This document shows, piece by piece, positions 1 to 64,000 of a DNA stretch of 64,000 bases (the stretch's first letter is position 1; each line of letters opens with the position of its first letter). Source of the stretch: an uncultured Christensenella sp. (GTDB taxonomy: Bacteria; Bacillota; Clostridia; Christensenellales; UBA1750); NCBI GenBank assembly GCA_948468595.1, contig CAOKIU010000001.1, forward strand, positions 28,811 through 92,810. The letters are read 5' to 3'. The notes below the pieces were generated by a model. That model was given only the letters and a program-made list of their open reading frames with translations, was not told the origin of the DNA and ran no database searches. The position numbers and the translations under genes are program-made.

Positions 1-2
1 AC

Positions 3-437
3 CCGGATTACTCCGAGGATCATAACCAAGGCGGCAGCTCCGGCGGCGGCACGGTCAACACCTACTACTCCATCGATGCGACCTGCTCCTCCGGCGGCTA
101 CATCAGCCCGGATGGACGCACCACCGTCAAGCGCGGCAACAGCCTGACCGTGACCTGGGGGCCCAAGAGCGGCTACCTCATCGACGGCGTGTATATCGAT
201 GGCGTGCTCAACAACCGCTACGATGGCTCCTACACCTTCCGCAACGTGGATGAGAGCCACACCATCTACGTCCGCTATGTCAGGGATTACGGCTCCTCCT
301 CCGGCGGCAGTTCCGGCGGAAGCTCCGGCACCTCTCCCAAGACGAGCGACCAGGGCATGCCCCTCTCGCTGCTGCTCGGCCTGAGCGGCGTGGCGGTCAT
401 CACGCTGATCGCGGCGCGTAAGCGCATCCGTTCCTAA
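3..437 (+). CDS. Cell-surface protein, C-terminal fragment (InlB B-repeat-like domain, Gly/Ser linker, sortase-type sorting signal)
   Basis: Frame 3 is open from the window edge to the stop at 435-437, so the 5' end is missing. The tail reads GSSSGGSSGGSSGTSPKTSDQG, then a hydrophobic stretch (MPLSLLLGLSGVAVITLIAA), then RKRIRS. That is the classic tripartite sorting-signal layout. The upstream part (TVTWGPKSGYLIDGVYIDG...YTFRNVDESHTIYVRY) resembles a divergent InlB B-repeat. Confidence 0.6.
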   Translation, partial: PDYSEDHNQGGSSGGGTVNTYYSIDATCSSGGYISPDGRTTVKRGNSLTVTWGPKSGYLIDGVYIDGVLNNRYDGSYTFRNVDESHTIYVRYVRDYGSSSGGSSGGSSGTSPKTSDQGMPLSLLLGLSGVAVITLIAARKRIRS

Positions 438-453
438 CATCCCCATACCCAAA

Positions 454-487
454 GGAGAGAAGCGCCTCGTATGAGGCGCTTCTCTCT
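454..487 (+). terminator. Stem-loop downstream of the surface protein gene
   Basis: Perfect 14-bp arms gagagaagcgcctc / gaggcgcttctctc around a gtat loop. The T-tail is weak. Confidence 0.5.
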
Positions 488-616
488 GCCTATCGGCCTT
501 CCATCGCTCTTTGAGGGCGCGCAGGGTGCCGCCTGTGGGTTGCATCGGAAGGGCGCGCCTTCTTCAACCCTCGTTTGAGGCGCCTCGCGTCTGCCTTCTG
601 CCGCGCCGGGGACTTG

Positions 617-1525
617 TCAGGCGTTTTCCGCAAAGAAATCGGTGTCCACGCGCTTAATCTCATAGACGGCCTCGGTTGAGACGCCCAGGCCGTGCTCCAT
701 CAGGAGCTGCGCCAGCTTGGCGCCGTCCACCAACACCACCTTGACGGTGTGCTGCTTGGCCGCGTAATCCCGCGCCTCGCGCGTAAACTGCGCCGTGGTG
801 ATGAACAACCCTTTTGACGCGCCCTGCCCCGCCAGCGCGCCCACGAATTTCTGGACCTCCGGCCGGCCGACAGAAGAGGCTCTGTCCCACTTTTTCGCCT
901 GAATGTAGATCAGGCTAAACCCCAGCTTGTCCTCCCGAATGATGCCGTCGATGCCCTCGTCCCCACTCTTCGCCGTGACAAAGCCCGCGCCCTCCACCGC
1001 GCCGCCATAGCCCATCTTGAGCAGCAGGCGAACCACCAGGCTCTCGAAAAAGGCCGGGGTCTGCGCGCAAACCTCCTCCAGCAGCTCGTCCGCAACCGCG
1101 CCGCGGATCATGCGGTAGGCCGCCTCCAGCGCGTCCTGCGGCGTATCGCCAACCGCTGTTGGCGATTCCGGTTTGGCTCTGGACGCGCGTCCGACAAACG
1201 CGCGGAAGGATGGGTAGCGCGAGAGGTAGCCGTTGTCTACATGCGCGCCCTCCTCTTTCCTTACGCGCTCTCCCTCCGCGGACAGAGCGTAAACGCCGCG
1301 CCGGCATCGCTTGACAAGCCCCGCCTGGGTTAAATAGGTGATTGCCCAGCCCACGCGGCCCGCCCAGACGGACTTGCCGCTGGGCAGCAGCTCCGCGCGC
1401 TCCTCGGGCGTGAGGCCGCGCAGGTCCGCCACCCGGTCGCGCAATTGCGACCGGTTCTGTTCGCCGTTCTCGCTCAAGACCGCGAGTATTTCCTCGTAAA
1501 GCTCATCATACTTTGGCAGCGCCAT
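617..1525 (-). CDS. mrr: Mrr-family type IV restriction endonuclease (Mrr_N winged helix plus Mrr catalytic domain)
   Basis: The N-terminus MALPKYDELYEEILAVL...WAGRVGWAITYLTQAGL and the C-terminal GDEGIDGII...IYIQAKKW core are typical of Mrr. I moved the start to the ATG at 1525 because GGGGAGAGGG lies just upstream. The longer ORF reaching 1708 runs into the flotillin gene and the terminator. Confidence 0.8.
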   Translation of the reverse strand: MALPKYDELYEEILAVLSENGEQNRSQLRDRVADLRGLTPEERAELLPSGKSVWAGRVGWAITYLTQAGLVKRCRRGVYALSAEGERVRKEEGAHVDNGYLSRYPSFRAFVGRASRAKPESPTAVGDTPQDALEAAYRMIRGAVADELLEEVCAQTPAFFESLVVRLLLKMGYGGAVEGAGFVTAKSGDEGIDGIIREDKLGFSLIYIQAKKWDRASSVGRPEVQKFVGALAGQGASKGLFITTAQFTREARDYAAKQHTVKVVLVDGAKLAQLLMEHGLGVSTEAVYEIKRVDTDFFAENA

Positions 1526-1555
1526 GTCCCTCTCCCCTATTTGTTGGTTTTTCTC

Positions 1556-1584
1556 AGTATAGCATGCCCGGCTGCCTACGGCAA
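1556..1584 (-). promoter_or_regulatory. Sigma-A type promoter for mrr
   Basis: On the minus strand: TTGCCG, 17-nt spacer, TGcTATACT (extended -10). Confidence 0.5.
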
Positions 1585-1602
1585 GCGCGCCAGCGTTCGC
1601 GC

Positions 1603-1629
1603 AAAAAAGGAGGGGCGGCCCGCCCCTCC
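1603..1629 (-). terminator. Rho-independent terminator after the flotillin operon
   Basis: Minus strand reads GGAGGGGCGGGCCGCCCCTCC followed by TTTTTT. Confidence 0.75.
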
Positions 1630-1652
1630 CCGCGCGAAGCATCGCGCTGCTC

Positions 1653-3062
1653 TCAGCTCTCGATCCGATCCGGCGCGCTGCCGGCGGGCTGATCGCCCTT
1701 GCTGGCAAAATTGCGCATCATGCCGGCAATATCCACGCCGGTCAGGTCGTTGAGGACGGAAAAGCCGTTGAGCGCGACATCGGAGACCACCTTGGCCACC
1801 TTGGAAGCGCCCTGCTCCCCGCCGTTGTCAATGACGGTGATCTTGTCGATGCTCTCCATGGGACGCGCCACCGCCGACATGATCTCGGGCAGGCGCTGCA
1901 CGACCAGTTCCACAACGGCCGCATCTCCGTATTTTTTCATGGCCTCCGCCAGCTTATCCTTGGCCTCAGCCTCGGCCACGCCCTTGGCCCGGATGGAGTC
2001 CGCTTCGGCCACGCCCCTTAGGCGTATGGCCTCAGCCTCGGCCTCCGCCTGCACGCGCTTGGCCTCCGCCTGGGCCTGCGCCTCAATGCGCATGGCCTCG
2101 GCGCGCGCCTCGGCCTCCCGGATGGCGCGCATCTTGTTGGCCTCGGCCTCCACTTCGATGCGGTATTTCTCCGCATCCGCGGGTTTCTTGACGGAGGCGA
2201 CGAGCTTTTCCTCCACCACCAGCGCTTCCTTTTGCGCCAGGATCGCTTGCCGCTCCGCAACCGTCTTGTTGTTCTCGATCTGCTGGAGCTGGTAGGCGAC
2301 GTCGGCATTGGCCTTGGCCTTGTCCTGCTCGGCGCGGTAGGCCTCGGTGCGCAGCGTCTTATCGCGCTGGGATTCCGCGATCTCCGCCGCGGCGCTGAGC
2401 TTGGCTTTCTCGCCCTCGCGGGTGGCTTCGGCGGTCTTGACCTCGGTATCGCGCCGGCGCTCGGCCGAGGCGATGTCCGCGTCGGATTTGGACTGCGCGA
2501 TCTGCGGAATGGCGCGGTTCTCCAGGTAGCCGCCCTGCGTGGCGATCTTGAGCACCGTATAGGACAGGAGCTTGAGCCCCATGCCGTACAGCTCGCGGGT
2601 GATGGACTCCTCAATGGAGTTTTCAAAGGCAACGCGGTCCTCGTTGATCTGCTCCACGGTCAGCGTGGAGACGATGCCGCGCAGCTTGCCCTCCAAGATC
2701 TGCTCGACGACGGTTTTGATGTTCTGGGTGGTCTGCGTGGTGTTGCCGTTGCAGAACTGCTCCACGGCGGTGAGCACCGCCTCGCGGGTGTTATCCACCT
2801 TGACCACCGCCGTGCCGGCAATATCCACAAAGATGCCCTGCTTGGAGGGCGCCTCGGTGATGTCGGTGGTCATGGAAACCGCCTCAAGGGAGATCATGCA
2901 GGACGTTTCAATGATGGGGATGACGAATCCGCCGCGGCCCACCAGCACGCGCTTGCGAATGCCGGTGATGACCATGGCCTTATCCGCCGGCACCCGGCGC
3001 CAACAGGCCAACAGAAAAACCACGATGAGCGCGGCGACGACCGCTGCGATAAACCCTTCCAT
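1653..3062 (-). CDS. Flotillin-like SPFH/band-7 domain protein
   Basis: N-terminal membrane anchor (MEGFIAAVVAALIVVFLLA), an SPFH core, and a long Ala/Glu-rich coiled-coil region (EAEARAEAMRIEAQAQAEAKRVQAEAEAEA). RBS AAGGAGAGGAGAA lies upstream of the ATG at 3062. Confidence 0.85.
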   Translation of the reverse strand: MEGFIAAVVAALIVVFLLACWRRVPADKAMVITGIRKRVLVGRGGFVIPIIETSCMISLEAVSMTTDITEAPSKQGIFVDIAGTAVVKVDNTREAVLTAVEQFCNGNTTQTTQNIKTVVEQILEGKLRGIVSTLTVEQINEDRVAFENSIEESITRELYGMGLKLLSYTVLKIATQGGYLENRAIPQIAQSKSDADIASAERRRDTEVKTAEATREGEKAKLSAAAEIAESQRDKTLRTEAYRAEQDKAKANADVAYQLQQIENNKTVAERQAILAQKEALVVEEKLVASVKKPADAEKYRIEVEAEANKMRAIREAEARAEAMRIEAQAQAEAKRVQAEAEAEAIRLRGVAEADSIRAKGVAEAEAKDKLAEAMKKYGDAAVVELVVQRLPEIMSAVARPMESIDKITVIDNGGEQGASKVAKVVSDVALNGFSVLNDLTGVDIAGMMRNFASKGDQPAGSAPDRIES

Positions 3063-3065
3063 TTT

Positions 3066-3260
3066 TTAGTTCTCCTCTCCTTGCATCAAGATCAATTCCT
3101 CATTTTCGCACAGCGTGCCGTCCATGAAATGGGGTTGCTCCAGGGATTGGGGCGGGTCATAGGAAACCCAATAGCCCGGCACAACGTGCGTGTACCCGCA
3201 CACAGGACACTTGTAGAAATACTGCTCCAACTGCTTCACTCCTCCTTTACCGGCCGGCAT
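3066..3260 (-). CDS. Small Cys-containing hypothetical protein immediately upstream of flotillin
   Basis: Its stop is 3 nt from the flotillin start, and its last codons contain the flotillin RBS. It contains [10 protein letters not shown]. The start is uncertain: ATG at 3260 without a good RBS, or an in-frame TTG about 10 nt after AAAGGAGGA. The 144-aa ORF in the track overlaps the upstream gene and is too long. Confidence 0.4.
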
Positions 3261-3939
3261 ATTGGGGATATGCGGCCGCCAAGCGCTCGTGCGCTGCGCG
3301 CACCTCATCCGGCACGTCCACATGGACGATAAACCCCTTGCCCTTGGGGCCGTAGCCGCTTTCATCGTCCGTAAGGCGCGGAATCTCGCCCAGAACCAGG
3401 CGCAAGAACCGCTCCCGCCCGCCATAGAGCGCCGGGCTTTCGACGGTGGGGAGAAAGGGCGGCGCACTGAAAATCCGCGCGCCGGGAAAGACCTTGGCAA
3501 ATGAAGCGGCCGATCTTCTTTGCAAGATGGGGTCCTGCACCAGGGCGATGGTGCGCGGACGCACGCCGCGCTGGTCGAGCAGCGCGCGCGTTTTCACCGC
3601 ATTGTCGCCGCAGTTTGCCGAGGTCGCCTCCAGCATCAGGTTGGCCGCGCAGGTCTTGCGCACAATGCGCGCAAACAGCTCCGCCTCCGACCTGTCGCGG
3701 GTTTCCATCCCCCGGTAGGCCGCCGAGCGCTCCAGCGCCTCATACAACGGCAGCGTGGAATGCCCGATGCCGCCGCTGACGACAAAGTGCCAGAATTGCT
3801 TTTCGCGGTACAGTCCGGCGGCGTATTCCGCGGCACAGGGCAGGGCGCTGCCCAATAACACCAGTACCTCCGCGCAGTCAAACGCATCCCGGGGCGACAG
3901 AAAGCTCAGCAGTATTTGAAGGTCCTCTTCCCGCTGCAT
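3247..3939 (-). CDS. YdcF/DUF218 family protein
   Basis: Family resemblance only (VLVLLGSA...[10 protein letters not shown]...[11 protein letters not shown]). I chose the ATG at 3939 because AAGGAG lies 9 nt upstream. The GTG at 3960 has no usable spacing. Confidence 0.6.
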
Positions 3940-4072
3940 GGCGATGATCTCCTTTGCCACGTCCTTAACATCTATGATGATATCGCATCCGCATATACTT
4001 TACAAGAAATTGTGCACAAAAGCAACATTCTTCGACACCAAAACCCGCGCCCGGACGACAGCGCCTGCGGAC

Positions 4073-4103
4073 AAAAAAGAAAGGGGCCTTATCGGCTCCT
4101 TTC
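4073..4103 (-). terminator. Rho-independent terminator about 300 nt downstream of the anti-sigma gene
   Basis: Minus strand reads GAAAGGAGCC-gataa-GGCCCCTTTC followed by TTTTTT. Confidence 0.6.
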
Positions 4104-4409
4104 CAACGGATACAACATCGACTTTAGCGCAGGCCAAGACGCCGCGCAAGGCGGACCGTGGCGCTTTTTGAAAAGGGTCCGCCCTTTCATCCTGCGTCGG
4201 CGCTTGACGCGCGAAATAGGGTCATCCTGGGTACTGAAAATGCGCCGCCAACCTCTGCATTCTCGCGGCCTGTGCGCCCTTTGTTCACCCTATGCGCCTT
4301 ACCGGTGATCCATCGCCCTTGCGATTCAGCCCACATTTTGTACATCATAGGGAGAAGAAAAGGAAACCGGGGGCGTCTCCCCGCGCAGCGCTTAATGCAT
4401 CGCCCGGCC

Positions 4410-5252
4410 TCATCGCGCGTCCGGCGCTATGATCTCAAACTCCTGCGGCCCGTAACCGCCCGGCGCAATGGCATACTTCGCAAAGACGACCACCGGATTG
4501 CCCTGCGCGTTGAGATAGAAGGCGGTCTCCTCGTCCACTCCGGCAAAGCCGCCCGCGTCCTGCGCAAAATAGGGGATCTCCGCGCGCTGGGCCATCTGCT
4601 CCCGTATGGAGGCATTGGCGATGCGGGCATAGTCCTCGCCCAGCACGTCCTTGAGCGTCAGCTCCTTGCCGGTGAGCAAATCGATGTTGTAATACTTAAT
4701 CTCCTTTAAGGCGCTTATGTCGCTCTGCGCCGCGCGCAGGACGAACGAGAGCCTGTCCTGGCTTTGGCTGAGCACCTCGTAGCTTACGTCGATTGTCACA
4801 TCGCGCGCCGCGAATTCCTCCTCCGTGCCGCCGGTGGCTAGAAACGCCCTCTTTTCGGCCTCTACCAGCGCGTTCGCCTCCGCCAAATAGCAGTCCACGG
4901 CCTGCTGGATGCGCGCGTTGATCTCCAAGGCGAGGTCCTCGTTGATCTGTTCCAGGGCGGGCTGTTCCACGCGAACGGTCTTTGTCTCGTCCTGCTGGAC
5001 ATAGGCGCGAACACTGAACACGCGGGCAATCGTCCCCACCACGGGAACGCCCTCCAAGCTCTGGGCAAAAGCTGGACTCGCGTTGACGCTCACGGCGAAG
5101 GCAACCAAGCACGCCGCGATGGCGCCGACGGGTTTGCGCCACCGGTCGCGGGCGCGCGCAATCCTCAAGCGCTTCATCTCCTCAATGGTGCTTTCTTTCA
5201 ACGCTTTGGTCGGATGCACCGATGCAAATCCCCTGCGATAGTTCTCCCTCAT
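4410..5252 (-). CDS. Membrane anti-sigma factor with RsiV-like DUF4163/DUF3298 ectodomain
   Basis: Short cytoplasmic N-terminus, one TM segment (VGAIAACLVAFAVSV), and a C-terminus ending FYLNAQGNPVVVFAKYAIAPGGYGPQEFEI. Its start ATG overlaps the sigma factor stop as ATGA at 5249-5252. Confidence 0.7.
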   Translation of the reverse strand: MRENYRRGFASVHPTKALKESTIEEMKRLRIARARDRWRKPVGAIAACLVAFAVSVNASPAFAQSLEGVPVVGTIARVFSVRAYVQQDETKTVRVEQPALEQINEDLALEINARIQQAVDCYLAEANALVEAEKRAFLATGGTEEEFAARDVTIDVSYEVLSQSQDRLSFVLRAAQSDISALKEIKYYNIDLLTGKELTLKDVLGEDYARIANASIREQMAQRAEIPYFAQDAGGFAGVDEETAFYLNAQGNPVVVFAKYAIAPGGYGPQEFEIIAPDAR

Positions 5253-5746
5253 CCTGGCACTCCTTTCCATATGCTCCTTAGATGCGCCCGCGCGCGCGTC
5301 AGCCTTGCGCGCACGGTGGACTCCTTCTCTCCGGTGATGCGGCCAATCTCCTTTGCCGTTAGGTCCTGCTCATAAAACAGGTGCAGCAGCGTCCGCTCCT
5401 GCTCAGGCAAGCGCGATAGCGCGTCGCGCAGCAGCAGCGCGTCCATGCCCTCGCCCGCTTCCATCCGCTCGGGAACCGTCTCCATGGGCACGACATGCCG
5501 CTTCCAGGCCGTGGTCCCCAGCTTTTTGCAGCAATTGATCGTGACGCGCAGCAACCACGCCTTGCGGTGTTCCTCACTCAAAAAGGTCGGGTTGCGCCGC
5601 ACCAGCCGCAAAAACACCTCCTGAAACACATCGTCCGCGCAGTCTCTGCGGCCCGTCTGCGCACAGGCGAGGCGGTAGACCATGTCCGCGTATTTTTCCA
5701 CGACCGCATCAATACTCTCTTCGGTCGCAAGCGATAGCCCCGCCAT
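5249..5746 (-). CDS. ECF-type RNA polymerase sigma-70 family factor (SigV-like context)
   Basis: 165 aa with a region 2 signature (DDVFQEVFLRLV) and a region 4 HTH (LTAKEIGRITGEKESTVRARLTRA). It is translationally coupled to the anti-sigma gene. Confidence 0.85.
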   Translation of the reverse strand: MAGLSLATEESIDAVVEKYADMVYRLACAQTGRRDCADDVFQEVFLRLVRRNPTFLSEEHRKAWLLRVTINCCKKLGTTAWKRHVVPMETVPERMEAGEGMDALLLRDALSRLPEQERTLLHLFYEQDLTAKEIGRITGEKESTVRARLTRARAHLRSIWKGVPG

Positions 5747-5902
5747 TGCCTCCCCCTCCTTTCACTACCAATACCCCGCGCAGCATGAAAACGCTGCAAC
5801 AAGATCAGCATCTGCCAGCAAGAATGGTGGATTTCCCTCTCACGCCGTTGCGGCCCGGCGCCTGGGACAGCCCGCCGCTCGCCCTGCGAACGGCCTTTGC
5901 TT

Positions 5903-5934
5903 AAAAAACGCCGCGCAGAGCTTGCTCTGCGCGG
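5903..5934 (-). terminator. Rho-independent terminator of the nucleoside salvage operon
   Basis: Minus strand reads GCCGCGCAGAGC-aa-GCTCTGCGCGGC followed by GTTTTTT. Confidence 0.8.
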
Positions 5935-5962
5935 CTGCCTTTAGAAGCAATGGAATGCGCGA

Positions 5963-7258
5963 TCAGACGTTGAACAAATGGTCGTAGAAGAACTGCACGC
6001 GATCGTAGACCTCTTCAAGGTCGACGTTCATGGGACGCCCCTCCTCGTAGACCACGCGGCCGGCCACCATGGTCATCACCACGTCGCGGGAGTTGCCGCC
6101 GTAGACGATGTGATGCACCAGGTCGGTCATGGGATGGTAATAGGGCCGGTCGATGTCCACCAGGCACAGGTCCGCCTGGAAACCCGGGCAAATGCTGCCC
6201 ACATCCTCATAGCCCAAGGCCAGCGCTGCGCCGCGCGTAGCCATGTACAGCGCTTCAGGCGCGCGCACGGCTGTGGCGTCCAGGGTATTGCCCTTGTGCA
6301 TCAGCGCGCACAGGCGCATCTCCTCCCACAGGTCCAGGCTGTTGTTGCTGGCCGCGCCATCGGTGGAGAGGGCGATCTTGATGCCGCGGGAGAGCATGCC
6401 CGGAACGGGCGCAAACCCGGAGCCCAGCTTCATATTGGAGCAGGGATTGTGCAGCACCGCGGCGCCCTTGCGCGCGATCAAATCCATGTCCGCCTCTTCC
6501 AGCCATACGCAATGGGCCAGCAGGGCCTGATTGTCGTCGAAAAAGCCCTCGCGGTCGAGAAGGCCCACCGGCGTCAGGCCATGGCGCGCCTTGCACTCCA
6601 CGTGCTCCTTCTTCGTCTCGGAGACGTGGATGTGCAGCGGGCAACCCAGTTTCCTTGCGGTATCGGCGCACTGGCGCAGGAAGGGTGCAGTGGCCGTGTA
6701 TTCCGCGTGCGGCCCCAGGCCCACGCGCACTAACCCGCCCAGCGCGCCGTTGACCTCGTGATAAAAGCGCACGTTGTCCTCAAGCTGTTGCTGCGCGTTG
6801 TCCGCCTGGCCGAACAGGCCCATGGACAGCGTCGCGCGCAGGGGGAGCTTCTCCAGCGCGGGAAGCAAAGCGCGGTTCTGGGTGTACATGTCGTTTACCG
6901 TGGTCACGCCCGCGCGGGCCAGCTCCGCCAGGGCCAGCAGCGCGCCATAGGTGATGGATTCCGGCGTCTCCTTCGCCTCCAGCGGGAAGATGCGGTCGTT
7001 GAGCCAGGAGTGCAGCTCCATGTCGTCCGCGCCGCCGCGGAAGAGCACCATGGGCAGGTGCGTATGTCCGTTGACAAAGCCGGGCAGCAGCGCCTTCTTC
7101 CCCTTTCCGTCGATGACGCGCGCGCCGGCCGTGTCCTTGGGCGGCTCGCTGCCCACGTAGGTGATCCTATCGTCCAGAACCTCCACCGCGCCGTTTTGCA
7201 GGACCTCGTTTTCGCCGTTGACCGTGACCACGTGGACGTTTTGAAAAATGGTCCTCAT
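5963..7258 (-). CDS. mtaD: Amidohydrolase, 5'-methylthioadenosine/S-adenosylhomocysteine deaminase-like
   Basis: 431 aa with the metal-binding motif PGFVNGHTHLPM and the overall layout of the chlorohydrolase/MtaD family. It is the last gene of the operon. Confidence 0.7.
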   Translation of the reverse strand: MRTIFQNVHVVTVNGENEVLQNGAVEVLDDRITYVGSEPPKDTAGARVIDGKGKKALLPGFVNGHTHLPMVLFRGGADDMELHSWLNDRIFPLEAKETPESITYGALLALAELARAGVTTVNDMYTQNRALLPALEKLPLRATLSMGLFGQADNAQQQLEDNVRFYHEVNGALGGLVRVGLGPHAEYTATAPFLRQCADTARKLGCPLHIHVSETKKEHVECKARHGLTPVGLLDREGFFDDNQALLAHCVWLEEADMDLIARKGAAVLHNPCSNMKLGSGFAPVPGMLSRGIKIALSTDGAASNNSLDLWEEMRLCALMHKGNTLDATAVRAPEALYMATRGAALALGYEDVGSICPGFQADLCLVDIDRPYYHPMTDLVHHIVYGGNSRDVVMTMVAGRVVYEEGRPMNVDLEEVYDRVQFFYDHLFNV

Positions 7259-7272
7259 CGCATTTCCTCCAT

Positions 7273-7890
7273 TCAGCCCACGTGGACCTCAAACTCGCAG
7301 TAGGGGTCGCCGTTGGCGCAGCACTTGGTCTCCACAACCTCCACCGGACGGCCCAGCGGCTTGGCAAAGCATCCCGCCGCCGTGCCCGCCTCGTAGGCGC
7401 AGATCTTCATGCCGATGTTGGGCAGGCCGTAGCAGTCCGCGCACTCATAATGGCGGTAGATGCCAAAGTCCTCGCGCGCCACCACGATCTCCTCGTGGGC
7501 GTAACCATGCCGCGCGGCGATGGGCTGGTTGCTTTTAAGGATCTCGGGCAGGGTCTTGCCCATGAGCATGGGCGCGATGAACACATCGCCGATGACGCGG
7601 GCGATCTCGTATTCCAGTTTGAGCAGCTCGGGGAAGAGCAGGAAGGAGAGCGTCTGCCGCTCCCGCATGTACATCACCTGCATCTCGTTCCCCAGCGTCG
7701 GCCGGAAGGGCACGCCGTCGTCGTAGAGCTTGTACATGCCCAGCATCGCCTCCACCAGCGCTTCCTGGCGGTGGACGTAGGCGCTCATCTCCTCGGAGGT
7801 CTCCTTGGTGATGACGATCTTCTCGCGCAGAACCCTGCGAACCTCGTCAATCTTGGGGGAAGTGAGAATGCTCTTGTTTTCCATGGTCAT
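7273..7890 (-). CDS. V4R (4-vinyl reductase type) small-molecule-binding domain protein
   Basis: The C-terminus CAYEAGTAAGCFAKPLGRPVEVVETKCCANGDPYCEFEVHV matches the V4R signature (C..G...G...E..C.a.GD..C.F). It overlaps the upstream permease gene by 4 nt. Confidence 0.6.
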   Translation of the reverse strand: MTMENKSILTSPKIDEVRRVLREKIVITKETSEEMSAYVHRQEALVEAMLGMYKLYDDGVPFRPTLGNEMQVMYMRERQTLSFLLFPELLKLEYEIARVIGDVFIAPMLMGKTLPEILKSNQPIAARHGYAHEEIVVAREDFGIYRHYECADCYGLPNIGMKICAYEAGTAAGCFAKPLGRPVEVVETKCCANGDPYCEFEVHVG

Positions 7891-8822
7891 TGTTCTCCCT
7901 TAGCGTAGTAGTGCCTGCCTTCCGCGGCAGGGGCGCGCCGCTTGCCGCCGCGGGCAAAGACCAGCACGATCAGGGTTGCGACATAGGGCAGCATCTGAAT
8001 GAGCTGCGGGGGAATGCTGCCGGTCTGCAAGCGGTATTGCAGGCTCTGCGCCAAGCCGAAGAGCAGGGAGCCCAGCCAAGCTCCCACCGGATGCCAGCCG
8101 CCGAAGATCACCACCGCCAGGGCGATGAAGCCGCGGCCGGAGACCATGTCGCGGCTGAACATGTGAATATCGCCGATGGACATGTACGCGCCGCCAATGG
8201 CCGCCAGCACGCCGCAGAGAATGACGCAGATGTACTGCGTCCTATAGACGTTGATGCCCATGGACCCAGCCGCCTCCGGATTCTCGCCGATGACGCGGGC
8301 CCGAAGGCCAAAGACCGTGCGATACAGCAGGAACCACACGCCCAGCACGCTGAGCGCCAGCAGGATGAGGAGCGGGGAAACCTGCCCCAGGATGTCCTTT
8401 AGGAAGGGCACCTGGTTGATGCCCGGCACCGTGATGTTGGAAAAGGAGGCGACCTCCGCGCTCTTGCCCTTGGTCTGCCAGATCATTTGCAGCAGCACCA
8501 CGGTAAGGCCGGAAGCGAGCACATTGATGCCCACGCCCGCCAGCACGTGCTCGCACTTAAAGCGGATGGTCAGGATGCCGTGCAAAAGGCCGCACAGCGC
8601 GCCCGCAAACATCGCCGTGAGCAGCCCCAGCCAGGCGCTGCCCGTATAATACGCGCCCACCGCGCCAAAGAACGCGCCGATGAGCATGGTGCCCTCCAGG
8701 CCCATGTTGATGATGCCGCTGCGCTCAGAGAGCGTGCCGCCAAGGGCCGCAAAGGCGATGGGAATGGACACGCGGATGGAACCCGCGACAAGAGAGGTGA
8801 CGACCGAAAGCACGTCCTGCAT
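7887..8822 (-). CDS. ABC transporter permease (BMP/nucleoside uptake family, second permease)
   Basis: 311-aa polytopic membrane protein, contiguous with the other transporter genes. Confidence 0.8.
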   Translation of the reverse strand: MQDVLSVVTSLVAGSIRVSIPIAFAALGGTLSERSGIINMGLEGTMLIGAFFGAVGAYYTGSAWLGLLTAMFAGALCGLLHGILTIRFKCEHVLAGVGINVLASGLTVVLLQMIWQTKGKSAEVASFSNITVPGINQVPFLKDILGQVSPLLILLALSVLGVWFLLYRTVFGLRARVIGENPEAAGSMGINVYRTQYICVILCGVLAAIGGAYMSIGDIHMFSRDMVSGRGFIALAVVIFGGWHPVGAWLGSLLFGLAQSLQYRLQTGSIPPQLIQMLPYVATLIVLVFARGGKRRAPAAEGRHYYAKGEQ

Positions 8823-9904
8823 TAGTTTTGCGCCTCCTTCTTCTGCCTGCGCTTCTTGAGGAACATCCGAACGATGCCCGGGGTGGAAACAAAGAGGATG
8901 ACCAGGGCTTGGAGCACCTGGATGAACTCGCCGGGGATATTGGTCATGCGGTTCATGCTGGTGGACCCGGCGCGCAGCGCGCCGAAGATGAAAGCGGATA
9001 CCACCGTGCCCAGCGGCGAATAGCGGCCCATGACCGCGATGGCCACGCCGTCAAACCCATAGCCCGACGTCATGTTGGTGATGAAGTAGCCGTGCACGCC
9101 CATGACCTCCACCGCGCCGCCCATGCCGGCCAGCGCGCCGGAGAGGAACATGGTCACAAGGTTCATGCGCTGGATGTTGATGCCCCCGGCCTGCGCCGCA
9201 TAGGGGTTGGCCTCAATGGCGCGAATCTGATAGCCCGCCGTAGTCCTGGAGAGGAACCACCACATCAGCACCGCAAAGAAAAGCGCCACAAAGATTCCGC
9301 CCGTGAGCCTGGAATAGGGAATGAGCGGCGTGAGCACGGCGGAGGGCAAAACGTTTTCGGTGCGCACGAGCATGCCCTCGGCCTTGAATTGATAATTGGC
9401 CAGGTATTCGGCCAGGTAGATCGCCACGTAGTTGAGCATGATGGTCAAAATGACCTCCGAAACCCGCAGCTTGTTTTTGAGGAAGCCCGCCAGCGCCGCC
9501 CACAGGCCGCCGCCGACCATGCCGGCCAGGAAGCACAGCGGAATGTGCACAAACCAGGGCAGCCCCTGCGCGTAGGCGCCCACCAGCGCCGCCGGGAACG
9601 CGCCCGCGATGATTTGGCCCTCGATGCCGATGTTGAACATGCCGCCCCGGGCCGCAAAGGCCATGGCCAGGCCCGCGAAGATCAAGGGCGTGGCCGTGCC
9701 CAGGGTCTGGGCCAGATTATCCACCGACCCAAAGGCGCCCTTGAACATCGCGGAGTAACCCTCCAAGGGCGAGTAGCCCGCGATGAGCATCACCAATCCC
9801 GCCACAATCAGCGACAGCACCAGCGCCACAACCGATAAAAAGACGTTGTTCTTGGAGAGCCGCTCCGCAAAGCCGCCCTGCTTGCTGTTTCCGCTCTTTG
9901 CCAT
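8822..9904 (-). CDS. ABC transporter permease (BMP/nucleoside uptake family, first permease)
   Basis: 360-aa polytopic membrane protein. It abuts the ATPase gene with no gap. Confidence 0.8.
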   Translation of the reverse strand: MAKSGNSKQGGFAERLSKNNVFLSVVALVLSLIVAGLVMLIAGYSPLEGYSAMFKGAFGSVDNLAQTLGTATPLIFAGLAMAFAARGGMFNIGIEGQIIAGAFPAALVGAYAQGLPWFVHIPLCFLAGMVGGGLWAALAGFLKNKLRVSEVILTIMLNYVAIYLAEYLANYQFKAEGMLVRTENVLPSAVLTPLIPYSRLTGGIFVALFFAVLMWWFLSRTTAGYQIRAIEANPYAAQAGGINIQRMNLVTMFLSGALAGMGGAVEVMGVHGYFITNMTSGYGFDGVAIAVMGRYSPLGTVVSAFIFGALRAGSTSMNRMTNIPGEFIQVLQALVILFVSTPGIVRMFLKKRRQKKEAQN

Positions 9905-11452
9905 TTACTGCGCCTCCCTTTCTTTAGACGCCTCTTCCCCGCCCGCGGCGTGGCCGGTCATCAGCGCGCCCAGCGTGCGCTCGTCGTATTCGTTCGCCTT
10001 GCGCTTGTCCACAATGCGGCCGGCGTAAAGCACCGCGATGTTGTCCGAGAGCTTGGTCAGCTCCTCCAGGTCCGCGGAAATGAGCAGAATCGCCTTGCCC
10101 GCATCGCGCATCTTGATCAGCTCCGCGTGGATGTACTCAATGGCGCCAATGTCCACCCCGCGGGTGGGCTGCGCGGCGATGATCACCTTGGGGTCCTGCG
10201 CAAAGACCCGGCCGATGATCACCTTTTGCTGGTTGCCGCCCGAGAGCGAGCCCACGGTATCGCGGATGGAATCCATGCGCACGTCGTACTGCTGGGACAC
10301 CTTATTTGCGAACTCGTCCCGCGCCTTGAGATTAATCAGTCCGGCCTTGGAAAACGCCTTGTTCCTGTGATAGCCCAGGACGATGTTCTCGGCAATGGTG
10401 AAGGAGCCCACGTACCCGCGCTTGCCGCGATCCTCGGGGATGTGGCCCACGCCGGCCTCCAGCATGGCGCGGGGCGTGACGGACTTGGAGCGAAGCTGCT
10501 CGCCGTCGAGCAAAATCGCGCCGCCATGCAGTTTTTCCAGGCCGCACAGCACATCGATCAGCTCGGTCTGGCCATTGCCTTCCACCCCCGCGATGCCCAG
10601 AATTTCGCCCGAGCGAATCTCCAAGCTCACGTTGTCCAGGACGTTCCTGCGGTCCTTGACGACCGTGGCGCCGCGCAGCGCCATGACCACCTTGTGCTCG
10701 CCGGCCACTTCCTTTTTCTCCGTCTCAAACGCCACAATGCGGCCCACCATCAGCTCGGCCAGCTTTGCCTCGTCCACGGAGGCGGTGGGCAGGGAGGTGA
10801 CGACCTCGCCCTTGCGCAGGATGGTGACGGTATCGGCCAATTCCAGCGTCTCCTTGAGCTTGTGCGTGATGATGATGATGGTCTTTCCGCTCTCCTTGAG
10901 CCCCCGCAGCACCCTGAACAGGTCCGTAACCTCCTGCGGGGTGAGCACGGCGGTGGGCTCGTCCAGGATGAGGATCTCCGCCTGGCGGTAAAGCGCCTTG
11001 AGGATCTCCACGCGCTGCTTGGTTCCGACCGAAAGGTTCTCCACCCGCTCCCTGGGGTCGACCGCAAGGCCGTACTGCTTGGAGAGGGCCTCCACCTGGG
11101 CCACGGCCTTTTTAAAGTCGAAGCAGCCCTTCTTCTTGGGCTCGTAGCCCAGCACCACGTTTTCCGCTACGGTCAAGGGCTCGATGAGCATGAAGTGCTG
11201 GTGCACCATGGCGATGCCAAGGCCAATGGCCTTGAGCGGGTTTTCGATTTCCACCGGCTTTCCAAACACCTGGATGCTGCCGTCGGTGGGCGCGTACATG
11301 CCGTACAAGATGTTCATCAGCGTGGACTTGCCTGCGCCGTTCTCGCCCAGCAGCGAATGAATCTCCCCCTGCCTGACCATGAGATCGACGTTGCTGTTTG
11401 CCAGCACATTCTTAAACTGCTTGGTGATGCCGTGCATCTCAACAGCGTACAT
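9905..11452 (-). CDS. ABC transporter ATP-binding protein with duplicated ATPase domains (sugar/nucleoside importer type)
   Basis: Walker A GENGAGKST, signature LSVGTKQRVEI, and a second-half signature LSGGNQQKVII. 515 aa. Confidence 0.9.
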   Translation of the reverse strand: MYAVEMHGITKQFKNVLANSNVDLMVRQGEIHSLLGENGAGKSTLMNILYGMYAPTDGSIQVFGKPVEIENPLKAIGLGIAMVHQHFMLIEPLTVAENVVLGYEPKKKGCFDFKKAVAQVEALSKQYGLAVDPRERVENLSVGTKQRVEILKALYRQAEILILDEPTAVLTPQEVTDLFRVLRGLKESGKTIIIITHKLKETLELADTVTILRKGEVVTSLPTASVDEAKLAELMVGRIVAFETEKKEVAGEHKVVMALRGATVVKDRRNVLDNVSLEIRSGEILGIAGVEGNGQTELIDVLCGLEKLHGGAILLDGEQLRSKSVTPRAMLEAGVGHIPEDRGKRGYVGSFTIAENIVLGYHRNKAFSKAGLINLKARDEFANKVSQQYDVRMDSIRDTVGSLSGGNQQKVIIGRVFAQDPKVIIAAQPTRGVDIGAIEYIHAELIKMRDAGKAILLISADLEELTKLSDNIAVLYAGRIVDKRKANEYDERTLGALMTGHAAGGEEASKEREAQ

Positions 11453-11575
11453 TGCGACTCCCCATTTCCATAATATTGCCTGCCGGCATGCCGCGGCAGC
11501 CCGATAAAGCCGCCTGCAAAATAGAACAACAGCAGCAGATATTGCTATCTGCCGCTATTGTTTTTTACTGTGAAT

Positions 11576-12697
11576 TTACGCGCCCTGGTTGGCGGACTTG
11601 AAGGTTTCCACATCCTCCAGGGTATAGGGCACGGTGATCTCACCGGCCATGATCTTCGCCTTCATCTCCTCGACGCTGGCGATGATCTCATCCGAGACCT
11701 GGATGTTAGAGCCCTCGCGGGTGTAGGTCACGCCGTTCTCCTTCAGGCCGGCAGACTGGGAGCCGGGCGTCAGCGTGCCTTCCTTGGCGGCCATGATGTT
11801 ATCGCGGATGATGTAGTTCAGGGTGCGGATGCCGGAGACCAGCACGTGGTCCGGATCGAGCAGGCACTGGTTGGTGTCCGCGCCGATGGCCATCCGGTTC
11901 TTCTCCTGCGCCGCGGTGAACACGCCCAGGCCGGAACCGCCCGCCGCCTGGTAGACGATGTCGCAGCCGCTGTCATACAGGGCCAGGGCAAGCTCCTTGC
12001 CCGCGGCAGTGTCGTTCCACGCGCCGACGTACTTGCGCTCGACAGTGACGGTGGGGTCCGCCATGAAGGCGCCCGCCTCATAGCCCGCGGCGAACATGTT
12101 GATGGAGGGAATGTCCATGCCGCCCACGATGCCAATCTTCTTGGTCTCGGAAACCTGCGCGGCAAGGTAGCCCAGCAGGAACGCCTTCTCGTGGTCGCGG
12201 AAGGTGACGGAGGTGACGTTGGGCAGATCGCCGCAGTCGCCGTCCACAAACAGGAACTTCTGCTCCGGGAACAGGCCGGAAACCTTGGTCACGGCTTCCA
12301 CGCCGTCAAAGCCGGAGCCGATGATCAGATCGTACTCGCCCGTCTTGGCCAGTTCCATGTAGTGGCCTTCGAACTCCGCGACCTCGGTGGGCTCGACCAC
12401 CTGCACGCTGACGCTGGCGTCATCCGCCATGGCCATCTTGCAGCCGTCGTACATGCTGTCGTTGAAGGACTCGTCGCCCAGACCGCCCACGCCAAGGACG
12501 ATGGCGACCTTGAACTCCTCGCCGCCCTCGGGGGCTGCGGTGGGATCGGTGCTCTCCTCGGGCGCGTCGGTGGGCTCGGCGCTCTGGGTGGGCTCCGTCG
12601 CGTCGGTGGGCGCAGCGGAGGGAGCGGGCGTGGCGGCGCAGCCCACAAGAGCCAGCACCATCATCGCCGCAAGGGCGAAAGCAAGAAACTTCTTCAT
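11576..12697 (-). CDS. BMP-family (PnrA/Med-like) substrate-binding lipoprotein
   Basis: Signal peptide with lipobox LALVGC, a Pro/Thr/Ala/Glu linker, then a BMP-like body (VAIVLGVGGLGDESFND...). Confidence 0.85.
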   Translation of the reverse strand: MKKFLAFALAAMMVLALVGCAATPAPSAAPTDATEPTQSAEPTDAPEESTDPTAAPEGGEEFKVAIVLGVGGLGDESFNDSMYDGCKMAMADDASVSVQVVEPTEVAEFEGHYMELAKTGEYDLIIGSGFDGVEAVTKVSGLFPEQKFLFVDGDCGDLPNVTSVTFRDHEKAFLLGYLAAQVSETKKIGIVGGMDIPSINMFAAGYEAGAFMADPTVTVERKYVGAWNDTAAGKELALALYDSGCDIVYQAAGGSGLGVFTAAQEKNRMAIGADTNQCLLDPDHVLVSGIRTLNYIIRDNIMAAKEGTLTPGSQSAGLKENGVTYTREGSNIQVSDEIIASVEEMKAKIMAGEITVPYTLEDVETFKSANQGA

Positions 12698-12747
12698 GGT
12701 TTATTCTCCTTTTTGATAAAAGTGAGCATGGCTATCGAATAACCGCC

Positions 12748-13620
12748 TTATTTGGCGTTCATTCTCTCCTGAACGCGGCCCGGCACCTCCATCAGGTAAT
12801 CCTTGCAGCGGCACTCCTTCTTGGAGGGGTCAATGGCGGCCAGCGTGCGCAGCACGATGCGGCCGAACTTATCGGCGCACTCGGCGTACAGGTCGAAGAT
12901 GGGGCGCTTCCAATCGGGATTGATGCCCTCGGCCGTGTTGGAAACCAGGTAAATCGCCGCGTAGCAGGCGCCAATGGCGCGGGCCAGCGCCGCCTCCGGC
13001 ATCATGGTGTGGCCGCAGATGTCGCAGTGCTGGTCATACAGGCGCTGAATCTCGGCCTTGGTCTCAAAGCGGGGCGCCTCGTCCACGGCATAGGTGCCGC
13101 GGCCAAACACGCGCGGATACTCCTTGAGCGCCTCGTTATAGAGAATGGCGGCCAGGTCCGGGCAGACGATGTCGCGCATTCTCACAATCTTATCGGTGAA
13201 CTTGGAAATGTAGGAAACGCGCTTGGTCTGGTCGATGAGATCATCGGGGATGATGACGTCGCCGGGATCGAGCAGGGGGTTGATGCCGCCGCCGCTGCCG
13301 TCGGCGATGATCCACTTCACGCCCGCCTCCTTGAGCACCCAGAACGCGCGCTCGGACGGGGTATCCAAATAGGGGGACAGACCGAACCAGCCGTGGAAGG
13401 GCATGTCCAGCACAACGTGCGGCTTGTGGTCGGCGGTTACATCCGCGCTGATCTCAAAGAGCTTCATGGCGACCGTGGTGCCGAACGGCGTTTCGAACTC
13501 CATGTCGGTATCCAGGATCTTTACGCCTTCAAAGCCTATGTTTTCGGGGAAATCATCGCACCAGGTGCCGGAGCCGCCGATGTGCGCATATTCCGCATGG
13601 GGAATCACTTTTCTGATCAT
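12748..13620 (-). CDS. Purine nucleoside/MTA phosphorylase family protein (MTAP-like)
   Basis: 290 aa. N-terminal IGGSG, the GVKWIIADGSGGGINP block, and the context suggest the family. First gene of the operon. RBS GGGAGAGGCGGAA. Confidence 0.6.
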   Translation of the reverse strand: MIRKVIPHAEYAHIGGSGTWCDDFPENIGFEGVKILDTDMEFETPFGTTVAMKLFEISADVTADHKPHVVLDMPFHGWFGLSPYLDTPSERAFWVLKEAGVKWIIADGSGGGINPLLDPGDVIIPDDLIDQTKRVSYISKFTDKIVRMRDIVCPDLAAILYNEALKEYPRVFGRGTYAVDEAPRFETKAEIQRLYDQHCDICGHTMMPEAALARAIGACYAAIYLVSNTAEGINPDWKRPIFDLYAECADKFGRIVLRTLAAIDPSKKECRCKDYLMEVPGRVQERMNAK

Positions 13621-13679
13621 TTCCGCCTCTCCCTATCCTTTTTCTTTCTATTCCTCCAAATTTCTTCGGAGTCAAATCA

Positions 13680-13708
13680 AGTATAGTCATTTCTTCATTT
13701 TGCGTCAA
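13680..13708 (-). promoter_or_regulatory. Sigma-A promoter of the nucleoside salvage operon
   Basis: On the minus strand: TTGACG, 17-nt spacer, TATACT. It leaves a roughly 55-nt leader before the ATG at 13620. Confidence 0.7.
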
Positions 13709-13856
13709 TCGAGTTCACAGGTAATAAACGGTGTAAAAGCGAATATTAACAATCCTCTTCCCGATCCAATGCGCTGTAATTCCGAACATTACGGGGATCT
13801 TATCGCGGCGGCGCCGCTCTCGCGTTCGGAGATTCTCAGGATGCCGGCGCTGCCGC

Positions 13857-13900
13857 GAAAAAACGCCTCTCCTTCCCCGGTTCGGGAAAGGAGAGGCGTT
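13857..13900 (-). terminator. Rho-independent terminator after the FAD protein gene
   Basis: Minus strand reads AACGCCTCTCCTTTCCC-gaac-CGGGGAAGGAGAGGCGTT followed by TTTTC. Confidence 0.8.
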
Positions 13901-13907
13901 GGAACCG

Positions 13908-15323
13908 TCAAAGGCGCCCGGCAAGCTCCCTTGCCACCACCACGCCGGAGACGGAGGCCTGCATCAAGCCCCTGGTGATCCCCGCGCCATCGCCGATGGC
14001 AAAGAAGTTCTTTATCTTGGTCTCAAACTTGTCGTCCACGGTGATCTTGGAGGAGTAGAACTTGACCTCCACGCCGTAGAGCAGGGTGTTTTTGCTGTAG
14101 AGCCCGGGCGCCATGTGGTCGAAGGCGCGCAGGGCCTCGATGATGCTGGTCAGGTGGCGGTGCGGCAGCACAAAGGAGAGGTCGCCGGGCACCGCGGTCT
14201 TAAGGGTGGGAATGGTGGTGGACTTTTTCAACCTGGATGCGTCCGTCCGGCGCCCCTGAAGCAGATCGCCCAGGCGCTGGACCATGATGCCGCCGCCGGT
14301 GAGCATGTTGCCCAATTGGGCGATGTACTTGCCATACTGGGTGGGCTGGTCAAACGGCTCGGTGAACTTGGTGGAAACCAGCATGGCGAAGTTGGTGTTC
14401 TCGGTGTGCCGGGAAGCGTCGGCGTAGCTATGGCCGTTGACCACCGCGATGCTGCCGTCGTAATGCTCCTCGGACACCAGGCCGCCGGGGTTCATGCAGA
14501 AGGTGCGCACCTTGTTTTCAAAGGTATCGGAATAATAGACGAGCTTGGCCTCGTAAAGATGCTGGGTCAGGTGGTCCATCACGGCGTTGGGGACCTCCAC
14601 GCGCACGCCGATATCCACCTCGTTGTTCTGCGTGGCAATGCCCGAGGCGTGCGCCACCTTCGTCAGCCACGACGCGCCCGCGCGGCCCGGGGCCGCCACA
14701 ACGCACTTGGCCGCGACCTCCTCCCGCTCGCCGCCCTTCTTTTGCAGGATCACGCCGCGCACAGCGCCGTCCGCCGTCAGGATCTCCTCGCAGGTGGTGT
14801 ATTCCTGGAAGGTGAAGGTCTCGCTCTGGGACAGGGCGCGGTACATCTGGCGCAGCACTTCAAAGGAGTACTCGGTGCCCATGTGGCGGACCGGGCAGGG
14901 GATAAGCTGAATGTTGTGCTTGCTCGCCTCGTACTTAAACTCCTCCACCTTGGGGTCCCCCCGGCCGTGCACGATGTCGGGCGCGCCGAAGGCCAAATAC
15001 TTGTCGTCGCAGTACTGGATCAGCTCGCGCACCTTCTCCACGGGCAGATAGTCGGTCAAATTGCCGCCCACCTCCTCGGACAGAGAGAGCTTTCCATCCG
15101 AAAACGCGCCAGCGCCGGCCCAGCCCTGCATGATGCCGCAGGGCTGACAGTTGACGCAGCGGCCCGTGCGGCGGGAAGGGCAGTTGCGGCGGTCGATGCT
15201 GCTGCCAGCGTCCACCACCAGCACGCGCGTGCGCGGGGATTCCTTTTGCAGTTCCAGCGCGGTGAAGATGCCCGCAGGACCTGCGCCGACCACGATGACG
15301 TCAAATTCGCGCATTGGGTTCAC
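13908..15323 (-). CDS. FAD-dependent protein (COG2509-like oxidoreductase)
   Basis: N-terminal dinucleotide fold DVIVVGAGPAGIFTALEL and a Cys cluster CPSRRTGRCVNCQPCG. 471 aa. Confidence 0.7.
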   Translation of the reverse strand: MNPMREFDVIVVGAGPAGIFTALELQKESPRTRVLVVDAGSSIDRRNCPSRRTGRCVNCQPCGIMQGWAGAGAFSDGKLSLSEEVGGNLTDYLPVEKVRELIQYCDDKYLAFGAPDIVHGRGDPKVEEFKYEASKHNIQLIPCPVRHMGTEYSFEVLRQMYRALSQSETFTFQEYTTCEEILTADGAVRGVILQKKGGEREEVAAKCVVAAPGRAGASWLTKVAHASGIATQNNEVDIGVRVEVPNAVMDHLTQHLYEAKLVYYSDTFENKVRTFCMNPGGLVSEEHYDGSIAVVNGHSYADASRHTENTNFAMLVSTKFTEPFDQPTQYGKYIAQLGNMLTGGGIMVQRLGDLLQGRRTDASRLKKSTTIPTLKTAVPGDLSFVLPHRHLTSIIEALRAFDHMAPGLYSKNTLLYGVEVKFYSSKITVDDKFETKIKNFFAIGDGAGITRGLMQASVSGVVVARELAGRL

Positions 15324-15516
15324 TCCAAATTCATCTGAATTGGCTCGCGCGGACGCACCCGCGCAAACCTATTTATTATAGCACGAAAATGCCGATAATT
15401 CAAGGTTTTTTCAAAATCCGAATGTTTCCAAAGGGAAAGCTCGGAACGCGCTCCCCCCTTGCGCGCCAAATCGGCTTCGCGTCAAAGGCGTTCGTTTTAT
15501 GCCGGCCGCTCCCCCC

Positions 15517-15546
15517 TTGACACCCCAAAGGGCATCACCCTATACT
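15517..15546 (+). promoter_or_regulatory. Sigma-A promoter of the dehydrogenase gene
   Basis: TTGACA, 18-nt spacer, TATACT. Confidence 0.6.
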
Positions 15547-15601
15547 GATAGATGACGCAAGAAAACGCAACATACAATCCTATAAAAAGGAGGAAGATGA
15601 C

Positions 15602-16789
15602 ATGGATATGCTGGGTTACGCGGCGCTCAAGGAAGGCGGGAGCGCGTTGGTCCGGGTTCCCATCCCTCAGGTGGAGCCGTATCAGGCGCTGGTACGCATG
15701 CGGGCGTGCGGCGTGTGCAATGGCACCGATTCCAAGATTCTGCATCATACCTTCAAGCTCTTCGACCAATACCCCACCCTTTTGGGCCACGAGGGCGTGG
15801 GCGAGGTGGTTCGCCTGGGCGAAAAGGCGCGGCATCTGCGCGTGGGGGATCTCGTGCTTCTGCCCTTTGTGGAGGGCACGCTGGCGGGCTACTCCTCCGG
15901 CTGGGGCGCCTATTGCGAGTACGCGGTGGTCTGCGACGGCGAATCCATGCGCGAGGACGGCCTCACCCCGCCCGACAGCGCGGCGGCGCAGTCGGTGCTG
16001 CCCAGGGACATGGACCCGGTGGAGGCCACCATGATCGTCACCTTCCGCGAGGTGCTCTCCAGCTTGCCCAGGTTCGGCATCTCCGGCGGCGAGCGCGTGG
16101 TGGTCTACGGCGCGGGGCCGGTGGGCCTTAGCTTTGTCAAGTTCCTGAAGCGGCGGGGCTGCACGGTGATCTCGGTGGAGGTCACCAAGGAAAAAGCCGA
16201 CCGCGCAAAGGCATTTGGCGCGGATTACGCGATCGATTCCACGCAAACAGAGGTCGTGCCCTTTGTGCGCGCGCTCTTCCCCGACGGCGTGGAGGCGGTC
16301 ATCGACGCCGTGGGCGTCAACTCGCTGATCAACCAGGCCATGGAGCTGATCGCAAACCACGGCAAGATCTGCTCTTACGGCATCTCCCCCAAGCTGAACA
16401 TGAACATCGATTGGAGCCGCGCGCCCTACAATTGGAGCGTCAACTTCGTTCAGTTCCCGGAAAAGGCGGAGGAAGCCGCTATGCACCAGGAGGTCATGGA
16501 GATGATCGCCCAGGGCGACCTCGTCCCGCGCGACTTCATTTCCCTGGTTCTGCCGCTTCAGGAGATTCAGACGGCGTTCGACCTTGTGGAGCAGCGGAAG
16601 ACCGACCTAAAGACCGTCATTGTGTTTACCGGGTGGGGTTATTTCAGCGCGTCCAGACGGGGGGGGGGCTTGGACCCAACGCCCCGCCCCGCCCCTCGAT
16701 TCATTTGCCGGCTCACGCGGCCTCTAAGCCAACGGCCTGCTTCCAACGCCCGCGCACATAGCGCGCAAAGAGCAACGCGCCGCGGGTGA
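15602..16789 (+). CDS. Zinc-dependent alcohol dehydrogenase (MDR) family protein with an unusual ~50-aa low-complexity C-terminal tail
   Basis: Contains CGVCNGTD, GHEGVGEV and the Rossmann motif VVVYGAGPVG. AGGAGG lies 8 nt upstream of the ATG. After the expected end (KTVIVF) the ORF runs on through a G10 tract and overlaps the convergent MATE gene by 77 nt. Confidence 0.75.
   Translation: MDMLGYAALKEGGSALVRVPIPQVEPYQALVRMRACGVCNGTDSKILHHTFKLFDQYPTLLGHEGVGEVVRLGEKARHLRVGDLVLLPFVEGTLAGYSSGWGAYCEYAVVCDGESMREDGLTPPDSAAAQSVLPRDMDPVEATMIVTFREVLSSLPRFGISGGERVVVYGAGPVGLSFVKFLKRRGCTVISVEVTKEKADRAKAFGADYAIDSTQTEVVPFVRALFPDGVEAVIDAVGVNSLINQAMELIANHGKICSYGISPKLNMNIDWSRAPYNWSVNFVQFPEKAEEAAMHQEVMEMIAQGDLVPRDFISLVLPLQEIQTAFDLVEQRKTDLKTVIVFTGWGYFSASRRGGGLDPTPRPAPRFICRLTRPLSQRPASNARAHSAQRATRRG
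16659..16668 (+). repeat. G10 homopolymer tract inside the 3' tail of the dehydrogenase ORF
   Basis: Ten consecutive G read directly at 16659-16668. It is followed at 16675-16695 by CCC/CCCC/CCCC/CCCC tracts, which form a G-quadruplex-type motif on the minus strand. Confidence 0.9.
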
Positions 16790-18104
16790 CATTGTCCAGC
16801 ACCATGCAGCACCAGACCGCGCTCAAGCCCAGGTGCAGCACATTGACGCACAGATAGGTCAGCAGGATGCGCACGCCCCACATGGTGGCGATGGAGATCA
16901 CCAGCGGCGTGCGCGTGTCGCCGATGCCGTCGAACACGCCCTCCAAGATGATGGATGCGCCAAAGACCGGCTCCGATACCGCCACAATGCGCAGAACGCT
17001 CTTGCCCAGCTCGATCACCTGCGCGTCCTTGGTAAAGAGCGACATCATAAATTCCGGGAACAGGAATAGGATGAGGCCCGTGGCCGCCATCACGCCGGAG
17101 GCCATGATCACCGCCGTGCGGGCGCAGCGCTTGAGGCGCTTTAAGTCCCTGGCGCCCAATGCGTTGCCGCACATGGTGGCGGCCGCCGCCTGCATGCCGT
17201 AGCCGGGGATATAGAACGCCTGCTCCGCCGTCAGCGCCAGGGAATGCGCCGCCAGCGCGGTCGTGCCCAGGCGCGTGACCTGGGAGGAGAAAACCACCTG
17301 ACCCAGGCACGCGCCCACCCGCGAGAGCGCCACCGGCGCGCCGATGCGCACGCACTCCTTCATGATGCGCCGGTCCAGGTGCAGGCCCAGCCCCCTGGGC
17401 GAGGCGGAGGGACTGCGCATCATTTTGACAAACATCATCGTCCCGCCCAAGACGTAGGAGATGGCCGTGGCCGCCGCCGCGCCCAGGACGCCCAGCCCCG
17501 CGCCGGGGAGGGGCACATCCACGCCAAGAAGGGAGACGGTTCTCGTCTCAAAGATCAGGAAAAAGTTGAGCACCACATTGACCACGTTGATCATCACGTT
17601 GACCGTCATGGGCGTCTTCATGTCCCCTGTGGCGCGCAGCACGGCGCCAAAGATCACAATGCCCGCGCGAAAGAGCATGGGCGCGCAAATGATAGCAAAA
17701 TAGGCCGCGCCGTCCGCGCGCAGCGACTCCTCCGCGCCCAGCCAGCCGGGCAAAAAAGGGCTGATCGCCACAGTCAGCGCGCCCAGCGCCAACCCGAGCG
17801 CCAGGGTCATCAGCACGGATTGGGAGGCCGCGCGCTTTGCCGTATCCGCATCGCCCGCGCCGCAGGCGCGGGCGATGGTGGCCAGCACGCCGACGCCCAT
17901 GGCGAAAAGCGGGGAATTGACCAGCCAGGTCATGGACGTGGTCATGCCCACGCAGGCCGACGCCTGCGCCCCAATGCGCCCGACCATGGCCGTATCCGCG
18001 AACTGCACCACCGTTTGGAGCGCCTGCTCGATGATGGTCGGCCAGGAAAGCGCGGCGATTTCGCGCACCATTTGATTTGTTTCTCTATTTTTACAGCGCA
18101 TCAT
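16713..18104 (-). CDS. MATE family efflux transporter
   Basis: Polytopic protein with the typical N-terminus (LSWPTIIEQALQTVVQFADTAMVGRIG). I chose the start at 18104 because AGGAGG lies 7 nt upstream. Confidence 0.85.
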   Translation of the reverse strand: MMRCKNRETNQMVREIAALSWPTIIEQALQTVVQFADTAMVGRIGAQASACVGMTTSMTWLVNSPLFAMGVGVLATIARACGAGDADTAKRAASQSVLMTLALGLALGALTVAISPFLPGWLGAEESLRADGAAYFAIICAPMLFRAGIVIFGAVLRATGDMKTPMTVNVMINVVNVVLNFFLIFETRTVSLLGVDVPLPGAGLGVLGAAAATAISYVLGGTMMFVKMMRSPSASPRGLGLHLDRRIMKECVRIGAPVALSRVGACLGQVVFSSQVTRLGTTALAAHSLALTAEQAFYIPGYGMQAAAATMCGNALGARDLKRLKRCARTAVIMASGVMAATGLILFLFPEFMMSLFTKDAQVIELGKSVLRIVAVSEPVFGASIILEGVFDGIGDTRTPLVISIATMWGVRILLTYLCVNVLHLGLSAVWCCMVLDNVTRGALLFARYVRGRWKQAVGLEAA

Positions 18105-18147
18105 GGAAAAGCCTCCTGCGCGCACCCGTTTTGTGCGTTCAGGAGGC

Positions 18148-18177
18148 ATTATAACACGGGGGTCGCGCGCGCGTCAA
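18148..18177 (-). promoter_or_regulatory. Sigma-A promoter of the MATE gene
   Basis: On the minus strand: TTGACG, 17-nt spacer, TGtTATAAT (extended -10). Confidence 0.65.
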
Positions 18178-18516
18178 CGCGGCGGGGGCCTCCGCCTTTT
18201 TGCGTTGGGGTCCGTCCATGCGATCCACAAAAGCGGTCAAGCCTAAATTCGAATGCAAAACGGGCGTCCCGCCGGGTCCAGCATTGCGATGCATTCCGCA
18301 TCGCCGTATTGGCTCTCCGCCATCGTCGCCCCCCAAGCGAGCGCCTTTGTTGTCGCGCCGTTTGCGCGGGCCAGGCGGTTCATCCTGCGCAAAGGCGATT
18401 CCAAAACCCGTTGCGGGGCATTCGATTCGCACGAAGCCATCCGCTTTGAAACCGCCGGCCAATTGAGAAAAGGCGAATCGAACGAGACCAGGCGCGCAAC
18501 ACCGCGGCGCTCTCGG

Positions 18517-18984
18517 TCAGCCGAGGCGGCCGTCCATCGGCTTCCTGCGGGCCATGCGCAGAAGGCGGCGCGCAATGACGGTGGAAAAGCCCAGGCTCAT
18601 GGCAATGGCACCCGCCACCAGCAGCGTCTCCATGCCGGAGGCCAGCGCGCGCGTATAGTCCGCGCCGACCACGTATTCCATGGTCCGGTAAAGGCCGTAG
18701 CCGGGAACCAAGGGGATGATGCCCATGGTGGCAAAGACGATGGTCGGGCTTTTGAACGCCCTGGCCGCCGCCTCAGAGGCCGCGCCCACCAATACGCCCG
18801 CCGCAAAGGCAGCCACCGCCGTGGAGCCGAAGGCCAGTACCAGCGCATCGTAGAGGACATAACCAATGCCGCCGATGAGCGCGCCCGGCGCCAGTGACTT
18901 TGTCTCCGCGCGGAAAAGCAGTCCAAAGCCCGCGGTTGCAATCCCCGCCACGATCAGATCAAAGAGAGCCTTTGTAAACGTCAT
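18517..18984 (-). CDS. Threonine/serine exporter family protein, small subunit (ThrE C-terminal type)
   Basis: Four to five TM segments (IVAGIATAGFGLLF, GIIPLVPGYGLY). Start at 18984 with GGAGGAGCGAG upstream. Confidence 0.7.
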   Translation of the reverse strand: MTFTKALFDLIVAGIATAGFGLLFRAETKSLAPGALIGGIGYVLYDALVLAFGSTAVAAFAAGVLVGAASEAAARAFKSPTIVFATMGIIPLVPGYGLYRTMEYVVGADYTRALASGMETLLVAGAIAMSLGFSTVIARRLLRMARRKPMDGRLG

Positions 18985-18995
18985 CTCGCTCCTCC

Positions 18996-19781
18996 TTATC
19001 GCCACAGGGCGATGACCGCGCCCACGCCCGCGGCGATGGCCACGGCCTTGAGCAGGGCGTCCGCCGTGCGGGCCACGCCGGAAACCAAGTCGCCATTGAC
19101 GGTATCGCGTATGGCGTTGGTAATGGCCAAGCCGGGCAGCAGCGGCATGATGGCCCCGATGATGATGGGCGTCTGATTGCCGATGTGAAAGAGGCGCACG
19201 CTGCCCGCGGCAATGATCGCCGAAATGGCGCCGGAAATCAGCGCGTACATGGTAGAGGACACGCTGTCCTCACGGAAGAACATGGCCAGCGCCCGCGTCA
19301 GCGCGCCGCAGAGAAAGGCGATGCAAAAATCAAACCCACTCGCCCCGAACAGCAGCGAGAAAAAAGCGGCCGAAACCGCGCTGGCCGGCATGGCGATCCA
19401 CAGCGGCTGCGGCCGGGCCTGTCTGAGCGCCTCCAAGCTCTTGCAGCCCTCCTCCAGCGCAATCTCGCCCGAGACCATGCCCCGGGAGATGCTGTTGACC
19501 TTGGCGACCTGACCCAAGTTGGTCGTGCGCGCCTTGGTGCGGATGACCTCGCTGCGAGGCACGCCCTTTTCGTCCACAAAGGAATAAACCGCGCCCGTGG
19601 GCAGGGCCAGGACCGCCACCTCCTCGAAACCAAATCCCTCCAAAATCGTCTTGACCGTGTCCTCCACCCGATAGGTTTCGGCGCCGTTTTCCAGCAGCAG
19701 ACGCCCCGCCAGGCGCGCCGTGCGCATAATTCTCTCCGTCTCCACCTCGTGCTCCAATCCCCCGGCCCCCTTTCCCTCCAT
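18996..19781 (-). CDS. Threonine/serine exporter ThrE family protein, large subunit (DUF1212 type)
   Basis: Contains RLLLENGAETYRVEDTV and C-terminal TM segments. The start is uncertain: 19781 or 19727. The ATG at 19811 sits inside a TATAAT box. Confidence 0.7.
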   Translation of the reverse strand: MEGKGAGGLEHEVETERIMRTARLAGRLLLENGAETYRVEDTVKTILEGFGFEEVAVLALPTGAVYSFVDEKGVPRSEVIRTKARTTNLGQVAKVNSISRGMVSGEIALEEGCKSLEALRQARPQPLWIAMPASAVSAAFFSLLFGASGFDFCIAFLCGALTRALAMFFREDSVSSTMYALISGAISAIIAAGSVRLFHIGNQTPIIIGAIMPLLPGLAITNAIRDTVNGDLVSGVARTADALLKAVAIAAGVGAVIALWR

Positions 19782-19887
19782 CCACGCTTCACATGTTCTA
19801 TTATACAACACCCTCTTCCGGTTTGCCTATCCTCTCCGCGCACTTTCCTCCCCGCGCGCCGACCGCGAATTTTCTCACAAAAAATGC

Positions 19888-19916
19888 TTGCAATTCTCCA
19901 AAGCCTGTGCTATTAT
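19888..19916 (+). promoter_or_regulatory. Promoter of the tRNA-Ala gene
   Basis: TTGCAA, 17-nt spacer, TGcTATTAT. It lies about 40 nt upstream of the tRNA 5' end. Confidence 0.55.
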
Positions 19917-19957
19917 AATGTTCGTCAGCCGGGGCGGCGGACAGGTAAACTTCATAT

Positions 19958-20033
19958 GGGGCATTAGCACAGTTGGTAGCGCGCAACGTTCGCAATGTTG
20001 AGGTCAGGGGTTCGAATCCCCTATGCTCCACCA
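19958..20033 (+). tRNA. tRNA-Ala (anticodon CGC), CCA encoded
   Basis: Cloverleaf read by hand. Acceptor GGGGCAT/ATGCTCC includes the G3:U70 alanine identity pair. Anticodon stem CAACG/TGTTG, loop TTCGCAA, T-arm AGGGG-TTCGAAT-CCCCT, 3' ACCA. One D-stem mismatch. Confidence 0.9.
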
Positions 20034-20035
20034 AA

Positions 20036-20072
20036 AACAAGCTGAAACTAAAGGTTTTCAGCTTGTTTTTTT
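20036..20072 (+). terminator. Rho-independent terminator after tRNA-Ala
   Basis: AACAAGCTGAAA-ctaaagg-TTTCAGCTTGTT followed by TTTTTT. Confidence 0.85.
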
Positions 20073-20283
20073 GTGCAGCCTGATTCTGATTTTGCTGCGT
20101 CATCGGGCGTGGCTTCATGCTATGGTTAACCCACAATATGGTCACCCGTCGAAAGGCGGGCGGCCATCCTCCATTTGGACGTTGATCTATCCGCTCTTCC
20201 AGCTTCGAACCACGCGCCTTTGTTTTCTCACAAACATGCCGGTTTTTCCCCTTTGTGGAGCAAATCTTGCCATCGTAAATAGA

Positions 20284-20344
20284 ACAAAGATCACTGCGTG
20301 GCAGTGATCTTTGTGGTTATAGATCTCCGCTCGCGGAGATTTTT
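20284..20344. terminator. Two adjacent stem-loops (bidirectional terminator region) downstream of the lipoprotein gene
   Basis: Perfect 14-bp arms acaaagatcactgc/gcagtgatctttgt at 20284-20314. Then atctccg-ctcg-cggagat plus TTTT at 20323-20344. Confidence 0.65.
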
Positions 20345-20362
20345 CATTTGAGATGCGTGGGG

Positions 20363-21169
20363 TTAATTAAAATCGAACTGTATCTGCATCGGATAAGCCC
20401 AGACCTTGTAGTCTGCGATTTTTTCGCTGGTAACGAAAGAGGGCAGCATGATGCCGCTCACCTCAAATCCAATCTTCTGAGCGGGCGCAAGTTCCTCGGT
20501 AATGATGGTCCCTACGATGCCCAATACCTCTCCGGCATCATCGTAGAGCACAACCGTCACATATGTCATCTTGCTTGCTTCGTCGGACGTGTTTTCCACA
20601 CGGCCTTTGATCTTGAGATCGGTATAGGTATCGCCGGAAATCTTGACATCCGATGTTGCATATCGGATCAGATCCACAGTCGCCTCTCTGACATCTTCGC
20701 GCGGCAAGAGGACTAAATCACCTTCCACAGCTTCATCTAGCGTTGCGGTTTCGTACATATATCCAACTTCACCGGGAGCAATAACGTTGGGATATGCGGA
20801 GAACATACTTGAAGAGCAGACCAGCGCCCCGGCAGAGTCCTCAACATCGTACGCGCCGCTGGACAGATATAGGTTGGTATCGCCAGTGTTCTTAATCTCT
20901 ACCAGAGCCTGAATCCAAGTGGTCCCGATGCTGCTCTCCCACAAGGTGGCGGCTTGCTTGGTCAATTCATACTGCGCGCCAGTGGCAGATTCTTGGGAGG
21001 GTTCGGGCTCTGTTGCCGGTTCGGTATCGGTCTGCGCAGGAGAGGCGTCTCCGGTTGTTTGAGGGGCGGGAGTGCCATCCAAATCCACCTTGTCGTTCCC
21101 AGAGGGCGAGCATGCGCAAAGCATGGCAACCAGTAGCAGGGTCATCGCGATCAAAATCCAGCGTTTCAT
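20363..21169 (-). CDS. Hypothetical lipoprotein (two internally similar beta-rich modules)
   Basis: Signal peptide MKRWILIAMTLLLVAMLCAC with a lipobox, then a Thr/Pro/Glu linker. RBS AGGAGGATTTAAG. GC content is visibly lower than the surrounding genes. Confidence 0.7.
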   Translation of the reverse strand: MKRWILIAMTLLLVAMLCACSPSGNDKVDLDGTPAPQTTGDASPAQTDTEPATEPEPSQESATGAQYELTKQAATLWESSIGTTWIQALVEIKNTGDTNLYLSSGAYDVEDSAGALVCSSSMFSAYPNVIAPGEVGYMYETATLDEAVEGDLVLLPREDVREATVDLIRYATSDVKISGDTYTDLKIKGRVENTSDEASKMTYVTVVLYDDAGEVLGIVGTIITEELAPAQKIGFEVSGIMLPSFVTSEKIADYKVWAYPMQIQFDFN

Positions 21170-21229
21170 CTTAAATCCTCCTGTGTGTATGTTTTTATCT
21201 GAACATCAATTACAATGAGTAAACATCCC

Positions 21230-21266
21230 ATAAAATGAGAATAACTCTGCACGTTACGTGCAGAGT
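21230..21266 (-). terminator. Intrinsic terminator inside the leader of the lipoprotein gene
   Basis: Minus strand reads ACTCTGCACG-taa-CGTGCAGAGT followed by TATTCTCATTTTAT. It lies about 65 nt upstream of the lipoprotein RBS. Confidence 0.7.
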
Positions 21267-21519
21267 CTCACCTTAACCCCAGAGATTGCGAATATGTAAT
21301 TGATGGTAACATTGCGTCGATCTCTTATCAATAGCAGCGGGGCTGTTCTTAAGATATCTATGACGACCAGTATTGATCGACAATAGCAGGAGATTGCTTT
21401 CCTCCTTCAAACCCGTCCAAACAAATATCCAACGCTTCCTTCACATCTAGCGTCGTATAAGGAATTTCAAATGCTTTAGATCATGTGTCCCAGCAAATCA
21501 TTTATCTATCCCTTATCAC
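21267..21519 (-). ncRNA. Candidate structured leader or cis-regulatory RNA (class unknown)
   Basis: This is the region between a consensus promoter (21526-21554) and the terminator at 21230-21266. It has no ORF with both a start codon and an RBS. Nested complementary segments can be drawn: AUAAGGGA...UUCCUUAU enclosing AAAUGAUUU...AAAGCAUUU. CUGCUAUUG occurs twice. Confidence 0.35.
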
Positions 21520-21525
21520 GCCAAC

Positions 21526-21554
21526 ATTATATACCAGCTCCCAAAATTTGTCAA
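21526..21554 (-). promoter_or_regulatory. Consensus sigma-A promoter (TTGACA-17-TATAAT)
   Basis: Minus strand reads TTGACAAATTTTGGGAGCTGGTATATAAT. Both hexamers and the spacer length are perfect. Confidence 0.75.
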
Positions 21555-21566
21555 GAAAGGGACGCG

Positions 21567-21884
21567 ATGCCGTCGTATGTCCGTTCGATAGTCGAATATC
21601 AAGCGCAAAAATCGTCTATACACTCTTATGAAACTAGAACACTTTCGGATCGCATTGCATTCCTTGGCCCTATGTCCGATGCCGTATACGAGCACAACGT
21701 CGAACGCTTCATCGAGGTTCTTCAAAGATGCGCAGCACCCGCATTTGCAGGTCGTGGAGGCGCAGGAGGCGCGCTTTGCGCTTTTGGCGTGGCGGTCTCC
21801 TTCCTCTCTGCCAATGATTACGACATACGCGACATCTGCATTGAGGAGAGCATCCTTTGGCAGATCTATCAAGATAGGATTTGA
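21567..21884 (+). CDS. Hypothetical protein (doubtful)
   Basis: 105-codon ORF starting MPSYVRSIVEY, with a weak AAAGGGA RBS. An overlapping minus-strand ORF (21516-21872) is about equally plausible or implausible. I recognise no family. Confidence 0.2.
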   Translation: MPSYVRSIVEYQAQKSSIHSYETRTLSDRIAFLGPMSDAVYEHNVERFIEVLQRCAAPAFAGRGGAGGALCAFGVAVSFLSANDYDIRDICIEESILWQIYQDRI

Positions 21885-21899
21885 CCAAGGGAAAACCCT

Positions 21900-22355
21900 T
21901 CAGCTTTTCCGCTCCTCTTCCTCCTTCCTCCTCCGGTATTGCCCGATCATTCCATCGTATTTTCTGCCGGTGATCCGGAAATAGATGTCAAAGCCGACGG
22001 TCATCGCCGCAAAAATGAGGAAGAAGATGCCGATGAACATCGCCCATGCCCCTACCTGATCCGTTGGGAACCAATCCGCTTTCCAAGCGGTGAAGGACAG
22101 TACCGGGAGAAACAGCAGCACGAATAGCAGGCTTCGCCATGTGTACCGCATCTTTTTGATGATCCAGTCGGAAAAGCACACGGCCTGGATCAGCGATCCG
22201 GCGGCGCTGACCAACAACAGGCCCCACAGGAGGGCGGTTGAAACTACTCGATTGTCAAAGATGAGGCTGAAAAATAGATAGATGACCATGGCGGCGGTAA
22301 ACAACATGCACGCCGATGTCTTCCATTCCACGATGCCCTTGAGAAATCTCTTCAT
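21900..22355 (-). CDS. DUF3021-like membrane protein, putative inhibitor partner of the LytTR regulator
   Basis: Four TM segments and a C-terminal basic/acidic tail. Its start ATG overlaps the LytTR stop as ATGA at 22352-22355. The longer 185-aa ORF in the track is an N-terminal over-extension. Confidence 0.65.
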   Translation of the reverse strand: MKRFLKGIVEWKTSACMLFTAAMVIYLFFSLIFDNRVVSTALLWGLLLVSAAGSLIQAVCFSDWIIKKMRYTWRSLLFVLLFLPVLSFTAWKADWFPTDQVGAWAMFIGIFFLIFAAMTVGFDIYFRITGRKYDGMIGQYRRRKEEEERKS

Positions 22356-22810
22356 TTGAGGATGCTCCTTTCCGCCTGCTGTAGTTTTTCCTTCAGCTCT
22401 TCGGCATACTGGCGGGAAACCCAGACCTGTTCGCCGTTGTCCATGGTCACCAACCACCGCCTGCCCAATTCCGGGCGAACAGACCGCACGCGGCGAAAGT
22501 TGAGAATGGTGGACCGCCCCGCCCGGAAGAAGTCCAATTCTCTTAAGGACTCCTCCAATTCATATAGGCGCAGGGCGCTTTGATAGACGGCCTTCTCCGT
22601 GTAGAGGAACGTTTTTTTGTCCGCCGTGTCGATATAGAGGATGTCCTTCGTGTCCAGCAGATATCGTTCACCGTCCAAAATGCCGACCAGCTTCTTCTGG
22701 TATACGCGCAGCATGGCTACGAGCCTCAATACATCCTCGTCCGCTTGAGAACAGTTGATGATGACCTCTGTTTCCGCATATGATGGGTCTTGATTGAGCG
22801 TGATTTTCAT
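22352..22810 (-). CDS. LytTR family DNA-binding protein (stand-alone, no receiver domain)
   Basis: 152 aa. The LytTR signature is spread through ILYIDTADKKTFLYTEKAVYQSALRLYELEESL...FFRAGRSTILNFRRV. RBS AAAGGAGGAG. Confidence 0.8.
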   Translation of the reverse strand: MKITLNQDPSYAETEVIINCSQADEDVLRLVAMLRVYQKKLVGILDGERYLLDTKDILYIDTADKKTFLYTEKAVYQSALRLYELEESLRELDFFRAGRSTILNFRRVRSVRPELGRRWLVTMDNGEQVWVSRQYAEELKEKLQQAERSILK

Positions 22811-22831
22811 AGGGCTCCTCCTTTCGTGATC

Positions 22832-22859
22832 AGTTTAGCAGACAAAGATCGGATTGCAA
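22832..22859 (-). promoter_or_regulatory. Putative promoter of the LytTR operon
   Basis: On the minus strand: TTGCAA, 16-nt spacer, TAAACT. Confidence 0.4.
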
Positions 22860-22990
22860 TATGATTTTCCTCTGTGACCTTTTTCTTGCCCTGAGATGCA
22901 CAATGCAACGGCTGAATCGCAGGGGCGCGCGCCCGCCGTTCATACGCAGAGGGGAAAAAGAGCGCGCTGCCGCCTTAAAAACGCCATCAC

Positions 22991-23023
22991 AAAAGCCCCC
23001 TGATGATTTTTCAGGGGGCTTTT
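22991..23023. terminator. Bidirectional stem-loop terminator
   Basis: AAAAGCCCCCTGA-tgatttt-TCAGGGGGCTTTT. It is flanked by A-runs and T-runs on both strands. Confidence 0.75.
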
Positions 23024-23067
23024 GTATCTGCCGCGCGCAGGTCAATGCTTGGCCGTCTTCCGCTTGC

Positions 23068-23256
23068 TCAACGCGCCTTCATGTAGTGCTGCGCCAGCGC
23101 ATGCAGGTCGTCTTCGGTGGTGATGGCCCCTGCCTTGCGCAGCATCTTGGCCTGCACTTCCTCCGGCAAGGAGGAAAAGTACTCGTTGGCGGATGGACTG
23201 TGCTCCATCAGCTCGTGAAATCCCTTCGGACCATAGATGTTGTATCCGCCGTCCAT
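23068..23256 (-). CDS. Small hypothetical protein (62 aa)
   Basis: Sequence MDGGYNIYGPKGFHELMEHSPSANEYFSSLPEEVQAKMLRKAGAITTEDDLHALAQHYMKAR. GAGGTGA lies 5 nt upstream of the ATG, and the upstream gene stop lies within that RBS. Confidence 0.45.
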   Translation of the reverse strand: MDGGYNIYGPKGFHELMEHSPSANEYFSSLPEEVQAKMLRKAGAITTEDDLHALAQHYMKAR

Positions 23257-23261
23257 GCCCG

Positions 23262-23501
23262 TCACCTCGTTTCCCTTTCGGCGTCTTTTTTCTTGGGAAT
23301 CTCCATCCCGTACATCTCTTGCAGGTTCTCGTATTCCTCGGCGTTTTCCGGCTTTCTCGGGAATAGGCCCGTGCATTCCTGCGCCGAGACCGTGCTGGTC
23401 ATGTCGGGAAAGACCTTGTCCTGCTCCATATACTTCGCAAGCGAGTCATTTTTCAGCTCTTCCACGTGCAGAGCGTCCACGTTCCGCGGATCTTTTTCCA
23501 T
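23262..23501 (-). CDS. Small acidic hypothetical protein (79 aa)
   Basis: Starts MEKDPRNVDALHVEEL and includes ECTGLFPRKPENAEEYENLQEMYGMEIP. It is tandem with and closely coupled to the 62-aa gene. Confidence 0.45.
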   Translation of the reverse strand: MEKDPRNVDALHVEELKNDSLAKYMEQDKVFPDMTSTVSAQECTGLFPRKPENAEEYENLQEMYGMEIPKKKDAERETR

Positions 23502-23553
23502 TTAAAAACACCTCCACGGCATTAGTATCCCGTGAAGGCGTCAAAAGCATGCT

Positions 23554-23817
23554 CTATTTTTTTCGGTCCACCGCGGCCTGCTTCCACATCTGGTAGTACC
23601 ATTGGCTCATCGCGGCCGCCACCACGCCCTGTGTCGCTCCCTCCATCAGCCATGTTCCCACCTGCCCGCTCTTCCACGTCGACGCCAATCCCAGCGCCAC
23701 GCCCGCCGCCGTCAATGCCCAGGGAATTGCCCAGTTCTTGACGTGCGGCGTGCGCTTGAGCAACACACCCAGCGCGCAAAGCAGCAGCGGCGCGGTGGTC
23801 ATCGGACCCATCAACAT
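23554..23817 (-). CDS. Small two-TM protein, phage-holin-family-like
   Basis: TM1 is TTAPLLLCALGVLL. It is followed by KRTPHVKNWAIPWALTAAGVALGLA and an amphipathic tail GVVAAAMSQWYYQMWKQ, which recalls clostridial phage holin family proteins. The start is uncertain and there is no clear RBS. Confidence 0.4.
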   Translation of the reverse strand: MLMGPMTTAPLLLCALGVLLKRTPHVKNWAIPWALTAAGVALGLASTWKSGQVGTWLMEGATQGVVAAAMSQWYYQMWKQAAVDRKK

Positions 23818-23906
23818 TCTGGATAACGCTTCCAATCGGCATCCCCCCGCAAAAGGGTATGCCAAGGAGCGGCAAAACATGAAGCGCTTTTCAACGATTT
23901 CGAGGG

Positions 23907-25064
23907 TTAGATTTGCCGGTCAAAGAGCTCCGGCCGCAGCAACCCGCCCTGGCCGGTGACAAGGCTTTGCACGGTTTGAGCTGTGGGCGCCGCGCCGCGC
24001 TGCGCCTGCCAGGAAGCGGCGAGCCCCGCGGCTTCTCCCGTCACCGCGCAGGTGGGAATGACGCGCGTCAAATCCCAACCGCTCTTTTCCGCGCAGCAGC
24101 AGCGGCCCGCGGCATAAAGGTTTGAAAAGGTCTCCGCCTTTATGGCGCGATAGGGAATGCTATAGCGGTGACCGCTCTTCTTCCAATTGCCGATCATGCC
24201 AATGGCGTCGTGAAACCACACGTAATCGTGCGCATCCTCGGAAAAGTGTGCGCTCGTCTCCAATCGCCGCGTCATGCGCAGGCCGTGATAGGCGGGGATG
24301 AGCAGCGGATAGGCGCCGGGATTGCCGCCGGCGCGAAGGTCGCGCACATGGTTCAGAATCATCGCGCGCTGGTCGATGAGGCTTTGCGTGATTTCCTCGG
24401 GATCGGTGCCGGAATAGAGGCGCGAACCCTCGGGAATCTGGGTATAAATGGGGTCGGTCTGCTGGTGGAGGCGCAGCGCCTCGCCGTCAAAGCTGTAGTA
24501 CCAGCCCGTGCGGCGGTTGGTCGGGTCGTCCACGGTCTTTTCTCCCGCGAAAAAGCACAGGTCCGCATCCCCAGTGCAATCGACAAACGCAGCGGCCTCC
24601 ACCTCCATCCGCCCGCGCTTGGTTTCCACCCAAATGGACCTGACGCGCCCGCCCTCCGTCTCCGCGCCCGACAGGCGCGCGTCATAGAGCAGTTTGACGC
24701 CCGCGTCCAGCAGCAGTCGCTCCGCCGCGATCATCATGGACGCCGCGTTGTAGGTCACTTGGTAGCGCACGCCGCGCCGCGCCTCCTGGGGCGCGTTCTC
24801 GTCCGCCCATGCGCTGGGAATTTCCCCCGGGCCGATTTCCAGCGCGCAGCGCAGCAGCTCTTCGCTCAGGGATGCGGACATCTTGACCCCCAGGCCGTCG
24901 TCCAGGGGCAGGTAGACCACGATCAGCCCCAGCGTCGCCAGCCCGCCCAGCGCGTACTCCTTTTCCACAAGCAGCGTCTCGGCGCCGCTGCGCGCGGAGG
25001 CCAACGCCGCGGCAATGCCCGCCATGCCGCCGCCCAGCACAACCACGTCCGTCTTCATCCTCAT
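23907..25064 (-). CDS. FAD-dependent oxidoreductase
   Basis: N-terminal DVVVLGGGMAGIAAALASARSG...LLVEK dinucleotide-binding fold. 385 aa. Confidence 0.7.
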   Translation of the reverse strand: MRMKTDVVVLGGGMAGIAAALASARSGAETLLVEKEYALGGLATLGLIVVYLPLDDGLGVKMSASLSEELLRCALEIGPGEIPSAWADENAPQEARRGVRYQVTYNAASMMIAAERLLLDAGVKLLYDARLSGAETEGGRVRSIWVETKRGRMEVEAAAFVDCTGDADLCFFAGEKTVDDPTNRRTGWYYSFDGEALRLHQQTDPIYTQIPEGSRLYSGTDPEEITQSLIDQRAMILNHVRDLRAGGNPGAYPLLIPAYHGLRMTRRLETSAHFSEDAHDYVWFHDAIGMIGNWKKSGHRYSIPYRAIKAETFSNLYAAGRCCCAEKSGWDLTRVIPTCAVTGEAAGLAASWQAQRGAAPTAQTVQSLVTGQGGLLRPELFDRQI

Positions 25065-25179
25065 GGTATTCTCCTCCTATACGTCCGGTATTTGCCTAGG
25101 ATTATTTTAATGCAAACCCTTGCCAAAAACAACCGCTCATTCTTTAGGCGAACGCGGGATTAAGAATATCGAAAACCGC

Positions 25180-25207
25180 TTAACAACGCGCGGGAATGTG
25201 CTATAAT
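25180..25207 (+). promoter_or_regulatory. Putative uvrB promoter
   Basis: TTAACA, 16-nt spacer, TGcTATAAT. Confidence 0.5.
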
Positions 25208-25248
25208 AGGAGAATACGATTAGGCGAACAGATGAGAGGAGAGCGTGT

Positions 25249-27261
25249 ATGCCGCAGTTCAAAATCAAGTCGAAGATGACGCCGCAGGGCGATCAGCCGC
25301 AGGCCATCGACACGCTGGTGGAGGGATTGGAGGACGGCCTAAAGACGCAGGTGCTGCTGGGCGTGACGGGATCGGGCAAGACCTTCACCATGGCCAACAT
25401 CATCGAGCGGGTGCAGCGGCCCACGCTGGTCCTGGCGCACAATAAGACGTTGGCGGCGCAGCTCTGTTCGGAGTTTAAGGAGCTGTTCCCGGATAACGCG
25501 GTGGAATACTTCGTCTCCTATTACGACTACTACCAGCCTGAGGCCTATATCGCCACGACCGATACCTATATTGAAAAGGACTCCTCCATCAATGACGAGA
25601 TCGACCGCCTGCGCCACAGCGCCACGGCCGCGCTCTCCGAGCGGCGGGACGTGATCATTGTCTCCTCGGTATCGTGCATCTATTCCATGGGCGACCCCTC
25701 GGAGTACGAAAACATGACCCTCTCCCTGCGCGAGGGCATGGAAAAGGACCGCGACGATGTGATCGCGCTGCTGGTGGAGAACCAGTACGACCGCAACGAC
25801 ATCGATTTTTCCCGCGGCACCTTCCGCGTGCGCGGGGATGTCTTGGAGGTCTTTCCCGTTGGCCAGCAGTCCAAGGCGCTTCGCCTGGAATTCTTTGGGG
25901 ATGAAATCGACCGCATCAGCGAGTTCGACCCGGTCACGGGCGTGGTTTCGGCGCACCTGTCCCACGCGCTCATCTTCCCCGCCACCCATTACGCCATCTC
26001 CCGCCAACAGCTCGACCGGCAAATCGACGTCATCGAGCAGGACCTGGCCAAGCAGCTTCAGTTCTTCCGCGACCAGGACAAGCTCCTGGAGGCGCAGCGC
26101 CTGGAACAGCGCACGAATTACGACATTGAGATGCTGCGCGAGATCGGCTTTTGCACCGGGATTGAGAACTACTCCCGCTATTTTGACGGCCGCCAGCCCG
26201 GACAAGCGCCCTTTACATTGCTGGACTACTTTCCCAAGGACTTCCTCTTGATGGTGGATGAATCGCACGTGACCATCCCGCAGGTGCGCGCCATGTACGC
26301 GGGCGACTATGCGCGCAAGAAAAACCTGGTGGAATACGGCTTCCGCCTGCCCTCCGCGTTCGACAACCGGCCGCTGCGTTTTGAGGAGTTTGAACAAAAG
26401 ATCGGCCAGCGCATCTTCGTCTCCGCCACGCCCGGCCCCTATGAGATGGCCACCACCGGCCAGACCGTGGAGCAGATCATCCGTCCCACGGGCCTGATCG
26501 ATCCTGAAATCGTGCTGGTTCCCGCCGAGGGGCAGGTGGACGACCTGGTGGGCCGCATCCGCGATGTCACCTCCCGGTCCTGCCGCGTGCTGGTCACGAC
26601 GCTGACCAAGCGCATGGCCGAGAGCCTGACCGACTACCTAAAGGAGCTGGGCATCCGGGTCAATTACCTGCACTCGGACGTGGACACGCTGGACCGCATC
26701 CAGATCATCCGCGACCTGCGCTTGGGCAAATTTGACGTGCTGGTGGGCATCAACCTGCTTCGAGAGGGACTGGATCTGCCGGAAGTGGAGATGGTCGCCA
26801 TTTTGGACGCCGACAAGGAGGGCTTCCTGCGCAGCGAAACCTCCTTGATCCAGACCATCGGCCGCGCCGCGCGAAACGTGGACGGCAAAGTGGTGATGTA
26901 CGCCGATACCGTCACCGATTCCATGCGCAAGGCCATCGACGAGACCAACCGCCGCCGCGCCATTCAGATGGCGTATAACCAGGAGCATCACATCACGCCG
27001 CAGACCGTGCGCAAGGCGGTGGCGGACCTGCTGGTGGTATCGCGCACGCCCGAGGAAAGCGGGGAAAACGTCCTGGACGAGGAGGAAAAGCGCCTGGCCA
27101 TCCAGCACCTGGAGGAGCAGATGCTCGAAGCCGCCGGCCGTCTGGACTTCGAAGCCGCGGCAAAATACCGCGACAAGATCCTCTCGCTCAAGGGCGAGAA
27201 GGTCGTAACGGACAACACCCCGGCGGGCCGCCGCGCTCAGCGCAAGCGGCGCAGAAAGTAG
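25249..27261 (+). CDS. uvrB: Excinuclease ABC subunit B
   Basis: 670 aa. Contains [15 protein letters not shown], the helicase motifs, and the C-terminal UVR domain ([13 protein letters not shown]). Confidence 0.97.
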
Positions 27262-27270
27262 CATGCGGTT

Positions 27271-28308
27271 ATGAAACCACCTTTTCAATGGATAAAGGCC
27301 GCGGGCTGCGGCGCGATCTGCGCGGCTTTATTGACCGGCTGTCTCGGCGGGCAGGGCGCGGCAAACGCGCCGGAGCCTAAGACAAGGGCGCCGGAACCGG
27401 TCAAGCTGCGAGAAACCGGAGCGCCGGCTGCGGGACCCGCGGATCTTCCGCAAGAGCCGACGATCGTGCCCATGGAAGCAAGGCTCGAAATCATCGAAGC
27501 CGACTGGGCGCCGTATTTTGACGGGCTCAATGGCGCGGCGGTTCTGTACGATGCCTCCGCCCCGCGCTTTACCCTCTATCATCGCGCGCTGGCCGAAACG
27601 AGGCGGTCGCCCTGTTCCACATTCAAAATCATCTCCTCCCTGATCGCCTTGGAGGAGGGCGCAATCGATCCGCAACATTCCACGCGCAAATGGAGCGGCG
27701 AAACATTCTGGAATGAAGCATGGAACGGCGATCTCGATTTTGAGGAGGCCTTTCGCACATCGTGCGTCTGGTATTTCAGGGAAGTCATTGACGAGATCGG
27801 GCGGGAACGGATGCAGGAGGAATTGGACCGGCTCCACTATGGAAACTGTGATCTTTCCGACTGGGAGGGGCGGCTGAACACCAATAACCAGAACCGCGCG
27901 TTGACGGGATTCTGGATTGAATCGTCCCTGGCCATCTCCCCAAAGGAGCAGACCGAGGTGATGGAGCGCATCTTTGGGGAATCCTCCGCGTATTCGGAAA
28001 CGGCCCAAAGGGAATTGAGGAAGGTCATGCGCGTCGACGCGCAGGAGGATGCCGAGCTTGCGGTTTATGGCAAGACCGGAACGGGCAAGGCGGAAGGCAT
28101 CACGGTGGACGCATGGTTCTCCGGGTTTGCGGAAAACGCCGTAAGTCGCGTTTATTTCTGCGTTTATCTTGGTAGAACAGACGGCAAAAAGCCAACCAGC
28201 ACCGCGGCAAAGGAAATTGCCCTTCGGCTGGTGACGGATTACTTTAAAGCCTCCGAACAGGAGAGCAGCGAGGCTACTGTAAAAAGGGATTCCACAGGGA
28301 ACGAGTAG
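27271..28308 (+). CDS. Class D (OXA-type) beta-lactamase family lipoprotein, or BlaR1-sensor-like penicillin-binding domain
   Basis: Lipobox LLTGC. All class D motifs appear in the correct order: STFK (nt 27616-27627), SCV, YGN, FWIESSLAISPKEQ, KTGTG. Confidence 0.8.
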   Translation: MKPPFQWIKAAGCGAICAALLTGCLGGQGAANAPEPKTRAPEPVKLRETGAPAAGPADLPQEPTIVPMEARLEIIEADWAPYFDGLNGAAVLYDASAPRFTLYHRALAETRRSPCSTFKIISSLIALEEGAIDPQHSTRKWSGETFWNEAWNGDLDFEEAFRTSCVWYFREVIDEIGRERMQEELDRLHYGNCDLSDWEGRLNTNNQNRALTGFWIESSLAISPKEQTEVMERIFGESSAYSETAQRELRKVMRVDAQEDAELAVYGKTGTGKAEGITVDAWFSGFAENAVSRVYFCVYLGRTDGKKPTSTAAKEIALRLVTDYFKASEQESSEATVKRDSTGNE

Positions 28309-28323
28309 GAGGTTTATTCTCCC

Positions 28324-31143
<2,820 letters not shown>

Positions 31144-31147
31144 TTTC

Positions 31148-31199
31148 CGACGCGGACAAGTGCGGGAGCGCTTAAGCGCTCCCGCACTTGTCCGCGTCG
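31148..31199 (+). terminator. 52-bp perfect palindrome (26-bp arms) acting as the uvrA terminator
   Basis: cgacgcggacaagtgcgggagcgctt / aagcgctcccgcacttgtccgcgtcg, followed by attt. Confidence 0.7.
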
Positions 31200-31300
31200 A
31201 TTTCCCCTATAGAACCGTTTGCATTTGCGTGATCCCCGCCTTATAATGAAAGAAACGATACATTTCACCCGCGCCGGCGGAATCAAAGGGGGAGTTAGGC

Positions 31301-32140
31301 GTGAAGGAAGGCGCGCGCAAAATAAAGAAATTCATCATCCCCATCCTCATGTGGCTGATCTTCGAGGGTGTGGCCGTCACGCTTTGGCTGACGAAGGACA
31401 ACGCCTTTTACCTATTCAATTTCAGCTATATCGGCACCTCCCTTGCGGTGGCGCTTGCGCTATACCAGCTGCATTACAGGCACGCGCGCAGGGTTGCACA
31501 GTTCCTGGTTGGGACCTATATCCTCGTCTATCTCGGCCTGATCTGCAATGAAAACATGCAGATTGAGGGCTTCTGGTACTATTTGTTCACGGGCGTATTT
31601 GAGGCGGCGACCATCCATTATGCCGTGGCAAAAATCCTGGGCCCGCTGGTCTTTGGCCGGGGCTGGTGCGGGTACGCCTGTTGGACGGCCATGATTTTGG
31701 ACCTGCTCCCCTACAAAATACCGCGGTATCCCCGCAAAAAATGGGGTTGGATTCGCTATCTCACCTTCGCGCTGTCCCTTGTCTTCGTCGGCGCCCTGTT
31801 TCTTGCCCATGTGGGAAATATGGAAAAAATCATGTTCTGGGCGTTCATCATTGGCAACGTCGCGTACTATGCCGCCGGCATCGCGCTGGCCTTTGCGCTA
31901 AAGGATAACCGCGCTTTCTGCAAGTATTTGTGTCCCATCACCGTGTTCTTAAAACCAATGTCCTATTTTTCATTGCTGCGCATCCAATGCGACCAGAGCA
32001 AGTGCGTCTCCTGCGGCAAATGCAAGAGGGTTTGCCCCATGAATGTGGATATGACGGACAACTCGAGAAGGCGAAAAAACGGGACGGAGTGCATCCTGTG
32101 TTTCGAATGCGCCAAGGCGTGCCCCAAGGACGCGCTGTAG
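31301..32140 (+). CDS. Membrane-bound 4Fe-4S ferredoxin-type protein (NapH/MauN-like)
   Basis: GTG start with GGGGGAG 6 nt upstream. Several TM segments, then two CxxCxxCxxxCP clusters (CVSCGKCKRVCP, CILCFECAKACP). Confidence 0.75.
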   Translation: MKEGARKIKKFIIPILMWLIFEGVAVTLWLTKDNAFYLFNFSYIGTSLAVALALYQLHYRHARRVAQFLVGTYILVYLGLICNENMQIEGFWYYLFTGVFEAATIHYAVAKILGPLVFGRGWCGYACWTAMILDLLPYKIPRYPRKKWGWIRYLTFALSLVFVGALFLAHVGNMEKIMFWAFIIGNVAYYAAGIALAFALKDNRAFCKYLCPITVFLKPMSYFSLLRIQCDQSKCVSCGKCKRVCPMNVDMTDNSRRRKNGTECILCFECAKACPKDAL

Positions 32141-32161
32141 CGCGCCCAGGCTGTTGCAAAG

Positions 32162-32196
32162 GAACCCCCGCAGGCCGCTTCGGCCTGCGGGGGTTC
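32162..32196. terminator. Bidirectional terminator between convergent genes
   Basis: GAACCCCCGCAGGCCG-cttc-GGCCTGCGGGGGTTC. Confidence 0.8.
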
Positions 32197-32231
32197 GGCT
32201 TTGTTTGCCGCGATTTGTTGGCAGCGCTGCC

Positions 32232-32771
32232 TTACACATCGGTGATCTTTTCGGCGGGCTTGTAGTAGCCGCGCGGATGGCCGCAGACCGGGCAGAACTC
32301 GGGCGGCTCGGTGCCCTCGTGGACGCGGCCGCACACGGTGCAGATCCAGCGGATGGGCTTGGCCTTTTTGAGCATCAGGTCCTTTTCCAACTGCGCGATG
32401 AGCACGCCGTAGCGTTCGTCATGCATCCGCTCGATGTTGCCCACCATGCGGAAGAGCCCTGCCATGCGCTCAAAGCCCTCGTCCAGGGCCTCGCGCTCAA
32501 AGCGGGCGTACATATCCGTCCACTCAAAGTGCTCGCCGGCCTGCGCGTCCTTGAGGTTGTCCAGCGTGCCGCCCAGGTTCCCCAGGGAGCGGTACCACAG
32601 CTTGGCGTGGTAGTGCTCGTTGCGCGCCGTCTCCTCGAAGATCTCCGCGACCTGAATCAGGCCCTCGCTGCGCGCGACCTTCGCGTAAAAGTCATATTTA
32701 TTCCTCGCCATCGACTCTCCCGAGAACGCCGCCATCAGGTTCGCCTCGGTGCGTGATCCTTTGAATTCCAT
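32232..32771 (-). CDS. rbr: Rubrerythrin
   Basis: Di-iron ferritin-like domain (GESMARNKY...EHYHAKLW) plus a C-terminal rubredoxin motif CTVCG...CPVCG. Confidence 0.9.
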   Translation of the reverse strand: MEFKGSRTEANLMAAFSGESMARNKYDFYAKVARSEGLIQVAEIFEETARNEHYHAKLWYRSLGNLGGTLDNLKDAQAGEHFEWTDMYARFEREALDEGFERMAGLFRMVGNIERMHDERYGVLIAQLEKDLMLKKAKPIRWICTVCGRVHEGTEPPEFCPVCGHPRGYYKPAEKITDV

Positions 32772-32928
32772 TCACCGTACCTCCTTGATTCTTTGACCCT
32801 ATTTTGGGCAAAACTCCAAAAATTATGCGACAGGTGGAAATTTTCTCCCAAGTTATGTTATAATCAATTTGGGAAATCGATACCGCAGGCGCGATAGAAA
32901 CAAACGCCGCCCGCAAAAGGAGGAAACA

Positions 32929-34671
32929 GTGGGGGTACTCAAGGGATTTTTCGCAAAACACGGCTGGCGATATTTGCCGGGCATGCTCTTTCTTATCATG
33001 AACGCCGCGTTGGATGTCATTCCCGCGCGTCTTCTGGGCGACGCTGTGGACCTGATGCGGGAGAGCGTCATCGACCAGCGCGCGGTGCTTGATAAACTGT
33101 GCCTGATGGTGGCGGCCGCCGTGGGGATCTTCATAACGCGCGCCATCTGGCGTTCCTTCATCAACGGCAACGCCCGGCGCATGGAAATGTGGCTGCGCAA
33201 GACGCTGTTTACCCACTTGCAGACGCTGGGCATGGACTTTTTCAACCATCAAAAGACGGGGGACCTGATGGCCTATGCCATCAACGACATCAACGCCATT
33301 CGCATGACCTTCGGCCCGGCGGTGGCGCTGGCCAGCACCAGCCTGTTTACCGGCGTGTTCTCCATCATTCAGATGAGCGCGGGCATTGACGGCAGGCTGG
33401 CGCTTTTCTGCCTGTTGCCCATCCCGTTTTTGCTGGTGCTGATACTCAAGCTGGGCACGATCACGCGCGTTCGCTTCCGCAAGGTGCAGGAGGCGTTTGC
33501 CGACGTTTCCGACCGCGTGCAGGAGAATATCTCCGGCATCCGCGTCATCAAAGCCTACGCGCAGGAGGGCCCGGAGGTGGAGCGCTTTGAGTCGCTCAAC
33601 CGCAATATGCTGGATACCAATGTCTCCATGGTCAGGGTCTCCTCGGCCATGAGCCCCATGGTGGCCTTTATCTTCGGCATCAGCTTTACCATCAGCCTCA
33701 TCTACGGCAGCCATTTGGTGCGCACGGGTGTGATCACCCTGGGCGATTTCGTCGCCTTCAACGGGTATTTAACGCTCATCGTCAGCCCGGTTCAGGCGGT
33801 GGCGCGCGTGACCAACATCCTCCAGCGCGGCCTGGCCTCGCTCAAGCGCTACGCCGCGGTGCTCAGAACCCAGCCCATGGTGGTGGACGCCGCCCGCAAT
33901 CTGCACAAGGGCCCGCTGGGCGGCGCCATCGACGTGCGCAATCTCACCTTTCACTATCCCGACGGTGGCGACGCGGCCCTAAGCGACGTATCCTTCTCCC
34001 TCAAGCCCGGCAAGACCCTGGGCATCCTGGGGCATACGGGCAGCGGCAAGACCACGCTGTGCAACCTGCTGCTCAAGCTGTATAACCCCGCGCGGGGCAT
34101 GGTTGCCTTTGACGGGGTGGACCTGCACGACATCTCCTTGGACACCCTGCGCGACGGCATCGGCTACGTGCCGCAGGATAACTTCCTCTTCTCCTCCACC
34201 GTCGCCGAAAACATCCGCTTTTACGCGCCGGATGCCACCATGAAGGACATTGAGGAGGCGGCGCGGCAAGCGGATATCTACGACTCCATTATGGAGTTTC
34301 CGCAGGGTTTTAAAACCGAGGTGGGCGAACGCGGCATGACGCTTTCGGGCGGGCAAAAGCAGCGCATCTCCATCGCGCGCGCGCTGGTCAAGCATCCCAA
34401 GGTGCTCATTTTGGACGACGCGCTCTCGGCCGTGGACGCCAAGACCGAGCTGAACATCTGGCAGGAGCTGGACGGCGTGTTTGCAAAGGGCGCCTCGGGC
34501 ATTATTGTGGCGCACCGCGTCAGCGCGCTGATGCACTGTGACGAAATTCTGGTCTTGGAGCGCGGCCGCGTCATCGAGCGCGGCACGCATGAACAGCTCA
34601 TGGCGCTTGGTGGGCAGTATGCCCGCACGGCGCGCAAACAGGAGAATGCGGAGGTGGGCAAGGATGAATGA
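32929..34671 (+). CDS. ABC transporter permease/ATP-binding protein (exporter half-transporter 1)
   Basis: Fused TMD-NBD. Walker A GHTGSGKTT, signature LSGGQKQRISIAR, Walker B ILILDDALS. I chose the GTG start at 32929 because AGGAGG lies 5 nt upstream. Confidence 0.85.
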   Translation: MGVLKGFFAKHGWRYLPGMLFLIMNAALDVIPARLLGDAVDLMRESVIDQRAVLDKLCLMVAAAVGIFITRAIWRSFINGNARRMEMWLRKTLFTHLQTLGMDFFNHQKTGDLMAYAINDINAIRMTFGPAVALASTSLFTGVFSIIQMSAGIDGRLALFCLLPIPFLLVLILKLGTITRVRFRKVQEAFADVSDRVQENISGIRVIKAYAQEGPEVERFESLNRNMLDTNVSMVRVSSAMSPMVAFIFGISFTISLIYGSHLVRTGVITLGDFVAFNGYLTLIVSPVQAVARVTNILQRGLASLKRYAAVLRTQPMVVDAARNLHKGPLGGAIDVRNLTFHYPDGGDAALSDVSFSLKPGKTLGILGHTGSGKTTLCNLLLKLYNPARGMVAFDGVDLHDISLDTLRDGIGYVPQDNFLFSSTVAENIRFYAPDATMKDIEEAARQADIYDSIMEFPQGFKTEVGERGMTLSGGQKQRISIARALVKHPKVLILDDALSAVDAKTELNIWQELDGVFAKGASGIIVAHRVSALMHCDEILVLERGRVIERGTHEQLMALGGQYARTARKQENAEVGKDE

Positions 34672-36412
34672 GCAACGCAGGGGTTTGACCCGGTTAATGC
34701 CCTTCCTGATGCCGCAGCTCAAGGTGCTGCTGCTCTGCCTCTTCATGGTCGTTGTGGTCAACGCGGCTGAGCTGGCCAAGCCTTACATCCTGGAGGTCGT
34801 CATCGACCGGTATTTGACGGCGGGCCGGCCGGACCAGGGCTTGGACGCGGTATGGGTGCTGGCGCTCTCCTACATGGCGTGCGTGGCGCTCTCCTCCGCG
34901 CTCAACGTCACCGAGGCGGTGATGGTCAACCGCATGGGCCAGAGCATTTTGATGGACATCCGCCGCAAGGTGTTTACCCACATTCAGCACATGTCCATGC
35001 AGACCTTGGATCACTTCTCCTCCGGGCGGCTCATCACCCGCGCCACCAACGACGTGGAAACCCTCAACGAGCTCTTTTCCGACGTGTTGGTGAACCTATT
35101 CAAGGACGCCTTCATGCTGCTGGGGATCGTGACCATGATGCTGATCATGAACTGGCGTCTGGCGCTGGTGGCCTTTGCCGTTGTGCCGCTGATCGTGCTG
35201 ATCACGGTGCTGGTGCGCGGCAAGCTGCGGCGCAACTTCGTCAAGCTCAAGTCCCTCACCGGCCGCATCAACGGCTTTTTCGCCGAGAACATGTCGGGGA
35301 TGCGTCTGGTGCAGATTTTCCGCAAAGAAAAGGAGAAAAACGCCGAGTTTCAGGAGCTTAACGTGGGCTACTACAAGGCCGCGCGCACGCAGGTGCGCAT
35401 GAACAGCCTCATGCGGCCGCTGGTGGAGGTGGTCAACCAGCTGGGCATCGCCATCCTTCTGTGGTACGGCTGCAAGCAGGTTGGCCTGGGCGCGCTGGAG
35501 ATCGGCATGCTCTACGCCTTTACCAACTACATCAAGCAATTCTTCGAGCCCATCAACGATTTGGCGGAGAAATACACCACCATCTCCTCGGCCGTGGTCT
35601 CCACCGACCGCATTTTCGAGCTGCTGGACGACAAATCGCAATTGGAGGACACCCAGTCAGGCGAGGCGGTGCCCAACGTGGAGGGGCGCGTGGAGTTTCA
35701 GCACGTGTGGTTTGCCTATGATGGTGAGAACTGGGTGCTCAAGGACGTCTCCTTCACCATTGAGCCTGGGCAGTCCATCGCCTTTGTGGGCACCACGGGC
35801 GCGGGCAAATCCACGATCATCTCGCTGATCTCCCGCTTTTACACCATTCAGCGGGGCCGCATCCTGCTCGATGGGCGGGACATCTCCACCCTCTCTTTGG
35901 AGCAGCTGCGCCGCCATGTGGCGGTTGTGCTCCAGGATGTGTTCCTCTTCTCCGGCACCATTGCCGAGAACATCCGCCTGGGCAATCACGAGATCACGGA
36001 CGCGCAGGTGGACGCCGCGCTGAAGCTGGCCTGCGCGGATGGGTTCATCCGCGAGCTGCCCGGCGGCATGGATTATCCCGTCACCGAGCGCGGCTCCACC
36101 TTTTCCGCGGGCCAGCGCCAGCTTCTCTCCTTCGCGCGCGCCATTGCGCATGACCCGGCGGTCTTTGTCCTGGATGAGGCCACGGCCTCCATCGACACGG
36201 ACACCGAGCAGCTCATTCAGCAGTCGGTGCGCAACGTCTCCCGCGGCCGCACCACCATCATCATCGCGCACCGGCTGTCCACCATCCGCGAGTGCGACTG
36301 CATCTACGTGCTGCGCGGAGGGCGCATTCGGGAGCAGGGCACGCACGAACAGCTCATGGCGCAGGGCGGCATTTACTTTAAACTCCACAACATGCAGATG
36401 AAGGACGCATGA
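34664..36412 (+). CDS. ABC transporter permease/ATP-binding protein (exporter half-transporter 2)
   Basis: Walker A GTTGAGKST, degenerate-type signature FSAGQRQLLSFAR, Walker B VFVLDEATA. Its start ATG at 34664 overlaps the end of the upstream gene by 8 nt. Confidence 0.85.
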   Translation: MNEQRRGLTRLMPFLMPQLKVLLLCLFMVVVVNAAELAKPYILEVVIDRYLTAGRPDQGLDAVWVLALSYMACVALSSALNVTEAVMVNRMGQSILMDIRRKVFTHIQHMSMQTLDHFSSGRLITRATNDVETLNELFSDVLVNLFKDAFMLLGIVTMMLIMNWRLALVAFAVVPLIVLITVLVRGKLRRNFVKLKSLTGRINGFFAENMSGMRLVQIFRKEKEKNAEFQELNVGYYKAARTQVRMNSLMRPLVEVVNQLGIAILLWYGCKQVGLGALEIGMLYAFTNYIKQFFEPINDLAEKYTTISSAVVSTDRIFELLDDKSQLEDTQSGEAVPNVEGRVEFQHVWFAYDGENWVLKDVSFTIEPGQSIAFVGTTGAGKSTIISLISRFYTIQRGRILLDGRDISTLSLEQLRRHVAVVLQDVFLFSGTIAENIRLGNHEITDAQVDAALKLACADGFIRELPGGMDYPVTERGSTFSAGQRQLLSFARAIAHDPAVFVLDEATASIDTDTEQLIQQSVRNVSRGRTTIIIAHRLSTIRECDCIYVLRGGRIREQGTHEQLMAQGGIYFKLHNMQMKDA

Positions 36413-36416
36413 CCCG

Positions 36417-36496
36417 CAAAACGGCGCTCCCGGGATTCTTTTCCGGGAGCGCCGTTTTGCAGAGGCGCAGGGAAGGGGCAAGGCCCCTTCCCTTTT
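36417..36496. terminator. Two stem-loop terminators between convergent genes
   Basis: CAAAACGGCGCTCCCGG...CCGGGAGCGCCGTTTTG (36417-36459) and GGGAAGGGG...CCCCTTCCC-TTTT (36470-36496). Confidence 0.8.
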
Positions 36497-36561
36497 ACCT
36501 TTATCATTTCGCAGGCGGCCTGCGCGGTAGGGAGCAAGCGGCGGACGGCTTTGCCCGCACG

Positions 36562-38217
36562 TCAGAACAGGCCGACGATCTCGCCCGCATCGGTCACGTC
36601 AATGGCCTCTGCCGCAGGGACCTTGGGCAGCCCTGGCATGGCGATGATTTCGCCGGTAAAGGCCACCACAAAGCCCGCGCCCGCGCTCAGGCGCACCTGG
36701 CGCACCGTGACGGTGAAGTCCTTGGGCCGGCCCACCCTCTTGGGATCGTCGGAGAGCGAGTACTGCGTCTTGGCCATGCAAACGGGCATGGGGCCGAGCT
36801 TATCCAGCTTGCGCAGCTGCGTCTTGACGCCCGCCGCAAAGGCCACGTCCTTGGCCCCGTAGACGCGGCGGGCAATGAGGGCGATCTTATTTTCCAGCGT
36901 CTCCTCCAAGGGATAGGCAAAGGTCAACTGCGAGGGCTGTTCGGTCAGGCGCAGCACCTCCCGCGCCAGGTCCATGCCGCCTTCGCCGCCCTTGGCCCAC
37001 ACGTCGCACAGGCTCACGTTGACGTCAATGGCGCGCAGCGCCTTCTCCACCAGCGCAAGCTCCTCCTGCGTATCGGTGGCAAACCGGTTGAGCGCCACCA
37101 CAACGGGCAGGGAATAGACGCTGCGCATGTTCTCCACGTGCTTGAGCAGGTTGCCAATGCCCAGCTTCAGCGCGTCGGGGTTTTCCTTGCCCAGCTCCGT
37201 CTTGGGCACGCCGCCATGGCACTTGAGCGCGCGGATTGTGGCCACCACCACCACCGCGCTGGGCGCAAGGCCCGCCATGCGGCACTTGATGTCCAGGAAT
37301 TTTTCCGCGCCCAAGTCCGCGCCGAAGCCCGCCTCGGTCACGCAGTAGTCGCCCAGCTTCAAGGCCGTGCGCGTGGCGATGACGGAGTTGCAGCCGTGGG
37401 CGATGTTGGCAAAGGGGCCGCCATGCATCAGTGCGGGCGTTCCCTCCAGGGTCTGCACCAGGTTGGGCTTGAGCGCGGTATCCAGCAGCGCCGCCATCGC
37501 GCCCTGGGCGTGGAGGTCGGCCGCCGTGACGGGCTCGCCCGCAAAGGTATAGGCCACCACAATGCGCTGGAGCCGCTCCTTCAGGTCCTTTCGATCGCTG
37601 GCCAGGCAGAAGACCGCCATGACCTCCGAGGCCGCGGTGATGTCAAAGCCATCGCTGCGGGGCATTCCGTTGCCCTTGCCGCCCAGGCCCGAAAGAATAT
37701 CGCGCAATTGGCGGTCGTTCATGTCCATGCAGCGGCGCCATTGAACGCGCCTGGGGTCAATGCCCAGGGCGTTGCCCTGCTGGATGTGATTGTCCACCAT
37801 GGCCGCCAGCAGATTGTTGGCCGCGGTGATGGCGTGCAGGTCTCCGGTAAAGTGCAGGTTGATGTCCTCCATGGGGATGACCTGCGCATACCCGCCGCCC
37901 GCGGCGCCGCCCTTGACGCCGAACACCGGTCCCAGCGACGGCTCCCGCAGCGCCAGCACCGCCTTTTTGCCCAGGCGGCGCAGGCCATCGGCCAGGCCGA
38001 TGGAAACCGTGGTCTTGCCCTCGCCCGCCGGCGTGGGGTTGATGGCGGTGACCAGGATCAGCTTGCCGTTGCCGCTTTGGGGCACTTTGTCGGGATCGAT
38101 CTTCGCCTTATAGTGGCCATAGGGCTCCAAGTCCTCGGGGTCCAGGCCCAGCTCCGCGGCAATTTGCGCAATCTTTTGGGGCTTGACCGACCGGGCGATT
38201 TCAATATCCGTCATCAT
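36562..38217 (-). CDS. fhs: Formate--tetrahydrofolate ligase
   Basis: Starts [16 protein letters not shown], includes TPAGEGKTT, and has the expected length and overall sequence. Start at 38217 rather than the upstream ATG at 38262. Confidence 0.93.
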
Positions 38218-38297
38218 GTGTCTTTCTCCGCCTTTCCGTTGATAAAATGCATCCGCTTCCATTCCGTTCCCACTGATACGGGCGTCCGGCGCGCCCC

Positions 38298-39170
38298 TTA
38301 TTCTCTGCCGAAGCGGAACGCCTTCATGCCCTTGACGCCCACATCCGCGACAAAAACGTCGCCGGCGTGCGGGTATTTCTCCCGTCCAAAGCCCGCCGTG
38401 GTGATGAAGAGCTTGTCCAGATTCTCGCCGCCAAAGGTGGGGCAGGAGGTGCAGGGCGCGGGAACATCCACCTGGTCGAGCTTCTCCCCCGTCACATTGT
38501 CATAGCGGGCGACCTGCATTCCTCCCCACTGCGCCACCCAGAGCTTTCCCTCCGCGTCCACGGTCATGCCGTCGGGGCCGCCCTCGCTCTCCTCGGCCTT
38601 GGAAAAGTCAACAGCCACCCGGCGGTTGCTGATGCTGCTGGTCAGCTGGTCAAAGTCAAAGGCCCACACCGCGCGCGACGGCGTATCGATAAAATACATC
38701 GTCTTGTGGTCGGGGCTCCAGCCCATGCCGTTTGCGCATCCCAGACCGTCAATGACGTTGACGCTCGCCTTGTCCGGCGTCACGCGGTAGAGCGCGCCCA
38801 GCTTTCCCTGCTCCATGGGCATGGTGCCAATCCACATGTTGCCCGCGGGGTCGGGCTTGCCGTCGTTGCCGCGGTTCCCCTTGCGGTCGGTCTCCGGCTG
38901 CGTCAGGAACTCAAAGGCCCGCTCCTCCGGATCGAAGAGATAAAGCCCCGCCTCCAGCGCCACGATCAGGCGCCTGGAGCGCGTCAGCCCCACCGTTCCA
39001 ATGCGCGAAGGCATGTCGTAGACCGTGTCCTCCCCCGCCATCGTCACCTTGTGCAGCTTCTTCCCCTCAATATCCACGAAAAATAGGCAGCCCCGCACGT
39101 CGTCCCAGAGCGGGCCCTCGCCCAGCGTCGCCTGTGCGTTCAAAAAAACCTTTGCCTGCATTCTCTTCAT
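38298..39170 (-). CDS. SMP-30/gluconolactonase/LRE family protein
   Basis: Contains [10 protein letters not shown]...LFFVDI. 290-aa beta-propeller-type sequence. Confidence 0.75.
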
Positions 39171-39246
39171 CCTCCTTATGTTGTGTGTTTAAAAGGATTT
39201 TCCCCCCACCGCGTAGTATATACTACTTGCGAGAAGGAGTGGTAAC

Positions 39247-39756
39247 ATGACGCGCATGCGCATCTTTTGGTCGATTTATTGCATTGTGGTGGGACTCATT
39301 CTGCTTGTCAAGATCCTGTTTCGCCTGGACTTTTCCGGTTGGGCGGTCGCCTTTGCGATTCTGCTGCTGGAAAGCGGCGTCTTTTTGCTCACCGGCGGTT
39401 TTGGCATGAATCGGACGCAGTACGCCTCGGGCGGGGGCGATTACGTCTTTTTCAACGGCAGCATCGCGGTAGGCGCGCAGTCGCCTGCCCTAAACCTGAT
39501 CTTCGGCAACGCCACGGTGGATCTCACGCCGCCGCCCGCGCCTGTGACCCGCATCACCTGCCTGTTCGGCAACGCCACCGTGCGCCTGCCGCAGGGCTAC
39601 GCCGTGCGCACGGTATGCACCTGCGCCTTCGGAGCCGTTTCCACGCCCAAGGGCAGCGTACCCGGCTTTGGCGACAAGGTCTATGTCCTGGGCGACGGCC
39701 TGCAAACGCAGATGGAGGTCAAATGCGTCTTTGGTCAGGTGACCATTTTGGATTGA
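39247..39756 (+). CDS. Membrane protein with LiaF-like (DUF2154) C-terminal domain
   Basis: Two N-terminal TM segments and the repeated motifs FGNATVDL, LFGNATVRLP, CVFGQVTI. Confidence 0.55.
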   Translation: MTRMRIFWSIYCIVVGLILLVKILFRLDFSGWAVAFAILLLESGVFLLTGGFGMNRTQYASGGGDYVFFNGSIAVGAQSPALNLIFGNATVDLTPPPAPVTRITCLFGNATVRLPQGYAVRTVCTCAFGAVSTPKGSVPGFGDKVYVLGDGLQTQMEVKCVFGQVTILD

Positions 39757-39772
39757 GCGCTTCGCTGTGGCG

Positions 39773-39803
39773 GGGAATGTCCGTAAGGACATTCCCTTTT
39801 TTT
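39773..39803 (+). terminator. Rho-independent terminator
   Basis: GGGAATGTCC-gtaa-GGACATTCCC followed by TTTTTTT. Confidence 0.85.
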
Positions 39804-39814
39804 GCATCCGCCAC

Positions 39815-40615
39815 CTAAAACCCGAGCTGGTGCAGGAACTTTGCGAGCAGGGCGCTCCAGGTGCCCGCGCCGGGCGCATCCTTCTCGTCGCCCAGACCGA
39901 TGCCGTGCCGGCCAAAGGGGTAGACGTGCAGGGACACCGGCACGTTCTGATCCGCGCACTTCTGCGCAAAGTCGATGCTGGCTTCCACCGGCACCACGGC
40001 GTCGGCGGCCGTATGCCACAAAAAGCAGGGCGGCGTGTCCTTGGCAATCTGGTATTCCGGGCTGAGGGCGCGCGCCTCCTCCACGCTCAGCTCGCGCTTG
40101 CCGGTCATGCACTGGTTGAAATCGGCGTAGCGCAGCATGTTGACGTTGAGCGCGCCATAGCAGGGGGCAAAGGCGTCGGGCCGGCAGGACTCCCGCTCCA
40201 CCGGGTCCGCGCTCTGGGGATTGCCCGCGTCAAAGTGCGTGCCGCACATGCCCGCCAAGTGCCCGCCCGCGGAAAAGCCCATGATGGCGATTTTGTCCTT
40301 GGGGATGCCCCAGCTTTCCGCGCGGCTGCGCACCAAGCGAATGGCGCGCTGCGCGTCCATAAAGGTCGCCGGGAAGTGATAGGGGGCCACGCGGTAGTCC
40401 AGCACAAAGGCGTTGAGGCCCAGTTCGTTGAGCCTGAGGGCGATGGGGTCCTTTTCATGGTCGGCCTTGATCGCATACCCGCCGCCCGGGCAGACGATCA
40501 CCGCGCCATGGGGCTTATCATCGCCCAGCAAAAAGGGCTTGATGCTCGGCCGCTGCTGGCCGATGCTCTCATCAAACGCCGGGGTTTCCTCTTCCCAAAG
40601 CAAAATGTTTTCCAT
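39815..40615 (-). CDS. Alpha/beta hydrolase (acetyl esterase/lipase type), paralog 1
   Basis: Contains VIVCPGGGY, the nucleophile elbow GFSAGGH and a C-terminal H. 266 aa. Confidence 0.8.
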   Translation of the reverse strand: MENILLWEEETPAFDESIGQQRPSIKPFLLGDDKPHGAVIVCPGGGYAIKADHEKDPIALRLNELGLNAFVLDYRVAPYHFPATFMDAQRAIRLVRSRAESWGIPKDKIAIMGFSAGGHLAGMCGTHFDAGNPQSADPVERESCRPDAFAPCYGALNVNMLRYADFNQCMTGKRELSVEEARALSPEYQIAKDTPPCFLWHTAADAVVPVEASIDFAQKCADQNVPVSLHVYPFGRHGIGLGDEKDAPGAGTWSALLAKFLHQLGF

Positions 40616-40627
40616 GCTCGCACCCTC

Positions 40628-41419
40628 CTAAAATCCCAAGCTCTTGAGAAAATCGCCCAGCAGCGCAGGCCAGTCCTCCGCAAGGGGCGAGTCCTCCCGG
40701 CCCAGCCCCACGCCGTGCGGGCCGAAGGGGAAGACGTGCAGCGAGACGGGCACGTTGTGCCCCGCCAGCGCCTTGGCCAACCGCAGGCTGTTTTCCACCG
40801 GCACCGCGCCATCCTCGGCCGTATGCCACAAAAAGCAGGGCGGGGTATCCTTGGTCACCTGGTATTCCGCCGTCAGCGCCCGCCTCAGCCGGATATCCGG
40901 CTGCTCCCCCATCAGGCTCATGACAGAGCCCTCGTGCCAATAGAGGTGCATCGAGGCCACCGGGTAGCAGGGCACAAACGCATCGGGCCGGCTGCTCTCC
41001 CGCTCAATGGGGTCCGGCGCGGCGGGATTGCCCTCGTCATACAGCGTCGCCGCCGAGCAGACCAGGTGGCCGCCCGCGGAAAAGCCGAGAATGGCAATCT
41101 TATCCTTATAAACGCCAAACCGGTTGGAAAAGTGGCGCACAAAGCGAATGGCGCGCTGCGCGTCCATCAGCGGCACGGGGTGGCGGTAGGGGGCCACGCG
41201 GTAATCCAGCACAAAGGCGTGGTAGCCCAGCTCGTTCATGCGCCGCGCGATGGGCGCGGCCTCGTGCTCGGCCTTCATCGTGTACCCGCCACCCGGGCAG
41301 ACGATCACCGCGCCGTGCATCGCGCCATCGGCGAGCAAAAACGGTTGGAGCGTCGGCTCCGGCTGCCCCACAGCGGGATCATACAGCGGCGTTTTGTCCC
41401 ATAGCTTCAACGGTTCCAT
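40628..41419 (-). CDS. Alpha/beta hydrolase (acetyl esterase/lipase type), paralog 2
   Basis: Colinear with paralog 1 over its full length (VIVCPGGGY, VLDYRVAPY, DAQRAIRFVR, GFSAGGH). Confidence 0.8.
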   Translation of the reverse strand: MEPLKLWDKTPLYDPAVGQPEPTLQPFLLADGAMHGAVIVCPGGGYTMKAEHEAAPIARRMNELGYHAFVLDYRVAPYRHPVPLMDAQRAIRFVRHFSNRFGVYKDKIAILGFSAGGHLVCSAATLYDEGNPAAPDPIERESSRPDAFVPCYPVASMHLYWHEGSVMSLMGEQPDIRLRRALTAEYQVTKDTPPCFLWHTAEDGAVPVENSLRLAKALAGHNVPVSLHVFPFGPHGVGLGREDSPLAEDWPALLGDFLKSLGF

Positions 41420-41491
41420 ATTTGCGCCCTCCTTCGTCCTTCTCTCTTGGGCTCCGGCCGCAAACCGGACTGCCCGCTCGTCCTTCCAAGG

Positions 41492-42310
41492 TCATAGATA
41501 GGGAATCATATCGCCCAGTTGATTAAAGATGAGATCCGGCTCGATGCCATAGCGGTCGATATCCGCAAGTCCGCTCTCCCCCGAAAGCACCAGGATGGAG
41601 CACAGGCCGTGGTTGACCCCGGTTGCAACATCGGTATAGAGGCGGTCGCCCGCCATGGCCAGGCTCTCCCTGCCAAGGCCGGTGCGCTCCTGCGCGGCGC
41701 GCACAATCTCCGGGTGCGGCTTGCCGATGACCACATCGGCCTTCCTGCCGCAGGAGGCTTCGATAAAGGCCATGATCGCACCGATGTCCGGCACGAATCC
41801 GCTTTCCGTGGGGCAGTTAAAGTCGGGATGCGTGGCGACGTAGGGCAGCCCCGCGCGCACCAGGTCGCATACCTTGCACATCTTGGCGTAGTCAAGCGTG
41901 GTGTCAAATCCCGCCAGCACCATCTCCGGTTGCTCATCATCCAGGGGAACGCCGAGGCGCAGCATCTCCTCCCGCAGGGATGGATTGCCCAGCAAAAACA
42001 CGCGCTTGCCGGGGTGCTCGCGCAGGAGGTAGTGCGCCGCGGCCTGTCCGGAGGTGAGAATGTCCTCCGGGTCCGCCTCTACCCCCAGGCGGCGCAGCTT
42101 GAGCACGTAGTGCTCTACCGACCGCGAGGAGTTGTTGGTCAAAAACAGGGCGCGGCGTCCGGTGCGCCTGACCGCCTCAAGAAAGTCCAGCGACCCTTCA
42201 ATGAGCCGGTCGCCCAGGTAAAACGTGCCGTCCATATCCAGCAAAAAGCAGCGGACCGGCCGCAGTTTTTCGCGTATCTGCTCAAACGTCAGGTCATGCA
42301 AGCATCTCAT
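41492..42310 (-). CDS. HAD-IIA family phosphatase (NagD/AraL-like)
   Basis: Contains FLLDMDGTFY, LTNNSSRS and GDRLYTDV. Start at 42310, overlapping the upstream gene by 17 nt. The 388-aa ORF in the track is an over-extension. Confidence 0.8.
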   Translation of the reverse strand: MRCLHDLTFEQIREKLRPVRCFLLDMDGTFYLGDRLIEGSLDFLEAVRRTGRRALFLTNNSSRSVEHYVLKLRRLGVEADPEDILTSGQAAAHYLLREHPGKRVFLLGNPSLREEMLRLGVPLDDEQPEMVLAGFDTTLDYAKMCKVCDLVRAGLPYVATHPDFNCPTESGFVPDIGAIMAFIEASCGRKADVVIGKPHPEIVRAAQERTGLGRESLAMAGDRLYTDVATGVNHGLCSILVLSGESGLADIDRYGIEPDLIFNQLGDMIPYL

Positions 42311-43604
42311 CGACAATCTCCTCCAACACGCCCAGGTCAAAGGCCAGCTTGAGCAGGGTAAAGCGCGGCCGCAGCAGCCACGCGCACAAAAGCGCGTCGC
42401 GCACGTCCTCCGGCCGGACGCCGACCTGGTCCGGATGCACGGGGCCGCCGCTTTCCGCCAGCATCCTAAGCATCTCCTCGCGGCTTTCCCAAAGCGCGTC
42501 CGCTTGGGACTTGAGCTCGGTCCAATGCGCCAAAAGGCGGTCATACTGCTCCTGGGTGCTGGTGGCCTCCTCGCGGTCCAGGGGATTGCGCGCCAAAAAG
42601 CCGTCCGCCAAATCGCCATAGGCCGCCCGCATGCGCCGCTCCCACGCCTGCCGGTCAACGGGTTTTAGGGGGCGCTTCTTCGCAAAGAAGCGGTGTGCGA
42701 ACTCCACAATGAGCAGGGTGGCCACGCCCACCTTGTCGCCGTGGAGGCTGGCGCCCTGGCCCCTTTGCAGCTGCCGCATCTCCCAGAAATGGGAGAGGTG
42801 GTGTTCACATCCGGAGGCGGGGCGCGAGTTACCCATCATCTGCATGGCCAGGCCGGAGAGCGTCAGCCCCCGCGTCAGTTCCGTGACGGCTTCCGGCGTG
42901 CGCGCCGCCAGGCCCGCGGCGTTCTGCCGGCAGATTTCCACGGCCTGACGCATCAAGCCGGCGATGCGCTGGCAAAACGGCTCGCCCGTCAAGAGCGAGG
43001 AGAGCTTCCAATCCATCAGCGCGGTGTATTTGCCCAGCATGTCGCCAAGGCCCGCGGCCACCATGGCGCGCGGCGCGGCGCACAAAACGCGGGGCGAAGC
43101 GAGCACAGCCTCGGGATGAACGGCTTCATAGGTGATCTTCATGCCCTCCTCCAGCACAGGGGAAACGGAGGAGGCGTATCCATCCATGGACGGCGCGGTG
43201 CCCACCACCAAATAGGGCGTCTTGACGCGATGGGCGACGAAGCGCGTCGTATCATTGACGGTGCCCGAGCCCACCGCCACCAGAAGCTTGGTGCGCTCGC
43301 TCACGCCCAGCAGCACCTTGCCGATGCTCTCCGCGTCGGCGTGCAGTTCGCGCCCGCGCAGCAGCACGGTCTTGACGGGAAACTCCTGCCCAAGCGCGCG
43401 CTCCGCATCGCGCCCGGCGGCCTCGAAGGTGCGCTCGTCCGCAACCAAGGTCACGCCTCCCGCGCCCAGCTCCCGCGCAAGAGCGGTCAAGCGCGCGGTC
43501 CAATCCTCCCCGATGTAGATCTCGCGCGTGCGCATCGCGTGCGTAGCGCCGCAGGGGCACGCCCCCTGCGCGGCCCTGGCCAGGTCCAGCAAGTCATCCG
43601 CCAT
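42294..43604 (-). CDS. Iron-containing alcohol dehydrogenase family, sn-glycerol-1-phosphate dehydrogenase (AraM/EgsA)-like
   Basis: Contains VAVGSGTVNDTTRF and TAPSMDGYAS plus His-rich metal ligands (CEHHLSHFWE). Start at 43604 with AGGAGGA upstream. Confidence 0.65.
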   Translation of the reverse strand: MADDLLDLARAAQGACPCGATHAMRTREIYIGEDWTARLTALARELGAGGVTLVADERTFEAAGRDAERALGQEFPVKTVLLRGRELHADAESIGKVLLGVSERTKLLVAVGSGTVNDTTRFVAHRVKTPYLVVGTAPSMDGYASSVSPVLEEGMKITYEAVHPEAVLASPRVLCAAPRAMVAAGLGDMLGKYTALMDWKLSSLLTGEPFCQRIAGLMRQAVEICRQNAAGLAARTPEAVTELTRGLTLSGLAMQMMGNSRPASGCEHHLSHFWEMRQLQRGQGASLHGDKVGVATLLIVEFAHRFFAKKRPLKPVDRQAWERRMRAAYGDLADGFLARNPLDREEATSTQEQYDRLLAHWTELKSQADALWESREEMLRMLAESGGPVHPDQVGVRPEDVRDALLCAWLLRPRFTLLKLAFDLGVLEEIVDEMLA

Positions 43605-43657
43605 GGACTCTTTCCTCCTGCCATTGTTTTCCTCCATTATAACACCTTTTGTTCGAT

Positions 43658-43738
43658 AAAAAAAGGACGGCCTTGCCGCAAGACCGCCCCTTTTTTAAGC
43701 GCATGACAAAAGGCCGCCGAAAAACTTCGGCAGCCTTT
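43658..43738. terminator. Two consecutive stem-loop terminators
   Basis: An A-run, GGACGGCCTTGC...AAGACCGCCCC and a T-run (43658-43696), then AAAGGCCGCCGAA...TTCGGCAGCCTTT (43708-43738). On the minus strand both follow the N/Q micro-ORF and precede the G1P-dehydrogenase promoter (TGtTATAAT at 43636-43644). Confidence 0.7.
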
Positions 43739-43888
43739 GGACGGCTCTGATCAGAGATCGTCCACATCCTGGACCGGGATTTCGTTTTTGATGGGAAGTC
43801 CCGTCCAAGATCCCAGCGGGTCAGTGGCGCTCGGCTCTAAGCCAATGGCCGATAAGCCCGCCGCCGTCGGTGCGGGAAAAGCTTCCCT

Positions 43889-44038
43889 TCAGTCCTCGTA
43901 GGGATTCTTCTGGTTGTTGTTCTGGTTGTTGTTGTTCTGATTCTGGTTGTTGTTCTGATTCTGGTTGTTGTTCTTGTTCTGGTTGTTGTTCTGGTTGTTG
44001 TTCTTGTTCTGGTTCTGATTCTTGTTGTTGTTCTGCAT
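43889..44038 (-). CDS. 49-aa Asn/Gln-rich microprotein (candidate small spore protein)
   Basis: Hand translation of the minus strand gives MQNNNKNQNQNKNNNQNNNQNKNNNQNQNNNQNQNNNNQNNNQKNPYED, then TGA. GAGGTGAT lies 5 nt upstream of the ATG. A sigma-G-like promoter lies upstream and terminators lie downstream. It is absent from the ORF track because it is under 60 aa. Confidence 0.55.
   Translation of the reverse strand: MQNNNKNQNQNKNNNQNNNQNKNNNQNQNNNQNQNNNNQNNNQKNPYED
43905..44030 (-). repeat. Imperfect tandem codon repeat (AAC/CAG/AAG units; GTTGTTGTTCTG-type periodicity on the plus strand)
   Basis: Read directly: repeated ggttgttgttct(g/t) units fill the body of the micro-ORF. Confidence 0.9.
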
Positions 44039-44055
44039 TTCAATCACCTCGCCAC

Positions 44056-44084
44056 TATTATGTCCGGCTCAGGGATTGCTATGC
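44056..44084 (-). promoter_or_regulatory. Forespore sigma-G/F-like promoter upstream of the N/Q micro-ORF
   Basis: On the minus strand: GCATA, 17-nt spacer, CATAATA. This matches the published sigma-G consensus (GHATR, 17-18 nt, CATXHTA). Caveat: only 17 nt separate the -10 box from the ATG, so the leader would be very short. Confidence 0.4.
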
Positions 44085-44092
44085 GGATTTTT

Positions 44093-45163
44093 TTACGGCT
44101 GAAGCGGTTCGTCATCTCTTTCCTCGCCACCGGCGGCAGTGGACGGCGAGGCGGGCGGCGCCGTGGCGGTAGGCGCTGCGGTGACATCCGGCTGCGTCAA
44201 GGCCGCGTCCGGCGTGTTGCCGGCCTCCGGTTGCGCGGGGTCAACCGGAGATTGCGCGCCGGGCTCTCCCAGCGGCGCCTGCACATACAGGACGTTGCGG
44301 TCGCCATCTAAAAAGACGATGGGCTTTCCCTTTTCCAGGTCCGCGCGGCGGCACAGCACGGCGGCAGGCAAGGCATCCTGCCCTGCCATCGCCTCGCCAA
44401 AGGCGACGCGAACCAGGATATAATAATCGTTTTCGACGATTTCGGAAATACTGACCTGCCGGGTTTCGCCGCTCTGCGGCGCGGCCACGACGAGCGCTTG
44501 GTCTTGCGCAAGCTCCGGCCGGCGCTCACTGCCCAAGGCGTAATACAGCGCACTGGCATGCTCGCCCGCATAGGCGGAGGGCGCAAAATCAATCGGCGTG
44601 CCCACCAGGTCGAACAGCGTGGTATCCAGCGCGGCCCGGAGTTGGGCGTCATCGGGCGGGAAGTCCTCCGTTTGGTCGTCCGGCGCAGGGGGCGTATTCT
44701 GCGTGTTCAGCCCCTGCTGCCAGGTGGCCAGGAGCTGGGAAAGCCCGGCGGGGCGGAGGCTCAGATACACGCGCACCGCCTGATCCTTGACCTTGCGATT
44801 GATGGGTACGTTGAGGATATTCTGATACTCGTCATAGAGCAGGGACATGGTGCCCAAGGACGTGGTCAGATAGATCTCGTGCGAGGCGTTAAGCTCCGGC
44901 GAGTAGTTTTCCGGGATCTCCACCGTGACGGGCGCTGCCGCGTAAACCTCGTCAAGGAGCGCGGCGCAGTCCGCATCCGCGACCGCGTGGCTAATCCTGG
45001 GAATGTTCTGGCCCACGCCGACGCTGAGAAAATCGACGGAGGCTTGGGTGACGTTTTCCCGCGGGAGAAGGGACTGCACGTCCATCGTCTCGCTCTTGCA
45101 GCCGGGCAGCACCATAAGGAGCGCCGCCAACAGAATCGCTATGATAAAGGATCTTTTTTTCAT
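44093..45163 (-). CDS. Hypothetical lipoprotein with Pro/Ala/Thr-rich C-terminal tail
   Basis: MKKRSFIIAILLAALLMVLPGC lipobox. Start at 45163. I recognise no family. Confidence 0.65.
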   Translation of the reverse strand: MKKRSFIIAILLAALLMVLPGCKSETMDVQSLLPRENVTQASVDFLSVGVGQNIPRISHAVADADCAALLDEVYAAAPVTVEIPENYSPELNASHEIYLTTSLGTMSLLYDEYQNILNVPINRKVKDQAVRVYLSLRPAGLSQLLATWQQGLNTQNTPPAPDDQTEDFPPDDAQLRAALDTTLFDLVGTPIDFAPSAYAGEHASALYYALGSERRPELAQDQALVVAAPQSGETRQVSISEIVENDYYILVRVAFGEAMAGQDALPAAVLCRRADLEKGKPIVFLDGDRNVLYVQAPLGEPGAQSPVDPAQPEAGNTPDAALTQPDVTAAPTATAPPASPSTAAGGEERDDEPLQP

Positions 45164-45287
45164 TATTTCCCGTCCTTCGCGCCGCATGCGCCGCAATGTT
45201 TTCTAATCCATCCTATTATACATGCTGGCGCGGCTTTTTGCAACGGCAGCCGCGCGCGGCGCCGGATAAAAATATTGTTCGGCCAAG

Positions 45288-45317
45288 GTATGCCTTTTGC
45301 CTGTATGGAGCACAATA
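45288..45317 (+). promoter_or_regulatory. Possible sigma-G-like promoter of the YhcN/YlaJ gene
   Basis: GTATG, 18-nt spacer, CACAATA. There is one mismatch in the -10 box. Confidence 0.3.
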
Positions 45318-45340
45318 AAGCCCGAAGGAGGCGAAAACCT

Positions 45341-45913
45341 TTGAAACAGAAGATCAAATTCATGTTGCTGACGACCCTTGTGGTGGTCGCGCTGACGGGC
45401 TGCGCCTGCAACGGACCGAGCACGTCGCCCACGCCCAAGCCGAGCGCGGTGACCACCACGCCCATCCCCACGCAGAGCCAGAGCGCCGAGCCGTCCCCCA
45501 TGGACAGCCCCATGGCCAGCCCTGACACCTCCGTTTCCCCCACGGAATCCGGAACCGACATGATGGCGGTGGATACCGAAGGGCTGAAGATGGAAGTGGA
45601 GAAGCTGAGCGAAGTGGACACCGTTGACGTTGTCGCGCAGGGGAACAAGGCCATCATCGGCCTGACCTTTGACGCGCAGTACCAGGGCACGCTGACCGAC
45701 CGCATCGAAGAGATGGTCAATGAGAAGATCACCGCCAAGGAGGCGGGCATCACCAACGTCGCCGTGACCGCCGACCCCACGCTGTGCACCGAGGTCAAGA
45801 CGCTTGCGGAGGAGACCCGCGGCAAGAACATGACTGAGGAACAGAAGAAGAAGTTCGACGAGCTGTATGCCAAGATCAAGCCCGCGGGCACGGAGTCGTC
45901 CGCGGCGGCATAG
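45341..45913 (+). CDS. YhcN/YlaJ family sporulation lipoprotein
   Basis: Lipobox VVALTGC, a Pro/Ser/Thr linker, then the family core (VEKLSEVDTVDVVAQGNKAIIGLTF...ITNVAVTADP). I prefer the TTG start at 45341 because AGGAGG lies 9 nt upstream. ATG alternatives exist at 45305 and 45359. The 471-aa ORF in the track is an artefactual extension. Confidence 0.7.
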   Translation: MKQKIKFMLLTTLVVVALTGCACNGPSTSPTPKPSAVTTTPIPTQSQSAEPSPMDSPMASPDTSVSPTESGTDMMAVDTEGLKMEVEKLSEVDTVDVVAQGNKAIIGLTFDAQYQGTLTDRIEEMVNEKITAKEAGITNVAVTADPTLCTEVKTLAEETRGKNMTEEQKKKFDELYAKIKPAGTESSAAA

Positions 45914-46024
45914 CGAAAAAACCTCCCGAGCCATGGGCGTTTGCCCCGCGGCGCTGGAGGTTTTTTTTGCCCTTCTCTCCCCGCCCTTTCATTTGTGAAT
46001 TTATTGTATTGTTCGCCCGTTTGA

Positions 46025-46053
46025 TTGACTGGAAAAGATTTGCGCTCTATAAT
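46025..46053 (+). promoter_or_regulatory. Sigma-A promoter of lgt
   Basis: TTGACT, 17-nt spacer, TATAAT. Confidence 0.65.
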
Positions 46054-46109
46054 GATCTTGCACCTCTGCTTGGCAGGGGAAGTAGAAGCAAAAATACAAG
46101 GAGGAAGCC

Positions 46110-47198
46110 ATGTTCTGTCCAAATCCGGTTGCGTTTACCGTTTTCGGCCGCGACATTTACTGGTACGGCATATTGATATCCCTCTCGGTTGTCCTTGCGG
46201 TAATCATGGTCTATCAGGAGGCCCGGCGCAAGGGGCTTGACGCGGACTGCATGCTGGACTATGCGCTGCTCACCGTGCCGGTGGCCATTGTCTTTGCGCG
46301 CATATACTATGTCGTCTTTGAATGGGAGCAATATGCGGCGGACCCTGTGCGCGCCCTCTACATCTGGGAGGGCGGCATCGCCATTTACGGGGCCATCATC
46401 GGCGGCGTCTTGGCCACGCTGATCTTTTCCAAGTGGAAGAAAATCTCCTTTTGGACCCTGGCCGACCTCGTCGCCCCCGGCTTGGTGCTGGGGCAGGCCA
46501 TCGGCCGCTGGGGCAACTTCTTCAACCAGGAAGCCTTTGGCGAGCTCGTGGTCAACCCCAAGTGGCAGTTCTTTCCCTATGCCGTCTACATCGAGCGGCT
46601 GGGGGAATGGCACATGGCGACCTTTTTCTATGAGTCCGCGGTCTGTTTCCTCATCTTCATTTTCCTGCTCATCTATCGCCGCAAGGCGAAAAACGCCCCT
46701 GCCGGCAACGTATTCCTGTGGTACTGGGTGCTCTACGGCATCGAGCGCGCTTTTGTCGAGGGCCTGCGCACCGATAGCCTTTGGATGCTCAAGGGCGGCG
46801 TGCCCATCGGAAACCTGATCTTCTTCCCCAACGGCCTGCGCGTATCTCAAGTGCTGTCCATCATCATGGTTGTCGCCTTCTCCATCGTGCTCATCGCACG
46901 CTATGCAAAGCGCCGCAAGGGCGCCAAGGCGGAGGCAGAGGCGGCGCTCGATCCCGGGCTGGTGCTGGTGCGGCACGACGCGGACCCCGCGCTTGAGAGC
47001 GAAAGCCCGGATGACGATTCCGAGCACAGCCAGCCCAACCGCGACGGCGATGCCGACGCGGCCGCCATGCTGCTGGGCGCTGAAATGGTCGGCCGCATCG
47101 CGGACGAAGCCACCGACGCGCAGGACGACGGCGAAGAGGCGGACGGCGGCGATGCCGCGGACGGAACTGAAGAGACGAACGGCGACGATGAGAACTAA
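46110..47198 (+). CDS. lgt: Prolipoprotein diacylglyceryl transferase with a ~90-aa acidic C-terminal extension
   Basis: Contains YWYGILISLSVV, YIWEGGIAIYGAIIGG and GQAIGRWGNFFNQEAFG. The tail is rich in D/E/A/G. Confidence 0.9.
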   Translation: MFCPNPVAFTVFGRDIYWYGILISLSVVLAVIMVYQEARRKGLDADCMLDYALLTVPVAIVFARIYYVVFEWEQYAADPVRALYIWEGGIAIYGAIIGGVLATLIFSKWKKISFWTLADLVAPGLVLGQAIGRWGNFFNQEAFGELVVNPKWQFFPYAVYIERLGEWHMATFFYESAVCFLIFIFLLIYRRKAKNAPAGNVFLWYWVLYGIERAFVEGLRTDSLWMLKGGVPIGNLIFFPNGLRVSQVLSIIMVVAFSIVLIARYAKRRKGAKAEAEAALDPGLVLVRHDADPALESESPDDDSEHSQPNRDGDADAAAMLLGAEMVGRIADEATDAQDDGEEADGGDAADGTEETNGDDEN

Positions 47199-47234
47199 CT
47201 CTACCCCAAGCAAAAAAGAGAGAAGGAATTTTCC

Positions 47235-48689
47235 ATGCGCAATCTAACCATGCTCACCGACCTTTACCAAATGACCATGATGAACGGCTACATCATGTCC
47301 GACTCCACCGACCGTGTGGCGGTTTTCGACGTGTTTTACCGTCAGAACCCGGGCGGAAGCGCGTTTGCCGTGGCCGCAGGTCTGGAGCAGGTGATCGATT
47401 ACATCAAAAATCTGCACTTTGACCAGAGCGATATTGACTACCTGCGCGGGCTCAACCTGTTTGACGAGCGCTTCTTCGACCAGATCAAGGACTTCCACTT
47501 TACCGGGGAGATCTACGCCATGCCCGAGGGCACGGTGGTCTTCCCCTACGAGCCGCTTCTGCGCGTCAAGGCGCCCATTTTCCAGGCGCAGCTGCTGGAG
47601 ACGGCGATTCTCAACATCATCAACCACCAGACGCTCATCGCCTCCAAGGCCGCGCGCGTTTGCCAGGCCGCGCAGGGCGACTTGGTGATGGAGTTCGGCC
47701 TGCGCCGCGCGCAGGGACCGGACGCGGGCCTCTACGGCGCGCGCGCAGCGCTGATTGCGGGCTGCGGCTCCACTTCCAACGTGCTGGCGGGCAAGATGTT
47801 CGACGTGCCGGTGGCGGGCACCCACGCGCACAGCTGGGTGATGTCCTTCCCCGACGAGCTGACCGCCTTCCGCGCCTATGCCGACGCCTACCCGGACGCC
47901 TGCCTGTTGCTGGTGGACACCTATGACACGCTGGGCAGCGGAATGCCCAACGCCATCAAAGTCTTTCACGAGCTGCGCGCCAAGGGACACGAGCCGCTGG
48001 GCATCCGCCTGGACAGCGGAGACCTGGCCTACCTCTCCCGCCAGGCGCGCCGGATGATGGACGAGGCGGGATTCCCCAAGGCCAAGGTCTGCGCCTCCGG
48101 CGATTTGGACGAAAACGTCATCTGGGACCTCAAGCAGCAGGGCGCCTGCATCGATAGCTGGGGCGTGGGCACCAAGATGATCACCTCCGACGACTGCCCG
48201 GCGCTGGGCGGCGTGTACAAGATGAGCGCCGAGGTCATCGACGGCGAAATCGTGCCCAAGATCAAGATCTCGGAAAACCCGGTGAAGGTGACCAATCCCG
48301 GCATTAAAAAGGTGCAGCGCATCTACAACCCGGAGGGCATGGCCATGGCCGACATCATCATGCTGGAGCACGAGGTGATCGACGAGAGCAAGCCCCTGAC
48401 CATCTTCCACCCGGTGGACACTTGGAAGCGCCAGACCTACACCGATTACACCATGCGCGACCTGCTCGTGCCGGTCTTTGTGGACGGGAAGTGCGTCTAC
48501 AACTGTCCCACGCTCAAGGAGATCCAAGCCTACTGCAAAAAGGAGATCTCCACCCTCTGGGAGCAGTATCGCCGCAGGCTCAATCCCCACGTCTACAAGG
48601 TGGACCTCTCCTACGAACTGTACGCCTTGCGCCACAAGCTGCTCAACCAGGCGCGCACCGAGGTGGACGACCTGCCCAGGCTGCAATGA
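47235..48689 (+). CDS. pncB: Nicotinate phosphoribosyltransferase
   Basis: Contains LTDLYQMTMMNGY, GLRRAQGPD and GTHAHSWV. 484 aa. Confidence 0.9.
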   Translation: MRNLTMLTDLYQMTMMNGYIMSDSTDRVAVFDVFYRQNPGGSAFAVAAGLEQVIDYIKNLHFDQSDIDYLRGLNLFDERFFDQIKDFHFTGEIYAMPEGTVVFPYEPLLRVKAPIFQAQLLETAILNIINHQTLIASKAARVCQAAQGDLVMEFGLRRAQGPDAGLYGARAALIAGCGSTSNVLAGKMFDVPVAGTHAHSWVMSFPDELTAFRAYADAYPDACLLLVDTYDTLGSGMPNAIKVFHELRAKGHEPLGIRLDSGDLAYLSRQARRMMDEAGFPKAKVCASGDLDENVIWDLKQQGACIDSWGVGTKMITSDDCPALGGVYKMSAEVIDGEIVPKIKISENPVKVTNPGIKKVQRIYNPEGMAMADIIMLEHEVIDESKPLTIFHPVDTWKRQTYTDYTMRDLLVPVFVDGKCVYNCPTLKEIQAYCKKEISTLWEQYRRRLNPHVYKVDLSYELYALRHKLLNQARTEVDDLPRLQ

Positions 48690-48728
48690 TCCCGCGCCTT
48701 GCCGCGCAACTACGATACAACCGCTAAT

Positions 48729-48779
48729 GAAGATCAAACGACGCGCGTCCCAGCTCGGGGCGCGCGTCGTTTGATCTTC
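48729..48779 (+). terminator. Long stem-loop after pncB
   Basis: Perfect 19-nt arms gaagatcaaacgacgcgcg / cgcgcgtcgtttgatcttc. No T-run follows. Confidence 0.5.
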
Positions 48780-48880
48780 AGCCTGTCTAGGCCTGGCGGG
48801 AACTTCCCAAAGGGCGAAAGATGATGTATAATGAAAGGCAGCGAAGAAAAATCTGTTGGCGCAAAAAGGGAGGGAGACTC

Positions 48881-49765
48881 ATGTTTAGAGGAATTGAGCA
48901 CAGCGACTCCTGGAGCGAAATCACCCCTGTGACGGCAGGTTGGTCGGGAGATGAAAAGTACCGCGTCCGCGCCCCCGAAGGGGAGCTATTGCTGCGCATC
49001 ACCGCTAAGGACAAGGCGGCAAATCGCGAGCGGGAATTCCAGACCCTGCGCCTTTGGAACGGCACGCCCCTCAACATCCCGCGCGCCGTGCGCTTTGGCC
49101 CGTGCGAAGGCGGGGTGTACACGCTGCTGACCTGGGTGGAGGGTCAGCCCGCCGAGGAGCTTCTTCCCTCTCTTTCCGTTGCGCAGCAGCGCCGCGCCGG
49201 CGAGCAGGCGGGCGCCATTCTGCGCCAGCTGCACGCGCGCCCCGCGCCCGAGGGCACGCCGGACTGGGCGGAGCGCTTTGGCGCAAAGATGCGGCGCAAG
49301 GTGGAGCTCTACCGCGCCTGTCCGTACTCCCTTCCCTCCTGCGACGACTTTGAACGCTATGTGCTGGACAACGCGGCGCTGTTGAACGGTCGGCCCTCCA
49401 CTTTTCAGCACGGGGATTACCACGTGGGCAACATGGTGCTGGATGCGCAGGGCCGCTTGGGCGTGGTGGATTTCGACCGCATGGATTGGGGCGATCCCTG
49501 GGAGGAGCTGAACCGCATCACCTGGTGCGTGGAAAGCAGCCCTGCCTTTGCCAGCGCCATGCTGCGCGCCTACTTCGGCGGCGAGGTTCCGGACGCATTC
49601 TGGCCGCTGTTGGCGCTTTATATCGCCAGCAACCAGCTCTCCTCCATCCCCTGGGCCATCCCCTTCGGCCAAGAGCAGGTCGATGTGATGGTGCGCCAAT
49701 GCGAGGAGGTGCGCGCCTGGTATCCCGGCGCATACGGAGCCACCCCGCCCAACTGGTATTGCTGA
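48881..49765 (+). CDS. Aminoglycoside/choline-kinase-type phosphotransferase (APH) family protein
   Basis: Brenner motif HGDYHVGNMV and DFDRMDWGDPWEEL. Start at 48881 with GGGAGGGAG upstream. Confidence 0.75.
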   Translation: MFRGIEHSDSWSEITPVTAGWSGDEKYRVRAPEGELLLRITAKDKAANREREFQTLRLWNGTPLNIPRAVRFGPCEGGVYTLLTWVEGQPAEELLPSLSVAQQRRAGEQAGAILRQLHARPAPEGTPDWAERFGAKMRRKVELYRACPYSLPSCDDFERYVLDNAALLNGRPSTFQHGDYHVGNMVLDAQGRLGVVDFDRMDWGDPWEELNRITWCVESSPAFASAMLRAYFGGEVPDAFWPLLALYIASNQLSSIPWAIPFGQEQVDVMVRQCEEVRAWYPGAYGATPPNWYC

Positions 49766-49794
49766 CCCAAGAGACGAAATGAGGTGTTCGCTTT

Positions 49795-50634
49795 ATGAGA
49801 CTGGGAATTTCTCATGTTCTGAGGCATGAAACGCCCGCGGAATGGGCGCGCGCGCTCGGTGCGCTGGGGTTATCGGCGGCGGTCTTTCCCGTGGACTATA
49901 CCGCTCCCGACGCCGTGATTGCGGATTACGCCGCGGCGTGCCGGGACGCCGGCCTGCTCATCGCGGAGGTGGGCGCTTGGAGCAATCCCGTTTCCCAAGA
50001 CGCGGCCGAGCGCGAGGCGGCGCTGCAAAAATGCGTCGGACAGCTTCGCCTGGCGGAGGAGCTCGGCGCGCGCTGCTGCGTCAACATCGCGGGCGCCTTT
50101 GGCGGAACGCGATGGGACGGCTTTCACCGCGCAAACTACACCCCCGAGGCTTTTGAGGCGACGGTTCGCTCCATCCAATTCATCATCGACAGCGTTAAAC
50201 CGCAAAGGACCGCCTACTGCATGGAGGCCATGCAGTGGATGATCCCCGATTCCCCGGAGCAGTACCTGGAGCTCATCCGGCGCGTGGACCGCGAGGCCTT
50301 CGCCGTTCACATCGACATCACCAACTGGGTCTATACGCCCCGAAACAATCTTTACAGCCATGAATTCATCGATCACGTCTTTGACCTTCTGGGCAGCGGC
50401 GTGCGCAGCTGCCATCTGAAGGATTCGCTGCTCAATCCGGGAATGACCAGCCTGCTTGAGGAGGTTCCCGTTGGCTTGGGCAACCTGGACATCGCGCACT
50501 ACATCCGCCGCGCGGAGACCCTCTCCCCCGACCTGCCCATGATCATCGAGCATTTGACGGGCGACCAAGCGTATCTTGAGGCCGTGGCGCGCGTCAAGGG
50601 CATTGCGGCGGACGCAGGCGTCGCGCTGAAATGA
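49795..50634 (+). CDS. Sugar phosphate isomerase/epimerase (xylose isomerase-like TIM barrel)
   Basis: 279 aa. Family resemblance only; the substrate is unknown. Confidence 0.6.
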   Translation: MRLGISHVLRHETPAEWARALGALGLSAAVFPVDYTAPDAVIADYAAACRDAGLLIAEVGAWSNPVSQDAAEREAALQKCVGQLRLAEELGARCCVNIAGAFGGTRWDGFHRANYTPEAFEATVRSIQFIIDSVKPQRTAYCMEAMQWMIPDSPEQYLELIRRVDREAFAVHIDITNWVYTPRNNLYSHEFIDHVFDLLGSGVRSCHLKDSLLNPGMTSLLEEVPVGLGNLDIAHYIRRAETLSPDLPMIIEHLTGDQAYLEAVARVKGIAADAGVALK

Positions 50635-50645
50635 GGAGGAAGAAC

Positions 50646-51410
50646 ATGATTCGCTTGGGCATTTGCACGTCCGTCGAAAACGCGCCGCTGATGCAGCGCT
50701 TGGGCTATGACTATGTGGAAATGGGCATGACGCAGGTGGCGCGCATGACGGAGGCGGAATACGCCGCCTGCCGGGCGGCCGTGCGCTCCGCGCCGCTGCC
50801 GGTGGAGGCGATGAACGGCATGATTCCCGCCGACTACCCCTTGTGCGGGCCGGAGGGAACGGGCGCGCGCGTGCGCGCGTACCTTAAGACCGCCTTTTCC
50901 CGCGCCCAGGAGCTGGGGGTGAAGGTCGTGGTCTTTGGCTCCGGCGGCGCGCGCCGCCTGCCGGAGGGCATGCCCCTTGCAAGGGGCTATGCGTATCTGG
51001 CCGCCTATCTGGACCTGGCGGGGGAAATGGCGGCGGAGCACGGGCTGTCCATCGCCATTGAGCCGCTGCGCGCTAAGGAGTGCAACCTCCTCCACCATGT
51101 GGCCGAGGCGCAATATCTGGCCGGGCGCGTGGGCCGGAAGAATGTCGGCGCGCTGGCCGACCTCTATCACATGATGGCGGGAGGCGAGGCCGCCACCGCG
51201 GTGGAGCTAGGCGTGATCCACTGCCACATTGCCGAGCGCGCGTCGCGCGCCTATCCAAGCGCGGGCGATGGGTCCGAGGCGGACTACGCGGACTTTTTCG
51301 CACGCCTGAAAAAGAGCGGGTATTCGGGCTGCGTCAGCGTCGAGGGCACCTGCCAGGACTTTGCCGCGGACGCTATGCGGGCCATGGAACTGCTCAAGAC
51401 CTACAGATAA
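50646..51410 (+). CDS. Sugar phosphate isomerase/epimerase (xylose isomerase-like TIM barrel), second copy
   Basis: Start at 50646 with AGGAGG 6 nt upstream. Family resemblance only. Confidence 0.6.
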   Translation: MIRLGICTSVENAPLMQRLGYDYVEMGMTQVARMTEAEYAACRAAVRSAPLPVEAMNGMIPADYPLCGPEGTGARVRAYLKTAFSRAQELGVKVVVFGSGGARRLPEGMPLARGYAYLAAYLDLAGEMAAEHGLSIAIEPLRAKECNLLHHVAEAQYLAGRVGRKNVGALADLYHMMAGGEAATAVELGVIHCHIAERASRAYPSAGDGSEADYADFFARLKKSGYSGCVSVEGTCQDFAADAMRAMELLKTYR

Positions 51411-51426
51411 AAAGAGGGGAAACAAA

Positions 51427-52581
51427 ATGGATTACAAGCTTTTGGAGGGAATTGACCGCCGCAACACCCAATGCCTCAAGTGGGATAACTGCGCCCCGGA
51501 CGTGCTGCCCATGTGGGTGGCGGACATGGACTTCCCCTGTGCGCCAGGCATCATGGACACGCTCAAGGCGCGAATCTCCCACGCGGCGCTGGGATACACC
51601 CGGCGCGCAGAGGACGACGACCGCGCCGTGATCGACTACTACGCCCGCCACCACGGCATGCGCATTGCCCGGGAGGACATGCTCTTTACCCCGGGCGTGG
51701 TCAAGTCGCTCCTGCTCTCGGTCCACGCGCTGACCCTGCCGGGCGAAAAGGTGCTCATTCAGCCCCCAGTCTACGGCCCCTTCACCCGCGTGGTCAACCT
51801 GGCCAAGCGGCAGCTGGTGGAAAACCCTCTGCGGGAGACGGAGAGCGGCCGCTGGGAGATGGACCTTGAGGACCTGGACCGCAAGCTGGAGGGCTGCAAG
51901 CTGATGCTGCTGTGCTCGCCGCACAACCCCACCGGCCGCGTTTGGGAGCGCGAGACGCTGCAAAAGGTGCTGGATCTATGCAAAAAGCATGGCGTCTACC
52001 TCGTTTCCGACGAAATCCACTGCGATTTTGCGCTGGACGGACATGTGCATACATCCGTGCTGACGCTCAAGGGCGCGGACCACGGCGTGGCGGCTGCGGT
52101 CTCGGCCACCAAATCCTTCAACATTGCGGGCCTGGACCACTCCACCTTCCTCATTCCCGATGCGGACATGCGCGCCGCCCTTGCGGAGAAGGCCGCGGAA
52201 ATCGGCATGGGCGGCGGCAATCTGCTGGGCGTGCTGGCAACCACCGCGGCCTATACCGCCGGGGACGAGTGGCTCCGCCAGGTCAAGGAGATCATCCTTG
52301 AGAACCGGAACATGGCGGTGGAGCAGCTCACGCGCGCGGGGGCGAAGGTCTATCCCAACGAGGGCACCTATCTTTGTTGGCTGGACCTGCGCGCCTTTGG
52401 CAAGGACTGCAAAACGCTTTCTCAGGAGCTCAACGAGAGGGCGAAGGTGCGCTTGAACGCGGGCACGGATTTCGGCGCCGCGGGCGAGGGCTTCATGCGG
52501 CTCAATCTGGCCGCGCCGCCCTCCCTTGTGGCGGAGGGGCTTAGCCGCATCGCCCGGTACCTGGGGGAACTACAGGCGTGA
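51427..52581 (+). CDS. PLP-dependent C-S lyase / aminotransferase class I-II (MalY/PatB-like)
   Basis: Contains DRRNTQCLKWD, MWVADMDFP, CSPHNPTGRVW and SATKSFNIAG (PLP lysine). Confidence 0.8.
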   Translation: MDYKLLEGIDRRNTQCLKWDNCAPDVLPMWVADMDFPCAPGIMDTLKARISHAALGYTRRAEDDDRAVIDYYARHHGMRIAREDMLFTPGVVKSLLLSVHALTLPGEKVLIQPPVYGPFTRVVNLAKRQLVENPLRETESGRWEMDLEDLDRKLEGCKLMLLCSPHNPTGRVWERETLQKVLDLCKKHGVYLVSDEIHCDFALDGHVHTSVLTLKGADHGVAAAVSATKSFNIAGLDHSTFLIPDADMRAALAEKAAEIGMGGGNLLGVLATTAAYTAGDEWLRQVKEIILENRNMAVEQLTRAGAKVYPNEGTYLCWLDLRAFGKDCKTLSQELNERAKVRLNAGTDFGAAGEGFMRLNLAAPPSLVAEGLSRIARYLGELQA

Positions 52582-53141
52582 AGGTGATCTTTCTGGACAC
52601 GGAGTACAGCTCCTCCAGCGCGGAACTGGCGCAGCTGGCCTACGTGCTCGTGGATGGCCAGACCCGCGCGTGCAAAAACTTCTTTTTTCGCGTGCGGGAG
52701 ATGGACGAGGGTTCCCTGCGCGTACACGGGCTGACGCGCGAGTGGCTGGAGGAAAACGGCAGGGATTGCGCCAGCGCGCGGGATGAAGTGCTGGGCGACT
52801 TTTCCGGGGCCACGCTGGTGGCGCACAACCTCAACAGCGACAAAAAGGTTCTGGAAAAGGCATTCGGTCCCCTGCCCAACCGCTTTGGCATGTGCACGAT
52901 GTATCGCTTTGCGCGCGTGCTGCGGCTGCCGGGCGGGCGGCCCTACAAGATGCCCAGCCTGCGCGAACTGATGGCGCATTACGGCGTGGAGGACGCGGCG
53001 GTCGCGGCGCGCGTTTGGGCGGATTTCGCCAGCGCCGCCGCCGCGCACGACGCGCGCTTTGACGCGGAGGCCGTCTGCCAGTGCGCGCTTGCGGCCATGG
53101 CGCGCGGAGACATACGCAATCTATTGAAGGGAGAGGATTGA
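52578..53141 (+). CDS. DEDDh 3'-5' exonuclease (DnaQ/epsilon-like)
   Basis: Exo I FLDTE, Exo II VAHNLNSD, Exo III HDARFDAE. The GTG start overlaps the upstream stop (GTGA). Confidence 0.7.
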   Translation: MKVIFLDTEYSSSSAELAQLAYVLVDGQTRACKNFFFRVREMDEGSLRVHGLTREWLEENGRDCASARDEVLGDFSGATLVAHNLNSDKKVLEKAFGPLPNRFGMCTMYRFARVLRLPGGRPYKMPSLRELMAHYGVEDAAVAARVWADFASAAAAHDARFDAEAVCQCALAAMARGDIRNLLKGED

Positions 53142-53142
53142 C

Positions 53143-53823
53143 ATGCAGAACCAATGGAAGGTGGAGACGCACGCACACACCGCGGAGGTCAGCCTTTGCG
53201 GCAAAATGCCCGCCGCGCAGATGGTGCGCGCGGTCAAGGACGCCGGATACGACGCGGTGATTGTGACGGATCACTATACGCCGGAATTCTTTGAGAATGC
53301 GCAGAGCGGGGCCGACTATGCCCAGCGCCTTGTGTGCGATTACTATGCAGGCTACCGCGCCGCGCATGAGGAGGGCGAGCGCATCGGGCTAAAGGTCTTC
53401 CCCGCGCTGGAAGTGCGCATCGCCGCGGGGCCCGAGGATTACTTGATCTACGGCGTGACGCCGGAGGAGCTTGTGGATCTGGGCTGTCTGGCCTTCTTGC
53501 CGCTGGAAAAACTGCTGGAAAAAGTGCACAGCACGAAAAACGGGCTGCTGTTGCAGGCGCATCCCTTCCGCGAATACCTCACCTGCCAGGCGCCGGAGCG
53601 GATGGACGGCGTGGAGGTGTGCAACGCAAACCCTCGCCACGACAGCCACAACGATCGCGCTCTCGCCTTTGCCAAGGCGAACGGCCTGCTCATGTCGGCG
53701 GGGTCCGACGTGCATCAGGTGGGGGATGCGGGCGGCGCGGGCGTCCTCTGCCCGCCCTTCCGCGACATTGCGGAGTTTGCGCGCCTGCTCGCCGCCGGTC
53801 AGACCACTTGGTTTTGCGGCTGA
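53143..53823 (+). CDS. PHP domain metal-dependent phosphoesterase
   Basis: Contains ETHAHT and VIVTDH, plus later H/D ligands. It starts 1 nt after the exonuclease stop. Confidence 0.7.
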   Translation: MQNQWKVETHAHTAEVSLCGKMPAAQMVRAVKDAGYDAVIVTDHYTPEFFENAQSGADYAQRLVCDYYAGYRAAHEEGERIGLKVFPALEVRIAAGPEDYLIYGVTPEELVDLGCLAFLPLEKLLEKVHSTKNGLLLQAHPFREYLTCQAPERMDGVEVCNANPRHDSHNDRALAFAKANGLLMSAGSDVHQVGDAGGAGVLCPPFRDIAEFARLLAAGQTTWFCG

Positions 53824-53864
53824 CGTCCCCGCTGAATCTGTAAAGAGCGGCTTTTCCATAAAGG

Positions 53865-53900
53865 GGCCTCCGCGCAGTTAAACTGCGCGGAGGCCTCTTT
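53865..53900. terminator. Bidirectional stem-loop terminator
   Basis: GGCCTCCGCGCAGTT / AACTGCGCGGAGGCC followed by TCTTT. Confidence 0.8.
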
Positions 53901-53913
53901 GCGGCGGTTCTAA

Positions 53914-55485
53914 TCAGGAATCGAGCTTTGCCAGCATGCTGCCGAACCCCCGGCGGATATTATGCCTTTGCACCAACAGCGATAGGGCGACGAGCGCCGC
54001 GTCCAGGACCAGGAGCGCGCCGGTCCACATCGACAGGCCAAAGATCAGGCCCGCGACCACAAAGCCCGTCAGCATGGTCGCCAGCACGCTCATGCTCTGC
54101 TTGACCACGGCCGTCTCCGTCTGCCAATCCAGTTTGGGCATTTTTAGGTTGAAATACAAGCCCGTAGCCGCGGAGAACAGCGCGCAGGCCAAGGGCGTGA
54201 CCAGGGCCGCAACCGCCTTAATCGGCGGCAAGCGCAGCGCGAAGACGAGGATCGCCGCGCTGATCAAGGCGGCCGGCGCCGTGACCAGCAGATTGACGGC
54301 GATCTTAGACCACAGGTAGGCCGCGGTGCGCACCGGCATGGCGCGCATTGCGCAGAAGGACTTGCCTTCCAGGGAAATCGCGCAAGCCGTGGTGGAGCTC
54401 ATCACCACAAACAGCGATAGGATAGCCGGCACAAACGTCTGCATGTACTGGGCGATCATCGGCGTGTCCATCATGCTCTCCAGCTTTTGCGGGGAAATAA
54501 CAGCCAGAAAGAAGCTGAACAGGAGCATCAGAATCGCGCCGAATCCCGTGTTGAGCACGTAGATGGGGATGGCGAAATACCGCTTGAGTTCATGGCATAT
54601 CAGCGCCTTGCGGGGCGTGCGCACGGCCTGCGGCCGGTCCCCGCCGCGCGCGCGGCGGGCACGCGGCGTGAGCAGGACGGCCAGCCTGTCGTAAAACGTG
54701 GAGATCAGCCACGCGCTGAGCGCAAAGCAGCCCGTGCAAAGCAGCGCAAAGCACAGCGTTTCCAGCGCGCCGCCCATTGTCGCCTTGTAGAGAAGCGAGA
54801 AGGGGAAAATCCCGGCAAGGCCGTCAATCATGCCCGCAATCCCGCTAAGATCGCCCTGCGCGATGGTGAAATTGAGGGAAAAGCTCAGCGCCATGACCAG
54901 GCCAAAGAAGGCAAAGCCCGCGATGATATTGATCGCCTTGCTGTGCATAAAGCGGGAGGTGACGCGCAACAGCAGGCATCCCAGCACCGCGCTGATCGAA
55001 ACCGATAGCAGCGGCGAGAGCAGGGCGCAGAGCGCAAAGCAGAGCACCGGAACGGCGCCAGGTTGGGCCAAGACGGCATACACCGCCACCGCGGGCAGCA
55101 GAACCAGGTAAGCCGTCACCGCGTCAAAGGAGGTCAGCACCAGGATGCGCGAGGCCACCAAGGTGCGCGTGGGAATGGGCATGGCCAAGAGCGCATCCTG
55201 ATTGCGAAACTTAAAGAGCACGTTTTCCACGCGGAAGGTCGTCGTTATCAGGGGAAAGACCAGGGAAAGGGCGAGGGCGAGCATGGGCAAAACGTCCAGC
55301 GCGCCCATTTGCTGGAGCAGTTCGGCAATGCCAAAGAGGTATATCCCCACGCAATAGAGCACCGCCACGCCCACCAGCACCGGCCGGAGGGCGGCGCGGC
55401 CGGCGCCCTTTTGCCGGTGTAAAAAGCGGTTGATCCCATAAATGGACATCAAGTCCGGCTTCATCAATTGAAACAGCGTCTTCAT
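53914..55485 (-). CDS. Large polytopic ABC exporter permease (putative ABC-exporter family)
   Basis: 523 aa with many TM segments. Its start ATG overlaps the ATPase stop as ATGA at 55482-55485. The 580-aa ORF in the track is over-extended. Confidence 0.65.
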   Translation of the reverse strand: MKTLFQLMKPDLMSIYGINRFLHRQKGAGRAALRPVLVGVAVLYCVGIYLFGIAELLQQMGALDVLPMLALALSLVFPLITTTFRVENVLFKFRNQDALLAMPIPTRTLVASRILVLTSFDAVTAYLVLLPAVAVYAVLAQPGAVPVLCFALCALLSPLLSVSISAVLGCLLLRVTSRFMHSKAINIIAGFAFFGLVMALSFSLNFTIAQGDLSGIAGMIDGLAGIFPFSLLYKATMGGALETLCFALLCTGCFALSAWLISTFYDRLAVLLTPRARRARGGDRPQAVRTPRKALICHELKRYFAIPIYVLNTGFGAILMLLFSFFLAVISPQKLESMMDTPMIAQYMQTFVPAILSLFVVMSSTTACAISLEGKSFCAMRAMPVRTAAYLWSKIAVNLLVTAPAALISAAILVFALRLPPIKAVAALVTPLACALFSAATGLYFNLKMPKLDWQTETAVVKQSMSVLATMLTGFVVAGLIFGLSMWTGALLVLDAALVALSLLVQRHNIRRGFGSMLAKLDS

Positions 55486-56195
55486 TCGTCCACCAGCTCC
55501 AAAAAAACGTCCTCCAGCGAGCGGTCGTGCAGGATCTCGTGCATGCCGCCGGCGCAGAGCAAGCGCCCCTCCTTGATGATGGCCACGCGGTCGCACAGCT
55601 TTTCCGCCACGTCCAGCACATGGGTGGAGAAGAAGATCGCGCCGCCGCGGCCGCACAGTTCATGCATCATCTGCTTTACGGTAAAGGCGGCCTTGGGGTC
55701 AAGGCCCACAAAGGGCTCGTCCAGGACCAGCAGCTTGGGCTCGTGCAAAAAGGCCGCCACAAAGGCGAGCTTCTGCTTCATGCCGTGCGAATAGCCGCCG
55801 ATCAGCTCGGCCAGCCGGTCGTAGATCTCCAGCTCCTTGGCGTATTGCTCGATGCGGCGCCGGCGGGTTTCGGCGTCCACCCGGTAGATGTCGGCGACAA
55901 AGCGCAGGTACTGCCACCCGGTCAGGTGGTCGTAAAGATCGGGATTGTCGGGGATATAGGCCAGGATGCTCTTGCAGGCAAGGGGTTCCTGGGCAAGGTC
56001 GTGCCCGTCGATGGTGATTTCCCCGCCATCGTAGGCGAGCGCGCCCACCACGGCCTTGATGGTGGTGGTCTTCCCCGCGCCGTTGTGGCCGATAAAGGCG
56101 AAGATCTCTCCCGACGCCACCTCCAAGGAGAGGTCGTCCACAGCCGGGCGCGAAGCCCCGCGGTATGTCTTGGTCAAGTGCTCTATTTTCAGCAT
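55482..56195 (-). CDS. ABC transporter ATP-binding protein
   Basis: Walker A GHNGAGKTT, signature YSHGMKQKLAFV, Walker B LLVLDEPF. Confidence 0.9.
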   Translation of the reverse strand: MLKIEHLTKTYRGASRPAVDDLSLEVASGEIFAFIGHNGAGKTTTIKAVVGALAYDGGEITIDGHDLAQEPLACKSILAYIPDNPDLYDHLTGWQYLRFVADIYRVDAETRRRRIEQYAKELEIYDRLAELIGGYSHGMKQKLAFVAAFLHEPKLLVLDEPFVGLDPKAAFTVKQMMHELCGRGGAIFFSTHVLDVAEKLCDRVAIIKEGRLLCAGGMHEILHDRSLEDVFLELVDE

Positions 56196-56219
56196 GGCAG
56201 GTTTCCTCCAAAGGGCGAC

Positions 56220-57494
56220 CTAGATCAGAAGGTCGATGAGGTTCTCCAAGTGCGCGCGCGTCTTTGCAAGCATGCCGGCGGCGCAGGCCATGGAGATATT
56301 GTTCTCGTCAAAGCAGAGCGACAGTTGCAGGCAGGGGTAGACCTCCATCGCGTCGCCGTCAACGCGCCAGGCATCGTGCACGGCCGGCACGAGGAAACAG
56401 GGCGCGCCCCCCGCCGTACACATGGCCCCGGTGATGCCGTAATCGCCGAGATCGCACACGTTGGGCAGGTCGCGGCCGCTCATGCCGCGAAGGGTGCCGT
56501 CCCCCACCTCGTCCAGCAGGGCGGCGGAATCGGTGTGCATGGCGGCAAAGCGCACCATCGCGCTCACGCTCACGCCCGTGCGCGACGCAATTTCCATGCA
56601 GACGGTCATATCCACCTGCGCGGTCAGGCACGCGGGGCGGGGCATGGGCGCGGATTCCTCCGCCTCCGTATCCTCCGCTTCATCCGCCTGGGGCACGGCC
56701 TCCAATGCCTCGGGAATCGGGTCCGGCTCCTCCTCCAGCTCCTCCTCCGCAGGCGCTTCCTCCGCGATGGGTTCCTCCTCAGCCGCGACAGGCGCTTCTT
56801 CCGCTTCCGCGGCGGGTTCCGTCTCCGCCTCTATGGGCGCTTCTTCCGCGGGTTCCTCCTCGGGCACGGCGGGCGCTTGCTCTGCGGCAGGTTCCGCTTC
56901 CGCCTCCGCGGGCGCTTCTTCCGCGGGTTCCTCCTCGGCCTCTATGGGCGCTTCTTCTGCATCAGATTCTTCTTCCGCTGCATCCTCTTGCGCCAATTCC
57001 TCTTCTTGCAAGGGTTCCTCCGTCAGCGGGGTTTCCTCTTGCGCATCGCCGTCTACCTCCCGGAAAAGCTCTTCCTCCATCGCGGCCTGTTCGGCGGCAT
57101 CCTGCGCCTCCTCCTGGGCGGAGACCTCCTCCGCATCGGATTCCTCATCCGGCACGGGATCTGCCGGGGCGATGTCCGCCTTGGGCGCTTCCCGAGGGGA
57201 GAGGGGCTTGCTCTCATCCACAAACTGCATGCGGCCCATCTTCAGCACCGCGTCCGGCGCGGGAGAGGCCAGCATGCCCACATCCGCCGGGCAGTGAACC
57301 AGCTCGCCCTCGGGCACAAAGATGGCGACCAGCCGCCCCGCCTTCTGCGACTTTACGGTGAAGGTGCCGTCATCGGTGTCAAAGGAGAACAGTTCGTCGC
57401 CCTGCGCGACCCAATCCCCCGTCTTTTTAAACCAACTGGTGATCATGCCGGTTTCGTCTTTTTTGCCGCGGCTGGGCATTTGAATCACTGCCAT
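56220..57494 (-). CDS. Degenerate 2-oxoacid dehydrogenase E2-like protein (lipoyl-like domain without the lipoyl Lys, acidic repeat linker, truncated catalytic-like domain without the catalytic His)
   Basis: The N-terminus MAVIQMPSRGKKDETGMITSWFKKTGDWVAQGDELFSFDTDDG parallels the E2 lipoyl domain, but ETDKA is replaced by DTDDG. The C-terminus LSLCFDENNISMACAAGML parallels LSLSFDHRVIDGA, but DHR is replaced by DEN. Start at 57494 with GAGGG 9 nt upstream. Confidence 0.6.
   Translation of the reverse strand: MAVIQMPSRGKKDETGMITSWFKKTGDWVAQGDELFSFDTDDGTFTVKSQKAGRLVAIFVPEGELVHCPADVGMLASPAPDAVLKMGRMQFVDESKPLSPREAPKADIAPADPVPDEESDAEEVSAQEEAQDAAEQAAMEEELFREVDGDAQEETPLTEEPLQEEELAQEDAAEEESDAEEAPIEAEEEPAEEAPAEAEAEPAAEQAPAVPEEEPAEEAPIEAETEPAAEAEEAPVAAEEEPIAEEAPAEEELEEEPDPIPEALEAVPQADEAEDTEAEESAPMPRPACLTAQVDMTVCMEIASRTGVSVSAMVRFAAMHTDSAALLDEVGDGTLRGMSGRDLPNVCDLGDYGITGAMCTAGGAPCFLVPAVHDAWRVDGDAMEVYPCLQLSLCFDENNISMACAAGMLAKTRAHLENLIDLLI
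56640..57130 (-). repeat. Imperfect tandem repeats encoding a Glu/Ala/Pro-rich linker
   Basis: Repeated peptide units such as EEAPIEAE(E/T)EPA(E/A)E and EEEPAEEAP, with matching repeated DNA (gggcgcttcttccgcgggttcctcctc...). Confidence 0.8.
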
Positions 57495-57671
57495 ATGCAT
57501 AAACCCTCGCTTTCGCACGCAATTCCTTTCAGACTGCCTAAATTATACGTTGGGATGCGCTGGGTGTCAACAAAACGCGGCCACAAACAAAATTCCCGTG
57601 CATGAAAGCGGCGTTTATGCTACAATGATATTTGTAAAGGTTTACTCACCTCCCATGGAAAGGGGAAAACC

Positions 57672-59576
57672 ATGATTGTTCTGCAAACCAACCAACTGAC
57701 AAAGTCCTTTGGCGTTGTGGAAGTGCTCAAGGGCGTGACGCTGACGGTCCAGGACCACCACCGCGTGGGCCTGGTGGGCTCCAACGGCTCCGGCAAATCC
57801 ACGCTGCTTAAAATCCTTAACGGGCAGGACGTCTACGACGGGGGCACGCTGAGCATGACCCGCGGCCTGCGCATCGGCTTTCACACGCAGATGGACGACC
57901 TAAACTCTCCGCTTACCGTCTGGCAGGAGATGGAGACTTGTTTTGAAGATACATTTAAGATGGAGGAACGTCTGCGCCAGATGGAGCTCCGCATGGGCGA
58001 GATCCATTTTAGCGACCCTGCGGGCTTTCAGCGGCTTTCGGAGGACTACGCCAAGCTCACCGACCGCTTTGAGGAAGAGGACGGCTACAGCTGGCGCTCG
58101 CGCATTCAGGGCGTGCTCACGGGCCTGGGCTTTACGCAGGCCCAGTACGGCCAGACGGTCGCCTCCCTCTCGGGCGGCGAGCGCACGCGGCTGAAGCTGG
58201 GCAAGCTGCTGCTGACTCGCACCGACCTTCTGCTGCTGGATGAGCCGACCAACCACCTGGACTTAAGCTCCATCGCCTGGCTGGAAGACTACCTGCGCGC
58301 CTACAAGGGCGCGGTCGTGGTGGTCTCGCACGACCGCTATTTCCTTGACGCGGTGTGCAATTCCATTGCGGAGCTCTCCTTTGGCCGCGTGGAGCAGTAT
58401 GAGGGGAACTATACCCGGTACTTGAAGCTCCGCGAGGAGGTCATGGTGCGGCGCATGAAGGAATACACGCTCCAGCAAAAGGAGATCGCCCGCGAGGAAG
58501 CCATCATCGCACAATTCCGCGCCTACAACACCGAGGCGGCGCACATCAAGGCCAAGAGCCGCGAAAAGCGACTGAACATGATCGAGCGCGTGGACAAGCC
58601 CGTGGAAGAGCACAACGTCTATTTCCATTTCCACGCGGGGCGCGGCACGGGCAACGACGTGCTGATGGCGGAAAACCTCTCCAAATCCTACGGCCCGCGC
58701 CAGCTCTTTCACGGCCTGAACCTGCATGTGCGCGCGGGCGACCGCATCGCGCTGCTGGGCGCCAACGGCGTGGGCAAGTCCACCCTGCTCAAGATTTTGA
58801 TGGGGTTGGAGCCGCCCGATACCGGCAGCGCTCGCTTTGGCTCGGGCGTGGAGGTGGGCTACTACGACCAGCAGCAGGAGGGACTTTCGCCGGATAAGGA
58901 CGTGCTCAACGAGGTGTGGGACGACTTCCCGCGCATGGAGCAGACGACCATCCGCAACGCGCTTGCGGGCTTCCTCTTCACCGGCGACGATGTCTTTGCG
59001 CCGGTGAGCACGCTTTCGGGCGGCGAGCGCGGGCGCGTGCTGCTGACCAAGCTGATGCTCCGGCAGGACAACTTCCTGATCCTGGACGAGCCCACCAACC
59101 ACCTGGATATGGACAGCCGCGAGATGCTGGAAACAGCGCTGCTGGGCTTTGAGGGGACCATCCTCACGGTTTCGCACGACCGTTACTTCATCAACCGCAT
59201 CGCGGACCGCGTGGTGGTCATGGAGCCGGACGGCGTGACGGAATACATCGGCAACTACGACGACTACCTGGAAAAGTCGGCGCAAAAGGCGCTTCCCGAG
59301 GAAGAGACGACCCAGGCCAAGACCAAGACCGCCCTGCGCGAGGAGAAGAAGCGCGAAAAGGCGGCGCAGGAGGCGGCGCGCCGCGAGCGGGAGCGCATCG
59401 CCAACCTGGAATCCCGCATCACCGACCTAGAAGAGCAGATGACGCAAATGGAAATCGAGATGAGCGATCCCGATACTTACGCCGACAGCGCGCGCGCCCA
59501 GTCCCTGAGCAAGCGCTACGCCGCGCTGCAAGACAAGGTCGCCGCGCTGTACGAGGAATGGGAGGCGGCGCAATGA
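57672..59576 (+). CDS. ABC-F family ATPase (Uup/YdiF-like translation-associated ABC protein)
   Basis: Two NBDs (GSNGSGKST, GANGVGKST; signatures LSGGERTRL, LSGGERGRV), no TM domain, and a C-terminal coiled coil. Confidence 0.85.
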   Translation: MIVLQTNQLTKSFGVVEVLKGVTLTVQDHHRVGLVGSNGSGKSTLLKILNGQDVYDGGTLSMTRGLRIGFHTQMDDLNSPLTVWQEMETCFEDTFKMEERLRQMELRMGEIHFSDPAGFQRLSEDYAKLTDRFEEEDGYSWRSRIQGVLTGLGFTQAQYGQTVASLSGGERTRLKLGKLLLTRTDLLLLDEPTNHLDLSSIAWLEDYLRAYKGAVVVVSHDRYFLDAVCNSIAELSFGRVEQYEGNYTRYLKLREEVMVRRMKEYTLQQKEIAREEAIIAQFRAYNTEAAHIKAKSREKRLNMIERVDKPVEEHNVYFHFHAGRGTGNDVLMAENLSKSYGPRQLFHGLNLHVRAGDRIALLGANGVGKSTLLKILMGLEPPDTGSARFGSGVEVGYYDQQQEGLSPDKDVLNEVWDDFPRMEQTTIRNALAGFLFTGDDVFAPVSTLSGGERGRVLLTKLMLRQDNFLILDEPTNHLDMDSREMLETALLGFEGTILTVSHDRYFINRIADRVVVMEPDGVTEYIGNYDDYLEKSAQKALPEEETTQAKTKTALREEKKREKAAQEAARRERERIANLESRITDLEEQMTQMEIEMSDPDTYADSARAQSLSKRYAALQDKVAALYEEWEAAQ

Positions 59577-60352
59577 GCGGCGATGCGCGCGTCCAAGCGC
59601 TCTTGGAGGTCATCGCCCGCAAGATCCAAAGCATCCTTGGGGATAACCTTGTGGGCGTGTATATCCATGGATCGCTGGCCTTCGGCTGTTTTACCTGGGA
59701 CCAGAGCGACGTGGACTTCCTCGTGGTGGCGCAGGAGGACTTGCCCCTTGACCATAAGACGCGCCTGATCTCCGCCTTATTGGAGCTTGCGCCCGCTTGT
59801 CCGCCCAAGGGGCTGGAAATGAGCGTGGTGCTGCGCCGGCACGTCAATCCCTTTGTGCATCCCGCGCCGTTTGTATTGCACTTTTCCAACGCGCACCTTG
59901 CGGCCTGCCGGGCGGATCTTATGGGCTATTGCCGGCGGATGAACGGCGTGGACCCCGACCTTGCAGCGCATGTGACGGTGCTGCGCCATGCCGGGTACGC
60001 CCTGGTGGGGGAACCGGTGGACGCTGTCTTTGGTCAGGCGCCCTGGCCCGATTACTTGGACAGCATCCTGGCCGACGTCGAGGACGCTGAGGAGGCGATT
60101 CTTCGCCATCCCGTATACACCGTGCTCAACCTGTGCCGGGTGCTCGCCGCCCTGCGGGACGGCCTTGTGCTTTCCAAGGAAGAGGGCGGGCGCTGGGGGC
60201 TTTCAGCGCTGCCCAGCCGCTATGCCGCGGTGCTCAGCGCCGCGCTGGCGGATTACGCCGGACGGGAGTCCTTCCATGTGCCCGAGGGGCAGCTTGTGGA
60301 CTTTTCCGCCTACATGCAAAATCAAATTCGAGATAAAGGAAGAGATGGATGA
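59573..60352 (+). CDS. Aminoglycoside nucleotidyltransferase ANT(3'')/ANT(9)-like protein (NTP-transferase plus DUF4111)
   Basis: Contains LVGVYIHGSLAFGCFTWDQSDVDFLVV and the C-terminal helical domain. Its start ATG overlaps the ABC-F stop (ATGA at 59573-59576). Confidence 0.75.
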   Translation: MSGDARVQALLEVIARKIQSILGDNLVGVYIHGSLAFGCFTWDQSDVDFLVVAQEDLPLDHKTRLISALLELAPACPPKGLEMSVVLRRHVNPFVHPAPFVLHFSNAHLAACRADLMGYCRRMNGVDPDLAAHVTVLRHAGYALVGEPVDAVFGQAPWPDYLDSILADVEDAEEAILRHPVYTVLNLCRVLAALRDGLVLSKEEGGRWGLSALPSRYAAVLSAALADYAGRESFHVPEGQLVDFSAYMQNQIRDKGRDG

Positions 60353-61947
60353 TGTTCGATCCTCTGTACTACCCCTACGCCTCCCGCCGCAACCTCGTCT
60401 ACGGCCATCGCGGTATGGTGGCCTCGTCGCACCCTCTGGCCACGCAGGCGGGGCTGCAAATCCTCAAAAGCGGCGGCAACGCGGTGGATGCGGCGCTGGC
60501 CGTGGCCGCGGCGCTGACCGTGGTGGACCCCGCCAACAACGGCGTGGGCGGCGATTGCTTTGCCATCGTATCGATGAAGGGTCAGCCGCTGTACGGCCTC
60601 AATTCCAGCGGCTTCTCCCCACAGCTGCTGACGCGGGAGCTGGTGGAGGCGCGCGGCGAGGAGGTCATCCCCTTCCAGGGCTGGCTGCCGGTGACGGTGC
60701 CCGGCGCGCCCGCGGGCTGGGCGGCGCTGCGCGACCGCTTCGGCACCAAGGCGCTTGACGAGCTCTTCGCCCCTGCGGTGGAGCTGAGCCGCGGATACGC
60801 GCTCTCGCCCGACAACGCGCCCATCCTAAACCAATTCACCCAGTTTTTCGGCTCTCATCGGGACCCGCTGATGCGCGAGTGGGTCAAGGGCTTCAACCCG
60901 TCGGGCCGCACTTTCCGCGCGGGGGATATCTACGCCCTCCATGACCTGGGCGATACGCTGGCGCGCCTGGCGGCGACCAATTGCCGCGACGCCTACGAAG
61001 GGGAGCTGGCCGCGCGCATCGACGCCTATAGCCGCGAAACCGGGGGGACCTTGCGCAAGGAGGATCTGGCCGCGTATCAGCCCCGCTGGGTGCAGCCCGT
61101 GAGCACGAGCTTTGCCGGGCACGAGGTTTGGGAATTGCCGCCCAACGGCCAGGGCATGACGGCGCTCATCGCGCTGAACATCCTGGAGGCGCTGCCGCTG
61201 GCCGGCGCGGGCGAGGTGGAGCGCCTGCACCTTGAGATGGAGGCCATGAAGCTGGCCTTTGCCGACGCCCTGCACTACATCGCCGACCCGGCGTTCATGC
61301 GCCTTGCGCCGGAAGCGCTGCTCTCCAAGGATTACGCGCGCACGCGGGCGGCGCAAATCACCGGCAAGGCGCAGGTCTACGCGCACGGGACGCCGATGCG
61401 CGGGGACACGGTCTACTTCTGCTGTGCGGATGGCGAGGGCAACAGCATCTCCATGATTCAGAGCCTGTACCGCGGGTTCGGCTCGGGCGTGCTCGTTCCG
61501 GGCACGGGGGTGTGCCTCCAGGACCGCGGCGCGTGCTTTACCATGCAAAAGGGCCATGCCAACGTCGTGGCTCCGCGCAAATACCCCTATCACACCATCA
61601 TCCCCGGCTTCCTCACCCGCGGCGGAGAGCCCGTCGGCCCCTTCGGCATCATGGGCGGCTACATGCAGCCGCAGGCGCACATGCAGGTGATGGCGCGCCT
61701 GCTCCTGGAGGGACTCAACCCGCAGGCCGCGTTGGACGCGCCCCGGTTCTGCTGGACCGAAGGCCTCCGCTTTGAAATGGAGCCCTCCTTCTCCCCTGCC
61801 GTGATCGACGCGCTGCGCCGCAGAGGGCATGACATCACCGTCATCTCGGGCTCGCAATACGGCCGGGGACAGATGATCCTGCGCCAGGGCGAGAGCTGGG
61901 CGGGCGCCACCGAGCCGCGCGCAGACGGATCGGTGATCGGCTTCTGA
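60349..61947 (+). CDS. ggt: Gamma-glutamyltransferase family protein
   Basis: Contains GMVASSHPLATQAGLQILKSGGNAVDAA, a nucleophile region GDTVYF, and GGYMQPQ. It overlaps the upstream stop. Confidence 0.85.
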   Translation: MMFDPLYYPYASRRNLVYGHRGMVASSHPLATQAGLQILKSGGNAVDAALAVAAALTVVDPANNGVGGDCFAIVSMKGQPLYGLNSSGFSPQLLTRELVEARGEEVIPFQGWLPVTVPGAPAGWAALRDRFGTKALDELFAPAVELSRGYALSPDNAPILNQFTQFFGSHRDPLMREWVKGFNPSGRTFRAGDIYALHDLGDTLARLAATNCRDAYEGELAARIDAYSRETGGTLRKEDLAAYQPRWVQPVSTSFAGHEVWELPPNGQGMTALIALNILEALPLAGAGEVERLHLEMEAMKLAFADALHYIADPAFMRLAPEALLSKDYARTRAAQITGKAQVYAHGTPMRGDTVYFCCADGEGNSISMIQSLYRGFGSGVLVPGTGVCLQDRGACFTMQKGHANVVAPRKYPYHTIIPGFLTRGGEPVGPFGIMGGYMQPQAHMQVMARLLLEGLNPQAALDAPRFCWTEGLRFEMEPSFSPAVIDALRRRGHDITVISGSQYGRGQMILRQGESWAGATEPRADGSVIGF

Positions 61948-61971
61948 TTTGGCCTAGAAGGGTGGACGTCC

Positions 61972-62703
61972 ATGAAGGAAAATAAATACGACGACGCGCG
62001 CTTTTTCGATAAGTACAGCCAGATGCCGCGCTCGCTGCAGGGGCTTGCCGGCGCGGGCGAGTGGCGGGAGCTGCAAAAGCTGCTGCCGGACTTCCGTGGC
62101 AAGAGCGTGCTGGACCTGGGCTGCGGCTACGGCTGGCACTGCGCCTACGCGGCCGAGCGCGGCGCGGCAGCGGTCCTGGGCGTAGACCTCTCGCAACGGA
62201 TGCTGGACGTGGCGCGCGCCAAGACGCGCTCCTCCGTTGTGCGCTATCAGCGCGCCGCGATGGAGGATCTCGATCTGCCGGAAGAGAGCGTGGACGTGGC
62301 GCTTAGCTCGCTGGCCTTTCACTATGTGGCAGACTTCGCGCCGCTGGTGGCCAAGATCTGCCGCTGGCTCAAACCCGGCGGGGATTTTGTCTTCTCCGTG
62401 GAGCATCCCGTCTTTACCGCTTATGGTTCCCAGGACTGGTTTTACGATGAAGACGGCCGCATTCTGCACTTCCCCGTGGACAACTACTACTACGAGGGGC
62501 AGCGAGAGGCGGTTTTCCTGGGCGAGCCGGTGATCAAGTACCATCGCACGCTGACCACCTACCTAAGCACTCTGCTCGCCTGCGGCCTGCGCATCGAGCA
62601 CATCGTCGAACCGCAGCCGCCTGAAGAGATGATGGATCTTCCCGGCATGCGCGAGGAGATGCGCCGCCCCATGATGCTGCTGGTCGCGGCCCAAAAGCCT
62701 TGA
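61972..62703 (+). CDS. Class I SAM-dependent methyltransferase
   Basis: Motif I VLDLGCGYGW. 243 aa. Confidence 0.8.
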   Translation: MKENKYDDARFFDKYSQMPRSLQGLAGAGEWRELQKLLPDFRGKSVLDLGCGYGWHCAYAAERGAAAVLGVDLSQRMLDVARAKTRSSVVRYQRAAMEDLDLPEESVDVALSSLAFHYVADFAPLVAKICRWLKPGGDFVFSVEHPVFTAYGSQDWFYDEDGRILHFPVDNYYYEGQREAVFLGEPVIKYHRTLTTYLSTLLACGLRIEHIVEPQPPEEMMDLPGMREEMRRPMMLLVAAQKP

Positions 62704-62768
62704 CTCCCGCGCACACAAGCGCCCTTTCCGGGTTAACGCCCGCAGGGCGCATCTCCCCCCTACAAGAA

Positions 62769-62802
62769 GAACCGGACGCCGCGGCGTCCGGTTCTTTGTT
62801 GT
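62769..62802. terminator. Stem-loop terminator between convergent genes
   Basis: GAACCGGACGC-cgcg-GCGTCCGGTTC followed by TTTGTTGTT. Confidence 0.8.
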
Positions 62803-62820
62803 TCCGAAAAGGGCCCTTCC

Positions 62821-63603
62821 TCAGCGCAGGCAGGTATAGACCTCGCCGCACTCGAAGTACCGGCATTGCAGCTCGGGATGGTCCCGGCCAATGAGCGTGC
62901 ACAGGTGTTTCATGCCGTCGCGCTCGCTGCCGACGTGGCCGCAAGTGAGCATCGCCTTGTGAAAGCCCAGCTGCGCCGCATCCCGAACGTACTCGCCGAT
63001 GCGCCACTCGCTCGTCTCGCCCACGACGATCACCTCGCACTCCGGCTTTTGCAGCATTTTCATGTGGTTTTCATCGCCATAGGCGCCGATCATCATGGAC
63101 ACACCCGTCATGGGCGTATCCAAATCGCCCGTCATGCGCACGTGGGCAATCCCCCAGTATTGTTCCAGGTCCGCCGCAATCTCCCGCGCGGTCTTAGCCG
63201 CTTTGAGGGTGACGGCAAAGTGGCCGTCGTGCTCGCAGTCCCAGGGCAGGGCCGTTAACTGACCCTCGATGATGCCATCCGGCGTGCGGCCGTGGCTGTG
63301 ATCGTGGAAGCGGTAGACCGTCATGCCCGTCGCCTCCAACAGGCGCTTTTTCGCCTGCATGACCGGGTTGTCCGGGATGTTGCCCAGGTGGTCGCGGTGG
63401 TCGTAATAGGTGGGCTCATGCGTGATGAGCAGGTCCGCGCCCCAAGCGTGCGCTGCCTTGATCACCTCGGGCGTGGCGATAAAACAGGTGGCCACCTTGT
63501 GCACCTCGCGCTCAGCGTCCCCGGCTTTAAGCGTATCCACGGTGTCCGCAATGGGCTCGTCCGACCAGGCGAGCATCTCTGCCATCAGCTCTCTTGCCTT
63601 CAT
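62821..63603 (-). CDS. Nif3-like dinuclear metal centre protein
   Basis: Contains ADLLITHEPTYY, RFHDHSH and C-terminal H/E ligands. 260 aa. Confidence 0.75.
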   Translation of the reverse strand: MKARELMAEMLAWSDEPIADTVDTLKAGDAEREVHKVATCFIATPEVIKAAHAWGADLLITHEPTYYDHRDHLGNIPDNPVMQAKKRLLEATGMTVYRFHDHSHGRTPDGIIEGQLTALPWDCEHDGHFAVTLKAAKTAREIAADLEQYWGIAHVRMTGDLDTPMTGVSMMIGAYGDENHMKMLQKPECEVIVVGETSEWRIGEYVRDAAQLGFHKAMLTCGHVGSERDGMKHLCTLIGRDHPELQCRYFECGEVYTCLR

Positions 63604-64000
63604 GCCTCTTCCTCCTCATAAGCGCTCTTCATTTCGAAGACCTGCAAACGACTCACGCGCACGCCGCCCTGCGCGTACAGGCGCATCCCGTCGCTGTCCG
63701 GCCGCGCGGGATAAACGCGCGTCGTAAGGGTCTCACGGTCGTTGACAAAGATCTCCAGGGCCGATCCATCCAGGAATACGCGCAGCGTGGTCATGCCTTG
63801 GCCCTGCACATAGCCGCCCACGCGGCCCGACGCGCCGCCGCACCGTCCGGCATCCACGTAAAGGGAATCGGATACGCCGTCGTAACCGACGATGGCCTTC
63901 TCCTCGCCCTTGGGGCTCTTGCAAAGCTCCAGCATCAGCTCGCCTTGGCTGCCCGCTTCAAATTCAATGAGCAGCTCGCAATGGCGGCTGTGCACGCCCT
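63600..64000 (-). CDS. Glycoside hydrolase family 32 protein, C-terminal beta-sandwich fragment (5' end outside the window)
   Basis: Contains LRVFLDGSALEIFVNDRETLTTRVYP, typical of GH32 C-terminal domains. The ORF is open to the window edge and overlaps the Nif3 start by 4 nt. Confidence 0.65.
   Translation of the reverse strand, partial: GVHSRHCELLIEFEAGSQGELMLELCKSPKGEEKAIVGYDGVSDSLYVDAGRCGGASGRVGGYVQGQGMTTLRVFLDGSALEIFVNDRETLTTRVYPARPDSDGMRLYAQGGVRVSRLQVFEMKSAYEEEEA

Follow-up and report, generated by a model that had tools for sequence, protein, structure and literature searches.

A candidate UGA read-through microgene with a forespore-type promoter in Spyradocola-related gut Clostridia

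A 49-codon Asn/Gln-rich open reading frame (ORF) on the minus strand of the 64-kb stretch of DNA analysed here (hereafter the window) is a real, conserved gene, and the reading frame continues beyond its TGA stop into a second module that is under protein-level selection. Sequence comparisons suggest, with a probability that we put at about one half, that the unit is a two-module monocistronic microgene in which a forespore-type promoter would direct the synthesis of an Asn/Gln-rich peptide and, by UGA read-through, of a minor fusion protein. The wider proposition, that Spyradocola-related gut Clostridia have kept a programmed UGA-A read-through (or selenocysteine insertion) in a forespore-type microgene over a deep divergence, is held with similarly balanced confidence.

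The Asn/Gln-rich module and its promoter

The ORF extends from an ATG at 44038 to a TGA at 43891-43889, and its 49 sense codons (43892-44038, minus strand; MQNNNKNQ...NPYED) constitute module A. An earlier reading of the DNA made from the letters alone (the sequence-only reading) had given the same coordinates and exactly the same peptide; its count of 30 Asn, 12 Gln and 4 Lys residues was corrected on recounting to 29, 11 and 4, corresponding to 82% Asn plus Gln. The ORF is the sole Asn/Gln-rich stretch across all six frames of the 64 kb, forms an island of 42% GC in a window of 62% GC and uses the codons AAC, CAG and AAG, which are the preferred choices of the genome. The underlying DNA is, as had been described, an imperfect codon-level tandem repeat, with periods of 6, 12 and 18. 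Mis-assembly of the repeat, for which an inspection of reads had been advised, is unlikely as two independent ENA assemblies carry the identical sequence.

A homology search with the 49-residue peptide using HMMER returned 993 word-sharing candidates, none of which scored because of the composition correction, and after the failure of this direct search the orthologues were located by synteny. The anchor was the clade-specific lipoprotein gene lying upstream (44093-45196, minus strand; likely ATG at 45163), which has a conserved sigma-A-type promoter of its own (TTGCAA-N17-TATAAT). Wherever a syntenic locus extended far enough, a gene of 29-49 codons was found downstream of the orthologous lipoprotein gene. 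Such Asn/Gln/Lys-rich ORFs, orthologous to module A, are present in 11 lineages, which are well diverged, the flanking lipoproteins being 45-86% identical. Their lengths (29-49 codons) differ only by whole codons, so that the frame is conserved in the relatives, and the ATG-CAG start, the ribosome-binding site and the promoter boxes are constant across them. The description of the product as a self-contained, Asn/Gln-only protein does not hold for the relatives, which are rich in Asn, Gln, Lys and Ser and often carry Cys motifs of the type KNC(G), nor for the unit as a whole, which runs past the TGA; the module A copy of the window is an extreme expansion. The closest named relative is Ca. Spyradocola, placed by NCBI in the Christensenellales and not in the Oscillospirales, where relatives had been proposed.

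The neighbours named in the sequence-only reading, a YhcN/YlaJ lipoprotein and another, uncharacterised lipoprotein, were both recovered. The divergent yhcN/ylaJ gene (45341-45913, plus strand; Pfam PF09580, E=8e-12) encodes a sporulation lipoprotein of that family with a probable TTG start after GAAGGAGG, and is followed by lgt (46110-47198, plus strand; PF01790, E=4e-67); the synteny of this yhcN/ylaJ-lgt neighbourhood is conserved in the relatives. Other sporulation genes were absent from the 20 further window ORFs scanned, which have housekeeping functions only. The type species of the Christensenellaceae is described as non-sporulating. Both points count against the sporulation-linked model proposed below.

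The ribosome-binding site GAGGTGAT (44043-44050, minus strand) was found where the earlier reading had placed it, with a spacer to the ATG of 4 nt instead of 5 nt, and its GAGGTGA core is conserved in all the orthologues. Upstream of it lie a -35 box, GCATA (44080-44084, minus strand), and a -10 region, GGACATAATA (44056-44065, minus strand), which includes CATAATA (44062-44056) after a spacer of 17 nt; the GCATA-17 nt-CATAATA arrangement reported earlier is thus present. G[ACT]AT[AG] occupies the -35 position in every UGA-type locus, and the -10 region of the orthologues reads GGnCA[TACG]A[AC]TA (GTCCATACTA in the Spyradocola lineages). Boxes conforming to the forespore sigma-F/G type (GHATR-N17/18 followed by CAT..TA or by a GG..A.A.TR -10 region) are present and suitably spaced relative to the start. 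The earlier sigma-F/G-type call gains support from the divergent yhcN/ylaJ gene, which is preceded by a promoter of the same type (GTATG-N18-CACAATA; 45288-45317, plus strand) at an equal distance from its ribosome-binding site in the window and in all seven relatives checked (eight of eight loci); the promoter of the lipoprotein gene is of the sigma-A type. The features of the sigma-F/G consensus have been described (PMC3789822). ATA/CATA elements are also common to sigma-E/K promoters, which sequence alone does not separate from those of sigma-F/G. Taken together with its surroundings, the promoter leads us to infer that the microgene would be expressed in the forespore.

The downstream module and its relatives

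Module B (43754-43888, minus strand) comprises 45 in-frame codons, REAFPAPTAAGLSAIGLEPSATDPLGSWTGLPIKNEIPVQDVDDL, and has no start codon of its own. Across the 11 lineages it spans 31-45 in-frame codons and ends in TDPLGSWTGxP...PVQDxDDL followed by the second, true stop, which is TGA followed by T in the window (43751-43753, minus strand) and TGA, TAA or TAG in the orthologues. For 19 core codons compared in 10 lineages (45 pairs), pS was 0.597 and pN 0.082 (pN/pS 0.137), the core codons including serine switches between TCN and AGC. Of five loci inspected, most have stops in the other two frames of the tail. Selection at the protein level acts on the tail, which is the evolutionarily constrained part of the unit. 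No ATG, GTG or TTG between the UGA and the motif is conserved across the lineages compared. Two terminators had been said to follow the TGA of module A; both hairpins in fact lie beyond the 45 additional codons, the first, AAAGGCTGCCGAA-GTTT-TTCGGCGGCCTTT followed by TGT, at 43706-43738 (minus strand; RNAfold) and the second, with an A-tract, a GC stem and a T-tract, at 43658-43696 (minus strand; by folding). The hairpin that adjoins the TGA, GGGAAGCTTTTCCC, is itself part of the coding sequence and specifies R-E-A-F-P. In the orthologues, too, the stop of the tail is succeeded by a hairpin with a T-run.

A profile built on the tail matches 2,652 proteins, and the family comprises 1,706 representative clusters at 50% identity. 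The tail of the window has every invariant column of the family alignment and conforms to the pattern T-D-P-x-G-S-[WY]-T-G-x-P...P-V-Q-D-x-D-D-L-stop, which sits at the very C-terminal end of almost all of the 150 best family members. The motif TDPLGSWTGxP...PVQDADDL is absent from Pfam, NCBIfam and PDB, no relevant paper was found in the searchable literature, and searches of the three databases with module A, module B and the full-length products gave low-complexity noise only. The earlier remark that no described family could be recognised therefore agrees with the curated collections (Pfam, NCBIfam), and module B defines an undescribed family of small clostridial proteins. An AF2 model of the tail (34-sequence alignment) had a low-confidence pLDDT of 63.5 with no fold; one may conjecture that the C-terminal motif is a short linear motif for docking. 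In most Oscillospiraceae, the tail protein occurs alone. Upstream of such B-only genes, the most enriched hexamer is ATACTA, seen in 8 of 56 where 0.27 would be expected (p=4e-10), and the strict form of the forespore-type promoter pattern was found at 12 of 84 loci against about 0.75 expected (background 0.0089 per 400 nt). Sporulation-type promoter signals accompany part of a large unannotated family of at least 1,700 clusters of clostridial proteins of about 45 residues with a near-invariant C-terminal motif. Annotation pipelines miss or truncate such genes; in the clade of the window, gene callers annotate the Asn/Gln half by itself or just a piece of the tail.

In Ca. Scatosoma, the Asn/Gln-rich part and the tail are two separate, overlapping ORFs that are translationally coupled. 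The overlaps measure 1-20 nt (TAATG, TGATG and AATGACTAA, for example), the two ORFs being adjacent in one locus (L042), and indicate that A and B act together. In the clades with two ORFs, where B has its own ATG, the A stop is TAA in 12 of 15 cases and A is out of frame with B. Cys repeats of the form (KNCGN)x3 are found in the A proteins of Ca. Scatosoma, and the pair comes after a rubrerythrin-like gene, with no sporulation-type promoter in the 90 nt inspected upstream of A.

Decoding of the conserved UGA

The in-frame TGA between the modules (43889-43891, minus strand), which is followed by AGG, is the proposed recoding site. Comparison of the 11 lineages showed the first stop to be TGA in all of them, the second stop being variable, and the base following the first TGA to be A in all of them (AGG in 10 and AAT in one). 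A is found at this +4 position in only five of 26 ordinary TGA stops of the window, and AGG accounts for 6.9% of the Arg codons in the window genes. Stop identity is hence conserved, the context is the leaky UGA-A, and a selected tail with no new start lies beyond; the UGA stop of the microgene is therefore probably read through. UGA is known to be misread in B. subtilis, and UGA with A at +4 is especially misread by tRNA-Trp (PMC5289835); read-through of catA86-TGA amounts to about 6% in wild-type B. subtilis (Karow 1998, as quoted in PMC7918605). Context alone does not define a read-through site, since the tail stop in three orthologue lineages is TGA-C, itself a weak context. TGG or any other sense codon at the UGA site, and uninterrupted A-B fusions, were sought among the long family members and extra metagenome loci and none was found. 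A genome-wide reassignment of UGA was considered and rejected, as TGA is the main ordinary stop (26 of the 43 coding-like ORFs end in it) and is not met in frame within long genes.

The comparative data would fit the following course of expression. Transcription would begin at the sigma-F/G-type promoter and end at the two hairpins past the second stop, and the strong ribosome-binding site and ATG would lead to the translation of module A, an Asn/Gln(/Lys) peptide of extreme hydrophilicity that is predicted to be disordered. A majority of ribosomes would stop at the UGA and release the 49-residue peptide, for which a role as a nitrogen or amino-acid reserve or as a hydration protectant in the spore core may be conjectured. 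A minority would decode the UGA by a near-cognate tRNA, most likely tRNA-Trp, to give an A-W-B fusion of about 95 residues, the last 25 or so residues of which (TDPLGSWTGxP...PVQDxDDL-COOH) would presumably dock on a conserved partner. Read-through of a few per cent would yield far less B than the coupling of two ORFs, and the stoichiometry would accordingly differ between the clades. An Asn-tRNA-sensing leader peptide or attenuator was also considered and rejected, as the UGA is followed by coding sequence, with neither a terminator nor an antiterminator, and as transcription of the next gene has a TGnTATAAT promoter to itself beyond the two terminators.

Insertion of selenocysteine at the UGA, to give a selenoprotein of about 95 residues with Sec often near a KNC Cys in a redox-active or metal-binding centre, is an unlikely rival to read-through by tRNA-Trp. 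It is favoured by the strictly UGA-specific conservation with coding sequence downstream, by the Cys found 2-4 residues before the UGA in six of the 11 lineages (C-D-U, C-x-P-U, C-R-E-H-U), by the Cys repeats of the Ca. Scatosoma A proteins and their rubrerythrin-like neighbour, and by fairly stable hairpins after the UGA at single loci (L004, z=-2.8; L089, z=-2.4). However, folding showed no hairpin after the UGA common to the lineages, the z-scores ranging from +1.1 to -2.8 with differing structures and sequences, though lineage-specific hairpins may exist; the distance from the UGA to the motif varies from 7 to 22 codons by lineage, and an Rfam search of the region gave no relevant match (none at E<=1). 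Five lineages, including that of the window, have no nearby Cys. The equivalent position in the two-ORF relatives is a genuine stop, mostly TAA, and not a Cys codon; no Cys-for-Sec homologue was found among 80 genome loci, 12 metagenome loci and the long family members, and the only tRNA found in the 64-kb window was tRNA-Ala, with no tRNA-Sec. Still less probable is the synthesis of A and B as separate polypeptides, by re-initiation after the UGA at the AGG or at a lineage-specific ATG, GTG, TTG or CTG; re-initiation of this kind would amount to the stop/start coupling of Ca. Scatosoma in degenerate form. The clear coupling of the Scatosoma-type pairs speaks for it, as do the linkers of some UGA-type lineages, which contain ATG or GTG in frame and where the tail is annotated alone (P0033 in L090; P0095 in L096-L101), and the purine-rich, Shine-Dalgarno-like surroundings of the stop (UGAAGG[G/A]). 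AGG is, however, a very poor initiator, and conservation of a start-like codon is lacking: the window and four other loci (L004, L007, L010 and L092) have no ATG, GTG or TTG before the motif. Re-initiation, moreover, needs neither a TGA nor B in the frame of A, yet both are found in 11 of 11 lineages.

The view of the sequence-only reading, that the product is a stand-alone 49-residue Asn/Gln storage or prion-like spore peptide, would make the downstream conservation a remnant or a 3'-UTR element, and we regard it as quite improbable. A alone is the expected major product under any model, other clades have A as an ORF of its own, and clostridia have no gamma-type SASP (PMC3533761), which leaves room for an analogue. 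A decaying remnant, however, would not show what the tail shows between deeply diverged lineages, namely saturated synonymous change with very little non-synonymous change; the tail is conserved as codons and not as RNA structure, and the terminators sit after it. The last possibility, that there is no gene and the ORF arose by chance in a non-coding microsatellite of AAC/CAG or through faulty assembly, has a probability close to nil. A low-complexity tandem repeat whose HMMER search finds no homologue, owing to the composition correction, might suggest it, but the independent assemblies are identical, the third codon position follows the preference of the genome, and 11 lineages with differing repeats have kept the start, ribosome-binding site, promoter, frame and terminal residues, by which it is effectively refuted already.

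Should UGA read-through be confirmed as the mode of decoding, one mRNA would give both the Asn/Gln-rich peptide and, in minor amount, the same peptide fused to a conserved C-terminal motif that may serve in docking, a rare case of functional stop-codon read-through of a bacterial chromosomal gene, and two new sporulation-tied families of small proteins would be added. Selenocysteine aside, maintained functional read-through is hardly documented for chromosomal genes of bacteria, and the present comparison exposes a specific site for it, UGA-AGG with a selected tail in 11 lineages. The two modules would also be candidate core or forespore proteins for gut Clostridia devoid of gamma-type SASP.

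Comparison with known systems

The coat/A1 gene of coliphage Q-beta is an example of programmed UGA read-through by tRNA-Trp. The microgene resembles Q-beta and the leaky UGA codons of B. subtilis in its leaky 3' context, in a short major and a minor extended product, as predicted here, and in a selected extension with no start. Unlike in Q-beta, the gene is a chromosomal, sporulation-type gene of Clostridia, the extension has 31-45 residues with a family motif, and read-through is deduced from comparison only. With bacterial selenoproteins (UGA plus SECIS) it shares the conserved in-frame UGA, the coding sequence downstream and, in about half of the lineages, a nearby Cys, but no SECIS-like hairpin shared by the lineages and no homologue with Cys at the site was found, and the two-ORF relatives have a true stop.

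Among spore proteins, the gamma-type SASP (SspE) of the Bacillales is similarly small, hydrophilic and Gln/Asn-rich, with low-complexity repeats, a forespore-type promoter and a strong ribosome-binding site. Module A displays this set of traits (small size, Gln/Asn-rich repeats and conserved GHATR-N17/18-CAnAnTA boxes of a forespore promoter), and by likeness to SspE a role as a nitrogen or amino-acid reserve is plausible. It is, however, half the size, ends at an in-frame UGA and is followed by a conserved C-terminal module, and its relatives contain Lys, Ser and Cys whereas SspE is Gln/Gly-rich. Membership in the gamma-SASP family is excluded by sequence, the SASP_gamma models of Pfam and NCBIfam matching neither the 49-residue peptide nor the full-length products at E<=10, composition noise aside; the alpha/beta-type (SspA family) model likewise gave no match in these databases. 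The germination protease GPR degrades gamma-type SASP at a conserved motif of the type E-[FI]-[AG]-S-E-F, and no site like it was visible by eye in A or B. The minor SASPs and small forespore proteins of Bacillus (SspG-P, Tlp) are alike in their length of about 40-50 residues, hydrophilicity, forespore-type promoters, lineage restriction and mostly obscure function, but have no sequence relationship to the microgene, and the B motif is absent from curated families.

Overlapping, coupled gene pairs (ATGA/TAATG) are matched by the A and B genes of the Scatosoma type, which represent classical coupling. In the clade of the window, by contrast, B has no start and lies in the frame of A behind the UGA; fusion through a leaky stop may have replaced the coupling in this clade, or the reverse history may apply.

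Module A and its conserved setting

The Asn/Gln-rich ORF (module A) runs on the minus strand from an ATG at 44038 to a TGA at 43891-43889 and comprises 49 codons (product MQNNNKNQNQNKNNNQNNNQNKNNNQNQNNNQNQNNNNQNNNQKNPYED). A ribosome-binding site, GAGGTGAT, lies at 44050-44043 on the minus strand, 4 nt 5' of the ATG, preceded on that strand by the promoter boxes GCATA (44084-44080) and CATAATA (44062-44056), with a 17-nt spacer. These elements are present as the sequence-only reading had described them, with minor errors only: the product contains 29 Asn, 11 Gln and 4 Lys, the earlier counts of 30 Asn and 12 Gln each being one too high and that of Lys correct. No other N/Q-rich stretch occurs in any of the six frames of the 64 kb, and module A has a GC content of 42% versus 62% for the window. 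Its codons (AAC 25/29, CAG 11/11, AAG 4/4) are those preferred in the other genes of the genome (82%, 80% and 81%, respectively). The imperfect codon-level tandem repeat reported earlier was recovered with Tandem Repeats Finder (43908-44035, period 6/12/18). The exact 49-aa product was also called on two contigs of independent ENA assemblies, with complete DNA identity across the entire overlap; repeat mis-assembly is therefore unlikely.

An uncharacterised lipoprotein gene lies directly upstream of module A, and the YhcN/YlaJ lipoprotein gene (PF09580, E=8e-12) followed by lgt lies on the opposite strand, which confirms the two lipoprotein neighbours proposed previously. The intergenic region between these divergent genes (45197-45340) is very strongly conserved (window, L003, L004, L005, L007, L088, L091, L092). 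It carries, on one strand, a sigma-A-type promoter (TTGCAA-N17-TATAAT) that serves the lipoprotein gene and, on the other, a forespore-type G[TC]AT[GA]-N18-CACA[AC]TA promoter, the ribosome-binding site GAAGGAGG and a TTG start for yhcN/ylaJ, which probably begins at this TTG (45341) rather than at the upstream ATG (45305). Downstream of module A, at 41492-43637 (minus strand), are a glycerol-1-phosphate-dehydrogenase-like Fe-ADH (NF002022, E=3e-53, under the curated cutoff) and a HAD hydrolase of the phosphatase type, a pair resembling AraM/AraL of B. subtilis; some orthologous loci retain it, and others have DUF3842 in its place.

Homologues of the 49-aa peptide were not detectable by HMMER owing to composition correction, and the upstream lipoprotein was therefore used as an anchor. 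Only 20 homologues of it were found in 5.8 billion proteins, 44-51% identical except for one cluster at 99%. Every contig that encodes such a homologue and has sufficient downstream sequence shows the same gene order, with yhcN/ylaJ and lgt in one direction and the lipoprotein gene and a small ORF in the other. The orthologous small ORFs start with ATG-CAG-AA(C/G/A), are N/Q/K/S-rich, span 29-49 codons and are preceded by GAGGTGA and G[ACT]AT[AG]-N17/18-CA[TACG]A[AC]TA boxes. Together with the Ca. Spyradocola loci L010 and L012 (genome scan) and a further lineage, L096-L102 (metagenome scan), 11 distinct lineages have module A, an in-frame TGA and a tail (UGA-type loci), with lipoprotein identities of 45-86% and locus GC contents of 53-66%. 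The reading frame is conserved in relatives, a point that the sequence-only reading had proposed to check, as all length differences are whole codons.

The tail beyond the TGA

In all lineages, 31-45 in-frame codons and a second stop come after the TGA (in the window, tail 43888-43754 and stop 43753-43751, minus strand), the tail (module B) ending in the consensus ...(T/L)DPLGS(W/Y)TG(V/L/R)P...P(V/I)QD(A/V)DDL. Across 45 pairwise comparisons of 19 core codons, synonymous change is close to saturated (0.597 differences per site), against 0.082 non-synonymous differences per site (ratio 0.137). Serine codons swap between TCN and AGC across the lineages, and most of five loci examined contain stops in one or both alternative frames. 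The sequence 3' of the TGA is conserved as protein. Two terminator hairpins (43738-43706 and 43696-43658, minus strand) lie 3' of the second stop, and a hairpin with a T-run follows the tail in orthologues too. Since the terminators follow the second stop and the next gene downstream, the Fe-ADH/HAD pair, has its own TGnTATAAT promoter 3' of them, the predicted transcription unit consists of promoter, ribosome-binding site, module A, TGA, tail, stop and terminators. The earlier interpretation is upheld in part: the gene is real and conserved, has a sporulation-type promoter and falls outside any described family. It is, however, predicted to extend past the TGA at which it was thought to end, with the tail as its conserved part, and the Asn/Gln-only composition is a lineage-specific extreme rather than the character of the gene.

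In two lineages, at L090 (1461-1556) and in the tail region of L096-L101, gene callers use an in-frame linker ATG and annotate the tail alone (31-36 aa; P0033, P0095); for these lineages public protein sets therefore list as two entries, an N/Q half and a tail fragment, what appears to be one gene.

A five-tail profile matched 2,652 proteins in the 5.8-billion-protein collection, and a 34-sequence profile 1,706 representative clusters (E<=1e-3, exhaustive search). Members listed are 31-122 aa long and typically comprise a Met, a short Lys/Arg-rich hydrophilic stretch and TDPLGSWTGVPxDPxExPVQDADDL at the extreme C-terminus. The family has no match in Pfam, NCBIfam or PDB and its motif was not found in the searchable literature; it appears to be a large family without prior description. 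AlphaFold predicted no confident fold (pLDDT 63.5), suggesting that the tail behaves as a short linear motif. All carriers with a name belong to the Clostridia (Oscillospiraceae, Oscillibacter, Faecousia, Bittarella, Pygmaiobacter, Ca. Merdivicinus, Ca. Scatosoma, Ca. Spyradocola and others). Members are further present in MAGs that bear the labels Faecalibacterium, Subdoligranulum and Gemmiger (L017, L050, L052), genera generally regarded as non-sporulating; either this labelling is imprecise or the spore specificity of the family is incomplete. A sub-group (P0149, P0172, P0184, P0186) has a longer conserved N-terminal region (...YSxxSAxPxDE...NAGIP...AQEQAAxRS...) before the same C-terminal motif and may represent a fourth architecture, besides the three described below. 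A few others (P0147, P0218, P0234, P0260, P0278) extend 15-45 residues past the usual ...QDADDL end; loss of the stop, errors in sequencing or additional read-through could account for this.

Decoding of the in-frame stop

The first stop is TGA in 11/11 lineages and the second is TGA, TAA or TAG. The base following the first TGA is A in all 11 (AGG in 10 lineages, AAT in one); among the window genes AGG accounts for only 6.9% of Arg codons, and only 5/26 ordinary TGA stops are followed by A. The interval from the TGA to the motif has no conserved ATG, GTG or TTG, and several lineages, the window among them, lack one altogether. A change of genetic code was rejected, as TGA is otherwise the commonest stop of the genome (26/43) and long genes contain no internal TGA; the event at the junction is local.

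The UGA-specific pattern is compatible with two known mechanisms, near-cognate read-through and selenocysteine insertion. A Cys is found 2-4 residues before the UGA in 6/11 lineages, as might suit a selenoprotein, but the 63 nt from the UGA share no common hairpin (z-scores +1.1 to -2.8), Rfam has no match in the region, distances between UGA and motif range from 7 to 22 codons and no homologue found has Cys at the UGA site; selenocysteine is the less likely of the two. Near-cognate read-through is favoured over it and, given that the tail is translated, is the probable mechanism. In wild-type B. subtilis, read-through of a TGA reporter is reported at about 6% (Karow et al. 1998, as cited in PMC7918605).

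Architectures, sporulation-type promoters and possible role

Modules A and B occur in three architectures: UGA-fused in the clade of the window, as two ORFs in Ca. Scatosoma and some unnamed Clostridia, and module B alone in most Oscillospiraceae. The two-ORF module A is a separate ORF of 41-52 aa (MKNNQNNQ...KNCGxKNCGxKNCG...NHSYxHGGNND*) in a different frame from module B, and typically overlaps the latter's own ATG (TAATG, TGATG, AATGACTAA), the classical arrangement of translational coupling. It ends in TAA in 12/15 cases, a stop choice differing significantly from that of the UGA-fused form (Fisher p=1e-4), though confounded by GC content. The microprotein of the window belongs to a real N/Q/K-rich family, always with module B alongside, of which it is an extreme Cys-free N/Q expansion. 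Scatosoma-type loci (L015, L016, L018, L021, L029, L030, L031, L033, L043, L044, L053, L077; about 3840-4000 in most) encode a KNCG pentapeptide Cys repeat, typically three times, and a conserved NHSYxHGGNND C-terminus. There module A is directly 3' of a rubrerythrin-like gene. Together these features suggest a metal or redox role not open to the Cys-free window copy. Inspection of the 90 nt 5' of the Scatosoma-type module A revealed no sporulation-type promoter.

The strict pattern GHATR-N17/18-CA[TA]A[ACT]TA precedes the gene in 12/84 loci, with about 0.75 expected (background 0.0089 per 400 nt). It is present in 7/7 UGA-type loci of that set, bearing out the sporulation-type boxes that had been read as sigma-G-like; the remaining UGA-type loci share these boxes, apart from single -10 variants. 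ATACTA is the top enriched hexamer upstream of B-only genes (8/56 vs 0.27 expected, p=4e-10). The same promoter type, at a fixed distance to the ribosome-binding site, precedes yhcN/ylaJ in the window and seven relatives, the promoter of the lipoprotein gene being, by contrast, the conserved TTGCAA-N17-TATAAT. In B. subtilis, yhcN is transcribed in the forespore under sigma-G. The site of action of YlaJ/YhcN lipoproteins is the inner membrane of the spore (PMC12331253). Sigma-F promoters typically have a G upstream of the -10, and sigma-G promoters an A downstream of it (PMC3789822). In the boxes here most lineages show the former feature and some the latter, so that the putative forespore promoter of module A is called sigma-F/G-type, the two not being separable; ATA/CATA elements are shared by sigma-E/K promoters as well. 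None of the 20 window ORFs scanned is another sporulation gene.

In the proposed mechanism, the forespore promoter would drive a monocistronic mRNA of both modules, and translation from the strong ribosome-binding site would yield the N/Q peptide as the main product. A minority of ribosomes would decode UGA-A, probably as Trp, giving a fusion of A, Trp and B that bears the conserved C-terminal motif, a putative docking motif presumably binding a conserved partner. The peptide, very hydrophilic and probably disordered, could be an amino-acid/nitrogen reserve or hydration protectant. This role would be analogous to that of gamma-type SASP, which clostridia lack (PMC3533761), and not a sign of homology. 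Two unannotated small-protein families are brought to light, at a locus that would combine features of known kinds, leaky-stop recoding and small forespore proteins.

Follow-up and report, generated by a model that had tools for sequence, protein, structure and literature searches.

A family of E2-like proteins with altered lipoyl-lysine and catalytic-histidine positions in Christensenellaceae-type Clostridia, and its patchy linkage to an ABC exporter

A gene resembling those for the E2 subunits of 2-oxoacid dehydrogenases, encoded next to an ABC exporter and apparently incapable of E2 chemistry, raises two questions: is it derived from E2 at all, and does it work together with the exporter? 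The original prediction ascribed to its product (hereafter pseudo-E2) the E2 layout of a lipoyl-like N-terminus, a linker and an acyltransferase-like C-terminus, noted the loss of both key residues, and suggested that it could serve in docking or regulation. We analyzed this locus in the window, a 64-kb stretch of DNA from an uncultured Christensenella sp. (Table 1), and compared it with related loci.

Table 1. Features of the pseudo-E2 locus (positions in the window)
Feature	Position	Strand	Description
Pseudo-E2 gene	56220..57494	-	424 aa + stop; lipoyl-like domain, polyanionic linker, reduced E2-core-like domain
N-terminal lipoyl-type (barrel-sandwich hybrid) domain	57231..57494	-	residues 1-88
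Acidic Glu/Ala/Pro linker	56637..57230	-	residues 89-286, 198 aa; predicted disordered
Reduced, catalytically dead E2 catalytic-core-like domain	56223..56636	-	residues 287-424, 138 aa
ABC ATPase, ABC-2/DrrA-like type	55482..56195	-	237 aa; Walker A GHNGAGKT, signature YSHGM, Walker B LLVLDE
Polytopic permease, ~530-aa 'putative ABC exporter / 12TM' family of Clostridia	53914..55485	-	523 aa
ABC-F protein, Uup-like, with C-terminal coiled-coil domain	57672..59576	+	634 aa; divergently transcribed
Sigma-70-type promoter box TTGACA-N17-TATAAT	57542..57570	-	12/12 matches; 48 nt 5' of the pseudo-E2 start codon
Likely operon terminator, GC-rich hairpin	53858..53895	-	GGCCTCCGCGCAG-TTTAA-CTGCGCGGAGGCC-CCTTTAT; read from sequence

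The pseudo-E2, ATPase and permease genes are co-oriented and lie on the minus strand at the positions reported earlier. The reported spacings and permease length also hold: a gap of 24 nt containing a GGAGG ribosome-binding site separates the pseudo-E2 gene from the ATPase gene, and the ATPase stop and permease start overlap in ATGA. A longer open reading frame for pseudo-E2 could begin with GTG at 57518; the relatives start at MAVIQMP. The perfect promoter box occurs in identical form 5' of the pseudo-E2 gene in 18 related loci. At the other end, the hairpin begins 18 nt past the permease stop, between convergent genes, and has a short, T-containing tail; a consensus scan passes over it on account of this short T run. 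In this genome, pseudo-E2 heads an operon with one promoter box, tight junctions and the hairpin, as had been proposed. The divergent ABC-F gene, whose product has two ABC_tran, an ABC_tran_Xtn and an ABC_tran_CTD match in Pfam, is the commonest pseudo-E2 neighbor, though not a universal one (it is not adjacent in loci L011 and L036); we treat it as genomic context, and any partnership with pseudo-E2 is only putative.

No partner enzymes of an E2 are apparent. In line with the original prediction, no E1 or E3 gene is called within ~5 kb of the pseudo-E2 gene, and a limited tblastn of large open reading frames from six canonical E2 loci against the window matched the lipoyl domain only. This limited check revealed no E1, E2 or E3 gene in the window, and none turned up in ~20 related loci.

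The N-terminal domain is clearly related to E2 lipoyl domains. Pfam Biotin_lipoyl (PF00364) covers residues 3-67 (E 2.7e-9; 37 bits, cut-off 22), the E2 models of NCBIfam reach E 2.3e-11, and phmmer finds E2 lipoyl domains in PDB (best E 9e-9), with lipoyl domains of 'protein X' also among the matches. This fold is assigned by profile matches alone, the full-length AlphaFold2 run giving a pLDDT of 37-57 in this region. In the phmmer alignments FSFDTDDGTF pairs with SIETDKVTI of PDB E2 chains, which places Asp42 (codon 57369-57371) at the position of the lipoyl lysine. Thus, both the homology and the loss of the lysine from the motif, read earlier as D-T-D-D-G, are confirmed.

The linker contains 65 Glu, 45 Ala, 26 Pro and 13 Asp residues, 78 acidic residues against 5 basic ones. 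It had been described as ~190 residues of Glu/Ala/Pro repeats; the expansion is real, while only ~80 of its residues (56740-56978) belong to genuine, degenerate tandem repeats, whose periods are 36, 45 and 75 nt. An acidic amphipathic motif lies at residues 140-147 (around MEEELFREV). Across the family, linker length and sequence vary, whereas a strong excess of acidic residues (38-78, compared with 1-7 basic ones) is constant. The peripheral-subunit-binding domain (E3_binding, PF02817) has no Pfam match in the protein at E <=1.

Assignment of the C-terminal domain is less direct. At the level of sequence, its similarity to E2 is below threshold: Pfam 2-oxoacid_dh (PF00198) aligns with the last 50 profile positions only, at E 0.13 (12 bits; cut-off 23), and matches 4 of the 11 family members at all, with a best E of 0.0018. 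A family profile reached E 0.055 against PDB, and hhalign against canonical E2 domains gave E 3.3e-4. In all of these weak matches the register is the same, with FDE opposite (F/Y)DH. The predicted structure, by comparison, is clearly that of an E2 core. The AlphaFold2 model of this domain has a pLDDT of 94.1 and a pTM of 0.88, and its top 50 Foldseek matches consist only of E2 and E3BP cores (E 1e-7 to 6e-5, TMq 0.62-0.81; the E3BP model 6h60 ranks 43rd). The profile check proposed for this domain stays below the cut-off in Pfam, and hhalign and Foldseek support the E2 fold; together with the N-terminal Pfam match, the structural model of the C-terminal domain bears out the predicted E2 layout.

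The core-like domain is reduced as well as inactive. Glu397 (codon 56304-56306) occupies the position of the catalytic histidine, FDENNISM standing in place of DHRxxDG, and the Asp-Gly of this motif is replaced by Ser-Met. Both the loss of the histidine and the shortness of the domain had been noted earlier and are confirmed here; it falls ~90 residues below the normal core length (~140 against ~230). The Foldseek alignments span ~204 columns for a 142-residue query, which suggests internal deletions and more than an N-terminal cut. In canonical cores the first ~30 N-terminal residues take part in trimer contacts; their absence from pseudo-E2 counts against its oligomerization. At the very C-terminal end stand two invariant leucines, to which most family members add Ile or Leu.

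The family is small and taxonomically narrow. An exhaustive HMMER search of 1.84 billion representative proteins with the C-terminal domain yielded 11 proteins and no canonical E2, all named sources being Christensenellaceae-type MAGs (Ca. Spyradocola, Christensenella sp. and Catabacter). Among full-length relatives, the lipoyl-lysine position holds D, E or N and the catalytic-histidine position E or R in 11 of 11 examined, and by this comparison both substitutions are family traits. Because all 11 show the same kinds of substitution, sequencing error is ruled out; retention of the lysine or histidine in orthologs, which would have implied such an error, was seen in none of them. The open reading frame is intact in more than 10 species or strains, and the exact sequence recurs in several independent assemblies. 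With dN/dS of 0.05-0.2 for the N-terminal and 0.09-0.57 for the C-terminal domain, the gene is, on these estimates, under purifying selection. In a single metagenomic copy (L049), the product is shortened to 93 aa.

Linkage to the exporter is a different matter. Genes two and three of the operon encode an ABC-2-type exporter, as shown by the ATPase motifs and by the assignment of the polytopic permease to PF16949/PF09847. The ATPase matches Pfam ABC_tran (E 7e-27) and, under its cut-off, the NCBIfam drrA subfamily (190 bits); it is a bare nucleotide-binding domain with no extra docking domain in Pfam. The window permease itself has no Pfam match, PF16949 and PF09847 being found on homologs at 25-47% identity, and a crude hydropathy scan yields 14 partly overlapping hydrophobic windows. 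Most of its 139 homologs at E <=0.001 carry these Pfam domains, and they are typically found in ATPase-permease pairs; those at ~33% identity are paired with an ATPase and have no lipoyl-like gene. The window pair is an ordinary one among the ~530-aa 'putative ABC exporter' permeases and ABC-2/DrrA-like ATPases of Clostridia. It differs in its placement behind pseudo-E2, seen only in a small clade, whereas other such pairs stand beside HTH regulators or alone.

In the neighborhood survey, the pair stands behind pseudo-E2 in three loci alone: the window, the almost identical L001, and L002 from a different species. It is absent behind pseudo-E2 in L009, L010, L011, L012/L033, L036, L039/L042, L040 and L049, that is, in at least seven other lineages among the loci compared. 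In locus L039 the flanks are those of the window, namely ABC-F at one end and PHP, a 187-aa gene and an aminotransferase at the other, and there is no cassette between them; in L007 the pseudo-E2 gene runs straight into its own terminator. More generally, the content 3' of pseudo-E2 may be the ABC pair, nothing, an FAD oxidoreductase, a two-component system, a GNAT, HTH or zinc-finger gene. The two cassette-bearing lineages are not sisters in the ABC-F tree. Between the window and L002, the permeases are only 47% identical, the ATPases 80% and the neighboring ABC-F proteins 83%, and the 24-25-nt spacing of pseudo-E2 and ATPase is kept in both. These data suggest an arrangement that part of the clade inherited from a common ancestor and that was then lost repeatedly; therefore, pseudo-E2 would not need the exporter. 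The best reading of the gene content is that the pair is an ordinary two-gene ABC-2 exporter cassette, a facultative passenger in the pseudo-E2 operon.

These observations bear directly on the proposal that pseudo-E2 serves the downstream exporter from the cytoplasm, as an accessory, docking or regulatory subunit, at least in lineages that keep the operon. The shared promoter, 24-25-nt and ATGA junctions and terminator of the window and L002 speak for it, and the similar divergence of ATPase and ABC-F fits vertical retention of the operon since the split; a functional tie may exist in these two lineages. However, the conserved linkage that the proposal calls for is absent: pseudo-E2 is intact and under purifying selection where the pair is missing, identical flanks occur with no cassette, homologous pairs elsewhere lack such a gene, and the ATPase has no docking domain. 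We therefore regard this role as quite unlikely. A variant in which pseudo-E2 acts with the exporter as a membrane-fusion adaptor of the HlyD/MacA type is very improbable. The adjoining exporter genes and the lysine-less barrel-sandwich hybrid recall HlyD, MacA and AcrA, and weak matches to Biotin_lipoyl_2 (E 0.057, sub-threshold in Pfam) and NHLM_micro_HlyD (E 0.82, NCBIfam) point the same way. Those proteins, however, are membrane-anchored and extracytoplasmic, with an alpha-hairpin and a beta-barrel, whereas pseudo-E2 has neither of these two domains and its predicted location is the cytoplasm. It lacks a signal peptide, a transmembrane segment (maximum 19-residue hydropathy 1.46) and any hydrophobic stretch at the N-terminus, and it has no HlyD match in Pfam. 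The lipoyl domain of membrane-fusion proteins is split; that of pseudo-E2 is contiguous and scores best against E2 models. With an E2 core fold at the C-terminus and no conserved ABC linkage, the fold assignment effectively refutes this variant.

Another possibility, unlikely in our view, is a bacterial auxiliary subunit like E3BP, residing in or on the core of a genuine 2-oxoacid or acetoin dehydrogenase E2, whose gene would lie in another part of the genome, and tuning its assembly or recruiting a peripheral enzyme. Mammalian E3BP is an E2 paralog without the catalytic histidine. E3BP is defined by a catalytically inactive core domain homologous to acyltransferases, and in fungi the core-binding domain is a catalytically inactive, fold-reduced acetyltransferase homolog (PMC10156792), a likeness shared by pseudo-E2. 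The Foldseek match to 6h60 and the phmmer matches to 'protein X' are consistent with such kinship. Yet E3BP is eukaryotic, retains the lipoyl lysine and an E3-specific binding domain, and works within a genuine pyruvate dehydrogenase core. No such trait was observed for pseudo-E2, which has no E3_binding match and is encoded with no E1, E2 or E3 gene in the loci covered above. Moreover, the host Christensenellaceae, presumably strict anaerobes, are expected to use pyruvate:ferredoxin oxidoreductase. Least probable of all is that the gene is a pseudogene in decay, or a genuine E2 distorted by errors of sequencing or assembly. The missing residues, the short core and the truncated L049 copy might suggest this, but the intact frames with the same substitutions, dN/dS well below 1, the conserved promoter and the independent assemblies refute it.

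On balance, pseudo-E2 is probably a stand-alone, non-catalytic scaffold or adaptor derived from E2 and comparable to E3BP, with the exporter pair as a facultative passenger of its operon; we favor this explanation with some reserve. With E2 subunits (PF00364 + PF02817 + PF00198) it shares the domain order (lipoyl-type domain at the N-terminus, flexible linker containing Ala and Pro, CAT-like core fold at the C-terminus), and both its domains match E2 best. It differs in the absence of the lipoyl lysine, the PF02817 domain, the His and Asp of DHRxxDG and any E1/E3 context, in a core ~90 residues shorter, and in a polyanionic linker 5-10 times longer than the usual 20-40 residues.

The most plausible scenario is descent from the E2 subunit of a 2-oxoacid dehydrogenase in a family restricted to Christensenellaceae-type gut Clostridia. 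Its lipoyl-type domain would not be lipoylatable, with Asp, Glu or Asn at the lysine position, and its acyltransferase-core fold, reduced and lacking the catalytic His and Asp, would have lost part of the central sheet, the two folds being joined by a presumably disordered polyanionic tether of 130-210 residues. E2 cores are textbook self-assembling scaffolds, and the C-terminal domain may still assemble like them into trimers, possibly into higher-order forms via the invariant hydrophobic knob at the C-terminus. Such an assembly would present the highly conserved N-terminal domain in several copies on long acidic tethers, and it would bind a putative partner rather than carry or transfer acyl groups. 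The conserved promoter box would drive pseudo-E2, presumably strongly, as a monocistronic gene in most species; here the cassette, lying between the gene and the terminator, would be co-transcribed. A more specific version, which we advance only tentatively and consider rather doubtful, is a non-enzymatic self-assembling particle, abundant in Christensenellaceae, in which the reduced core domain would form a trimer or small cage bearing lysine-less lipoyl-type domains on polyanionic ~200-residue tethers and serving as a hub for a putative partner or as a polyanion scaffold.

The family proteins appear in databases as 'lipoyl domain-containing protein' or even 'E2 component', and metabolic models built from these genomes could be misled by such names into including a pyruvate or 2-oxoglutarate dehydrogenase. 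The association with the exporter, seemingly the oddest aspect of the locus, is not general in the pseudo-E2 family. To our knowledge, E3BP is the only well-known dead E2 paralog, and it is eukaryotic and still carries lipoate. In pseudo-E2, both E2 folds are kept under purifying selection without the swinging-arm lysine, the binding domain or the active site, which suggests that the E2 scaffold may be reused beyond acyl transfer. If the self-assembling particle is real, pseudo-E2 would represent the first 'E2 pseudoenzyme' from bacteria with a role entirely separate from 2-oxoacid oxidation.

The minus strand carries three co-oriented genes at 53914-57494, headed by the gene for pseudo-E2 (lipoyl-type domain, acidic linker, and reduced E2-core-like domain) and followed by an ABC-2/DrrA-like ATPase and a permease. 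The gene layout, the domain order and the substituted residues are as originally predicted. The start of pseudo-E2 was placed at the ATG at 57494 rather than at the upstream GTG at 57518, because relatives all start with MAVIQMP. A 24-nt gap containing a GGAGG site separates pseudo-E2 from the ATPase gene, whose stop overlaps the permease start in an ATGA. Together with the promoter box and the terminal hairpin, these features make the three genes look like one transcription unit in this genome. The Rfam scan yielded no match in the operon; PADLOC found no defence-system match for pseudo-E2 or the permease and only generic ABC/AAA matches for the ATPase. In the ATPase (55482-56195), YSHGM takes the place of the usual LSGGQ signature motif of ABC proteins; variants of the form xSxGM are found in ABC ATPases of the bacitracin and lantibiotic types.

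Features of the operon in the window, and genes found downstream of pseudo-E2 at related loci
Feature or locus	Position	Strand	Basis	Found 3' of pseudo-E2
Promoter box TTGACA-N17-TATAAT, perfect 12/12 consensus	57570-57542	minus	consensus scan	
Pseudo-E2 gene, 424 aa	57494-56220	minus	ORF call	
ABC ATPase gene, 237 aa	56195-55482	minus	ORF call	
Permease gene, 523 aa	55485-53914	minus	ORF call	
GC-rich hairpin 3' of permease stop	53895-53858	minus	read from sequence	
L039/L042				convergent PHP gene directly; other flanks as in window
L007				terminator immediately past stop
L040				FAD oxidoreductase, opposite strand
L049				two-component system
L009				GNAT gene; MerR/GyrI gene on upstream side
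L012/L033				HTH gene
L011, L036				zinc-finger gene; ABC-F not nearby

Homology of the N-terminal domain to lipoyl domains was confirmed by profile searches. Pfam Biotin_lipoyl covers residues 3-67 (E 2.7e-9), and the lipoyl parts of NCBIfam E2 models match the N-terminus with E-values down to 2.3e-11. In phmmer alignments with solved structures, the segment FSFDTDDGTF is aligned to SIETDKVTI of E2 chains; thus, Asp42 occupies the position of the lipoyl lysine. The domain was poorly modelled in the full-length AlphaFold2 run.

The linker (residues 89-286) is Glu/Ala/Pro-rich, as predicted, with 65 Glu, 45 Ala, 26 Pro, and 13 Asp (78 acidic versus 5 basic residues), but it does not consist of repeats throughout: the true tandem repeat is degenerate and confined to 56740-56978. 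AlphaFold predicts disorder except for a weak helix at residues 130-145. This helix coincides in part with a semi-conserved motif of acidic and amphipathic character, EE[EQ][LI][LF]xx[VIL], which occurs in one or two copies in seven of the 11 family members examined, within an otherwise fast-evolving linker, and may be a short linear binding motif. The window copy lies at 57053-57076 (residues 140-147); others are found in the linkers of the relatives' proteins P0121, P0122, P0125, and P0126 and at loci L002 and L010. Linker length varies between species from 128 to 211 residues. Within the species of the window no length variation was seen, with all four full-length members of the 90% cluster having 424 aa; the linker is strongly acidic in every case. 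Pseudo-E2 of L001, the near-identical twin of the window, differs by one substitution and an assembly gap.

Judged from sequence alone, the C-terminal 140 residues resemble E2 only weakly. The Pfam 2-oxoacid_dh profile scores E 0.13 with pseudo-E2 and matches four of 11 family members at all (best E 0.0018), in the last 50 profile positions only; phmmer with the C-terminal domain alone against the PDB returned chance matches only, so that a family profile and structure prediction were needed. The top four PDB matches of the family profile are E2 cores (E from 0.055), and hhalign gives E 3.3e-4 against an alignment of canonical E2 domains built from loci L013-L032. The Pfam, family-profile, and hhalign matches share one register, with F-D-E opposite (F/Y)-D-H, and the catalytic DHRxxDG is replaced by DENNISM. 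The fold is settled as an E2 core by structure prediction. The AlphaFold2 model of the domain, based on a ten-sequence alignment, has pLDDT 94.1 and pTM 0.88, and E2 and E3BP cores account for all of its best 50 Foldseek matches in the PDB (E 1e-7 to 6e-5, query TM-scores 0.62-0.81). The query of 142 residues yields alignments of about 200 columns, which points to an E2 core fold from which large internal parts have been deleted. Hand alignment to canonical domains suggests loss of the N-terminal arm (about 30 residues) and of a block of about 50 residues comprising central strands and one helix.

The family is rare. An exhaustive HMMER search of 1.84 billion representative proteins gave 11 matches to the C-terminal domain, six or seven of them full length, with no canonical E2 among them; a word-index search missed the family although it was present in the collection, the C-terminal query returning nothing and the N-terminal one only fragments. 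In a scan of 185,579 species genomes, the gene was confined to MAGs named Ca. Spyradocola, Christensenella sp., Catabacter sp., or 'uncultured Clostridia'. GCA_948992415.1 shares 99% identity with the window, whose closest relative by identity of the adjacent ABC-F protein is a Ca. Spyradocola MAG (93%). One MAG, JBMNOF01, contains two different ABC-F/pseudo-E2 loci (L005 and L006), with ABC-F proteins 93% and 88% identical to that of the window; this bin probably combines more than one strain or species. The pseudo-E2 copy at L049 (2014-2295) has only 93 aa, reflecting a frameshift or an assembly error, and at L009 (5094-6116) the upstream MerR/GyrI-like ORF overlaps the pseudo-E2 start by 116 nt.

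Sequencing error and a decaying relic are both ruled out by the family-wide pattern: each of the 11 full-length sequences examined has D, E, or N in place of the lysine and E or R in place of the histidine. Nei-Gojobori estimates of dN/dS range from 0.05 to 0.2 in the N-terminal domain and from 0.09 to 0.57 in the C-terminal one, and the perfect promoter box recurs upstream of pseudo-E2 in 18 related loci across species (e.g., L002 2967-2995, L039 232-260), which suggests strong constitutive expression. These substitutions, the low dN/dS, the acidic linker, and the kept box indicate a maintained gene.

The reading of pseudo-E2 as an exporter subunit is not supported by conservation, as the ABC-2 pair follows the gene only in the window, L001, and L002 (a locus of another species) among the loci compared. 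What lies between the stop of pseudo-E2 and the convergent PHP gene (window 53824-56219) varies between species: the pair in the window, nothing in L039, and an FAD-dependent oxidoreductase in L040; no PHP gene was detected at L049. In Clostridia, proteins of about 530 residues that carry PF16949 and PF09847 form a common family, to which the permease belongs. Homologues sharing about 33% identity with it occur in ATPase-permease pairs that have no lipoyl-like gene. The ATPases of the window and L002 are 80% identical, near the 83% of ABC-F, and a neighbour-joining tree of ABC-F does not place the two lineages with the cassette as sisters. The simplest history would be an ancestral operon from which the cassette was lost at least twice, pseudo-E2 always being kept. 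Cassette divergence is uneven (window 53914-56195 versus L002 4291-6581), with the permease only 47% identical. A functional tie restricted to the cassette-bearing lineages is possible; the exporter pair is most readily understood as an optional passenger using the pseudo-E2 promoter. A link to the divergent ABC-F gene was not adopted either: adjacency is frequent but broken in several loci, by a MerR gene in L009 and a similar gap in L010, and ABC-F is not adjacent in L011 and L036, which fits plain synteny.

Elsewhere in the window, a low-GC stretch of about 4 kb (49-56% versus about 62%; 19958-24000) comes after tRNA-Ala(CGC) (19958-20033). It encodes a LytTR DNA-binding protein (22352-22810, minus strand) and contains ORFs for which Pfam gave no match. 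No integrase was seen in this stretch, which may be a small island.

The 'pseudo-E2' reading is thus borne out: E2-type folds are kept, with Lys and His replaced family-wide, and the data support a small, taxonomically narrow family of E2-derived pseudoenzymes. The closest likeness is to E3BP (protein X), an E2 paralogue whose core domain is dead and, in fungi, also fold-reduced (PMC10156792); unlike E3BP, pseudo-E2 has neither the lysine nor the E3-binding domain. We found no relevant paper on lysine-less lipoyl domains, bacterial E2 pseudoenzymes, or lipoate/pyruvate metabolism in Christensenella. Pseudo-E2 would act as a non-catalytic scaffold or adaptor, its strongly conserved lipoyl-type domain serving as a protein-binding module on a long polyanionic tether. 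It is probably oligomeric, because the core fold is retained and the C-terminus is invariantly hydrophobic (Leu-Leu, plus Ile or Leu in most members); in E2 cores, the hydrophobic C-terminus forms the inter-trimer knob.

The hallmarks of E2 chemistry are missing on testing: pseudo-E2 has neither the lipoyl Lys nor a peripheral-subunit-binding domain, the His and Asp of the active site are replaced, and no E1/E3 gene context was found in a limited check of the window or at the related loci. Therefore, pseudo-E2 should not be filed as E2. The relative P0124 is named 'lipoyl domain-containing protein' by PGAP and 'pyruvate/2-oxoglutarate dehydrogenase complex dihydrolipoamide acyltransferase (E2)' by IMG, and the latter name could mislead metabolic reconstructions.
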